From NCBI RefSeq assembly GCF_000143415.4, contig NW_003314276.1:1336531-1400530 (forward strand): DNA of 64,000 nucleotides, in the 5' to 3' direction. Under the pieces are notes generated by a model. The model worked only from the letters and a program-made list of their open reading frames with translations, had not been told where the DNA came from and did not search any database. Positions 1-64,000 of this stretch are shown piece after piece. The stretch comes from Selaginella moellendorffii. Taxonomy: Eukaryota; Plantae; Lycopodiophyta. The position numbers and the translations under genes are program-made. How positions within the stretch are numbered: the first letter of the stretch is position 1; every line of letters begins with the position of its first letter.

Positions 1-31
1 ATTCAAAGTCGTTAGTAATGCTTTCCAGTTT

Positions 32-667
32 TTGCGCCTCTTAATTGATGTGCACTTGTTTTTGTATAAGCTTATGAGTGAGCTTCCATCCTCCTATAAT
101 GGCAACATTTTCTTTGAGCTACCACCACTTGTTAGCAGTATAGGTTCCAAATGGAAGGGGATGGAAACCAAGCAGGATGTCCACAATTGGTGCAAAATCA
201 AGACCATATACTTCCAACATTTTGAAAGCATAGTGTCTATAGTTTATTGTGGCGAGCATTTAAATTGTGTGGATGAAGCATGCAATCAAAACCATTGTAG
301 AAATTTTATATTTTTTGAAGGGTCTACAGTCAATCCTCCAGCCTGTGACACCATTTCTGTTGAATTCAAGTATCCATTCTGCAAAAATGCTCCTCTATGT
401 TATGCTATTTACGAGGCCAAGATGTATTATTTTCTTCCATGGGATGGAGTGGCTGGAAGAGCTACAGTGTATGTTGGCACACATGCATCTAATGCAAGAA
501 GGGTTACAAAGGAGTTCTCTCAACCGTTTCAAAAATGTTGTGTAGGAAGAGACTATAAGAAACTCATTTACAACTCCAAAGCATGTTCAAAAGACTGTCT
601 TCAAGGATTTTATCGCAAACACCTTACTCAATCCAAGTTGCCAAAAGACTCAACTAAAAAAGACTAG
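32..667 (+). pseudogene. Degenerate Cys/His-rich ORF, probably a WRKY/GCM1-superfamily Zn-binding domain of transposon origin
   Basis: ORF starts at TTG. Pattern W-C-K-I-K-T ... C-G-E-H-L-N-C-x4-C ... F-C-K-N-A-P-L-C ... V-G-T-H resembles GCM-like Zn fingers, with several expected ligands substituted. Lies in TE-rich sequence. Confidence 0.35.
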
Positions 668-1849
668 CTTGCGGGACTTATTACGAGGAGTACAACTTGC
701 TACTAGCCTAAGGAGGTACATTCGTTATATTTCATACATTATAATATATCTTTTTATTACATTTTATTGTTTAGGATAAAATCTTGGATATGTGAATCTT
801 GAGAGGGTGGTTTATGTGTGGTTTAGTTATGCTATGCAATGGGATAGTTATTGCATGTCCTATCCCTTAAACCCTGCAAAGAAAGATTGTGAGAGTTAAA
901 ATTATCAACACTAGAACCCACAGATATTAGTGTGTATTTCCCTCTTTTTGAATGAAAGTATGAATGAAGATCCATAAATTCTAGACAGTATGCTATGACA
1001 AACCCCTTAAGAATGTATTCTAGAAAAGAACCAAGTCTTTCTTTTATATATAATAAGCTTACATCAACAGTTAGTATTTTTTTCCTTTCAAACGGTTATA
1101 TAGCTTTATATAGAATCTTATTTCAAAATTAATAATTTTTTAATTCTGACAAACTTGACATTTACTAGCCAGAAAGCACAAAGTACAGATTTAAGGAAGT
1201 GACAAGAATACTTTTTTTACAAACATCTTATTTTATATTCTGAAAAATATCCCTATTATGGCATGTAGTAAATATTTAAATTGTTAGAACAAGAAGTATT
1301 GTTTAGAATATTTTTATCTATATAATATGTAGAGAGTTATGAAATTATTAAATTTGCCATAACCTTAATATTTTAAAGTTTTTAATGTTTGTATTAAATT
1401 TCAATTGAAACTTTAGTTCAACTCTTCAACTCATGAGCTTAAGTATAGTCCATGCTCAATTCCTCAAGTAGTTCCTAAGTACAAACCAAAGCCCCCACTG
1501 GTCTTCAAGGGAGTGAATGACTATAAAGTGGTAGAGGATTAATTTTACAATATGGAGGATTACTTTTGAGCATTTGTCTCTCTATTATTTCCTCTTATGT
1601 TTTTATTTTATTCTTTTATTCCCTTTTCCGATCCCTTCGACAGTCTTTGTGTTGCAACAATTGACCGACTCATGAAGGAGTATGCCAATCTCTTTGAATT
1701 TGACTTGTTTTTTGGGGCTAAGATTGCAACACATCATTCTATTCCAACTAGGGATGTGAACTTTATTTTGTGACAAAGTCTGATAGGAGTATTCGTTTCT
1801 GCATCAACTATTATTCATTAAATGAAGTGACAATTTTGGATGTGTACCC

Positions 1850-2620
1850 TTTTCCTCACATTATTAATTTTGTAAATCATTTGGGGAGAAGTCATTTATT
1901 CACCAAGTTAGATCTTGCTTCTAAGTACTAGCAAGTGCCGATGGCTAAAGAAGATATTCTCAAAACTACTTTTTGTACACTATTTAGTTTGTAAGAGTTT
2001 TTGGTGATGCCATTTAGTTTGAACAATACTTCAATGACTTTCCAATGGATGATAAACAAAGTTCTTTGTTCCATGATTGAATGATGTATAGTGCTTTTTA
2101 GGCAAGGTGCAATATCTTGACTATTTTGTTGATTATCTTTCTAATCATATTACACCATTACAAGCATTGTTGAAGTTGTCAACATCATCTTCATTAGGTT
2201 TATGGATTGTGAGTGAATGTTTATATATCTCAAAGAGTTGTTAACAACTCCTCTAGTTTTGGCATATCCTGACTATACTTGACTTTTCATTTTATGCATG
2301 GATACTTTTGATATCAGTCTTGGAGGTGTGTTGATGCAAGAGAGCCCAAATATGCCTATTCAGTACCATCCTATTACATACATTAGCCTTACAACTAATG
2401 AAAGTGAATTACTCTACAATAAAGAAGAAGTGTTTAGCAATAGTTTAGGGTTTCAAAAAACTTTATGGTTTTTGGATATTATTATAAGGTAATCATGCTA
2501 CAGTTACTTCTTTATTAAAGCAAAAGAACTTGGTTGGTCATATTGTTCGATGAGCTTTGAAGTTTCAAATATGAAAGTTTAATATTGTTCATCGCCTAGG
2601 GAGTGATGTTGACGCCCTTT
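1850..2620 (+). mobile_element. Decayed Ty3/Gypsy reverse transcriptase/RNase H fragment
   Basis: Translates with stops to FTKLDLAS..QVPMAKEDI.KTTF..EFLVMPFSL.N..TFQ and LTTPLVLAYPDY...D....LGGVLMQ, typical Gypsy RT and RNase H motifs. Confidence 0.8.
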
Positions 2621-4199
2621 TTTAAACTCCTTTTCCTTCTTTACTCTCTTCTCATATTTTTTATGAACTTGTTATTTTAGTATTTGTGGACTTTTTAGAT
2701 GAGGATACTATGGATCAGTACTATTGCACTAAGCCTTTTTTTTCTTTGAAAAGCTACTTAAACTGTCTAGTTTGGCATACATTGCCAATAAACTCAAGTT
2801 CAAATTGTTTAGCCAACAATTTTTTGAGAAAAATCCAAAAGAAGAAGGAATGGAGTTTGTTTAATATAGAAAATATAATTACTTACTCTAGAATTCTTTC
2901 ATTTTGAGCAAGTTCTCTCTTGGGCTTTTAAGGGATACATTTTTCAATAGTGTATCACAATTTTTCTAAACATACATAAATAGGAAAATTGGGCACTTGT
3001 AACTTTTGTCTTCAACTCCAACTTAAAAAGAGCTAAAGCCAGCTTTAGTGAAGAACAAATTAAGGAATTATTCACCCAAATCTTATGAGGCTTTGACAGA
3101 TGCAAAATCATAATTAGAACATTATGCTATCTCAAAGCTTTAATCCAAGGTACTTTAGCTTGGACAACTACTTAAACATGGTTTGAGAGTAGATTTATCC
3201 CGAATTTAAGTCTCCCACATATATTGCAAGAGTCTATGAGACTTGAACAAGATTCATAAGTAAAAAATTTAGAAGTGCTTATCATGAACCACTCTAACTG
3301 TTTGAACCATTCTACACTTAAGGCTCATCTCTTATACATAAAAAGCTTACTCAAATATTTGAGACTCAAAAATTTGTCATACAAGCTTTGTATTGACCAT
3401 TAATGCCTATTGGCAAGAGGCTAGAGAAAAATTTACCTTGAAGAGTAGTTTTTGTCTAGATTTGAAGCAAAGTCTTTCACAAATTAGCTATCATATGCTT
3501 AAAAAGCTACCTAATATAATTCCACAAGTAAATTAATCAGAATAGGCTATCGTGCACTAGACAATTTAACCCTTATGTTGATTCTATAAAGCAATTTCAC
3601 GGAATGATCTCTATGCCTCGTTCAAATTAATCCCTAGTGTTGATCTATTTAAAAAAGGTTTGCCTAAAATTTGCCAAGAGTAATAGGCCACTCTTTCTAA
3701 TTTCACAGTTGTAAAGACAAAGTTAATTGTAAGCCAGAGGGTAAGACCCACTGTGAAGCAAACAAACTATTCTAGAATTGACTCTCACGTGCTACAGACC
3801 TTTCACTAAATTAATCATAAACACAAACAAAAAGGGAAGGTCCTTTTGCGCACCTAGATGGAGAGATTGAGGATTGTCAGAAGATATATTTTACTTATGG
3901 ACCCAGACAGAAGTTGGTTAATCCCAACTAGGCAAAAGTATAAGAAAACAAAAATTAAACTATCTTGTGTGCCTAATTAAGCCAACGAATGATAAATTTA
4001 ACGAAATTTCTTAAATAACTCAATAAATTGAGATATTTGACAATATTCTGCTCAAGGTATACAAAAGTTTGACTCTTGGTACCTTTACTATTGTTAAAGA
4101 AGGTGTGATAATACACCTAGATTGCTTTGTAGGTACATAGTGTAAACGAAATCTATACTAGTTGCAAAAAAAAACATTTTCTGTCAAATTTTAATGAGC

Positions 4200-5245
4200 A
4201 CAATGGTAATTACAAGAATAGCAATAAACACCGCTATCATATATCCATCCTTTTTTGAAATTAAAGGAAAGGACCCACAATTGTATATTGAGCAATACAT
4301 ATAAGCAATTAAACTCAATCAAACAAATGGGCAAACAAAATTTTTTTTCCACTATACGTTAAAAAACAAAGCCAAAAATTGGTACTATGACAATGATGTT
4401 AAAAGTCTTGGCATATTTAATGAGCAAATAAAATTTTTCTTTAAAGCGTTCTCCATGGAAACAAACCCAGGAGAAAACTATAATGAGTTGCAAAAGCTTC
4501 ATCAAGGAAATTCTAAGACAATCTAGGAATATACAATTCAATTCAATAAGTGTTATAAACATTCTAAAGACTTAATATTATGCCTATATATACAGGGCCT
4601 TAAAAACATTTATCGTGAATATGTGATAAAGAGAGTTTATATAGATTTTGATGACTTGAAAAAAGCCATGATTGCCTACCAAGATTTCATAAAACAATAT
4701 GACATAGTAGATATAGTAAAATCAGACGAAAAAATGACTCCTATAAACAAAGAAACTAATCATCTAAAAAAGCCTTAAATTGCAAATTAATCTCAAATAA
4801 GGGATTTGGTGCACAAGATGCAAAAATGAAAATCATAACAAGAGAGAATGCAAACTCCAATTGATCAAGTGCCAAATTTATGAAAAAGAATGGATTCAGC
4901 TAAGGAATGTAGAATCTTGTTTAAACAACTAAGAAGCTAAACTGAGTTGATAAAACAACACATAAGCAAAGCTATCCACCTAACAATAGAAATTATTGTA
5001 GGAGGAACAATTACAATGATAAAATTGAAGTGCCAAACATGAATACCCATGTGCTGAAAGGCAAGAGCACCATCGGGATTATCCGTCTAAGGGTAATTTT
5101 TGAGATTATCCACCTAGTCATGAGGAAAATAAGCCTAAAGATTATAATTGGCATAGAGAATACAATCAATCTAGAGGTTACAATAGGCCTAGATATTATG
5201 AAAAGCTAAAAGAGTATGATCAAGCTAAGACTCCTACTTGGTATT
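4200..5245 (+). mobile_element. Old Ty3/Gypsy element, gag part (interrupted at 5245 by a younger LTR element)
   Basis: CCHC zinc knuckle WCTRCKNENHNKREC at ~4807-4851 plus two decayed knuckles. The sequence resumes after 12619 with protease and RT. Left boundary approximate. Confidence 0.7.
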
Positions 5246-5479
5246 TGTGAGACACAAAATCCCTAGGCCCCAAAGTGGAGCCGAAAGGGTGCCACGTGGT
5301 AGTGGCCGAAGCAAAAGCCAAACAAGCATAACACGTTTGGACTAAAAGGCTCCGACTTGAAAGGTCGAGAGCGGGAATGGAACTCCCAATGGAGTGCTCA
5401 AGGAACGAGCATGAAGCGAGCAATAAGCGAGGCTCAAAAAAGGGACCCAAAAAGACCAACACATCACACGTGGAAGTGT

Positions 5480-5878
5480 CCGAGATGGAGTCCAAGATGG
5501 ACCCGAGTTGGAGTCCGAGATGGAGTCCAAGGTGGACCTGACATGGAGTCCGAGATGGACACGAGTTGGAGTCTGAGGTGGAGTCCGAGATGGAGTCCGA
5601 GATGGACCGAGATGGAGTCCGAGAAGGACCCGAGATGGAGTCCGAGATGGACCGAGATGGAGTCCGAGATGGAGTCTAAGATGGACTCGAGATGGAATCT
5701 GAGATGGAGTCCGAGATGGACCCGAGATGGAGTCCGAGGTCAAGACCGAGACCAGGACTGAGACCGAGACCGGGACCGAGACCGAGACCGGGACAGAGAC
5801 CGAGGCCGAGGCCAAGACCGAGCCTGAGCCCGAGTCCGAGTCCGAGTCCGAGTCTAAGTCCGAGTTTGAGTCTGAGAG
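5480..5878. repeat. Tandem array inside LTR1 (12/11-nt CCGAGATGGAGT/CCGAGATGGAC units, then 6-nt CCGAGA/CCGAGT units)
   Basis: Directly visible; produces the low-complexity ORFs in all six frames. Confidence 0.95.
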
Positions 5879-8800
5879 GGTGAAAGCCCAAAGCGTTCGT
5901 CTCCCAGACCCTGGGGGGTTTGGTGAGCTCCAAAAGTATAGTAAGGGGTAGGGTTGCAGTGGAGCTAGTTTGGCCAGGAAAGGCTAGTTTGGCCCAAGAA
6001 AGGCCAGACCCAGTGTTGGGTGATGAACTGACCACTGGGAAGTCCAAGACTAGAGTGAATACAGACCGACAAGCGTGGTAGCTTGGTGAAGTGTTCAAGA
6101 GCCAGCTCTAGTTCCCCCGGGAGATCGACTAGCCGATGCTCCCAGTCCAAGTGTGGGTGGCACTACCTACTTGGATACCTGGTGTGGCTCAACGGAACCT
6201 CACTCTAAGCCCATAGCTAGAGCACCTAAAGGCAGAAGGTGGGGAGAGTACCCACGGGGCTTGCGTAGGGCCACGGTGTTCCGAAATGTTGTCCCAAAGT
6301 CCCAAATGGGGGAAAGGAGGAGGAATAGTCCTCTAGTGTAGTGACTACGGATATGGTCACATAGTGAGGAAGTCCCAGAGGACAATGGGACTTAGTGGCC
6401 GGGTCTGCGGGCCTTGATCTAGTGGCAGTGTTGGTGAACATGGCCATGGACGGAAGAGGGACTTGGCAAGAACTGACAAAGGGATGTTGGGGAAGGCTAT
6501 TCCCATGTCTGTGGGCATCCTAAGGATGCTAAGGAGTGGATCTGGGATGACCATTTGTGGACGGATGCCCCAGTCTTGGAGAGACGAGATTGTGATGCAA
6601 GTGGTATTGGACCACCAGTGCAATAAAGGTGAATGGGCATGGCTTTAGTGTAACGGGCCGATATGTCAATGGTACCTTTGGGTGTCGGTCTTGGGACTGG
6701 ACACATGGAGCACTTGGACCAAGTGCAAGGGATGAGTGGCATGGATGCCATTCTCGGGACTAGCAGGTCCCAAGTCCTGAATTGGACTTAAGGAGGTTGT
6801 GAATGAGACTCCTCCAAGTGGGCAGAGGTGTGGTTAAGTGACTAAAGTAGAATGGAAAATTTAGTCGCTTACAACTTTATATCCGAGCTATTCCTTAGTC
6901 TGACTTTTATTGGTGGCCAAATATATCACCACTTGTATTGGAATTGGAAAGTCCTAAATATGGACCTATCCTTGAGGAGTAGCATGTCGAGAGGACATGG
7001 CTCTCCACTCAAGTTCATGTGTGAACTTGTGCACAATGTGGTGGATGGAAAAGGGCCAGTAAGGGGACGACTTTGGGATCTTGGGAATAGTATAAGGGTT
7101 TCCTTAGAGAGCTAAGGATGTGATCCAGATGAGTGTTTGATGCAGCAAACGGGTTAATGTAGTTGTGGTAAACAACTATAGTTGGGATCATGGGAAAGAT
7201 GCAGACTCCAAAAAAATAAAGGAGTCACAAGATTACCCTTATATAGTTGAGGCTGGTATTCATAAATTTCAGATCGGAATTGGTGACCATGGGAGGTCAA
7301 ATACAGAAGAGGACACAAGTCCTCGAAATGGTAGCCGAGGCTACCTCTAATAAATGCTGGAACAACCCAAGGAGTTGGGGGTGTACTTAGAGGATGAGTT
7401 GGTATACTCATCACATGAACAAGTGGTTCTAAGCGGCAAAAGGTTGCCCCAAGAGAACAAATCAAATGTTGGAGTAACACTTGCAAAAATGGTCCTTGTG
7501 AGTAGGATCTGAATACAAGAAGTTGTATTCTAGTGAGCTAGCATCTCAAAGGTAGGACCTCACGGGTCGTCGGATGATAAAGTCCAAAAAGCTGGATAAC
7601 TCAAATACGAGTCAAGGAATAATCCTAAGGGATTGGTTGAAGCATTTGGACTGAGGTGTATGGTGCCCCCTGAGGTATGGGAAGGATCATAAGATCCAAG
7701 TATGAGAATATTAAGTATCTCATTGATGGCAGAATGTGCCATACTAAAGTTGTGGGAAAGATGTTCTTAGAAGAAAGCAACTTTGGCCTAGAGTTGGGTG
7801 CAAACACTATGGTGCAGTGCTAACGGATAGTTAGTATGAGAAGCAACCATATTGGTCTTAGCAAAGACCTAGACATTAATAAGTAGTGTCATAAAGATAG
7901 GCTCGTAGGCTAATAGTGTGAAGACACCAAATGTGCCAAGGTGTGATACCTTGAGGTTATGTTGGTGGGTTCATAAGAACCCCTTGCCAAAGGGAATCCC
8001 AACGGAAATGGGAATGGCATAGCCTAAGCTGGAAGGCATGTGGTAGAGTGTGGTGACTAAAACAATGATGGAGGTGTGGAAGCACCAGCAATGAGTTATA
8101 GGACTTGACAACTATGAGGCAACTAAGCAAAAGGTGCAAGATAATTTGTGAAACTGGAAGAAGGTAACTACCTAAGACATCTTAATGGTATAAAGAAGTT
8201 AGATATACCCTTATGCAGAATAAATTACTTATGTTGTGATATAGTAAGTCAATGTCGTAAAAGGGAATGCTCATTATCTAAGAGGCCATCATTTGGGACA
8301 CCCAAACACTCTAGAACACCAGAATGTGGTGTTTGATGTTGCCAGGGCAATGGATAAGGCCCAAGGGACTAAGTCCCTAGCAAATGATGGATAGAAGGTG
8401 CTATCCAAATGTCCAAGGTGGCGGAGATGGGAGAAGACTGTCTACCCAAATTGGACAAAGCCAAAAATGGAATTTAGGCAAGGCTAGTGATGGGCATATA
8501 AGGGCCCATAAGCAATAATGTTAATCCCGGTGTGTGGGATTATAAGGTGAGTATATCTGGATTGAGGAACCACTCCCTAGGTTGTCGAGTAGGTTCATCC
8601 CCAAGAATACTTGCTAAGGCATGGTAGAAAGTGCAAAGCTATCCTAGGCGAATAACCGAAGGAAAGGTGTGAAGCCAAAAGCAAGTAGTAAGGGGATAAA
8701 ACCAAACCATAGGAATCGAAGAGCATAATCAAAGGTGTTTATGCTAGTTGGGAGTGGAGGATCAAGTGGGTGCTCGAGTATGTTGTTACTAGCAACCATG

Positions 8801-9142
8801 ATGCCATGGAGAGTCTAAAATATGGAATTATCCATGTTAGACTATATGGCAACTAAAAAGCTTGCGAAAAGGGAGGCCTTAACAAGCTAAGGGACAAAGT
8901 TCCTTCGAAGTTCCTAAAGATGATGCTAGGTAATTTAGTACCTAGAAAGGCCAAGTGTAAATGGTTCCTAGAGCACACAAAATTAGAGTGGCGCAGCAGA
9001 AGCGTGGTTTTGAAGCTGGTCATGAAGCAAGGCTATTAAAGTTGGGGAAGTAGTTCTCGAGTGTTCAAAGAGAGGGCTTTGAACGAAAGTCGATGGTTAA
9101 GGACTTTCATGCTTATGCATGAACCATGTTACAATGGCCGGA

Positions 9143-9816
9143 TGTAGCGCACCTTATATCTCTCCCCTTAAGCCAACTGGAAAAGGGGCAATTGCTTGAT
9201 GAGAGAGCCCTTAGTGGCTATTTTATCCCCATCTATCTCCTAAGGTTCCAAGGATCCACGGTGACAATATATCCAAATCTCATCCCATGATCACATGCGC
9301 TACACTCACCCCCCCTTCAGAGATGTCAATGTCCTCATTGACTATTGACTAACAACCCCTACTGAGCCAAGGGGAACCAACACCTCCATTTCCGCACTCA
9401 ATCTACCAATCCTTCCATTGTGTAGACCAGCTATTTCATATGAGGCAACTAGTCATCCACCCGTACCGCAGTCCCACGGTGGATACCTTCGTCCGTGGAT
9501 ACTCCACACAAGAGGAAGGACGTACGCATGGATGCCCAATACGTACGATTTCAAATTTAGAGGTAGGAATATACCTTGCTCAAGGGTATATTATACTTTT
9601 AAGTAGCCACTAATCAATGGGAATCGAACCCGTGCCATTTGCTCTGATACCAACTATAGCGCACCTTATCTCTCTCCCCTTAAGCCAACTGGAAAAGGGG
9701 CAATTGCTTGATGAGAGAGCCCTTAGTGGCTATTTTATCCCCATCTATCTCCTAAGGTTCCAAGGATCCACGGTGACAATATATCCAAATCTCATCCCAT
9801 GATCACATGCGCTACA
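9143..9816 (-). mobile_element. TRIM (terminal-repeat retrotransposon in miniature) nested in the LARD-like element
   Basis: Near-identical 162-bp LTRs at 9143-9304 and 9655-9816. Perfect 5-bp TSD CCGGA (9138-9142, 9817-9821). Minus-strand PBS TGGTATCAGAGC (tRNAi-Met) next to the 9655 LTR and PPT GAAGGGGGGGTGAG next to the 9304 end. Confidence 0.95.
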
Positions 9817-10809
9817 CCGGATGACTTACTAAGTGAGATTGGCAAGTGTGGATAATGGAGCAACAATTAATGGATAAAAGCAAAAGACTAGTGGCCAAGT
9901 GTGGGCTATGGAGTTCATTGGAAGGAATCCAAATGGCAAAGTTAGGCATGGAACATTAATGTGTTGGATGCTAACGGATTGTGAGAAAGGAAGTGTGCTT
10001 CCAAGGATGGATTCCCAAATGCTCCAAGTTGGCAAAGGTGAAAGCTCCAAAGGAGGGAGCAGCGAAGTAGCCAAAAGATAAGGCCATGGATAGCTCTAGC
10101 ACAACTTACGATGGCTGGAACTTGGTGCCAAAAGCAACATAAAATAGAAAGGAGGACGATGGCACCCTCAAATGGGGAGCTTCCTAGGATGGGAACTGAA
10201 GTTGCACAATATGTTCAATGAAAGGTGTCAAAGACACCAAAGAAATTGACTTCGAGAAGTCAAAATTAAAAGTTCCAAGGTGAATTGGTTATGTCAATAG
10301 AAGTTGGGATTACTCGAGAATGAGTAGTGGGGTTAAGCTAGAGGACGGGTCTCTAATGGGTTTGGAGAGAACCACCTGAGGTGGTCAAATGAGTCTCTAT
10401 GTTAGAGACACTATGCTCCTTAGAGGTTGGACAAGGCATGGCAAGCCTTCGGTGTCAAACCATTGACAAATATTGGCTAAGTGTCAAGGATGGTGAAGGT
10501 AATACATGCTAGTGTTACTTTATAAAACGGTTTATCGTTCGATGAGGACATGGAACTTCGTCTATGGGTGGTGGAGTTGTGAGACACAAAATCCCTAGGC
10601 CCCAAAGTGGAGCCGAAAGGGTGCCACGTGGTAGTGGCCGAAGCAAAAGCCAAACGAGCGTAACACGTTTTGACTAAAAGGCTCCGACTTGAAAGGTCGA
10701 GAGCGGGAGTGGAACTCCCAACGGAGTGCTCAAGGAATGAGCATGAAGCGAGCAATAAGCGAAGCTCCAAAAAGGGACCCAAAAGGACCAACACATCATA
10801 CGTGGAAGT

Positions 10810-11645
10810 GTCCGAGATGGAGTCCAAAATGGACCCGAGTTGGAGTCCGAGATGGAGTTTCGAGGTGGACCCGACATGGAGTCCGAGATGGAGTCCGAGA
10901 TGGACCCGAGTTGGAGTCCGAGATGGAGTCCGAGGTGGACCCGAGATGGAGTCTGAGATGGACCCGAGTTGGAGTTCGAGGTGGAGTCCGAGATGAAGTC
11001 CGAGATGGAGTCCAAGGTGGACCCGAGATGGAGTCTGAGATGGACCCGAGTTGGAGTCCAAGGTGGAGTTCGAGATGGAGTCCGAGATGGACTGACATGG
11101 AGTCTGAGATGGAGTCTGAGAAGGACCCGAGATGGAGTCCAAGATGGACCCTAGATGGAGTCCGAGATGGACCGAGATGGAGTCCGAGAAGGACCCGAGA
11201 TGGAGTCTAAAATGGACCCGAGATGGAGTCCGAGATGGAGTCCGAGATGGACTCGAGATGGATTCTGAGATGGACTTGAGATGGAGTTCGAGATGGAGTC
11301 CGAGATGGAGTCCGAGATGGACCGAGACGGAGTCCGAGATGGAGTCTGAGATGGACCCGAGATGGAATCCGAGATGGAGTCCGAGATGGACCTGAGATGG
11401 AGTCCGAGGTCAAGACCGAGACCAGGACTGAGACCGAGACCGGGACCAAGACCGAGACCGGGATTGAGACCGAGACTAAGACCGAGACCAGGACAGAGAC
11501 CGAGCCCGAGCCTGAGCCCGAGACCGAGGCCGAGCCCGAGTCTGAGTTCGAGTTCGAGTCCGAGTCCGAGTCCGAGTCCGAGTCCGAGTCTGAGTCTGAG
11601 TCTGAGTTGGAGTCTGAGTCCGAGTTTGAGTTTGAGTCTGAGAGG
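10810..11645. repeat. Expanded tandem array inside LTR2 (same units as 5480-5878, about twice as long)
   Basis: Directly visible. Confidence 0.95.
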
Positions 11646-12619
11646 GTGAAAGCCCAAAGCGTTCATCTCCCAGACCCTAGGGGGTTTGGTGAGCTCCAAA
11701 AGTATAGTAAGGGGGAGGACTGCAGTGAAGCCAGTTTGGCCAGGAAAGGCCAGACCCAGTGTTGGGTGATGAACTGACCATTGGGAAGTCCAAGACTAGA
11801 GTGAATACGAACCGACAAGCGTGGTAGCTTGGTGAAGTGTTCAAGAGCCGGCTCTAGTTCCCCCAGGAAATCGACTGGCTGATGCTCCCAGTCCAAGTGT
11901 GGGTGGCACTACCTACTTGGATACTTGGTGTGGCTCAACGGAACCTCACTCTAAGCCCATAGCTAGAGCACCTAAAGGCAGAAGGTGGGGAGAGTACCCA
12001 TGGGGCTCGTGTAGGGCCACGGTGTTCCGAAATGTTGTCCCAAAGTCCCAAATGGGGGAAAGGAGGAGGAGCAGTCCTCTAGTGTAGTGACTACGGATAC
12101 GGTCACATAGTGAGGAAGTCCTAGAGGACAATGGGACTTAATGGCCTGGCCTGCGGGCCTTGATCTAGTGGCAGTGTTGGTGAACATGGCCATAGACGGA
12201 AGAGGGACTTGGCAAGAACTGACAAAGGGATGTTGGGGAAGGCTATTCCCATGTCTATGGGCATCCTAAGGATGCTAAGGAGTGGATCTGGGATGACCAC
12301 TCGTGGACAAATGGCCCAGTCTTGGAGAGACGAGATTGTGATGCAAGTGGTATTAAACCACCAGTGTGACAAAGGTGAATGGGCATGGCCTTAGCATAAC
12401 GGGCCGATATGTCAATGGTACCTTTGGGTGTCAGTCTTGGGACTGGACACGTGGAGCACTTGGACCAAGTGCAAGGGATGAGTGGCATGGATGCCATTCT
12501 CGGGACTAGCAGGTCTTAAGTCCTGAATTGGACTTAAGGAGGTTGTGAATGAGACTCCTCCAAGTGGGCAGAGGTGTGGTTAAGTGACTAAAGTAGAATG
12601 GAAAATTTGGTTGCTTATA

Positions 12620-14300
12620 GTATCTTAGGCTATACAATCAAATTGAATCATCAAGCAAAAATGATAAGCCTCCTAAAGGTACATAGCCTACAGCTAGACA
12701 AATTGAGGTAGAATGGTTAGATACAGAAGAGCTACCTAGTGTTTGTGTCATGACTAAATCCCAACAAAGAAGAGCTGAATTTGAATGCTAAGATAAAAGG
12801 AGTGATAATGAAGTAGAAATCATCCCTAACTCTCAATGGTGTTAAAAGAAAAAGATCAATGAAGAAATCACTCAACAACTCCAAGACTTAGAACCACAAG
12901 TCAATTTGGAGAATGGTGATTTTAACACAGAAAGTTTCACGCCTTTACAAATTGACATGAATTTACCACTATTATAAAAGGAAAATCTTATACTAAAGCT
13001 AAATGGTAAAAATGAGAAAAGGTAGCAAAAGGCATTTAAATGCCAGAATTACACTCACTTTAAGCTAACTTCTCATTATAGCATCTTACCTTAGAGCTAT
13101 ATTGCTTAAAGAGATCTTGTCTAAAAAGGAAGAAACTTTAATCTCATCTATGGCCATTACAATTAAGTTAAAGGACTGTGATGATAAAGTTTTTACAATT
13201 GATATAAAGATTAGCAAGAATTTTTTATTTGGAACTCTTATCGATAGTGGCTTAAGCATAAATATTTTAGAAGAGAGTATTTGCAAAGAATTAAGCTTAA
13301 GCCCAATTCAATCAGCCCTATTTAATGTACGAATAGCACATGATTGGAGTGTCAAACCCATCAGAATTATTAGAAATGTCTTAACCAATGTGGCTGACCT
13401 AAAGTACAAACTCAATTATGTCATACTTAAAATGACATGACAAGATTTTGCCTACAAAACTCTATTAGGTAAACCTTGGTTAAAAATTGTTTACACAAAC
13501 CAAGATTGGAAAAATGGTTTTGTGCATATAGAGTAAGGCAACAAAAAAAAATCGTGCCCATTACTTCCACCATACAATTGGAAAGGAAAAATCAACCTTT
13601 CAAAACTTAATTTTATGATTGGGAGGAAGACTTAAATGATTTCCAAGAATAACAAATATTAAAAACTTTCCTTGAAATTAAGCCAATTTCAAAAGTTTAT
13701 CTTTATTTAATACTCAAAAAAGTACCTAAGCAAAAAACCCTTAGATTAAAAATTAGTTCAGTTATAAAAGATTTCTCCTTAAAGGAGGATCTTGCCTATA
13801 AAATTGATTAATAAAGAAATTATATTTTACATGTTTCTTATGATCAACCATTTGAGCAAATCAATTTAACAAATGAGGATAATTTTCATACTATCACAAT
13901 TACTCACGAATTGCAACGTGAATTTCACAATTAGGCTATAAATCTACTAAAAGGGTATAAAGACATTTTTGTTTAGTTTTACACATATTTAAGAGGCATT
14001 CCGTCATAATTATGTATGTATCTTATTGAGATACTCTTGGAAATATGCCTAAAAGGTAAATGCTCTATAGAATAAATCTTAATTACCAAAATAAACTCAT
14101 TGAGGAAATTGATAAACTTCTTTATGTAGGATTCATTTATCAAATCCAGAATGCTCAATGGCTTTCACCACTTGTGATTGTGCTTAAAAAAAATAGCAAG
14201 TGACGAGTTTGTATAAATTATAAAAAGTTAAATGATGCAATAAAAAAAAAATATTCCCTATTCTTTTCACAAATGAAATTCTGGATTTAGAATAAAACTT
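12620..14300 (+). mobile_element. Continuation of the old Ty3/Gypsy element: aspartic protease and start of RT (decayed)
   Basis: LIDSGLSINIL protease motif (ORF 13102-13440). EEIDKLL.VGFI....AQWLSPLVIV.KK...RVCINYKKLNDA at ~14100-14240. Confidence 0.85.
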
Positions 14301-14363
14301 TCCATTACTCAATTCCCTTTGTCTCGCTATAAGTTCTTCTACAATATAATAGCCTTCCATAAT

Positions 14364-14427
14364 CCTTCAAGTGGTCGAAAGTGTGGTTAAGTGACTAAAG
14401 TAAAATGGAAAAATTAATCCCTTACAT
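14364..14427 (+). mobile_element. Isolated 3'-terminal fragment of the LARD-family LTR
   Basis: CCTTCAAGTGG..GTGTGGTTAAGTGACTAAAGTAAAATGGAAAA..CTTACA matches the LTR ends at 6873, 12619, 58868 and 61486. Confidence 0.75.
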
Positions 14428-15043
14428 TAAAGAAATCAAATCATCCATCAAGAACTTGTCAATCTATGCCAAAGTGTCAAGCTTATCATTATAAAGACCA
14501 AGCTCAACAACCTAGAGCAAGATTTGGAAAATCTAACTACCTAAGGACAAACAATAGCTTTATCATGGGGGAGTGATGAAAAGGTAAATGTTTTATTTTG
14601 TATATCTTTCCAGGCAAAGCAAAAGAAGGAAACTTAAGCGAAATGGAGTTATGCTTAAATTTAGGCATCCAAAGAAAAAATAACTCAACCTAGGCAACAC
14701 TTGTCATAGTTAAAAATAGTTATAAAATTATGTAGTAGCACTTAGATGTTCTAGAAAACAACCCCCACTCACTATTGTACGTATTTGTATTAAATTAACC
14801 ATCTTTTTTTCTGTTTATGACTGTTTGTGCAAAGTAAAGTTGAGAGAGTGACATATATTTATCCTTACTCATGCCTTTGGGGTTTAAGGCTGAGTTTTAT
14901 TCTATTCTCTTCTTATTATTTTTCTCTTTTTTTCTTCTTTATGTTTTTATCTATGTTTGTTTGTCATTATTTTGTAGGCAAGGGCAAGAACATGAGTATA
15001 GGCAAAAAAAGCCTTACTCAAGATTGCATTAGGATAAGAAACT

Positions 15044-16435
15044 TGTTAGAGCTGAAATCCAAGGTATGATAGGTGCCTTAAGGTCATATTTAATGGCAAT
15101 TTTAAAAGAAATTCCTGGACATAGCTAATATATAGTTAATGGTTCTTTCTTGTTTCAAGTAAACACTTTTTTTAGTTTCCTTCTAAATGTTCATTCTTTA
15201 CTCTCATTTTTGGCTCTTTATCATGGTATTGGAGTAGGATCAAAAGGATGGAAATTCTGCCATTGTCACTTTGGCAATTCCATTTCCATTTTTGATAACT
15301 TCTCAAGTTGGAGATATTGAATCCTTAAAAGCAAGGGAGTTTAGGTTGTTGTCAATAGTGATGAGCTGAAGTCAGGCTACAAGGTGGATATCTGGAATTG
15401 GTGTGAGGACCATGGCATGGTGATGATTAGGTTTGTGGTGATAGAGAGCATATTGGATGATCTTGTCTTTAGTGAGAATTACATCAATAGCAAGTTGTGG
15501 AAGAAGCTGTGTGCACTGTAAAGTTTTGCTATGAAGGATCTTAGAGAAACTTGATATTTTCTTAATCTTGAGATTCACCATGATACAAAAACAAAGTCTC
15601 TTTACATCTCTAAATATCAATATTTAACAAAAGTCCTTCTTATTTGCTTATGAAACATAAGTAATATTAAGTTCTTGATAAAAATTGAATGTCCTTCCAA
15701 CAAGAAGGATTGGTAGAAAATTGGCTAAGAGCAATGATAACATAAGCCAAATTTGGACAGTTGCACACCATAGTATATATATCATACTCCCAAAAAATGG
15801 TACTTTTGCCATGGCTCGACACTCTTGGCAAAAAACATCAAGACAACCAAATTTGTGATATGTTATACAAAGTAAGCTTTTGTTTTTGACAAGTGGTGGT
15901 TTTTCTTTTGTTACTTACAGCAACATTAGCTTGACAGAGATAGCCATAAATCCACAACAAGGTGTTTTTTCTAACTTGGAACAAGTCTTGTTCTTTAAAC
16001 CAACAAGAAGCAAACTCACATTACTTTTTCCTCTATAGAAACAAAGTATCTTGCTACCTTAATTGCTTCGAAGGAAATTCTTTAGTTTCAAAAATTTCTT
16101 GGAGCTCTTGGGAAATCCTCCACATTAATTACTCTTCATGTTGACAATAAAAGAATTATTGATTAGTTGCAACACTAGAAGTTTCGAAAAACTATCACTA
16201 TGTCAAAGATCTAATACATATAGAAATTCCATTGGAGTCATGGCCAAGCCTTGACTAAGGAAGGCACTAACAACAATCAAGGAGTGTTAGAGCTGAAATC
16301 CAAGATGTGATAAGTGCTTTGAGTCATATTTAGCAGTAATTTCAAGTGAAACCTTTAAACATAACAATAGTTCTTTCTTGTTTCAAGTAAGCAATTGTTT
16401 TCTGAAAAGATTCTATTCATTCTTTGACCTAACTA
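15044..16435 (+). mobile_element. Internally deleted Ty1/copia remnant with short diverged LTRs
   Basis: Direct repeats TGTTAGAGCTGAAATCCAAG... at 15044 and ~16286. PBS-like TGGTATTGGAG at ~15224. RNase H-like YHYVKDLI remnant at ~16190. Right end approximate. Confidence 0.65.
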
Positions 16436-17249
16436 CCACTTAGGCGCAGTAGAGCATGGTCTCTCAATCGTCAACCCTAATCCCTAATCGAGTAGGAGAC
16501 TGGTCTTTCATAGGGATGATCTGGCCACATACTGAGGGCATCGCTGCAGCCTCTAGTGCTCCTGGATCCAGCACTCTACTCTTGCAAGTGTTGTTTTTCT
16601 GGCCTCACTTTTGCAGCTGCCCGGCATAAGCAACCCCGAGTGCCAACCCACTTAAGTTTGTTTCCAATCCAATCCATACACGCTAAAAGCCACTTGGAAC
16701 CAAAACAATAAACTCACAATTGTGTCACACACTCACAGCAAGGCCGTCGTTGGCCATTTCCTAATGGTGCCAAGCTGAATCCAACCACACTATTTTGATT
16801 GAGAGCTCGCGATCAATCAAGAAGAAACCACCTAAAGGAAAACCGATGCTTTGCTTTGCTCCTGTTTTAGCTACACTCACTTCCAACTCGCTGCCTCTAC
16901 TTCCGTTTAGTACATACACTATTTTACAATTGAACATCAAGTATCATAAGATGGTGGACGACTTACTAGGGTCGAAGCCTCTCCTCATCTCTGCCATTCA
17001 CGTGCTGGTCGTGGTCGTTGATGTCCTTCACTTACAATTCTATGCTTTGGCGTTGCCTCGGTGGTCCGCACGGCTTTAAAATGGTGGGCCCAGATCACAT
17101 GGCCGGACTGAAAGCACGTGTTTTGACAGAGATAACCAATCAGGCGCTCTTGATTTTAAAGCACGTGTTTTTCTCTCACATGCTTGACAGGCCTATAAAT
17201 GTATGCAAGAATTGCTGTGACTTGCCAACATCGAGAAGTCATTGGAACC

Positions 17250-18035
17250 ATGCTTCTTCGTGCTCTATCGCTCTTTGCATTGTGTTTGCTGGTTTCCGCA
17301 GCACCAGCATCACCCCCTCCTCCTGGTTCATGTTCATCCGACGCTGACTGCCCGGAGGCATACCCCTGCTGTAGTTCATGGGGAGACTGTGGCAACAAAG
17401 CCCCATGGTGTTCGTCGCCTCCTCCACCGCCTCCACCATGCAAGTCTCCTTTATATGGTACTAGTGCTGATGGTACTGCCTTCAGTGGAAGTCTTACGAG
17501 TACGCCACTGGAGGGGCTACGCATAATCAGCGGTTGTGTGGTTGATGCCATTCAGTGGAAGTCTTCGGGTTCTTCTTGGACTCAAATGTATGGAACGAAC
17601 TCCTGTTCAGGATGTTTACCACAGCCGCCTCCGCAAGCTGGTCTGAGAAGCACATCCTACGAGGTCTTTTTAAGTTAACGTTTTTCTTACTTTCTCAATT
17701 TCTTTCTGCAGATCTCTTTGGGCTCGGATGAGTACATTTACAAGGTATCGGGTACAACTGGAACAGACAAAACATGCGGTGCTGGTTGGGCGGGAGAAGG
17801 TGTTGTTTCGCTGACTGTGCATGTCAAGAACATGAAAACTGGTAAAACCAAACCATATGGTCCATTTGGTACTTCGACGAGTGGCACTTCCTTCGAAACA
17901 GCACCAGGCAACATAGTCTCGTTCTTTGGATATGCAAGCCCCAAGTCATATATGAAAGGCATCGGTGTTATCTATTCGACGTGCCCATCCAGTTCTGTTC
18001 AGACCACCCCCATGGGGGCGTTTAGCATCATTTAA
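17250..18035 (+). CDS. Secreted chimeric lectin: signal peptide + hevein/chitin-binding-like domain + poly-Pro linker + jacalin-like domain (2 exons)
   Basis: ATG 17250, hydrophobic leader. C-x5-C-x5-CCS-x-WG-x-CG-x5-C hevein-like motif. Jacalin-like I.SG.VVDAIQ, L.SDEYI.KVSG, YGPFG, IVSFFG, GIGV. In-frame GT-AG intron 17664-17711. TATA-like TATAAA at ~17194. Confidence 0.85.
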
Positions 18036-20027
18036 GGAGTTGCCAAACTATGGTGCTATGCCAGACTATGTAATAAAGATTTGGTGCTATGCTAAACTAT
18101 GTAATAAAGATTTTGGTGCTGTATTATCTGAGCAGCTCGCAGGGCTCCAGAGAATACAAGTCGGACTGCTAGCAAAAATGATCTATCTATCTATATGCTA
18201 TTTTGAGTGCCCATCCTGAAGCATGAGACGCATTTTTTGCGTCGCTGTCATCTTCCATCGCCTCCAATGGCGTCTTCACTTCCATGGTTGGGCGGGATCT
18301 TGTCTAATTGTTCTTTGCTTCGTTCTAGGAGGCTATCTAGCCTATCTATGAGGCTAAAGGTGTTGGTTCTTTTCTCATTGAGCTTAACAATGGGACTACA
18401 TGCCAGATTGACCACAAAATTTTTTCCTATATCTTGTTCAATTTTCTGGAAATCAATGCAGTATTACTTTTTTTTTTCTTTTATGCCCCTTCTTTTTGTT
18501 CACCTAATGGCAGAGTAATATATTCATCCTTTACAACAGCCTTTCCCTCATTAGCAATTGGTGTAATTACTTAATACTATGACCAAAACTAAATAATCAC
18601 ATTCAATTAATGGTAACATTTATGGTGTATAGTATAATTCTTTTTACTTTTACTGCTAATCCTTGAGTTTCTCTAAATTTCTTCTATGAGATGATTATAA
18701 GGATGATTTGTATTATTAATTTGATCATTTTACAATGATTACTATCTATCATTCTTCAAATGATATTTGGCATTTGCACAAATTTCCCAAATGTTTACAA
18801 AGGATAATTTTACAATGATACAATGTTTTAAGCACAGACACTTCTGCAGATTAAAGTTGTGGGAATACTAAATTAGCACACGATGTGATTATACAAGAAC
18901 TTTGCTGTAAAATGCTAATCTGTTGTCTTGAGAGCCACAGCCTCCACCCACATAGTGAAGAAATTTATTGCCAACAAGTAATAGTGGCTACGTAAAGATG
19001 CTAGAGATAATGGGCAAGTGTAAAATGGACTTGAAAAGGTAATGAACTGAAAGGGAAAATGTTGCTTCAAGGATTGAACTGTTAGCATATGCCTCTATGG
19101 CCTTGAAAATAACAGGCCAATAAAAACCACCATTGTTGATCCTGCAAAATGGCCTTTATAAAGGTGAAAGACTTTGACTTTAGCTTCTGTCAAGCAGCAC
19201 AGTCAAGCTGTCAACAAGAAAAATTCTGAGCCTTGATCTCCAAAGCCCGTTGCCACACCATTGGCAAGTTGTCTGGGGACTCTTGTGATGCAAATTTGAC
19301 CTTGGTGTCAATGGGTGCACAATAGATTTGCTTTTGTCAACTGCCCAGGGTTTGCTAGGCAATTTATACTCTTGGTTCTAGTATGCTCAAGAGTTGATTA
19401 CATAGGAACTCTAAGGTTGTCAATGTAAAGTTAGAGGAGTGGTTCATTCTTGATGCAACTTTTCATATACCAATATAACTGTCTCCTCAAAATAAAGGTG
19501 ACTTTAAGTTCCCTAGTCCACCCGCTGGACCGCTTTGTAGCTTTGCTAAGATTTGTCAATGCTTATTCCCCATTGAGTGGTACACTCTAAGCCACTTGGG
19601 GTTGATGTTCATCAAGTAGTATTGGCAGCATGCTTGGCAAGCCCTGGTCGCTGGCCATGAGCACTGTGTTGGCTGGCCCAAGAATCTCTGCTTAAACTCA
19701 TTTCTTGGATTTTCAATGACAAAGCTTCTTATTGGTCACACTAATTGTGGCGAGTTTCTTTGGAGTAGCCTTCTGGTCACTGGAAACGCTTCGGTATGCC
19801 GAGAGCCAGGCTTGGCTCCGTGGCACCACTTGGAGCAGGTGATCGATGTAGAGACAGATTTTCCTTATCACTTTTCTTGCAACATTGGCAGACGGAGAAG
19901 TCACAAAGCAAGCTTAAATGATGGAGAAAACCGGCATTTGATCTGAAAGCTCGTCGCTCTCAAAGACAGGCAAACGTCCTATTGTTGTTCTTTCCCTACA
20001 GTAAAAATTTTGAGCTCAAATGAGTAG

Positions 20028-20969
20028 CTACTCATTACTGTCCTGCCACGACTCAAGGGCCGCAAAGAACCTCTGCCAACCGAAGTAGACCCCCTCGATG
20101 ATAAGAGCAGTCAGGTCCCTGGGATCGTCGTCGTCCTCGCGAGCACTCTCGAAGCACTTGAGGTAGACATCCCGGTTCACAAAGTCGTGGTGGCGGCCAG
20201 CACCAGCAGCAGCAGCAGCGAACAAGACGTTGGGGAACACAGCCACGCTGCGAAGCAAGTAGGCCAGCATCATCCTCCCGCATCGCCCATTCCCATCCAC
20301 AAACGGATGGACGCACTCAAACTTGTAGAAGAATTCTGAGGCCAGCACCAGGAGCTGCTCCACCGTCTTGCAGCTGATTGTCGTCCTCTCCTCCTCGAAG
20401 AGCCGCTGCAGATCCGCGTTGGTCTTGCTCACCAACTTGGACAGCTTCGGCCGGATTGCCCAGGCATCCGCGTAGAAGTGCTGCCTTCCGCTGCTCGTGA
20501 TCGTCATTGCAACCTCGTTGCCGGACCGAAACAAGCCCGCGATGTCCGGCCTGCCCGACTCCATAAGCAGCTCGTGTGACTGCCTGAGCTTGTAGTTGTT
20601 GACGCTGGGATCCTCCTCCTGATCCTGGAGCCACCATGTCTTGTTGAATGCTCGGGACAGGCAGCGGACTTGTTCCAATCTCTCGTCCCGAGCCACTACT
20701 TTGTCGTCCAAGTCCCCTTGGAGCTGCTCCAGGGCGTGGAGTGTTTCATCCCGGGTATCAAAGCCTTCCAGCTCCAGCTTGTTCACCTGGAACAGGAAGT
20801 CGGCCATGGCGTCGCGCTGCGCGTACACGTCCAGCGCCCATGCTTTGGCATCGCCATCCAACGCCAGGAACCTCTTCACGTACCCACAAATGGCGTCCAC
20901 CATGCTGCTCGTCGCCGGGGCTCCGTCGCCACCGCACCTCCAAAAGGGCCTCTCCGCGTATCGCCCCAT
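20028..20969 (-). CDS. Fic-domain protein (AMPylase/Fido family), 313 aa, coding region intronless
   Basis: Canonical catalytic motif HPFVDGNGRCGR. Flap-like AGLFRSG.EV. N-terminal NKLELEG resembles the inhibitory (S/T)xxxE(G/N) helix. A TTACAG acceptor-like site just before the ATG may indicate an upstream exon. Confidence 0.9.
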   Translation of the reverse strand: MGRYAERPFWRCGGDGAPATSSMVDAICGYVKRFLALDGDAKAWALDVYAQRDAMADFLFQVNKLELEGFDTRDETLHALEQLQGDLDDKVVARDERLEQVRCLSRAFNKTWWLQDQEEDPSVNNYKLRQSHELLMESGRPDIAGLFRSGNEVAMTITSSGRQHFYADAWAIRPKLSKLVSKTNADLQRLFEEERTTISCKTVEQLLVLASEFFYKFECVHPFVDGNGRCGRMMLAYLLRSVAVFPNVLFAAAAAGAGRHHDFVNRDVYLKCFESAREDDDDPRDLTALIIEGVYFGWQRFFAALESWQDSNE

Positions 20970-21429
20970 CTGTAAGCCCTAACCAACAAGGGCTCCATGT
21001 TATACCCTTTTCATTTTAAGGTGGCTATGTATAAAGCTTTCTCAAATTTGTGTAAACCTATATTCCGAGAATATTCCAAGGCCCCTCAAAATATGCAATA
21101 TGAGAGCCTAAACACTGTGTAACCATTTTCATGCATGGATATTTGTAGTACTTGGTACCTGAGAACCGAACATGCTATCCAGCTGGCCTGTTGAAATCAT
21201 TTTCACAGCACAGGAAAGTGTTTGTCCATACCCCAAGTGTCACTTTAATCATGCCGGTTGCAGCTCGAGCCCGCTTCTTCCCCTTGTTTTGCGGCGCAGA
21301 AGCACGAAATCAGCTTGAAATACAAAGATGTCACACCCTGGCCAAAGATCACATCGCCAAGGTGAGAATCTCAACACTCTAGAATCCTCAAAGTCTCACC
21401 TCACGCGAGAATTCCAGGCAAAAACAGCC

Positions 21430-22854
21430 ATGGACAAGTTCCTCCAAAGCGTCGAGTCGAATCCCCACAGACGAGACGCAGCCGAGCCTTGCTACTCGCT
21501 GCACGAGCCAGGAGACCTCGTCTATGGAACCGCTCTCGTCTTTCACGGATTCGGGCAATCTCCACAGCAGTGCCAGTTGCTCGCGGACTACCTGTTTGAC
21601 AATGGCTTCAATGTCTACCAGCCTTGCCTTGCTCGCCACTATCTCGGAAATCCGACTCTAAACTGGCCGCAGGTGACACATCTTAAAGTTCGCTCTTTAC
21701 TTTCATCTCCACCCAGGTCGATCTCAAGCCGGAACTGAAAGAGAAGATCCGGCAAAACTTCCTCAAGGATCCGGTCCTAGCCAAGGAGCTCTATATCTCT
21801 GTAAGCCTTCGGCTATGACGTTTTCATCCTGCTGACAGTCTGCTGGCCTGTGTTCTTCGTGATTGTTGTCCCAGGCGGAAGACACCATGCAGCGAGTTCG
21901 CTCCCTTTCCCCCGAAATGTCTGATATAATCGCTGCGCTCGACCAAGGTGACCGTAGCCAGGATTTCCAGAGGTCTGTGAGCGCTGCTCTTCACCTCCAA
22001 AATGAACTAACCACTTGGCTGCCAGGTTTTTCGACTCGAGCCACTTGGACTACTTCACGGAAGCCGAGCAGCGACTAGAAGAAGTGCGTGCTCTGCCAGG
22101 CCCGATCTTCGCGATAGGCATCTCGATGGGAGGAGCCACTGCGTTGCATCTCGCCAACACTTATCCAGACACAATCTCGAAAGTCGTAGCGTACGCCCCG
22201 CTCCTGAAGGTAGGACGAAACTTAGGCTTCGAAACAAAAGAAGAAAGAACAAACTTACTAATGATCGATCGATTTTCTGGCCAGACAATGGATGATGCGA
22301 GGAGAGAATTTGCTCTGGCGATCGGCCCGCTGGACGTGAAAGAAACCGGATGGGAGCCATCGCTCCAGTTCACAGTGGGATGCCTTGTAGCAATCGACCT
22401 GTGTGGGACTCGCATCAGCCAATCCAACATAGATAACCTCGCAAAGAAAGTCGCTACCTTGCTACTCTTCACCGCAAACGAAGACTCGGCCGACCTTCCA
22501 ACGCAGGAGAAATTCGCGCAAAGACTAAAAGCCATCTCCTCCGGTAGGATGCTTTGATCTTCAACAATGCGGAAAAATTCTCCCGTTGCTACTGTCCCAG
22601 ATGGAGTGCCACACCTGCATTACACATATCGCCGCGAGCTGGAAGTCCCGCACGCGATGATCCACCCAAACGAGGTAGGAAATCGAGAAATTCTCGAGAG
22701 ATTTCTAACCTCTCGCTTGGCGCAGAGGCCGATCGCGAACAAGCTGTGGAGAAGAATGTACCAGGAGACATTTCGATTCCTGACCACCGGGAAGGCGCGC
22801 CAGGACGAGCTCGATTCGCTGCGCCAAGACGAAACCCTACCCCAAGTACCATAA
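21430..22854 (+). CDS. Alpha/beta-hydrolase (carboxylesterase/lipase-like), about 7 exons
   Basis: VFHGFG oxyanion motif, GISMG nucleophile elbow, ANEDSAD acid, VPHAM histidine. Exons can be joined across ~45-75-nt GT-AG introns. Confidence 0.85.
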
Positions 22855-23157
22855 ACCCTAAAACCCCAAATTCTCGGGAGCAAACTTTTATCTCCTCGTG
22901 AGAGCGAACAAACTAAACTCTAGAACTTTGGATCAAACCTGAGAGATCTATTCCTATCCTAGATAGAAGTTTTTCGTTGTGATCTTCTTCTCAAGCTCCT
23001 GTGACTCTCGAAAGAACTTAGAACTCTCTGGAACTTGACGCTCGCTCTACCTGCAAGGAAGAAAGAACGTCGATCAAAACACGAGAAAAGAGAGAGAACC
23101 ACCATCGCCACTCGCCTGGAAGAACTTGGAACTCGGCATGGATGGTGTGGAGTCGCT

Positions 23158-23913
23158 TCACTGCTCGCCATCCGAGGCCGTGGATTGCTGGCCTTGAGCC
23201 TGCGATTGCTGGGCTTGGGTCTGTTGATCCGGCTGCCACTGCTGCTGCTGCTGCTGCTGCGGCGACGCCATGTACTGCATTGGCGGCCGCTGCTGCTGCG
23301 CGTAGAGCGCTGGATCCATTGGAATGGCCGGCCTTCCAATCACCCCCGGAGGAGTCTGCCCAGGAATCATGTAGTACTGCATGTCCGGAGCTCCGATCGG
23401 CAGCGCTGATCGCGAGACACCCAGCGCCTCGTCCTTGACATCCTCGCGCGGCACGATGTCCACCAGGAAATCGAAGATGTCCGTGCGAGTGACCGCCGCC
23501 GCGATGTCGTTCTTCTGGAGCGTCCGCCGCTTGTTCTCCTCGGTGTGCATCCACGCGCGCAGCGTCAGCTCCAGGATGAACATCTCGCACGCCTTGGCGA
23601 AGAGCACGGGCGCCTCGCCCGAGATCATCCTCACGTCCTCGTCCGCCTTCATGATCTTCTTGATGCGCGCCAGGGGCAGGCTGTGCGTCTTGAAATCCAT
23701 CACCTCCTGGACCTCTTGCATCTGCCCCATCCAAAACTCTTGCATCTGCCGCTGCTGCTGCTGCTGCAAATGCTGGTAGCTCATCCCCGGCGCTGGGAAT
23801 CCCCCCGCTGGCTGCCCCGCCGCGATCTGACCTAGCGCCATGCCCGGAGGAGCCCCAGCGCCCGCCATTCCCTGCCCGGCGTACTGCGATTCGTTCTGCG
23901 AGCTCTGATCCAT
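23158..23913 (-). CDS. NF-YC: Nuclear transcription factor Y subunit C (HAP5)
   Basis: Histone-fold signature [39 protein letters not shown]...[25 protein letters not shown]; Gln-rich flanks. Confidence 0.97.
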
Positions 23914-25040
23914 GCTCACCCCTGCCACGGCCAGGAGGAAGGATCTCAGCTAGAGCGCCGCGCGGCGGCGAGGGATTTTCCGGGAGGAAAGATTGGAAAT
24001 ATCGGGCCTACCTGGTGGATCGCGCTCGCGTCTCCCGGCCTGTGCGCCTTAGGGCTCGCGCTTCGTTGCAGGCCGTAAGATCCCACTAGTCCGTTGCCCT
24101 TCACTGACGGCCGTCAATCGGGGGCTTGGCACGTGGTGCTCCATCACACCGTCTAATTTAAAATTTCTAGGGGTTAGGGTTTAATATTGAAAAAGTACTA
24201 ACTAAATTAAAGTGGTATAACAATTTTTTTAATAGTGTAATATTTTTAATATTTAATATTATTTTTAATTTATTAAATTAGCTGATCCTTATTTCTAAAA
24301 ATTGATTAAACAATCCCAAATTTGTGTAGCTTATAAAATATTTATTTTTACTAAATAGATTTCAATTGTTACTTGCCTCACTCATATAATTTTTAAGAAC
24401 TCTAGATATATGAGAATAAAAAAATTTAAATACTCGACATACATACTGAAAGTTGTTGAAGAATTTTTTGATATAAAAATCTTAATCCGAAATCAAGAAT
24501 AATCTTCATTATAATGTAGTCATTGGTATTAGAAATAAATAATTTATCATAAATAAAATAAGAATGTAGATTGAATTCTATTTTATATCCTAAAGGCAAA
24601 AAAGTTAATCTCGCAGTTCTATAATTTATTTTATGTAAAGTAGAATGTTATTGATGTTATTTTAGATTATACACTTTTAACTGTGAAAACAAAACTTACA
24701 AAAATCAGATTTCTTTTTTATCCCACTATGGTTCTGTTTGATTTATACAAGTTACCCACCGCTTTCTTCATTGAGCTGCCTTCGTTGGTATGAAAAAAAA
24801 ACCTTCCCAACGTCAAAGGAAAGCACTGGCAAAAAACCATCCAGCCGATACACTCTGCCTGTTAGCAATTTGTCTGTCATGTGATCTATAATACAGCACC
24901 AGTCGTGTCTTGTCTTTCTGCCGCTGCACCACCAAAATTATTCCAAAACCGAAATACTCCCGAGAAAAATGTACACCTTGCACCAAAAAAACACTCCCTC
25001 CCACCTCAGCTTCCCGCTTGCCTGCCTCGTCGTGTTGATT

Positions 25041-28000
25041 TCAATCCTTCTCAACGTCCGAAGAACTCTGGCCACCGTTGTCATTCTCGTCGTCTTTGCT
25101 GGAGCAGCTGCTGCTGCTAGAGGTTTCAAAATGGCAGAGGCCATTTCGTTCTTTTCCCGGACGAGTTCTGACGTTAGACCCAACGGGGAATGGCTCCTGC
25201 CAAGATCCAAACAAGAAAAGTTAGAAGAGTGTATAAAAGTCTGCGCAGTATTGCTTACAGGATCGCCCAGGTTGGGACCTTCCGAACGAAACAGAATTGG
25301 GCGGCATCTCTTGTCTTCGTTCATGAGGCTTGAGTTTTGGAAATGTGCGACGAGGGCAACCTTGCCTTGTATTCGAGCGTAAGCCAGAGAAGCAACCTTC
25401 TCGCTGTTGAACTTCTCCCACTTCTTTCCATTGAAGGTCTGTAAGATCGAGAATGAGAATGCGCACGAAGAAAACAACGGTGTCAAACCTTGAAGAAAGG
25501 GACGATATGCACAGGTGCAATCATGTTGATGAAAGCATACCCCACGTTACACTTATTCTGAAAGGAGAACCAACAATCAGCAAGAATGTAAGGATTTCTC
25601 GTTATACGATTACCTTAAAATCAATAGGTAAGTAGATGAAATCATAGGTACCGCGATGATGTTCGTCAATTGTTGACAACAGCATCTTCGACGTGTACCT
25701 AGACACTCAGTAGCAGATCAGAAAAGTTCAAACTCGTAAAAATGAAAGAGAACTTACTTGTTTGGTATGTTTTTTATCATCAGTGTTGTCCGTAAGTCTT
25801 CCCCGCGAAGAATACGCTCCAAGTCAAGCTGATACTTCTTGTTCTCTGCCAGAGTCAAAGTGCTGTCGGTTCTTCGGCTTCTACAACGGTCGCTAAAAGT
25901 CTCCAAAGTCGCACCATTTGGAAAGGAACGGGGCCTAAGTTGTGGTGACATAACACCCAACCTGGGAGAATCCACCAATCCTTTCGATGTAGCAATAGCA
26001 GCCAGGTTCAAACCGCCGTGAGTGAGGCCAGCCCCCTTAGAACCATTCATTCTCAGGCCGCCGAGAGATCCTGGCCATCCTAAGGCTGATCTCTCGGCCA
26101 AGTCAGAGTAGTACCTATTCTGGCCATCCATCAGACTCTGCTCGGTAAATGTTGCTGAATAATCTGCAGCTCGGCTATGCCCGTCCGCATGGTACATGGA
26201 ATTCGCGGAGTATAGCGAGCCCGAACTGTTCCATGGCAAGTCCCCGCTTCTCGAAGCAGAAACTCCAAAAGCTGGAGAGAAATAAAAATGGCATGATCAG
26301 TCCACGATGACTGTTTGATTGCTGAAAACTTACCTCTGGATGATTGCTCGAGAGACGGCACGTCACACAAGCTCGAGACTGCCCTCTGAAGGGTACCAGC
26401 ATCTAGCTCGTCATAATTTCCAAAGCCGGGTGGAACCCGTGTTGGACTGTCGAGGTCAGGAATCTGTAACGATGGAAATTGCTGACGGATTCGAAGGCCA
26501 ACAGACCGCTCCGGTTGTATGAAAGAATCAGGATTTGCGGACATGCCGTTTCGTAGCGGAGAGGACACACGTGCAGGTAACGAACCAGCATTTACGTTTA
26601 GAGGCTTGATACCCAAGGAACCAAAAGTGCCTCGCTCGTTCAACTTATTCATAGGAGTACTCCACTGCGGTGAATGCCCTGGAGTGCAATCAGTTAGATA
26701 AAATAAATAGAACGTCGTGCATAAAACAAACCTGCAGGCGAAGCACCCAATGATGCCTGAAGTTGCTGACACCGAAACTCTTCCTGCTCCAGCTCTTGAG
26801 TGAGCTGTTGCATTAGGCTGAAAAATAAATCTCAAAAATCGATTCCAATGCTTGCAGTAGTCGAGCACATTACCTTCTTCGAGCACCACCGGGACGACTG
26901 GGTTCCAGCTTTATACGCTTTCCTGCGATGTCGCTTCTGTTCAAGGCTCTCAAGGCAGCTTCAGCTGCCCTGACATCGTAAAACTCTATAAACTTGTGGT
27001 GCTTCTTGTGTGGGGTCTCACGTATCTGACGTAGTATCATCCACATGTGAGAAGCCTGTCTAGTACAAGAGCTTGTACTCACCTCTTTGATCTCACCATA
27101 AACACCAAAAATATGCCGAAGGTCGTCGTTGGTCACTGAGGCGTCGAGATTAAATACCACTAAAGTGCCCTGGTTAACATCTTTATCTGAGGGGTTATCC
27201 TGCAAGAGACCGTGTTAGTTCCATGCCGTATATTGCTACACAATACCTTCGGAATGGAAAAGTGAATATCTAACTTTCGACGCCTGAGCGGTTTGTTCTG
27301 GAGGGCGCGCATTGCAGTACGGGCTGCTCGAATGTCGTAGTAGGAAATCATCACGAATCCCCGATGCTTACAGGCGGTATACAAAGTGCGAATGGCACCA
27401 TATTGCTGGTGAAAAGGGAGAGGACACAAAATGAGCAAAGAAAAGGTAAAACAAGATTTCGTTACCTCAAAAAGTGCTCGCAGCTCCACATCTTCAACGT
27501 TACTGTTTATGTTCCTCACAAAAAGCGTTCGCGAAGGATGCTCGCCGTAGGGGTGCTCCCCGGCCAACACTGCGGCTGTGTTGCCACCAATCTGATAGTT
27601 GTTCAAGTAAGGATCACCCTCCAGCTCCAGGCCACCCCCGCTGTTGAAAATGTCGTAGTCATCCTCGTTACTGTTCCGCTCGTAAGCATAGCCCACCTCG
27701 GCTAAAAGATCCTCCTCCGCATCAGGAAGAAGTCTGCCTAAAGCGTGTGACTCGAGCTCTTGCATCGATCCGAAAAGCTCGTCAGTTTCAGTCTCGGCAT
27801 CCGGATCAGAGACTACCGTCGGTTCCGACAGTTTGACTGCATGCATAGCAAAAAAAAAAAAAAAACAGAGAGAAGATCAGAGTAAGAGAAAAAGATGATT
27901 TTAGTAGTAGTAACTTACGTCTTTGCTGGAGCGTATTTGGTAGAGAGTGGGCGAGCCCATTTATCGGAGAAACCGGGGGGAATGGGTTTCTTCCTCTCCC

Positions 28001-28174
28001 ATTTTCTAACCAACCATTGGCGTTGTTGGCGACACCGTCGTGATTTCTAGCTAGATTGTGAAGCCCATTCGCCCAGTCCGGCTCGGCAAGCGACCACCCG
28101 TGCTGGGAGAAGGCCTCGAATTTTCGAGCGCCAGCGGGGAAGAGCTGGCCGACGCTGCGAGTTTCCATCTCCAT
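25041..28174 (-). CDS. AML: MEI2-like (AML clade) RRM RNA-binding protein, paralogue 1, multi-exon
   Basis: RRM1 GEHPSRTLFVRNINSNVED, RRM2 QGTLVVFNLD, RRM3 DLRTTLMIKNIPNK...YARIQGK.ALVAHFQNSSLMNEDKRCRPILF. Start and stop inferred from splice sites. Confidence 0.93.
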
Positions 28175-28736
28175 CGCAGAAAGCTCCTGCATTCACAGAT
28201 TTTTCTCACAGCGTCAGGCACCAAGAATCCACGCCATGGCGGGCAAACCTGGCGAGGGAGTGAAATTACGCCGCGAGAGGGACTACGCTCGCCCTAGCAC
28301 GAAAGCGCGCGATCAATTGAGCGCGAGAGAAGAGCTCCGGGGAGACGACAAGGAGGAGCGTGTGAATGAGGGAGCGCGATCATGACGAGGAGCCTAAAGC
28401 AGGGGAAGAGAGGGAATCGAGTAGATCCAAGCGAAATATCCAGCGGGAACTTGATCTTGGGGCGGGAATCCATGATTTGGAGCTCCTGGAGCTCACAGCA
28501 GCGGGATCACCAAGCCAGAGGAATCCCATGCGTAGCTTACATGATGCAGATCGGCACAATCCAGAGCTCGAAGCGGCGCCTGTTCGATGCGTCCTCCACT
28601 GCCGCGATCGATCGATGCTCCATAGCTCTCTCTTCTCTTTCTCTCTCTTCTCTCCCTCGCGCTCTCTCTTTCCCTCTTCGTACAAAAACCACGCAAAAAC
28701 AAAGAAAGAAAAGGGAAAGAACGCACCAACACGCAT

Positions 28737-28792
28737 ACACACCCTCTCTCTAGCCCGCGGGCAGACACGGGCAGCGCGGGCAGGCCTGCCCG
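28737..28792 (-). promoter_or_regulatory. Conserved upstream element of MEI2-like paralogue 1
   Basis: 28 nt identical to 34998-35025, with CGGGCAG repeats. Confidence 0.6.
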
Positions 28793-29960
28793 TTTCGCCC
28801 TTGCCGGCCGGCGCAAGATAAGTTTTCACGAGCAGCTTCCCGGCAGCATTTCCGTTGACCTGACGCGGCACGATCGCCGCCGTTGTGGCCTGAGATGGAC
28901 GGGCAGGATTTGGCGGGCCAGAAGCTCGTTTGTCGTTACTCGCGTTGGTCCCAATGGCCATGTGGCCCAATGGGGCCCTTGCGTGTTGTCCTATTGGCTC
29001 AATCTTATCTCTACGGATTCTAATTTCTTTTTCTTTGATTGATCGAGAGGAGATGGTAGGGTTAGCTAACACCACCTTTGCTTTGTTTCTATCTCCCGCC
29101 CCGGAACAAAAGATATTAGGGCATGGAGAGGACGTGGCCTGTGGCTCTTTCACGCTGAGTGTGATTGTCTGCGTAGATCGCTCGCACAGGAAAAACGATG
29201 CAAGTGGTCCCTGGAGAAATGAATGACCCAATGGTTTTTTGTACATATAGTCAAGGAATTCACTTGGAGATCCAGGCACCAACTTTGGCAAAATGTGACC
29301 CCGCCAACCATAGATTGCGGAATGAGATCTTCTAATTCAATGAAAATTGGCTGTCCATGTGTGTCACGCTTGCAAGAAACACTTAAATTGGCAGTGATCA
29401 AAAACTATATTAAATCAAAGAATGTTTAAGTTAAATCCATTTTTCGAAAATAAAGCTGGCAGGGTGAAAAATACGTACAACTGGCGCCACTTTTTCGAAG
29501 CATTCAAATTTCGAAGCTTCCTTCTTCCCAGGGCAAAGAAAAAGCGAGGGAATCCAATCCATACACACGTCACGGGTTCGAATTCTCCTCCTTTATTTGA
29601 ATTTTTTTTATCCCGGCCAATAGTTTTTTCGTGGATTGGTAGGCTTAATGATGTGCACTGCCGCGGCTGCTGGCGCAACCTTTTTCTCCTCCAATCAATC
29701 ATTTGGTCACACAAAAGTTGGGGCATATGCTCTGTAGTACGGCCAAAGATTCCACCCAATTCCTTGGTTTCGAGATGAGAACCTTTGAGCGAAAGTTATA
29801 AAACGTTACAACGGAGTATAATTCCATAAGAGAAAAATTTTAGTGTAGCAGCCAAGCAGCAGACATCGAGAAGGCATTCCTTTCGCGGCCCAAAAAATTG
29901 ATATCTGCCTGGAAAAACCGAAAAGTAGCGTAGCGATGGACGATGAAAGCTTTCATCTTC

Positions 29961-31335
29961 TCAAAGGAGGTTCCGCAAGAGCCTCGCGAAGACCCGCCAC
30001 GATGGCCACAGCCAGTCGATGGCGTCCTCGTACTTGGTATACAACCACAGCGCCAAGCGAGCCAACGCTTCCCTGAGATCGCGAAGAGCTTGAGTTTTCA
30101 CGTACCGGATCGCCCAAACTCTGGAGCTCGACGCAAACTTCTTGGCGTTGGAGATGCCTGTTCTCAACTCCTGTTGGAGCTTTCCCGTTCTCACGTCGGA
30201 CAAGAGTTGGAGTCCTCGCTGATTCAGTGCCTGGACCCTCGCTGCTCCATACTTTTGGTACAAGCTTCCAGCGTAAATCCCTGCCTGGATATAAAAGCTC
30301 ATGGCCAGAGGGCCCAGCGTCCATACTCGCCACAGATCATCCGAGACTGCTTTTCCAAACCGGACAGTCACAGCCGCGTAGAAAATGCCACTGGAAAGAA
30401 AGACGAAAAACTTTAGCATATAGAACATAGAATTTTTCTACTTACAATACGATCACCGGCCATTTTATCGCGGGATGGATGCTCCACCAAAGTGTCGACG
30501 GTTGAGGAGGTTTTAGCGTCTGCAGCTTTTGCTTCAACACCTGTTTCGCGTCGGCGCTCTTTCTTCTAACTTCCGTGATTGCCAGGAGCTCCCTCGCGAC
30601 CTGGAGAGATCCGCGATCTTTTAAGTTTTGCCTCCAGTGCTGCAGCGAGCCTTGTAACTGCTGCCACAATCTTTCTCTTTGTTGCCAGTCGAGCGTAGGC
30701 GTCGAGGAGGATGATGTCGGTGAGTCGTTGCCGTCGGACTCGTTCTCGGCAACGTCTTGGAATGACACAGCACGAAAAGTTTGTTTCCTGTTCGTTGCTT
30801 TTGGAAACAGCATAAGATATCCGTGTGGATCAAGTTGTGAGGATCTAGAAAAAAAGAAAGCAACATAGGAGAGACTTCACATACTTGCAAAGAAAGAAAG
30901 AAAAAAATATTGAAAACTTCGCTACCTTAACACAATCTTTGAAAAACTGTGCGTCCAGGACGATTGTAGATTCGTGTTCTCGACGTAGCTACACGTACAG
31001 AGGGATTTTTCTTTCACCGAGCGTACAAAGCTTGGGTGAGAAACACAAGCTACGTGAAGACCCTGCAATGAAAGGAAAGTTATTAAAAACGTAAGTCGCG
31101 ATTTGTTTAACACGAACACCAAGAGCGCTGCTCTCTAGAAACTTACTCCAACGTTAAGTGCTGTCATCTTCAAGCTACGCGGCGAGCGAGTGGAAAAAAC
31201 AATAGAATTCCCGGAGAATCCTTTCGTTTGGATTCACAATCCACTTCTCGCGAGGAATCTGTAAGCGCGGATTAAAACTCACGGCACTGGAGCACGAATT
31301 AGGGCCGTGGGAAGGAACACAGGCAATCCACATTG
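29961..31335 (-). CDS. EMB2759-like (probable plastid membrane protein), multi-exon
   Basis: WWSIHPAIKWP...hydrophobic segment...LWRVWTLGPL..FYIQ and C-terminal KYEDAIDWLWPSWRVFARLLRNLL resemble my recollection of Arabidopsis EMB2759. The 5' end is uncertain. Confidence 0.55.
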
Positions 31336-31802
31336 GATGGAGCTTATGGCTCCCGAAAGGAATCAACCGCAGCGAAACCTCGCAAGCAATCCAATGCCAG
31401 GCGCGGGCGCGCTGGATTCTTACCGGGCAAGGCGCTCTCCACAATCGCCCACTCCCCGCTCGCGCTAAAGCCCTGAATCTCTTTGGCGAGGAAAGGAAAT
31501 CTCCATCGTTAAAAATCTCTTTTTATCCCTTTGGCCTTAACTAGCTGAAACTTTCAAGCTTGGAACTTGTTATGTTAGCCAAGCTCTAATATAACTCTCA
31601 AAACCATAGTTTGATGGCCTCTCTCTGTACAAAAATCGATGCTTCTTCTTCTTCTTTTCATCGGAACGAAGAAACCATCGATCAATCCAAACAAAATACA
31701 CCGCCTGCTAGAAAGATCCTTACGGACTTCCCACAGCTCTCTTGCCGCAGCTAGAAAAAAAGAAGGAACTCGTACAAAAGCTCGCACCTCTCTCCATCTC
31801 GA

Positions 31803-34651
31803 TCACAGCGAAGAGATTTCGAACTGGCAGTTTCCAGCCGGCTCGGGCCGAGCAGCACAAAAGTGTTGCTGCAACAAGCAAATCTTAGATCGATGAAGAG
31901 CTATCTCCTAAGCACTACTTACCGGATTGTTTTCCGAAGGGAAGAGTATTGGACGACACCTTTTGTCCTCGTTCATGAGGCTCGAGTTTTGGAAGTGTGC
32001 GACCAGCGCGGCCTTGCCCTGGATCCGTGCGTAGGCGAGAGAAGCAACCTTTTCGCTGTTGAACTTCTCCCACTTCTTGCCGTTAAAACTCTGAAAGTCA
32101 CAGAGCCACCAACAAGGATTACAACCAGAGGAGCGAGAGAATTGATCGAACCTTGTAAAAGGGGACGATGTGAGCTGGCTCGGTCATGTTGATGAATGCA
32201 TAGCCAACGTTGCATTTGTTCTGCACAGGCAAAAGCCGATCAATACCAGGGAAACACTTTTGCTCGCCTAAAATCACCTTAAAGTCAATTGGTAAATAGA
32301 TGAAATCGTAGGTACCACGGTGGTGCTCGTCAATTGTCGACAGAAGCAGCTTTGATGTGTACCTAAAAGCCGAAAAACGTAAATATGACCGCAAGACTGG
32401 AATGCTTACTTGTTTGGTATGTTTTTTATCATCAGCGTCGTCCGCAAGTCATTCCCGAGGAGGATGCGTTCCAAGTCCAGCTGATACTTCTTGTTCTCCG
32501 CAAGCCCCGCAGAAATTTCACCCCTCCGGCTCTTGCAACGTTCGCTAAAATTATCCAGTGACCCAGCACCATTGACAAATGGACCAGTTCTATATAGCGG
32601 TCCCAACCGTGAAGAATCCACAAGGCCACTGAAAGCCTGATTGGATCCTTTCATATTCAGGCCCCCAACCGGTCCTGACCATGACATGCCCGGCAAGTCA
32701 GTGAAGAAGCCATTGTGACCGTCGACTAGCTTTCGATCCGCAAAGGCTGCGGAAAGTTCCATACTCGCCCGGGTGGAGTCCAAATGCCTGTCTCCCACAA
32801 AACTTTGTAGTTGAGAATGGAACGGACTGGAATTACTCCAGAGTGACTGCTCTGTGATTCTCGTACCCGTAAGAACTGCACAGTCGAGATGTCAGTCACA
32901 CCGTAACGAGAAAGATAACATCTTCGTACCTCTGGGTGAGTGGTCGAGCGATGCCGACACTTCTCGTAAGCTAGAGGGTCTTCTCTGGTCATACACACCA
33001 AAACTGGTGGGGTCCTGGTCAGAGATCTGTAAAGATGAAAATTGCTGACGCATGAAGTGACCAGAGGACCGACCGAGAGAATCAGGAATGTTAACATGTA
33101 ATGGAGAAGAGACCCGGGCAGGAACGCTACCAACACCGTTTGGATGCTGGCTAGCAAAGGAGCCGAATGAAGAGTGCACAGCTCTTATTCCTGGATCATT
33201 CATTCGAAGCGTGCTGCTTCCCCAGTGTGGCGATTGCCCTGCCGCAAGGTATTACACTTGAAACACGTAAGCATCTATGCAACTTCAGGAAGCATACCTG
33301 AAGGTGACGAGTCCAAAGGTGTCTGCATCTGCTGGCACCGAAACTCTTCCTGCTCCAGCTCGTGGGTGAGCTGTTGCATTAAGCTGAAACAATCGCTTCA
33401 AAACTCTGTTTCCTGGCTTCCACACAGACACGTACCTCCTACGAGCACCACCAGGGCGACTGGGTTCCAGTTTGATACGTTTCCCCGCAATATCGCTTCT
33501 GTTCAGCGCTCTTAGCGCCGCTTCAGCTGCCCTGACATCGTAAAACTCAATAAATTTATGATGCTTCTTGTGTGGTGTCTCGCGTATCTGAATTACAAAA
33601 GAGAGTTGCATACGTAAACATTGTCACCGAAAAGACAAAAAGACAGCATACCTCTTTAATTTCTCCATAGACACCAAAAATTTGTCTCAGGTCGTCGTTT
33701 GTGACTGACGTGTCCAGATTAAATACAACTAGCGTCCCCTGGTTGACATCTTTATCGGACGGGTTATCCTGACGAAGCGAGCATTAGCGTAAGAAGCAAC
33801 TCAGAAATTCTGAGTACCTTCGGTATTGAAAAGTGGATGTCCAGCTTTCTTCGCCGTAGAGGTTTGTTCTGGAGACCACGCATGGCACTCCGGGCAGCCC
33901 GGATGTCGTAATAAGATATCATCACAAATCCGCGGTGTTTACAAGCGGTATACAGCGTGCGAATATCACCGTATTGCTTAAAAGAAGAGAAGGTAAAAAA
34001 CAAAACGTGTGTCACGCGCGCTCAAGAAAACCGAAAACAAATGCAGCCTCACCTCAAAAAGTGCTCGAAGCTCCGCATCTTCAACGTTACTGTTGATGTT
34101 GCGAACAAAAAGCGTTCTAGAGGGATGTTCTCCATACGGGTGTTCTCCTGCCAAAACATTCCCGGTAAAGTTCCCGTTTGTGCTTGCGATGTCACCCTCC
34201 AGCTCCATTCCACCACCACTGTTGAAAAAATCGAACTCATCATCGTGAAGAGAGCCCAGATTGTATCCAGAATCGGCTAAAAGGTCCTCTTCGGCATCCG
34301 GAAGGAGAGTCCCCAAGGCATGCGACTCGAGCTCTTGCATAGAACCAAAGATGTCGTCACCCTCCACATCCTCGGAAGCAAGCGGCTCTAGACAATCGCA
34401 AATATCAGAAAAAAGGAACTCGAGGAAAGAGAGAACTCACGTCTTTCAAGAACTAAGTTTGGCAGCGAGCAAGGAGCACTAAGAAGGCGATTTAACTGTG
34501 AAGTGGCCGAGAACATCGACGATCCAACTGGCGCATCAAAATCCACCTTGCCCGTGTGGAATTCATTGCTACACCATCCGGAGTCCGAGAAGGCTCCAAA
34601 TTCACGCCCGCCAGCGTGACTGGGGAAGAGCTGCGAGGTATTGGATGCCAT
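31803..34651 (-). CDS. AML: MEI2-like (AML clade) RRM RNA-binding protein, paralogue 2, multi-exon
   Basis: Same three RRM signatures and matching intron positions as paralogue 1; linker regions diverged. Confidence 0.93.
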
Positions 34652-34997
34652 CCAGGCAGCCGATCCTGCGCGAACACTCCCGCTCATCAGCACAACATCA
34701 AAACCCTAGAGCGTGGGAAAAACAGAGTCTAGAGATCGCGGCAGTGGAGCGCCGCAAATTCGAGCTCCCGGAGCTCGCCAGGGCCGAAATTTCGAGAATG
34801 AAGGCGCGAGGGACACTCACATGACGTGAATCGCAGCATTCCGGAGCTTAGATCGATCGCGCCGAGATGAGGAACACGATGCGCTCGCCGCCGCGCCCGC
34901 CGCTGCTGGTGCCGCCAGGGATTCCTCCTCCCCCGCCAGCGTCCAAGAGCACTGCTCGCCATTTTTGCCTAGTCGATTGAAGCACAAAGAAAGGGGC

Positions 34998-35062
34998 ACA
35001 CACCCTCTCTCTAGCCCGCGGGCAGGTCGGGCAGGTCGGGCAGGTCGGGCAGCCACGGGCAG
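34998..35062 (-). promoter_or_regulatory. Conserved upstream element of MEI2-like paralogue 2
   Basis: 28 nt identical to 28737-28764; five CGGGCAG copies at ~9-nt spacing. Confidence 0.6.
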
Positions 35063-36024
35063 CCAGTCAGGGGCCGGGCATCATCTTATCCCAAAAATGT
35101 CTTTGTCTTTGACATTAAATCCCGCGAAACAAGCACACTTATCACTTTTAAAAGCCCGAGCTCGAAGAAATAAAATCGTCCTAAACGCTAAACAAGAGAA
35201 GATTAGCCTCGAAGTCGAGGAACTCAGAAAATCAAAGAAATCCAAAGCCTCGAAAACGTTACCACATCACCTAGTCGATCAAGCGCTGCAAAGCTGGAAG
35301 AAAATAATCTGTACAGACAGAAGAACAGTACCTATCAGAACGAGCAGCGATTCGAAAAACACGAAAGAAGCCTTTCCAGTCTCGAGAAGGCGAGGAGGAT
35401 TACTACTAACAAAGAACAAGGAGAGAGTCTCAATCACCCAGGACGCAGAGAAGGCAAAAGATCTCGCAAGAACACGGACAAAGCAAAAGAAAAAAAACTT
35501 CGAGACGCGAATCTCACCGGGTGAGTCGCGATCCGTTTTGATGTGTCCGCTCGCAGTGGCTGCAGCCAATCCGAATGGATCCGTTCGTGTGCATCGATGA
35601 ACGGGCTCCACGCCAGTTTATCCCTGGAAAATGGAAAACTCCCTCCAATTAGCACAGGCAATACTTCACATCACCTGATGTTTACCTGATGTTTATGTTG
35701 CTAGTGAGATAAGCTTCCACCACTGCTCCCTAGTACAATAATGTAGGCAGGCGCCTTTGCTTTCCCTTTCGCTACTTTTTATCGCTCCTCTCTCTCTTGC
35801 TTCACTGCGAGCGAGAAAAATCCATCGCGGATGAGATGAGTAGCTCTAGTTAGCTATAGATACAATGAGATCATTTACCAGCTGCTGAGCTGTTGTGTGA
35901 TCCCTGATCCCTGCTGTTGATCATAACTCCTCCACCAGACACCACAGCAGCCTGGTTTTCTTCTTTTTCCGTAACCTGTCTTCCCAGGAGTGCTCCAGAC
36001 CCGAGGAGAGGGATCAAAGCGCTC

Positions 36025-37275
36025 ATGGCCTCGGTCGACTGTTTCTCCAGCCAAATCGAGCACATCTACTCCAAGTCTGCAAAATCCAAGCCCAGCGGTA
36101 AACTGTCAGTGTTTCTGAAAGAACGGTATTTAGCTCGAAACCTTTCTGTGCAGGAAATCCGGTGCTCAAAATCAGTTTTATAACACTGTCTATTGCTGTG
36201 GCTCTTGGAGTTTCGTATATATCTCCACCTCCCGCAAAGATATGCGGGACACTGCATGGCCCCGCTGTTACCACTTCTCGACTCCGCTTTCCAGATGGTC
36301 GACCCGTTGCTTACGCTGAAAGAGGTGTCTCCAAGAACGATGCAAAGCACAAGGTTGTTGTTGTTCACGAGTACGGAGGCACTCGCTTGGATCTTTTCCC
36401 CTGCAACGAGGTAAGATATATTCAAGCCAGCTAACAGTGCAGTAAGCAGCGAACCTGTGCAGGAAATATTGGAGGAGCTCGGTGTGTATATGGTGAGCTT
36501 CGATCGAGCTGGATACGGCGAAAGCCACCCCTTCCCGCACCGTTCTATTGCGTCCGAGGTTCAAGACATGGAGCACTTGGCAGATGCACTTGAGCTTGGA
36601 CCGAAGTTTTACGTGATAGCCATTGGTGTTGGTGCATATGCCGGCTGGGGTTGCATTCAGTACATTCCCAACAGGTACGATGCCTTGAGAATGCCTGCAA
36701 ATGCAACTAGCAATGTGTTTCAACAGGATAGCAGGACTTGCGATGATTTCACCTGTTGCAAACTTCTGGTGGCCAGGCTTAGCTGCTACTTCTCAAGGGC
36801 TCGAGGCTTTGGAGGCGGCCGATAGATACACTCTCCAGGTAGCACATTATGCTCCTCGGTTCCTCTACCATTACACAAGGCAAAAATGGCTCCCTTCATC
36901 AAACATGGAGAAACTTAGTCAGGTATGTAATATTAAAAGAACAACTCACGGACTCGAGGTTCCCAGGTTTCCGAGCTTGCGATACAGCAGGGAATACACG
37001 AATCCATTCACAGAGATCTGATGATTCAATTTGGAAGCTGGGAGTTCGATCCAGCGGCACTCCAAAATCCTTTTGCCGGTGATGCGGTTCACGTATGGCA
37101 GAGCAGCGAAGATCCCTTCTTCCCATCAAGCTGGAAGGCACGGCTGAAAGTTAAACTCCCATGGGTTCAGTACCATACAATACCCGGGAAAGCTCGTGAT
37201 TCGTGGCTTCAAGTTGCTGGTTTGCCTGAAAAAATGCTTGTTAGCCTACTACCTGGCAATCAAACACATGCCTGA
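36025..37275 (+). CDS. Plant alpha/beta-hydrolase-fold protein with N-terminal membrane anchor; catalytic residues appear substituted
   Basis: PPPAKICG...DGRPVAYAERGV, SFDRAGYGESHP, DMEHLADALELGPKFYV, FGSWEFDP and LPWVQYH family motifs. GxSxG position reads AIGVG. Confidence 0.85.
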
Positions 37276-37527
37276 ATCCTGTTGGTTGGGCATCCTCAGA
37301 GCCGTGGTACAAAACTTTATTTCAATGTACCGTCCTGGTCGCAAACTCGTGGATTTCATAAATCTGCTATAGACAACACGTTATTGTGAAAAAACTAGAA
37401 AATTGTCTTACAGAGATGTTCGTCTTGGTGAACTGGCGAAAATCCATTCGTTGAGACGGTGTGTCCTTCCTGACGACAATAGTTATAGCAGAGCCGATGC
37501 AAAGCAAAAACTCTACATGAAAGGCCG

Positions 37528-39258
37528 TTAACTGCTGGCACAGAACCGGTACTGCCGCATCTCTGCTTGCTCCAGCTCTGGCATCAGCAACTGTACAACC
37601 TCTAGCCTGTTGAGCCTCCGAGCATGGTTCACAAGCGTTTGCAAAGTATTCATTTGAGGGCTATGTCCACTGGCTTTCATCTCCCTCAGCATCGAGCATG
37701 CCTGGTCAATGTGACCAGCGCGGCCGAAAGCTTCCACCAGATTGCAGTACGAGCTGCGGTCCAGCGAAACGTTTCTGCCCTCCATTTCCTTGATCAGCTC
37801 AAAGCAAGCTTGGAGCCTCCCCACCTTGGCCATCCTGACCACAATCGTGTTGTACGTGTAATGGTCCGGCACGAGGCGCTGCTCCAGCTTGAGCTCCTCA
37901 AAGGCTTTCCAGGCCTCATCGACTTTCCCAACTTTTCCCAGCAAGTCGATGATGATGTTGTAAGTGATGAGATCGTGAACAAAGCCCCCCGCGGCCTTGA
38001 GATCGTAATAGAGCTCGAGCGCTACTTCCGGCTTGCCGACTTTGTTTAGTCTGGTCATGATCACGTTGAGAGTGAGCGAGTTGGGATAGAAGTTCATCTT
38101 CATCAAGTCCCGGACCAAGGTATGCGCTGCATCCACTTCCCCGGACCTCCCAAACGCATCCATCAGGATCCTGAAAGCCCTCTCCCCGGGCGAGCAGCCA
38201 TAAGACACCATCTTCCTCACCAAGTCCGCGGCTTGAGCAGTTTTCCCGGCTTTGCAAAACGTGTCGAGAAGAACGTTGAAGGTGACAATGTTGGGCTGGC
38301 ACTTGTTCGCTACCATCTCCTCAAACACCTTGGCCGACGCTTCCAAGTTCGTGGTGTTTCCAATCCCTTCCATGACGAAGTTGTACGTGTAGACATCCGG
38401 AGGATAGCCTTTCTCGGACATCTCCCTGGTGTACTTGAGCGCCTCGTCAACTTTGCCGAGCTTGCAGAGGCTGTTGATGACAACGTTGTACGCAAATCTA
38501 TCCGGCTTGTTCCCGGCCCAGATCATGTTCTTGAAGATCAGAGGCACCACCTGGAAACACCCAGCCTTGACGAGCTTGTGCATCACGTACTTGTAGTGCT
38601 TCATGGCCGGCTTCTCCGAGTGCTCGAACACATCGAAGAACTTCAAGGCCTTTTCGATCTCGCCACCGTCGAAGTAGCACTGGAAGAGGATCATGTACGT
38701 GATCTCGTTCTTCGCGACCTTGGCCTTGGCCATGTCGGCGTGGAGCTCCTCCATCATCCGGAAGTTCTTGGCATCCCCGAGAGTCTTCATCATCATGTTG
38801 TAGACGTAAGTGTCGTTGTAGTACTTTGGCTGCGTCTTCGCCCACCGGAAGAGCTTGAGCGCGGCCTCCTCGCCGATGCGCTGCTTCAAGATCTCACAGA
38901 CGTGGTATGGCCGCAGCCTCTTCACTCCGGATGATCTTAGCAGCTCCTCGGCGGTCCACCACCCAAGCTCCCCCTTCCTGATCGCCTTGGTCATCTCCAC
39001 CACGAACTGGAGATCCTCGTTCACGGGCTCCCACATGAAATCGCTGGTGAGCACGTCTTTCCTGTGGGAATCCAGCGAAATCTTCTTGAGTGGACTCTCC
39101 AGCCGGCTCCTGCTGATGTCCCTGCTGAGAGAATAGGGCGATGGGAGAGTGACGCAGGGACGTCGCCTCACCAGCAGCGATTCCGCCTCCATCGACAGGA
39201 ATCGCACCAGCCGGATGCTCGCTGCCGCATTCTTCCTCGTGATCGCGAGGAACCCCAT
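37528..39258 (-). CDS. P-class pentatricopeptide repeat protein, probably organelle-targeted, 576 aa
   Basis: Tandem 35-aa repeats (PDRFAYNVVINSLCKLGKVDEA, PNIVTFNVLLDTFCKAG); intronless. Confidence 0.95.
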   Translation of the reverse strand: MGFLAITRKNAAASIRLVRFLSMEAESLLVRRRPCVTLPSPYSLSRDISRSRLESPLKKISLDSHRKDVLTSDFMWEPVNEDLQFVVEMTKAIRKGELGWWTAEELLRSSGVKRLRPYHVCEILKQRIGEEAALKLFRWAKTQPKYYNDTYVYNMMMKTLGDAKNFRMMEELHADMAKAKVAKNEITYMILFQCYFDGGEIEKALKFFDVFEHSEKPAMKHYKYVMHKLVKAGCFQVVPLIFKNMIWAGNKPDRFAYNVVINSLCKLGKVDEALKYTREMSEKGYPPDVYTYNFVMEGIGNTTNLEASAKVFEEMVANKCQPNIVTFNVLLDTFCKAGKTAQAADLVRKMVSYGCSPGERAFRILMDAFGRSGEVDAAHTLVRDLMKMNFYPNSLTLNVIMTRLNKVGKPEVALELYYDLKAAGGFVHDLITYNIIIDLLGKVGKVDEAWKAFEELKLEQRLVPDHYTYNTIVVRMAKVGRLQACFELIKEMEGRNVSLDRSSYCNLVEAFGRAGHIDQACSMLREMKASGHSPQMNTLQTLVNHARRLNRLEVVQLLMPELEQAEMRQYRFCASS

Positions 39259-39505
39259 GCGGATATCCCGAAGAACCCTAAACTTCGCTTGGCCGATCGC
39301 ACCACATCGCCTAGCTGCTTAGCGATCCCACATTTCGTCCAGGAAGAATCAATCGAGCTGCGCAAAACCTCAAATCGTCTAGCCACAGCGATGCCTTCAT
39401 CGCCGGGAATCAGTGACACTGCCGCATTTTCTTCCTGAATGTGATATCTCCCGCCTTAGCTCCTCAAGAACCCTAATTCTCGGCTAGGGTTTCTGGGCAG
39501 CGAGG

Positions 39506-39733
39506 ATGTGGATCTTGCTCGAGGCCGTGCTGCTGATGCTCAATAGCATCGCGATCTTGAACGAGGAGCGATTCCTGGCGCCGCACGGGTGGGGTTTTGG
39601 CGACATGTCGCAGCACGGCAGCCAGACGCTCAAGGGGCAGATCATTGGCTTCATTCACGCTGTCCAATACTTGCGCATGCCGCTCATCTTCTTCAATCTC
39701 ATCGCCATCACTTCGATGCTTCTCTTCGGCTGA
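39506..39733 (+). CDS. YOS1: Yos1/IER3IP1-like ER-Golgi membrane protein
   Basis: LL.LNSIAILNEERFL...GW ... I.AVQYLRMPLI..N..I...LLFG signature. Confidence 0.92.
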   Translation: MWILLEAVLLMLNSIAILNEERFLAPHGWGFGDMSQHGSQTLKGQIIGFIHAVQYLRMPLIFFNLIAITSMLLFG

Positions 39734-39844
39734 GCTAAGATCGACCGATCGATCCAGAAAAAGAAGAAAATGTATGGCGCTTTTCTAGCTAATCAAATTT
39801 GCCGCAAACCCTAATTCCTGAACCCTAGGAGGGGAGGAAGAGCG

Positions 39845-40868
39845 ATGGCGTTCGTGGGCGCCTTGGGCAGTGAGGTGAGATTTTCCCTCTTTGTTTTCCC
39901 GATCGATCCACACTCTTGGCGCTGCGCAGTTGGGCCTCCGATTGCTGCTATCGCCCGCTGGAACAAACATTGTTGTGCGCACGGCAAGGTTCTCTTCTTC
40001 TTCTCTTCTCTCGCATTTTAAGATTTGGATTTCCATCCAGTGTTGGAATTGGGATCGGTTTTCCAGTGTATTCCACATTCAAGGCCATTGAGAGGAAGAA
40101 TCAAGCAGAACAGGAGGAATGGCTTGTCTATTGGACTGGTAGAAATTCCTTCTTGTTTTTCTCCCTGTTCTTCATGTTTTGTGGTGTGCAGTGTATGGAT
40201 GTTTCACTGTAGCGGAAATCTTCTCTGATTCCCTTCTCTCCTGGTAAGTTTTGTTTTCTTTCTGCTCCAATCCTCGTATGTTTTCTCTCGCGCAGGTGTC
40301 CATTCTATTACCACGCAAAGCTTGTTTTCCTTGTTTGGCTACAATTCCCACACAACTACGTAATTCTGTTCCATTTTTTTCCGCTCTTTCTCACTCCGAT
40401 CTTTGCTTTTCTTTCCTTGCTTGTAGGGAGCAAGGCATGTTTTCAAGGTGTTTCTAAAGCCTCTGTTCGTGAAACACAAACCTCAGCTCGACAGGATCGT
40501 CGAGGGAACACGCTCAGATCTCGTAAGCTCATAGGAGTTTGATCGATTCCTACATTTCTGATGAGCTCCTGGATTTTGCAGGACACTTTCGTCAAGACCA
40601 CAAAGGAGAGAAAAGAAGTCCAAGCTATCGTGCACACAACGAAAAATCTCGCTCTCTCAGGTAAAGCTCCACACAGTCTAAGAATCAAAGGCAAACTTTT
40701 TCTTCTCCTCATTACATTTTTTTTTTTTTTCCCTTCCTCTTCTAAGCGTACCATTCTCTCGGCGATTTGATCAAAGGCCACAACGATAACAGTAGCAGAG
40801 GAAACGATGAAGATCAAACAGATCAAACTTGGGTTCACGTTCGCAGAGACGAAGATCAAGATGAATGA
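39845..40868 (+). CDS. HVA22/TB2-DP1 family protein (HVA22k-like), multi-exon
   Basis: GIGFPVYSTFKAIE...EEWLVYW, PFYYHAKLVFLVWLQFP, GARHVF. Exons joined across short introns. Confidence 0.88.
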
Positions 40869-41020
40869 TGAAAAATGGCTGTAAAAATACTAGACTACAG
40901 AGTTTTTAGAATATTCGGGGAATCTTTTCGCTTTATGTTGACGCGACAGGGATATGCTGTTCTTATTCTAGGGCTAGGTCTCTCTTGGCTAGGGCATTGG
41001 TTCTTGGCTCCTCCGGCGCC

Positions 41021-41947
41021 ATGGCTTCGTCGCTGATCCGGGATCTCGGGAGGAAGCTGGCTCCGCGCATTGCATCGGCGGCGGCGGGGTCGGCGTCGTC
41101 CTTCCACACTTGCTCCTCCGGTCTCTCTCGGGGCGCGGCGTGGAGCGCGAGCAATGCGATGGCGAACTGGGATTGGGAGAGGCAAGAGAAATCCTCCTGG
41201 GGCAGCTGCGCTACTCCCTGGAGCTATTCCACCACACGAGGTAAGCAAATTCTCGCAAGAAGGGGGGAAAAGCTTCCATTTTCTGATCGATCTCTTCATC
41301 GTCCAGGCTGCGCACTCACGCGAGGGAGCGAGGCGCTGACGCGAGGAAGCGAGGACTCATCGCCCTTCCTCACGGCGCTGCGCAACCCCACCGCCAACAT
41401 TGTCTACGACGAGAGCGTGGTGGAGCGCTACCCGCCCGGCGACCCCGACCGAGCGGCCTACATCTACTTCGTCGCCACGGGCACCCGGTTCGTCTACGCG
41501 GCGGCCATCCGCGTGTTCATCCTGCGCCTCGTCATGACCATGTCCGCCAGCGCCGACGTGATGGCGCTCTCGAGCCTGGAGGTGGATCTCAGCAACATCA
41601 TCGAGGGCTCCACGATCACGGTCAAGTGGCGAGGCAAGCCGGTGTTCATCCGGCGCAGGACCCCGGACGAGGTGGCCACCGCCAACAGTGTTCCCGTGAA
41701 CTCACTCCGCGACCCTCAGCAGGACGCGGAGAGAGTGGTGAATCCCGAGTGGCTCATCGTGATCGGGGTGTGCACGCATCTGGGATGCGTGCCGCTGCCA
41801 AACGCGGGGGATTACGGAGGCTGGTTTTGTCCCTGCCATGGATCGCACTACGACGTGTCTGGGCGAGTGCGGAAGGGGCCAGCGCCGCTCAACCTCGAGG
41901 TGCCCGAGTATAAGTTCATTTCGGACACGATTGTGTTGATAGGATAG
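41021..41947 (+). CDS. UQCRFS1: Mitochondrial cytochrome bc1 Rieske iron-sulfur protein
   Basis: CTHLGCVP and CPCHGSHYD [2Fe-2S] boxes, [21 protein letters not shown], presequence-like N-terminus. Probable intron 41241-41306. Confidence 0.97.
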
Positions 41948-42692
41948 AGAGGGAAGAAGCGAGCACCAGAATCTCCAAGGCAAGAAGAAGAGACCCATTT
42001 TTCTCTAAGAACTTTGCTATGTTGACGAAGAAGAAGATGAGCTGAGCAGCGGCTGCCTGGCTTCTTGTTGGTTTTCTTTCCAACCAGAGAATAAGAATGA
42101 GATTGTAAACTTGTAGCTTGTGTCATAAAAAAAGTCACTGGATTTAAGTTCATATAAACCAAAGTTGATAAGTGTAAAACTACATTAAATGAGCAAATGG
42201 TTGAATAAACTAGAATATACTAGATAGTGTTTAAAAAAGTTTATAAACTATAAACATGTTTATAAATTATAAATATAAAATTAATCTAAATGAATAAATA
42301 GTAAAGTATCTCAAGAATATCCAGAACTTCCAGCGGAAGTGGTTAACTTTCAACCTAAGTTGAAAGTTAGTGAGTAAAATTTTTATAGATGGAGCCTCCG
42401 CTCAATGAAATGATGAATCAAAGTTTCTATAGAAAATGTGTCAATGTATGTGTGTTTTCGCGATATACCGTAACTTTTTTCACTATGATGTTCTAAGGAT
42501 TTTCTGAAATGGATATATAAAATATAAAGAATGTGGTGGTGGTCTTCTATAAACTTTCACACAATCACTATAGGCAAATGGAGAGAATAGAATATTACTT
42601 ATAGAGCTCCCCATCTACATCTGGAATAGCTTGGACACAAAATAGTCCATACTCGTCACTATATAAACTTTCATTTCCCAAATCTCTCCACA

Positions 42693-43835
42693 ATGGCGTC
42701 TTCTTCCACCACCTTCGCCATCGCCACGCTCCTCTTCGCTGCTTTGTTCGCTCCTGCAGCAAACCAGAGCAGCCCGGGCTCATTCTGCCCCACCTCGCTC
42801 TTCACCTTTGCAGATTCTCTCAGCGATGGTGGCAACCGCGACATCGAAGGTGGCGGCAAGACTCTCTCGGGCAGCTACCCCTACGGCGTCACGTATGGAA
42901 GGCCAACCGGGCGCTACTGCGACGGCCTCATCATCCCCGACTTCCTGGTCCAGAAGCTCGGTTTCGACAACATCGGCATCCCCAGCCTCGAGTTCAATGG
43001 CACCGAGTTCGTCAGCCTCAACTTCGCCTACGCGGGAGCCACGGTGCTCCAGGTCGAGAACCAGCCATTCTCGAGCCCTCTTCTCGGCCCAGGTTGACGA
43101 TTTCGTGCGCCACCAGCAGACCGTGGTTGCGCGCAATGGCCGCGAGCAGAGCGAGCCGTGGTACGAGAATGCGCTCTTCTACGTCGAGATTGGAGGAGAC
43201 GACATCAACTTCGCGCTGCCGCTGGGAACCGACACGGTGATCAATCACACCATCCCGGCCGTGATCCAGGGCCTCGCCAGCGGCATCGCCACGCTCTACA
43301 ACCACGGCGCTCGCCATGTCCTGCTCTTCAATATGCCCCGCGCGGATTGCTCACCAAACTATCTCCAGGCCTTCCAGCAGTACCCCGCCACTACGACAAC
43401 GATGGTTGCATTGTGGAGATCGGTCAGCTTATCTCCTACTTCAACTCCAACATCCAGAGGCTGGCGACCGTGCTCGCGCAGAACTACACGGGCCTCAATG
43501 TATACTACTACGACTGGTTCGCGGCGAACACGTACGTCATGGAGAACATGAACCAGTATGGATTCACGAACGCGCTCCAGTCGTGCTGCGGCGGCGGTGG
43601 CAAGTTCAACTGCAATGGTGATGGGCTTTGCGGCTGCGCTCCACTGAACGAGCCCAATGCGATTTACACGGTTTGCAACGATCCCAGCCGGTACTTCACC
43701 TTCGATGGAATCCACTACACGCAGCACTTCTACCAGATCATGTCCGACTTTATCATCGCCGGGCAGTACCTCACGCCGTCGGTGAAGCTGCAGAAGGGTT
43801 GCAAGGCCGTCAATGAGCCTGAGGGTCCTCTCTAA
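42693..43835 (+). pseudogene. GDSL esterase/lipase with two frameshifts
   Basis: Signal peptide, FADSLSDGG block I, PTGRYCDG, LNFAYAGA, IGGDD, FTFDGIHYT block V spread over three frames. Switches occur at ~43078 and ~43388 with no room for introns. Confidence 0.8.
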
Positions 43836-43950
43836 AGCGTCATGGTTTTCATTTCTCTCTCATTATGTATCTTGTGATCCCACACTAATATCATCAAACC
43901 TTGATAAACTTTTTGTTTCCCCTAGAAAAAATAGGTGGTCTAAAGTTGCC

Positions 43951-45971
<2,021 letters not shown>

Positions 45972-45997
45972 ATCTTGAGTAACATCAATAATGAACT

Positions 45998-47617
45998 TTA
46001 CCTCTTCGCTTCCAAGCTTCTCCGGCGTCTCATGAGCATTTGATTCTGGAGCTCCAGGCTTAGATCCATCCCTTCGAGTTTCATCCTGCCGTAGAGCCTG
46101 AAAGCCTGGTCGTACAAACCACCGACGGTGAAGGCCTCGATCACGCAGGCGTAAGTGGCCTCTTCCGGAGCGAAGCCTTTCTTGTCCATCTTCTTGATCA
46201 CTTGAAGGCAATCGAGAAGTTTGTCGTTCACGGCCAGTCCCACCAAGAGCACGTCAAACGTAGCCTTGTTTGGCTTGATCCTCGAGCTTTTCAGCCCTTG
46301 GAACAGCTCGAGAGCCTCGTCGGTCTTCCCCTCCTTGCAAAGCATTTGGATGACTATGTTCTTTGTCTCAATGTCTGAAGCGCAGCCGGCGTCCTTTCTC
46401 ATGTCCTCGTAGAGCCTGAGTGCCTTCTCGTACTGTCCAGCACCATTGAGAAGTCTCAAAAGCCCATTGTAGACCATACGATCCGAAACAGCCAAATCCC
46501 CGTAGAAGTCGGACGCCAAATTTGCGTCACCTTTCTCCTCGAGAAACTTCATGATGATCTTGTTCGAAGCCTCCTGGAGCTCGCAGCACCCCGCGACCAC
46601 CATCGTCTTCACAACCCCGAGAGCCTCGCACGCCTTGTCGGAGCTGAGCAGGAACTCCAGCAGGAGATTAAAGTTGTGGACGTTTGGCTTGCAGCCTCTC
46701 GCTGCCATGTCCGCGATGATATCAGGAGCTCGATCCATGTTCTCGGATCTCACAAGCCCGCTGATGAGATAGATGTAACTGTGGACGTCGGGAGCACAGC
46801 CTTTCTCCACCATATGCCTCGAAAGATCCACTGCTTCTCCAACTCTGCCGGTAGAACTCAGCGCATGGATCACGGCATTGACAGTCTCGGTGTCGGCTAC
46901 GTGACCAACTTGGAGCATACCCCGCACGATCACTGGCAGAACATCACTTCTCTGGCTCTCGATGAGCTTCTTGAGCACGTAGAGGTAGTACTTCTTCTTG
47001 GGCTTGCGCTTCACGTAGCTCTCAAACTCGAGGAAGCTCTGGACGGCCTTGTCCACCATGAAGGCATCGAAGTAGCTCTGGACCACCGCCATGAATGTCA
47101 CGTAAGTTCTCTGGATGTTACTGGCCATCATCTCCTTGAGAAGGAGATTGAGCTGCCGGAATCGCTGGTTGAGGCCAAGCGTCTTGAGCATGAGATTGTA
47201 GGAATTGGTGTCGTGCTGGAAGCCTGGCTGTGCTTGCGCCCAGCGAAACAGCCCCATGGCAGCGTCGGCATCGATGTTCTTGCGCAAAATCTCGCAAATG
47301 TGGAAGGCCTGAAGCTTTACCTCGAATTTCTTGAGAATCCCCGCCGCCTCCCACCAGGTGATCGCGCCGCCGCGGAGCACCAGCGTCATGTGCTTGATGA
47401 ATCCCACATCTGCGATCGATGGATAGCACTTGTACTGCTGGAATACCTCCTTGTCGATCTCCACTGGCCGCTCCTCCAGCCCCAAGAAGCTGTCCGGCAA
47501 GTGCAAGGGATCCAAGCGGCCGCGCGGGGATTCTAGGGAGTAGAATCTGGCGGCGCTGCGCAGCCCGGAAGAGACCGCATTGCCGCGGCGGAGGAGCCGC
47601 GCGATCGAAATCATCAT
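45998..47617 (-). CDS. P-class PPR protein, 539 aa, paralogous to 37528-39258
   Basis: PPR repeats; shared N-terminal block WW.A...L / H.CEIL / LFRWA..QP with the other PPR gene. Confidence 0.93.
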   Translation of the reverse strand: MMISIARLLRRGNAVSSGLRSAARFYSLESPRGRLDPLHLPDSFLGLEERPVEIDKEVFQQYKCYPSIADVGFIKHMTLVLRGGAITWWEAAGILKKFEVKLQAFHICEILRKNIDADAAMGLFRWAQAQPGFQHDTNSYNLMLKTLGLNQRFRQLNLLLKEMMASNIQRTYVTFMAVVQSYFDAFMVDKAVQSFLEFESYVKRKPKKKYYLYVLKKLIESQRSDVLPVIVRGMLQVGHVADTETVNAVIHALSSTGRVGEAVDLSRHMVEKGCAPDVHSYIYLISGLVRSENMDRAPDIIADMAARGCKPNVHNFNLLLEFLLSSDKACEALGVVKTMVVAGCCELQEASNKIIMKFLEEKGDANLASDFYGDLAVSDRMVYNGLLRLLNGAGQYEKALRLYEDMRKDAGCASDIETKNIVIQMLCKEGKTDEALELFQGLKSSRIKPNKATFDVLLVGLAVNDKLLDCLQVIKKMDKKGFAPEEATYACVIEAFTVGGLYDQAFRLYGRMKLEGMDLSLELQNQMLMRRRRSLEAKR

Positions 47618-47743
47618 CCCTTCATCATCCTCCTTTGGGGTGTTTTTTTAGGGTTCTAAGGATTTATATTCTTTTGTAGCGTTAGGGGAGGCGCTCAGCT
47701 CGTCGCGAGGACGCTTGGCGCATCGCCGCTCTCCGGAGGCGCC

Positions 47744-49700
47744 ATGGATTCCGGTAAGCTCTCTTCGTAGCGCAGCGCTCGCTAGGGCGCGATTTCTTGC
47801 TCCCGCGCTTGGCATTGCATGGATCCTCAGTAATTCTTGCTTGGTTTCGTGGTGTATAGACGCGGACATGGAAGATTATGGCTTTGAGTACTCGGAAGAA
47901 GACCCCGAGGAGCAAGATGTCGATATCGAGAATCAGTACTACAACTCTAAAGGTAGAGATTTTCTTTTCTGTGAAAGAAAACAATGGTATCGGCAGGATT
48001 TGTGGAGGCTGATCCTCGAGGAGCTCTCAAGGGCTTCGCGGAGGTCGTGAAGATGGAAGAAGAGAAAGGAGAATGGTAAACGAGCTTTTCTCTTTCTTTT
48101 CTCAAAGAAACACCACGCAGGGGATTCAAGGCTTTGAAGCAGACCGTGAAGGTGCATTTTCGATTGGGGACCTACAAGGAGATGATGGACGCCTATAGGG
48201 AGATGCTGACGTACATCAAGTCCGCGGTTACCCGGAACTACAGCGAGAAATGCATCAACAACATCATGGATTTTGTCTCCGGCACTGCAAACCAAAACCT
48301 GGAGCTGCTGCAAGAGTTTTACCAGACAACGCTCAAAGCTCTCGAGGATGCCAAGAATGAGGTTGTGCCTATGGTTCGTGTTTCTTGCTAATAGTGATTT
48401 GTGCAGAGGTTGTGGTTTAAAGCGAATCTCAAACTTTGCAAGCTTTGGTTCGACATGGGAGAGTATGCACGCATGAGCAAGGTAATCTTAGCCTGGGTGA
48501 TTTTTCTAATTTTCTGACCCTTCATTCTCTGCATAGATTTTGAAAGAGCTCCACAGATCGTGCCAGAGAGAAGATGGCTCTGATGATCAGAAGAAAGGAA
48601 CTCAGCTTCTGGAAGTATACGCCATTGAGATTCAGATGTACACGGAGACAAAGAACAACAAGAAGCTAAAGGTATCTATGCAGTTTTTTTTATGATATTC
48701 TACTGAACCTCGGCCTCAGCAACTCTATCAAAAAGCTTTGTCTATCAAATCGGCGATTCCTCATCCACGCATCATGGGAATCATCCACGAGTGCGGCGGA
48801 AAGATGCATATGGCTGAGAGGCACTGGGCAGACGCAGCCACTGACTTTTTCGAGGCCTTCAAGAACTATGACGAAGCCGGAGCACAAAGACGGATCCAAT
48901 GCTTGAAGTGAGTGGCTTTTACGAAAGTCCACAGGTGGTCTAACATGTTTTTTTCTTTGTAACAGGTATTTGGTTCTTGCAAATATGCTGATGGAGTCTC
49001 AGGTTAACCCCTTCGACGCGCAAGAAGCAAAACCGTATGTATCATTTTGTCCACATTCCTCAATTCTGTGCTTTGTTTATCTGTGCTGTCAGGTATAAGA
49101 ACGACCCTGAAATTCTAGCGATGACAAACCTTGTCGCAGCTTACCAGCGCAACGAAATTTTCGAGTTTGAGAAGATCCTGAAGGTAAAGCTGTTAAGTTG
49201 GCAGTCTGAGCCGGGCGAGGATTGATTTTATTTGATTTTATCTGGTAGAGCAACCGGAAAACGATAATGGACGACCCGTTCATTCGGAATTACATCGAGG
49301 ACTTGCTGAAGAACATCCGGACACAAGTACTATTGAAGCTCATCAAGCCTTACACCCGGATCCGCATTCCATTTATCTCGAAGGTCGGTTTTGTGCAAAT
49401 TCTATCTGCTGCCATTCAACTCTCTTGTGTAAAACAGGAGCTCAACATTCCGGAAAGAGATGTGGAGCAGCTCTTAGTGTCTCTCATCCTGGACAACCGG
49501 GTTCACGGTCACATAGATCAAGTTCATCAGCTCCTGGAGCTCGGTGACAGGTAACTCTGGACGATAGGTTCTAGTTAGTTTCGTTAGAACTAAACGGTGT
49601 GCTGTGCAGATCGAAAGGGCTGAAAAAATACACCGCGATCGACAAATGGAACACGCAGCTGAGATCTCTGTGCCAGACCGTCTCCAACAGGATCGGCTGA
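47744..49700 (+). CDS. CSN2: COP9 signalosome subunit 2, multi-exon
   Basis: [67 protein letters not shown] region [31 protein letters not shown]. Confidence 0.97.
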
Positions 49701-50717
49701 GAGCGAGAGGATTTTTTGTAACGCATTTAGCAACATCCACGCCAGGTCGGAGTTTCTTCTTCTTCTTCTTCTCTTTTGGCCTTTGTAGCTCAGTGTGTAT
49801 ATTCGCGAAAGAAAATTTTGAGATTCCTGATTTAATGCGTTGAAGGTTTTTCTACAAGGGATAGATTGCCAGGGCTTTGGATTGATGATTTGGAATGGCT
49901 CCACGCGATGGAGCTCTTCGAGAGAATGATCGATGCTGGGCGATGGATCGCGATCACATTGTGGCGATTCTGGATTGGGGAGAGCTCGCTGGGCCTTTTG
50001 CGAGGCAAGTTAATGGGTTTACTCCAGATGCTCTCTTTAACATTTCTTCTCTGGATTGTTTTTCTTGGACAGGATGTATGATTATAGCACTCCTCCATTC
50101 GATGCTCAAGAGTATGGATGAGCTACTTTGCTTGCGATCTCCCCGACGAGAGCTCGGTATAACGACTATGCAGCATATGCCTCGGATGGGCATTAGTAAG
50201 GCCTCTTTAAAAGCAATGCCCAGAGGGGGCATTTGTATGGCTTATGTGAAAAAGAGATAAACCCTAGCGTTCTTGCATTGCGGCATTTGCGAGGGAGACG
50301 ATGGGCGCGGGGTTGTCAGATGGTAATGCCGCTCCTCCGTCGCGATTTTCTGGAATCGCCTTGCAGGATCGGGCAGCCGCGCTCGAGGATCGGCAGTTCC
50401 AGGCGTCGCCGTTGCGCTGTGGCGGGGATCGAGCCGATATCGGACATGTTGCGAGATATTTCGGCTCCTCTTAGACGATTCTTTCCCATTTTCGCAGGAA
50501 TCCGGTATCCGCTGTTGTCTCGTTCGTGTTTGATCCTAGTTCTTCCTGCTACACTGCGTTTGCATAGCTGTGAACAAAGATCATCCACTGGAGCATGACA
50601 CTGGTGAGCGCTTTCTTTCTTTATCGGATCTTAGCCAGTTTGATCGATATTACCAGGGCGTGACTGGCTGAAGGAGGTGACACGTCGAGTTTCAAAGAGA
50701 AAGAGCGTTTGTGATGC

Positions 50718-52004
50718 AGCTAAACTCCATCAACTCGGCCTCTTTTTCGACACGGATCTTCAGCTCCAAAACTTGGCAGGCGATCAAGGTACTGAATCCA
50801 GCATTTCTTACTAGTCTCTAAAACTTTGAGTCCTTTTCCACTCGCAGACAAGCTTTTACTTGGCGCAACTACAGATAAGCAGGTTTAGCAATATCTTCTT
50901 TTACTTGCTTGCTCTCAACTCGTATTGCCAGGACCTTGCTGCACATGAGGTAGTGAGTGCTGCAGTCGTGGCTTATATCCAGGAGCTGCTTCTGGAGAGT
51001 TATGATATGACGTTAAAAACGCTGGAGCTCAAAAGGAATACATCACGTCAGGTAAGTAACTAGCATGATGAATTGAAAATTTCATGACTTTGTTGCCCAG
51101 ACAAGCACAATATTCGTGTCTTCGAATGTCAAGTCAGCAAAGGCGATTGTTTTACTTCTCTGTGATGGCTTATGGTCGAACAAAATCCATGTCAAGGTAA
51201 ATAGCAAATGCAAGACAATTTGTCTAAGCTTTATGTGTTGTTTTGCTAGGACTCCCTTCTTACAGTATTGGCATTTCTTGGTAATGCATGAATTCTCAAA
51301 TTCAAGTTCTTACATTTTCCAATCAGAATGGGCTCACGGGCTTGGGATGGCAGTGGTTGTTCTAAATCCAAGCGAGGTGGCGTTCAACGTGCAAACCATT
51401 CCATCTTGTGTTTTTTTTGTTTGTTGTGGGACTGACAAAGAGCATTGCAGCAAGCTGCAAGTGCCGACATTTCGCTTGAGCACGTTCTATGTGGATGGGA
51501 CTTCGTCTACACAACTTTCCCTGGCACGGTGCTTGCTGTCGTTGCTCACGGCTCTGGAGGAAAGCTCGCACTCGATCTTTTAAGCCGCAGACATGTCGTC
51601 CTTCCTGAAGATTGGGAAGCTGTCCAGCGACTGAGATGCTTCGCATTCTGCAATTCAGAGATTCCAAGCGATTCTTTGCAAGTAAGAGTTCTTTTCTGTG
51701 AGACATATAACGTGTTAAGCTCGTTCGTAGGTGCTTTCTCGTCGGCAATTAAACTTCCTTGAGAGCAACTGCACTAATTGGGTCTCAGAAGACAAGCTGG
51801 CGACAGAAAGAAGCCCGATAAAACAGGTGCCCTCTGGAGCAAAGACCCACGAGAAAGCTGTAGAGTTCGCTTTCAATCCGATGTGTAACTTCCTGCTGGC
51901 GAATCTGAAAGACGCAAGGAACGAAATCCATTTGAAGGTAACTGCTATGTGAAACTGTATCATCGTAACTGACAGATCATTTTGATTTATTGCAGGCTGT
52001 GTGA
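50718..52004 (+). CDS. FAM172/Arb2-like alpha/beta-hydrolase-fold protein, multi-exon, 5' end unresolved
   Basis: Ordered motifs LHQLGLFFD, YIQELL, IFVS, GLWS, VVVLNP, EHV...WD, VAHGSGG, FAFCNS, NCTNWVS, SGA.THE parallel FAM172A/Arb2 (VIVLNP, EH..YVWD, VAHSYGG, NCCNWVSS, SAGT..HE). Confidence 0.7.
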
Positions 52005-52064
52005 TGAGGAGTGTACATGCGATTGTTAAGACTTGTGCTGACAGTTCCCTGTTTGTTCTCGAAA

Positions 52065-53070
52065 AGGGATATTGTCGATGCTATTGCTAATCATCTTGAA
52101 CTTTATAGAGAACTGCAAGCTTCCATTGGTGCCGACTATCTTGACACGGAAAAGTGATGAGAAAAATAGAGAAGAGCCTTGCATAACACCCGGCCGTGAG
52201 CTCTGTTGAAATGGAAATCCAGGTGGGTGTATTACATCTGCAACTAATTTTTCTCAGAAGAAGTTCACAGGTCCTTCAGTTGCAATCGTTTTGAGACCTG
52301 GAGAAGCGAACTGCAAAATAGTGCGTTTCTTTGCTGGCTTGTGAGTCAAGTGATGAACTTAGCGGCCGGCATCGAAGTGCCAGCTGAAATTTGCGCCGAT
52401 TCTTCTCGAAAATGAAAAACGGAGAGAGCAACAAATCGTTTCCACGTCTGCTTCAGTTTCCAGCGCCATCAGTGAAAAAGCGGAACACATTCAACACACC
52501 ACATCTATCCATCGCGTTTGCTCCTGAACACTTGGACAATGCGTGGAATTACAAGAGAAAGAACTAAGAAAACGGCGCCGAAAGGTGGTGGCTGAACAGT
52601 CCATGGTGCCAACGAAGGAATGTCCGAACTTCTCCTGCAGACAGCAAGCCTCGGAAACTGTGGAGGTTTATTGTTGTTGGCGAAGACAGCATCAGAGTGC
52701 GTAGCGGGGCAGCAGTGTGACATCATCTCCTGAAGCTTTTTCACGAAGAAAACATCCAAAAGACTCATCGCCATTGTCGATCACATAGCAGTGGACAAGA
52801 AACCAGTTCCTGGTGGAACCGTGGGCTATGCAAGGTAATGACGCATTTACATGTTCTCTAATCATTTAGCCTGCAGGTGCGCTCATTATGAAAAAGCTGG
52901 ATCCTTCGCTGTGTATTCTATCTTCATGTCGAATGTTGAACAGCAAGCTGTTTTGAGAAGGTCCGCTACAGAAATTTTTTCACGTCCTTTCATACAGATC
53001 GAAACTTTGAGCAGCCTCATTGGACATACCGCATTACACCACCAAAGCGGTTTTTATCTTTCAACCTGCG
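52065..53070 (+). pseudogene. Fragments of a PXA-PX sorting-nexin-like gene
   Basis: RDIVDAIANHLELYR..QASIG, HPAVSS and VLRP.E..C (PXA-like); AHYEKAGSFAVYSI...RR, RNFEQ, DIPHYT, PKRFLSS (PX-like). Contains stops and frameshifts. Confidence 0.6.
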
Positions 53071-53247
53071 TTTGGCGATTGCTTCTCGGTCATGAATACA
53101 CGTACTGGTATGTATCCTTCGGATGCTGATGAGAAGATGGCTATGGATCTGGCTGGCATGTTTCAGGTACGCATAAAATATCTGTGTCGATTTTGCTGCC
53201 AGGCGGCAGATCGTATGGATCGCAAAGCATGCTAGTGAATGGCTGAT

Positions 53248-53722
53248 GGATCCAATGCTTGAAGTGAGTGATGTTACAAGAGTTCAGGGGTGGTCTGACA
53301 TGTTTTCTTCTTCGTCTTTGTCACAGGTACTTGGTTCTTGATGGAGTCTCAAGGTAACTCCTACGCTCAAGAATTTAAATCGTATATATCATTCCCCATC
53401 ACATACTTCAATTGTGTGCTTTGTTTTCTGTCCTGTCAGGTATAAGAACGACCCTGAAATTCTGGCGATGACAAACCGTACCAGCTTTCGAGTTTGAGAA
53501 GATCCAGTCCGAATTGATTTGATTTTATCAGGCAGGCCAATGGGAAAAACGATAATGGACGACCATCAGAACAAGACAATGATGAGAGTTTTGATGGGAC
53601 GAAAACCATATATTCTCGGAATTACATCGAGGTGCTGAAGAACATCCGGACACGAGTACTATTGAAGCTAAGCCTTGCACCACCATTTATCTCGAAGGTA
53701 CGCTGCCATTGTGTAAAACAGG
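53248..53722 (+). pseudogene. Partial, intron-retaining duplicate of the 3' half of CSN2
   Basis: Colinear similarity to ~48892-49438 including intron sequences (GGATCCAATGCTTGAAGTGAGT; GTATAAGAACGACCCTGAAATTCT; CGGAATTACATCGAGG), with deletions. Confidence 0.9.
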
Positions 53723-53727
53723 ACCGC

Positions 53728-53951
53728 NNNNNNNNNNNNNNNNNNNNNNNNNNNNNNNNNNNNNNNNNNNNNNNNNNNNNNNNNNNNNNNNNNNNNNNNN
53801 NNNNNNNNNNNNNNNNNNNNNNNNNNNNNNNNNNNNNNNNNNNNNNNNNNNNNNNNNNNNNNNNNNNNNNNNNNNNNNNNNNNNNNNNNNNNNNNNNNNN
53901 NNNNNNNNNNNNNNNNNNNNNNNNNNNNNNNNNNNNNNNNNNNNNNNNNNN
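53728..53951. other. Assembly gap (N run)
   Basis: N characters. Confidence 1.
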
Positions 53952-53973
53952 CTGTTATTAGGGTGGTGGGAAG

Positions 53974-54876
53974 ATGGCAATAGAGAGGGTCCTCTGGTAC
54001 GATGGGAAGTGGACAGCTGCTGGAGGTCCAATTGATGACTGCTGGAACCCCATGTTGCCTGATTCTTTGACAATAGAGGGGACTCCTGGAGAGATGAAAC
54101 TTCCTTTAACATACAAGGACATAGACGATATAAAATTGTCTTTTCAGACAGAAAGAGGTGTGCTGCAAGTGGATTCCTCCAAAATTTCATACCCGGGCAA
54201 GTCTGACTTTATTTCAAAGACGGCTCACGACATAGCAGCGGTTGCGCTCTTGGTGATGGATGCTGGTTGTCTCCATGATATGGTGCTCAAAGTGAGGTTT
54301 AAGGGGATGCTCTTGATTGAGCACGATTTCAAGCTACAGAGAGGCAGAAACAAAGCAGATGGTAGGGTTTCAGGAACCATGGTCATCCAGCTCCCAGTGC
54401 ATAAGAGCAATGGAAGTATCGAAGTTAGCCATCCTGGTCGCTCAAGGAGCATAAACATATCCACTCCCTACCCAACGTGGGTCTGTGCCGTGTTTCTCAC
54501 AGGGGTTGACGTCAGGATAACGTATACTAAAGGAAGCCATATCTTTTTAGTGTTTGATATTGAGGGGTATAATACTATGAATGTAGAAAACACTGTTGGA
54601 AAGATTTCCTTGGCACTACCTCAAGTCCAACGGGTGCTTGAGCATGGGGCATGGGCAAGCTGGCATAGGCTGTTGATTGTTGCCATCACAACAAGGAGGG
54701 CAGTGAAAGGTTTGGAAGGTTTGGAAGGCCACAATCGTATCATTGTGTCTCTTCTTAAGAAATGTGGTTATGAAGTTCATCTTTGCACAGTCAAGAAGGA
54801 GGTGGATGGATATTCCATATCAAAATGGATTACAAAGGATAAGTATGGAAAATGGTATTTTGGTGAAAGGATGTAA
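53974..54876 (+). CDS. Intronless ORF resembling fungal/protist-type 2OG-Fe(II) oxygenase (prolyl-4-hydroxylase-like), iron ligands apparently lost
   Basis: MLLIEHDFKLQRGRNKADG..GTMVIQLP....GSIEVSH parallels KLLIY...F..HRD.EK..GMFGTLVI.LPS...GG.LVV.H, but HxD is absent. Confidence 0.5.
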   Translation: MAIERVLWYDGKWTAAGGPIDDCWNPMLPDSLTIEGTPGEMKLPLTYKDIDDIKLSFQTERGVLQVDSSKISYPGKSDFISKTAHDIAAVALLVMDAGCLHDMVLKVRFKGMLLIEHDFKLQRGRNKADGRVSGTMVIQLPVHKSNGSIEVSHPGRSRSINISTPYPTWVCAVFLTGVDVRITYTKGSHIFLVFDIEGYNTMNVENTVGKISLALPQVQRVLEHGAWASWHRLLIVAITTRRAVKGLEGLEGHNRIIVSLLKKCGYEVHLCTVKKEVDGYSISKWITKDKYGKWYFGERM

Positions 54877-54971
54877 TTGGTGGTGGTGGGGATATGAAAT
54901 TAGCACTGGTAGCACTGCACAAGAGTAAATGCTCAGAAGTCATATTTGAAAGAACAAAGGAACTGAAAGAA

Positions 54972-55071
54972 NNNNNNNNNNNNNNNNNNNNNNNNNNNNN
55001 NNNNNNNNNNNNNNNNNNNNNNNNNNNNNNNNNNNNNNNNNNNNNNNNNNNNNNNNNNNNNNNNNNNNNNN
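54972..55071. other. Assembly gap (N run)
   Basis: N characters. Confidence 1.
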
Positions 55072-57761
55072 TTTGCACATTTCTATACGTATTTTAACAC
55101 TTTGTTCTAACTAAAGGAAATTAAAAGTTATGTATATCAGAATAAACGAACGATATTTCTAAAGTCCCTGAAAACCCTAGGTGCTGACTATGCGTACCAC
55201 CATCCAGCTGCCGCCTTGGCATGGGGGCCTTTTCTTGCCATTGCCATCTTGGCCCTGTGGGGCCATGACCTGGAGTTAGTGACTGTGCAGCACTGTGGCT
55301 AAAACAAATAAAACTCCACATTTAAAACATTTTGCAACTTTTGTTGACTCAAAACTCATTCATGTTTTCAGTTTGAGTTTTTTCAACATTAAAACTCAGC
55401 ATATTGATCTCTAATGTACTTAAGAAAATTTTGTAAATAAAATTTTATTCACACACTATATTTTTGTAAGTAAAGTTCCAATAACAACTGATATTTATTC
55501 AACAGAATATAATATGATATATATCTAAACTTGAGTAAATGTTGTGGTTATAATTACTATCGAAGTTGGTAAAACAAAAATCAATTCACATTTAGTATTT
55601 CTATGAGAAATCTGTGATTATGATCCTCTCTGTAGCTCAGTTCAGCAAGAGTTCCGCCCCTTCAACAAAATTTCAAGCCTGAGACATTAAAGCTATTTAC
55701 AAATCCTAAACCACTAGTATTTCTATTGCAATTCTTTTAGGGAAACCCTTTTCATGCTTATTATTGAAAAATTATCATTCATAATTTATTTTTGAGAAAG
55801 TGAGGAAATACAAGTGTACTTAGTGGTCTTCAACACAAATCCATTTAAAGTTTGTAATAAGCAAAACTGTTAATTATGTTTAAGAATATTTTTGATATAT
55901 TATCATTCTATGGTATAGAGTGATAGGATCATGTTATAATCATGCCATTGGCAGTTACTGTATTTGATGTTTAGTGTTCATAAGGTGTAAAGTAAAATTT
56001 ATCTTTTCTTAACAAGGTTCATAAGGCTCAAAAGGTTAAACTATGAATTCAAAGGTTTTGTGTAAAAATCTTACATAATTTGTTGATAACTTGCCATTTT
56101 GGCATTTAATTTTCAATATTGGCTTAAGGACAACCTTCTTTATTTTGTAGGAATGGATCCTGATAATCATTTACTATTGGTGGTATAGAATCCTCATCTA
56201 AAAAATCCACAAATGCTTGAATAATAGGCTTATAAAAAATAAGAGAAGAAATCAAAATTTTATATTTTAACATTTATACCAATAACAAATTCCTAAACAC
56301 TCTGTGAAGATTTATTCATAACTATATATGATTCAAATTAGACCAATATTTTGGCCATCTTTTCCAAGACAAGACCATGAGTGTTTGTCTCTTACCTTAA
56401 TATATATTCAAATTATGCAAGAAAAATATATTAATATAAAATTTTATATATACAAATTTTGCAGTTTTTGGAAAATATAGTTATCTTACCTTCAGTACTA
56501 ATTTCTTCACCTTTTCAATCCAATGGTTTATGGTTGTGATTTTTTGTTCTTAAACTCTTCTCTAATTCATTTGTAATTTTCTTTAAATATTTAAAAATTA
56601 TCTTAATATTCTAAAAAATTATCAAGATTTTTTTATCCATCAAGATAGCTGCTTGTTAACAATAAGCTAACCAAGATTTATTGTTATGAGATACAAATTT
56701 TTGAGCCCCAAAGTGGAGCTAAAATAGTGCCATATGGTAGTGATCGAAGTGGAAGTCCAACAAGTGTAATATATTTGGACCAAAAGCCATGATTTGGGAA
56801 GTCGAGAGTGGGAATAAAACTCCAAACTAAGTGCTCGAGGAATGAGCATAAAGCAATTGGTGAATAAGTTTCTAAAAAGGACACAAGAAGGACTGACATA
56901 TGGCGATTGTTGTGACACATAAAAGTGTTAGGAATAAATCTGTGATGGGATCTGAGAAGGAGTCTGAGGTGGAGTCTGAGAAAGAGTCCAAGAAGGAATC
57001 CAAGATGGAGTTCAAGATGGACCCGAGATAGAGTCTGAGATGGAGTCCAAGATGGAGTCGAAGATGGAGTCTAAGATGGAGTTTGAGATGGACCTGAGAT
57101 GGACTCGAGATGGATCTAAGATGGCGTACGAGGTTAAGACCGAGACTAAGTCCGAGACTAAGTTTGAGATAGAGTCCAAGTTTGTGTTTGATTCCAAGTC
57201 CAAGTCCAAGTACGAAGGTGAAAGCCTAAAGCGATTGTCTCCCAGACACTAGGGGGTTTGGTGAGTTTAAAAGTATAGTAGGGGGAAAACTCTAATAGAG
57301 CCAATTTAGTTAGGAAAGGCCAGTGTGATGAAGGAAAGCTATACCCACATGTTGAGTGATGATATATGCACTAAGGAGTTCAAGGCTAGAGTGAGTACAG
57401 ACAAACATGCAGACAATCTAAGTGTGGGTGGCACTACCTACTTAGATACTTGGTGTGGCTCATCAAAACCTCGCTCTAGCCACATGGCTAGGGCACCCAA
57501 AGATGGAAGTGTAAGCTCCTGAATTTGGACTTCCCAGGAGGTCATTCAGCCCAGTATTATTCAAACCCAAAGATGCTTAACCCCAAATATCTCAAGACTC
57601 TTAACCAATTAGAAAAAGGGGTGTGCTCTTATTCATGGGCCTTTTCCCTCTATATTTGAACCCATGGATCGTCTCTCGAGTTGTTGTTCTCTTTGGTTGC
57701 TTACAATCTACCACGCTTCCCCGCAAGTTCATGCCCTCGTAAATGGAAGCTGAGAGTCATA

Positions 57762-58020
57762 GCTCTCCCGAGAGCCTTGCTCTCTTGACACCTTACCCCT
57801 TGGGTCGAGCCTAGCCGAAAGAAAACTAGACATGCCAGATGTCAATCAACATATGGTGTAATTCCCTTAGCCAATCAACAAAGTCGGACCTGCTCTCCCG
57901 AGAGCCCTGCTCTCTTAACACCCTACCCCTCGGGTCGAGCCCAGTCGGAAGCAAATTGGACTAGCCAGATGTCAATTAACATGTGGTGTAATTCCCTTAG
58001 CCAACAAATAGAGTCGGACC
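57762..58020. repeat. Two tandem ~130-bp units forming most of the TRIM internal region
   Basis: GCTCTCCCGAGAGCC...GGTGTAATTCCCTTAGCCAA...AGTCGGACC occurs twice. Confidence 0.9.
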
Positions 58021-58058
58021 CGAGACCAGTCTGATACCAAATGTAAGCTCATAAATTT

Positions 58059-58114
58059 GGATTTCCCGGGAGGTCACCCAGCCTAGTACTATTCAAACCC
58101 AAAAATGCTTAACT
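58059..58114 (-). promoter_or_regulatory. 5S-type Pol III internal promoter (A box, IE, C box) within TRIM LTR; second, more decayed copy at ~57527-57582
   Basis: Minus strand AGTTAAGCATTTTTGGGTTTGAATAGTACTAGGCTGGGTGACCTCCCGGGAAATCC versus plant 5S AGTTAAGCGTGCTTGGGCGAGAGTAGTACTAGGATGGGTGACCTCCCGGGAAGTCC. Confidence 0.85.
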
Positions 58115-59758
58115 CCAAATATCCCAAGACCCTTAACTGATTGGAAAAGGGGGTGCACTTTTATTCATGGGCCTTTTTCTTCTATATTTGAACCCCATGA
58201 ATCGTCTCTCGAGTCATTCTCTTTAGTTGCTTATAGGAAGGTGGGGAAAGTACCCATGAAGTTTATATAGGGCCACGGTGTTTTAAAATGTCATCCCAAA
58301 ATCCTAGACTATGAAAAAAAAGAGGAACAGTCCTCTAATGTAGTGACCAAGGATATGGTCACATGGTGAGGAAGTCCTAGAAGACAGTGGGACTTAGTGG
58401 TCAGGCTTTTAAGCTTTAACCCAATAGCAGTGTTGGCAAGCACGGCCGTGGATAAAAAAGGACTTAGTGGGAAAGGAAGAAGGGATATTGGGGAAGGGTG
58501 TTTCTTATGTCCCTAGGCATCCTAAGGGTGCTAAGGTATGGTCAAATCTTGACCACTCATAGACTAGGGTTTTTGAGAGACGGGATTATAATGCAAGTGG
58601 TCTTAGACTATTGATATAACAAAGGTGAATAAGAATGGCTTTAGTGTAACGAACTGATAAGTTGGTGGTACCTTTGGGTGTTAGTTATGAGACCAAACAT
58701 ATGGCACATTTGGACCAAGTGTAAAGGTTGAGTTGCATAAATGCCATTCATAGGGCTAGGGGAATCAAGCTAGGATCAAGATTTATGGAGCTTGTGAGTG
58801 AGATTCCTCTAAGTGGTTAAAAGTGTGGTTAAATGGCTAAAGTAGAATGGAAAAACTAATCCCTTACAATTTGGTATTGGAGCAATTCCTTAGTTCAACT
58901 CTTATTGGTAGTTAGGTATATCACCACTTGATATTAGCATTGGAAGGTCCCAAGAGGGGGTCTTCCTCGAGGAGTAGCATGTCGAGAGGGTATGACTCTC
59001 CACCTTAGTTCAAAGATGCACATGTTAACAATGTGGTGAATAAAAAGGCATCAATAAGGGAATGATTTTGGGATTTTGGGAATAATATAAACCTTTCTCA
59101 AAGAGTTGAGAATGTGATCCATAAAAGTGTTTGACTTAGCAAACTGGATAATGTGGTTGTGGTAAATAACAACAGTCGGGATCACGGGAATGGTGGAAAC
59201 TCCTGGACAATAAAGAAGTCATAAAATTATTCTCATATAATTAAGGATGGTGTTCAAGAATTTGAGATTGGAGTTGATAACTGTAGGAAGTCAAATACGG
59301 ATAAGGACATAAGTTTTTGAAATAGTAGCCAGGGCTACCTTAAATAAATGCTGGAACGACCCAAGGGGTTGAGGGTGTACTTAGATGATGAGTTGATGTT
59401 CTCATCATATGGACAGATAGTCCTAATGGGCAAAGGTAACCTGCATGGAATAAAAGATAATCAAGTGTCGGAGTAACACTTGTCAAGATGGTCCTTGTGA
59501 GTAAGATATGAATGCAAGAAGTTGTATTTTAGCAAGCTAGTGCCTCAAAAGTAGGACCTTACAAATCATTAAATTAGCAAAGTTCAAAAGCTGGATGACT
59601 CAAGTTGAGTCAAGGAATGGTCCTAAAGTATTTGTGGAAGCATTTGGATTGAGGTATGTTCTACCTTATGAAGGATAGAGAGGATTATAAGATCCAAGTA
59701 TAAGAACAATAGGTATCTCATTGATGCCAGAATGTGCCATACTAAAGTTGTGGGAAAG

Positions 59759-61486
59759 TGTGAAACACAAATCCCTAAACCCCAAAGTGGAGCTGAAAGG
59801 GTGCGATATGGTAGTGGTTAAAGCAAAAGCCAAACGAGCATAACACATTTGGACTAAAAGTTCCAACTTGAAAAGTTGAGAGCAAAAGTGGAACTCCTAA
59901 TGAAGGGCTTGGGGAACGAGCATGAAATGAGCAATAAGTGAGTCTTTAGAAAAAAGACACAAGAGGACCAACACATAACACATGGAAGTGTTGAGATAGA
60001 GTCTGAAGAGGAGTCTAAAATGGACCTGAGGTGGACCTGAGTTGTAGTTCGAGATAGAGTCTGAGATGGAGTTCAAAATGGAGTCTGAGATAGAGTCTGA
60101 GATGGAGTTTAAGATGGACCCAAGATGGAGTTCAAGATGGACCTGAGATAGAGTCTGAGATGGAGTCTGAGATGGACTCAAGATGGAGTCTAAGATGGAC
60201 CCAAGATGGAGTCCAAGATGGACCCGAGATAGAGTCCGAGATGGAGTTCGAGATGGACCCAAGATGGAGTCCGAAATGGACCCAAGATGGAGTCGAAAAT
60301 GAACTCAAGATGGAGTTTGAAATAAACTTAAGATGGACCTAAGATAGAGTCTGAGATGGACCTGAGATAGAGACCAAGATTGAGACCTAGACCAGGACCG
60401 AGATTGAGACCAAGACCAAGTCCAAATTTGAGTTCGAGACCAAAATTAAGTCTAAGTCCGAGTCCAAATCCAAATACTAATACAAACTGTGGGATGAAAG
60501 CCCAAAATGATTGTCCCCCAAAGCAGGGGGTTCCAAAAGTATAGTAAGGAGAGTGTGGGGGTTGGACTCCAGTAGAATTAGTTTGGCCAAGAAAGGCCAG
60601 TGTGACTAAAGAAGGCTATATCCACATATTGGGTGATAATATATTCACTAAGTAGTCCAAGGGTAGAGTGAATACAGATAGATAAGAGGGGTAGCTTAGT
60701 GAAGTGTTCAAGAGCCAGCTTTAACTCTCTTAGGAGATCGAATGGTCAATATTCCTAATCCAAGTATGGGTGGCACTATTTATTTGGATACCTGGCGTGG
60801 CTTATTGGAACCTCACTCTAGCCACATGGCTAGGGCACCCAAAGGTGGAAGGTGGGGAAAGTATCCACAAAGTTCACGTAAAGCTATAGTGTTCCGAAAT
60901 GTTGTCCCAAAGTCTCGGACTGTGGAAAGGAAGAGAAACAATCTTCTGGTGTAGAGACTAAAGATACGGTCACATGTTGAAGAAGTCCTAGAGGTCAATG
61001 GGACATAGTGGTCGGGCTTTTGTGCCTTGACAAAGTGGCAGTATTAGCGAACATGGTCGTGGACGGAAAAAGACTTTGTGGGACCAAAAAAGGGATATGG
61101 GGGAAAGCTATTCCCCATGTCTGAGGGCATCCCAAGGATGTTAAAGAGAGGATTTGGGATGATCACTCATAGATGGATGGCTTAACCTTTAAGAAACAAG
61201 ACTATGATGTAAGTGGTGTTAAATCATTAGTGTGACAAAGGTGAATGGGCATAGCTTTAGTGTAATAGATTGATACATTGGTGGTACCTTTGGGTGTCAG
61301 TTATGGGATCGGACACATGGAGCATTTGGATTAAGTGCAAAGGTTGATTGGCATGGATGCCATTTTTGGGGCTTGCAAGTTCCCAAGTCTAGAATAGGAC
61401 TTATAGAGGTTGTGAGTGAGACTCCTTCAAGTGGTTAAAAGTGTGGTTAAGTGATTAAAGTAGAATAGAAAATCTAATCACTTACA
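59759..61486 (+). mobile_element. Solo LTR of the LARD-like family inserted in the internal region of a same-family element
   Basis: TG...CA termini, near-TSD GAAAG/AAAAG. The flanks rejoin to match the uninterrupted sequence at ~7750-7780. Confidence 0.9.
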
Positions 61487-62689
61487 AAAAGGTGTTTTTG
61501 AAAAAAAGCAACTTTTATGCAGAGTTGTGTGTGAACACTATGGTGTAGTGCTAATTGATAGTTGGTATAAAAAATGATTGTTTTGGTCTTGGCAAAGACT
61601 GAGACATGAGTAAAAAATGTCATGAAAGTAAGCTTATAGAGTTGATAGGGTACATACCCCAAGTGTCTGAAGGGATAAGGCTTTGAAGTCAAGTTGTTTG
61701 GTTCATGAGAACCCTTTGCCAAAGGAATTTTAATGGAAATAGGATTTGCATAACCTAAATTAGAAAGATTCAAATATGTGGATTTTAATAATGATGGAGG
61801 TGTTGAAGCACTAGCAATAAGTTATAGGATTTGATGACTAGAAGGTAACTAAGCAAAATATATGGCATAATTGATTGAATTGGTAAAAATCAATTTCCCA
61901 AGACTTTTTATTAGGATAAGAAGGAAGATAAATATATCCCTTAAGGGATAAATTGCTTATGTTGCAATATAGTGAGTCAAGATTATAAAAGAAAATGCTT
62001 AATGTAAAAAAAGTCCATTAATTGAACACCTAAGCACTCTAAAACATCTAGGAAATGGTGTTAGGTATCATGAAGGCATTAAATAAGGTTCTAAAGACTA
62101 AGTCCCTAAAGAATAATAGATGCAAGATGCTATCCAATGTCTAAAGTTATGGAAAGTTAGAGACGGGAGAAGTCTATCTATCTAAAATTGAACAAAGCAA
62201 AAAAAAAAAAAAGGATTTTGGCTAGGCTACAAAGGCCCATGAGTAGCAACATTAATCTTAATGTGTGGGATTACAACATAAGCATATCTAGATTAAAAAA
62301 CCACTTCTTAAGCCATCAAGTAGATTCACCCCTAAGAATACTTGCTAAAGCATGGTAGAAAGTAATTCTCCATTCCTAATTTGTATAACCACCCTTGGCT
62401 ATACTTTTCAATTTCTATGGTTCGGTTCTATCCTCTTATTACTTGCTTTCGGCCTTACATATTTCTTTTGGTTATTCTTCCTGTAAGGTAAGAGAATAGT
62501 TTTATTTTATGAGCCCAAGAGCAAACTCACAAAATATGGTACAAAAAGTAACTAAATCTATATCCAAGGAATGAATGCGAAGTCTTTGCATCTAAACGTG
62601 TACCCACTCAAATCATCATTTTCATTTCTACGTATGTAATGAGACTAGTTGCCCAATCTCATTAAATAGTACTTATTGAGACTTGTCCT

Positions 62690-63200
62690 TTGATACCAAA
62701 TGTAGTGTATGAAGTTTTCACCCTTTATTCTATGGTGATATACCATAGGATAATCACGAAGTAGAACTTAAACCCTCCATATGTCATGTGTCACATGCCA
62801 TATACCACATGTCATATGTCCCAAGGACATGGAAGTGGAACCTAAGTTTTAGGGTCTTGGGCCACTAAATGAAGATATAGAGCAAAACTTCTAAGCTTAC
62901 AACTAAGGAATGAAAGAACTAAAGCATGGAGTGACTCTTGAGTGTTTAGCCCAAGGAACTAAGGAATAGAAGCATGGAGTGACTTGGAAAAGTTTTAGAG
63001 TTTCCAACATCCCAATACCAAAACTAGCACACAAAAAGGAGCCAAACAGAGTTTAAGAATACCAGTGGCTTAACATGAGGATATGGGTACTCCACCAAGT
63101 AGCATGATATGGAAATTGGGCTTAGACCCAAGTCGGACGCAAAACAAGGATAGACCCAAGTCAAACACAAAACAAGGATAGATATGCAAGAAAAATTAAA
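62690..63200 (-). mobile_element. LTR retrotransposon fragment (PBS + LTR edge)
   Basis: TTTGATACCAAA|TGTAG: minus-strand PBS adjacent to an LTR end at 62701. Extent uncertain. Confidence 0.5.
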
Positions 63201-63284
63201 TTATATCTCAAGTTGTTCAACCATACCCAATTTACCCACTATCCCTATTATATATTAATTGATATAAATTTGAGTTTATCTTCT

Positions 63285-64000
63285 ATTGCTCAGCTCTAGC
63301 AGAGCATTGGTCTGCGCCAATTGTCCTTCTAGAACGTCCAATCGAGCCTTGGACGACCGAACCTCGCCACCGACTCCTGTTTGGAAGCTTCCTCACTAGA
63401 GTTCTCCTCATGCAAGGATTCCTCATCCATAGCCTCTTGTTCGACCGAAGGCTCCAGCTCTGGCGGGGGTTCTGTCTCCACCTAGGTTCGCTTACGTCTT
63501 ACCTTTGCCATCTCCTAGCAATCCGCCTCTATCCTTCGCTAGAACTGAGGAAAAGGCTCTGATACCAAATTGTAAGCCACAAATTTTTCCTTTCCAATTT
63601 GCCAGCTTATCTCGTCTATCTGACCAACACTGCCTTGGCTTGTGCTAAGTTCCCTCGCCAAGGTTCCCGCCTATTGTACCAGCTCCTACTTGGTCCTACT
63701 TGGTTTCAGCTACTCACTGCACGAGCAATGGAGCGTTAGCCATCCATCCACAGATTCCCAAATCTCTCCCAATCCCTCTCCCCAGGTTAGGCTGGACTTA
63801 AGGTTCGGCTACACTCCCCACAGGCACAAGCAGCCAAGCATACCAAGCCTCTAGGTTCCTAATACCCCTTGGTACAACAAGACTTGATCATGGGACCCTC
63901 TAAATCCCAAGCCTTCGGTGCAACACTTGCTTCGGGACATCAGGGTGAAACACTGTGGTCTAACGGCCTAGTATGGATACCTCAACCCCCCCCCCCCCCC
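63285..64000 (-). mobile_element. 5' end of another LTR retrotransposon (LTR from 63571 running off the window, PBS, decayed gag start)
   Basis: GCTCTGATACCA (PBS tRNAi-Met, 63556-63567) next to TGTAAG LTR edge; downstream stop-interrupted frame MAKVRRKRT.VETEPPPELEP. Confidence 0.75.

Follow-up and report, generated by a model that had tools for sequence, protein, structure and literature searches.

The best solved relatives of the gene described here, by profile as well as by fold, are human FICD (HYPE) and C. elegans FIC-1, the enzymes that AMPylate and deAMPylate BiP. In the FICD/HYPE layout a transmembrane (TM) anchor and TPR repeats precede the Fic domain, in which an inhibitory helix is followed by a flap and then by the HPFxDGNGRxxR core. 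Fic enzymes that possess the full motif can use UTP, GTP and CDP-choline. A further group of relatives consists of the bacterial class II proteins SoFic, Dde_2494 (PDB: 4rgl), BT_2513 (PDB: 3cuc) and CdFic, which are soluble, have the same fold and carry an intramolecular inhibitory helix with a canonical SNAIEG/N sequence, many of them also having a winged-helix/HTH domain at the C-terminus. Engel et al. are said to have defined class II in 2012 as the Fic proteins with an intramolecular N-terminal inhibitory helix.

For plants, a 2025 review describes FIC proteins as absent, as they are said to be in fungi (PMC12409994); the in-silico survey by Khater and Mohanty (2015; PMC4454073) groups plant Fic with Dictyostelium and fungi in clade E2. 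Other proteins encoded in the Selaginella genome are already recognised as Fic in databases, among them D8SRP9 ('Fido domain-containing protein') and XP_024542721 (RefSeq 'adenosine monophosphate-protein transferase fic-1'). They contain a complete Fic motif and belong to the same plant clade as the gene described here but represent other subfamilies, with about 27-29% identity to it. A literature search on Selaginella Fic, Fido or adenylyltransferase gave no mention of Selaginella among its best matches. The original prediction that the gene belongs to an uncharacterised plant system therefore stands for the literature searched, whereas sister subfamilies already bear Fido or fic-1 labels in UniProt and RefSeq and plant Fic is mentioned in the 2015 survey.

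Gene structure and catalytic motif

The window analyzed is a stretch of 64,000 nucleotides from Selaginella moellendorffii, in which an ATG-to-stop open reading frame (ORF) of 313 aa without introns was found on the minus strand. An in-frame TAG is located upstream at 20979-20981, four codons before the ATG. The features of the gene are as follows.

20028..20969, minus strand: coding sequence of a soluble Fic enzyme, intronless (ORF, Pfam, AlphaFold2, Foldseek and sense RNA reads)
20274..20309, minus strand: Fic catalytic motif HPFVDGNGRCGR, H221 to R232 (residues 221-232)
20763..20798, minus strand: inhibitory-helix-like segment F58-G69, FLFQVNKLELEG (E66 codon at 20772-20774)
20157..20432, minus strand: false GT..AG 'intron' of SELMODRAFT_411522 (276 nt, 92 codons), really coding and holding the active site
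19523..20027, minus strand: probable 3' untranslated region (contig 19523-20092 of study X1 and low sense depth to about 19500)

The ORF matches Pfam PF02661 (Fic) over residues 127-239 with 48.1 bits (E 2e-12), the cut-off being 24 bits. The complete HxFx(D/E)GN(G/K)RxxR consensus is satisfied by HPFVDGNGRCGR, including the second arginine R232, and the H, P, F, G, N, G, R and R of the motif are invariant across 101 aligned relatives. Matches of the ORF to NCBIfam models of SoFic-type adenylyltransferases were sub-threshold. A chance ORF is excluded by the full-length homologues found in Selaginella and ferns. The locus is a genuine intact Fic gene of Selaginella moellendorffii, in agreement with the original prediction of an intact 313-aa Fic frame with the full motif and its second arginine.

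The Pfam scan of the 313-aa protein returned the Fic domain alone, with no TPR and no other domain, and no N-terminal hydrophobic stretch was found by hydropathy. The top 19-residue hydrophobic stretch (Kyte-Doolittle mean 1.63) coincides with the core helix 233-251 that follows the motif, so that neither a TM anchor nor a signal peptide is present. The protein differs in this from the FICD/HYPE layout, about 60 residues preceding the inhibitory segment, and the lack of TM and TPR regions claimed earlier was borne out by both analyses.

Transcription and the public gene model

The public model SELMODRAFT_411522, which matches at 100% identity in a word search and lies on a scaffold of 2.68 Mb, places the Fic gene in a non-seed land plant as had been claimed. 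This model has 221 aa and equals the ORF minus residues 180-271; excising exactly 20157-20432 from the ORF reproduces it (P0001). The supposed intron contains the whole catalytic motif and forms the most conserved part of the family.

Three raw stranded RNA-seq runs from one study were mapped to the locus as 12% samples. In all three runs, sense reads cover 20024-20943 at about 3-9x and reads in the opposite orientation are near zero. The first mate of the Fic read pairs is on the plus strand, whereas the spliced reads of a plus-strand hydrolase neighbour have their first mate on the minus strand, which identifies the Fic reads as sense with respect to the minus-strand ORF. No splice joints inside the Fic ORF were reported in the three stranded runs, and the depth of bin 20208-20391, within the supposed intron, equals or exceeds that of the flanking bins. 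Since sense reads run across 20157-20432 with no joint, the SELMODRAFT_411522 model is wrong and the enzyme is intact.

In the independent study X1, contigs were found over 19523-20092 (570 nt), 20449-20687 and 20749-20964, and contigs of this study also carry the splice joints of the hydrolase neighbour. The contig over 20449-20687 has two mismatches to the window as against 10-12 plus gaps for the paralogues L001 and L002. At ten sites in the ORF about half of the reads have other letters, several of them paralogue-like, with the window letters present too; part of the RNA depth, which is low for the Fic gene, thus comes from another allele or from paralogues. The Fic gene is transcribed from its own strand and unspliced, the expression check proposed in the original prediction having given sense transcription in the three stranded runs and contigs of the locus in X1.

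Genomic setting

The genes flanking the Fic gene are of plant type, namely a jacalin lectin, an alpha/beta hydrolase and an NF-Y/histone-fold gene.

17.2-18.0 kb, plus strand: jacalin lectin (flank domain search)
about 21.25-22.9 kb, plus strand: alpha/beta hydrolase (flank search; seven GT..AG introns in RNA)
23.16-23.93 kb (23158-23928), minus strand: NF-Y/histone-fold gene (flank search)

The hydrolase neighbour was identified in exon-by-exon searches, and its seven introns, all short, were observed in the stranded RNA-seq. No terminal inverted or long direct repeats were found around the Fic gene, and a transposon or cassette origin was rejected on this ground. A class I Fic toxin-antitoxin module was likewise rejected, as the inhibitory segment is part of the Fic protein itself, no antitoxin gene is linked and the flanks are ordinary plant genes that differ among the paralogues.

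Two observations were made on the neighbouring genes themselves. The lectin-like gene (17199-18035, plus strand) is highly expressed and combines a jacalin domain with a weak chitin-binding match; many of its reads have loose ends at 18003-18005, which points to a splice site there. Spliced minus-strand transcripts at 21128-22967 run antisense through the entire alpha/beta hydrolase gene, with CT..AC joints at 21336-21399, 22202-22258, 22396-22456 and 22638-22710, and appear to continue from the NF-Y/histone-fold gene.

Predicted fold and the inhibitory glutamate

The AlphaFold2 model, run on an alignment of 101 sequences, has a pLDDT of 91.5 and a pTM of 0.91 for the 313-aa protein, and shows the Fic fold with predicted strands 155-157 and 163-165 preceding helices 169-238. 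Foldseek gave a probability of 1.0 to more than 50 Fic structures. Over about 290 columns (TM 0.57-0.65) the model aligned with C. elegans FIC-1, human FICD, Dde_2494 (4rgl), BT_2513 (3cuc) and SoFic, all five of which are class II proteins, with FIC-1 and FICD as the best matches. The same two proteins were also the best PDB sequences for a 17-member family profile (E 1.6e-22 to 1e-19), which matched bacterial class II PDB proteins at 1e-17 to 1e-10; 4rgl was the best PDB match of a single-sequence search.

The profile HMM places the glutamate of the family segment 'vnliEgeG' under E234 of FICD (TVAIEGN) and under the position of E274G in FIC-1. In SoFic the inhibitory glutamate equivalent to FICD E234 is E73. 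The equivalent residue in the window protein is E66, within V62-N-K-L-E66-L67-E68-G69, where NKLELEG corresponds to residues 63-69. Among the 101 relatives, E66 is found in 89, G69 in 88, N63 in 72 and E68 in 14. The strict (S/T)xxxE(G/N) motif is absent from the window protein owing to V62 and L67; position 62 is S or T in 48 and position 67 is G in 16 of the 101 relatives, which gives a family consensus of [S/V/T]NxxExxG.

From its sequence the protein appears to have the class II layout, with a putative inhibitory helix on the same chain and N-terminal to the catalytic core, although the strength of autoinhibition is uncertain given V62 and L67. The original prediction of an inhibitory-helix segment was correct as to its location at the class II position, whereas its register was off by two residues (E66, not E68) and the strict consensus is not present.

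The likeness to FICD and FIC-1 extends to the order of inhibitory helix, flap and HPFxDGNGRxxR core and to the alignment of E66 with E234/E274. The window protein differs from them in its low identity (16-19%), in having VNKLEL instead of TVAIEGN, in being the product of a multi-copy, intronless gene, and in lacking the TM anchor and TPR, so that an ER-lumenal BiP target is unlikely. From the bacterial class II proteins, with which it shares solubility, fold and an intramolecular inhibitory helix, it differs by the replacement of the canonical SNAIEG/N and by having no winged-helix/HTH C-terminal domain.

A second glutamate was observed in a C-terminal helix at 20094-20111 (residues 287-292, TALIIE, followed by G293), where E292 is found in 74 of the 101 relatives. 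About a quarter of the relatives read (S/T)xxxEG at this place, resembling the C-terminal inhibitory motif of class III. As in FICD, this may be no more than the helix that normally closes the Fic domain.

Paralogues and selection

The locus is not a singleton but one of many Selaginella Fic genes: at least eight related loci were found, six of them intact, and two further Fic subfamilies exist in Selaginella. The five intact paralogues (L002, L003, L170, L171 and L173) have ORFs of 284-364 aa with complete motifs, whereas the corresponding public models (SELMODRAFT_419851, 444864, 447619, 422537 and 414686, respectively) lack the motif. The same gene-model fault hides the motif in the paralogues. 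The intact copy L170 and the two broken copies are located as follows.

L170:4998-6089 (GL377660, SELMODRAFT_447619): intact paralogue ORF with motif HPFLDGNGRVGR
L001:6001-6914 (GL377661): copy with a frameshift after the motif, near FVDR and close to the C-terminus
L172:5418-6050 (GL377601): copy that stops short of the Fic motif, only the N-terminal half being present

The L170 ORF begins with a signal-peptide-like stretch, MLLRFILAIALVIAVDARA, unlike the window gene, and its sequence suggests that the L170 product may enter the secretory pathway, as FICD does.

The paralogous loci are dispersed over different scaffolds, with housekeeping plant genes as neighbours. All copies have a GC3 of 0.76-0.79, with 0.78 in the window gene. 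The window gene and L002 have a dS of 0.17 and a dN of 0.06 (dN/dS 0.35), and for the comparison with L003 dS is saturated with a ratio of about 0.3. Neutral dN/dS values, which had been named as evidence against the prediction, were not seen, and the window gene evolves under purifying selection.

At the DNA level, 20042-20984 of the window shows about 90% similarity to L001:5986-6900 and L002:5920-6841. This similarity begins 15 nt before the ATG and ends 14 nt short of the end of the ORF; the flanks are unrelated, and no conserved synteny with L001 or L002 was found beyond 20042-20984. A plain segmental duplication at a dS of 0.17 should leave similar flanks. The restriction of the similarity to the coding region therefore favors gene conversion or an RNA-mediated copy, either of which is a possible source of the likeness to L001 and L002.

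Family distribution and origin

When 1.84 billion representative proteins were searched exhaustively with a profile, 3151 had an E-value of 0.001 or better, and ten of these reach 1e-30. Eight of the ten are named Selaginella or Adiantum proteins; the other two are a transcript-sized Logan sequence and a 242-aa protein (P0013). The fern homologue is represented by contigs of transcript size in three runs. A maximum-likelihood tree of 109 proteins unites all ten plant rows in a single clade (SH-aLRT 91), within which the window-type Selaginella genes cluster with three sequences that are fern or fern-like (SH-aLRT 94). The remaining rows of the plant clade are the RefSeq 'fic-1' pair, SELMODRAFT_425001 (a 'Fido domain-containing protein' in UniProt) and a second Adiantum gene. 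The backbone of this tree is without resolution.

By profile score, the nearest non-plant proteins belong to a large soluble family with the motif HPFxDGNGRxCR that is represented in crustaceans, molluscs, ascomycetes and large eukaryote-like metagenome contigs. Members with a name come from Hyalella and Procambarus, the names among the nearest relatives being Hyalella, Procambarus, Dinobryon and Selaginella, and a language-model comparison gave clusters from Mollusca and Ascomycota as neighbours. This family matches the plant profile over the full length (E 1e-29 to 1e-20) and has in common with the plant proteins a PxWR at the N-terminus, the NxxExxG segment and a P.DL.AL..EG..GW helix at the C-terminus; its genes are likewise intronless, and they occur in arrays. 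It differs in that identity is only 22-29% and in having no supported join to the plant clade in the tree. On two eukaryote-like metagenome contigs of 0.55-0.62 Mb (L004:5881-9029 and L005:2138-8927), two to three intronless Fic genes were observed in tandem, adjoining SH2 and peptidase M14 fragments.

No close prokaryotic or viral source was found in the searches carried out. The patterns FLFQVN[KH] and [IM]EGVY[VF]GW gave 144 matches in 185,579 prokaryotic species genomes, with no relative among them. The core-motif scan of prokaryotic genomes gave no donor either, as the matches listed are spread over many phyla, with 21-32% identity where long stretches align, up to 58% in motif segments of 33 residues, and E-values of 4e-11 or weaker. 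Among viral contigs (IMG/VR) the matches were confined to distant ones in the core, with at most 40% identity over 120 residues and no close viral source; two of these matches are on giant-virus bins.

The original prediction had offered horizontal acquisition or loss in seed plants as the origin of the gene, and on the sequences compared here either may be true. The presence of the family in both lycophytes and ferns would fit an early vascular-plant ancestor with subsequent loss in seed plants.

Proposed activity and alternative explanations

Our main reading, to which we give a probability of roughly 60%, is that the locus is a nuclear gene for a soluble, single-domain Fic enzyme of class II layout that would carry out glutamate-regulated AMP transfer. 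By homology, E66 would block productive ATP binding in the resting state by pairing with R232. On relief of this block, H221 would catalyse AMP transfer from ATP to the hydroxyl of a Ser, Thr or Tyr, on the enzyme itself and on a target protein. E66 may also support the removal of AMP, by analogy with FICD and in line with what has been reported for SoFic. As the protein has no signal peptide, TM anchor or TPR, it is predicted to act in the cytosol or nucleus rather than on ER-lumenal BiP.

Two of the alternatives concern the reality of the gene. That the locus represents bacterial contamination or a misassembly instead of plant DNA has a negligible probability: Fic genes are mostly bacterial and the window gene is intronless, yet the gene is situated inside a 2.68-Mb scaffold with spliced plant genes on either side, shares its GC3 with paralogues that have ordinary plant genes around them on seven other scaffolds, is contained in the RNA of several Selaginella studies and has, among the prokaryotic matches listed, best ones of only 21-32% identity over long stretches. 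The plant flanks and the spliced hydrolase neighbour in the stranded RNA-seq exclude contamination, which the original prediction had considered as an objection. It is very unlikely that the gene is a decaying relic with read-through or noise transcription and no functional protein, the 221-aa model then perhaps being the true product. RNA coverage is low (about 3-9x with 12% of each run sampled), the spliced minus-strand transcripts at 21128-22967 run toward the gene from upstream, and the copies L001 and L172 are broken, all of which would suit a relic. The ORF of the window gene, however, is intact and under purifying selection and contains no splice joint, the supposed intron is the part that the family conserves most, and a homologue is found in fern transcript-sized contigs. 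In addition, the interval that separates the upstream minus-strand transcript from the Fic ORF has an RNA depth of about 0.2-0.6, after which the depth climbs again.

The other alternatives accept the gene and differ in its function. It is unlikely, though credible, that the product is a conflict or stress effector, i.e., a toxin-like modifier of foreign or self proteins (for example in immunity or programmed growth arrest) from an expanded and diversifying family. The number of copies (at least eight window-type loci plus the two other Selaginella subfamilies), the high divergence of the paralogues (31-40% identity), the presence of one truncated and one frameshifted copy and the tandem arrays of the nearest non-plant relatives on eukaryote-like contigs are in line with this role, whereas the conserved inhibitory glutamate points to a regulated enzyme, a dN/dS of 0.3-0.4 reflects gene-wide constraint and not positive selection, and no partner gene is linked, the flanks differing among the paralogues. 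The many copies and rapid divergence of the family are as compatible with a conflict or stress role as with a housekeeping switch. We consider it quite unlikely that the Fic fold serves a different chemistry here (UMPylation, GMPylation, phosphocholination or phosphorylation) or that the protein is mainly a deAMPylase hydrolase. The full AMPylation-type consensus with D225, N227, R229 and R232 speaks against this, as do the closest solved relatives FICD and FIC-1, which are AMPylases and deAMPylases, even though the Fic family uses several donors, with the CDP complex 7cb8 and the phosphocholine transferase AnkX among the PDB relatives, and though class II SoFic reverses its modification constitutively according to a 2026 preprint.

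Implications for plant Fic proteins

The analysis explains why domain scans missed this subfamily: the active site is removed as an intron in the public gene models, and the window-type subfamily is masked from recognition by them. The corrected models provide defined candidate AMPylases for lycophytes and ferns, and the Fic field would gain a eukaryotic class II enzyme that is soluble and has a variant inhibitory motif. This gain is limited in that sister subfamilies are labelled already, plant Fic appears in the 2015 survey and the function of the clade is a predicted one. As a tentative extension, lycophytes and ferns may keep an ancient vascular-plant family of soluble, glutamate-regulated Fic enzymes that was lost in seed plants and that would reversibly AMPylate cytosolic or nuclear targets and possibly, by way of the paralogue with the signal-peptide-like stretch, secretory-pathway targets. 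If this were true, such a family would constitute a plant protein-modification system that has no counterpart in model angiosperms.
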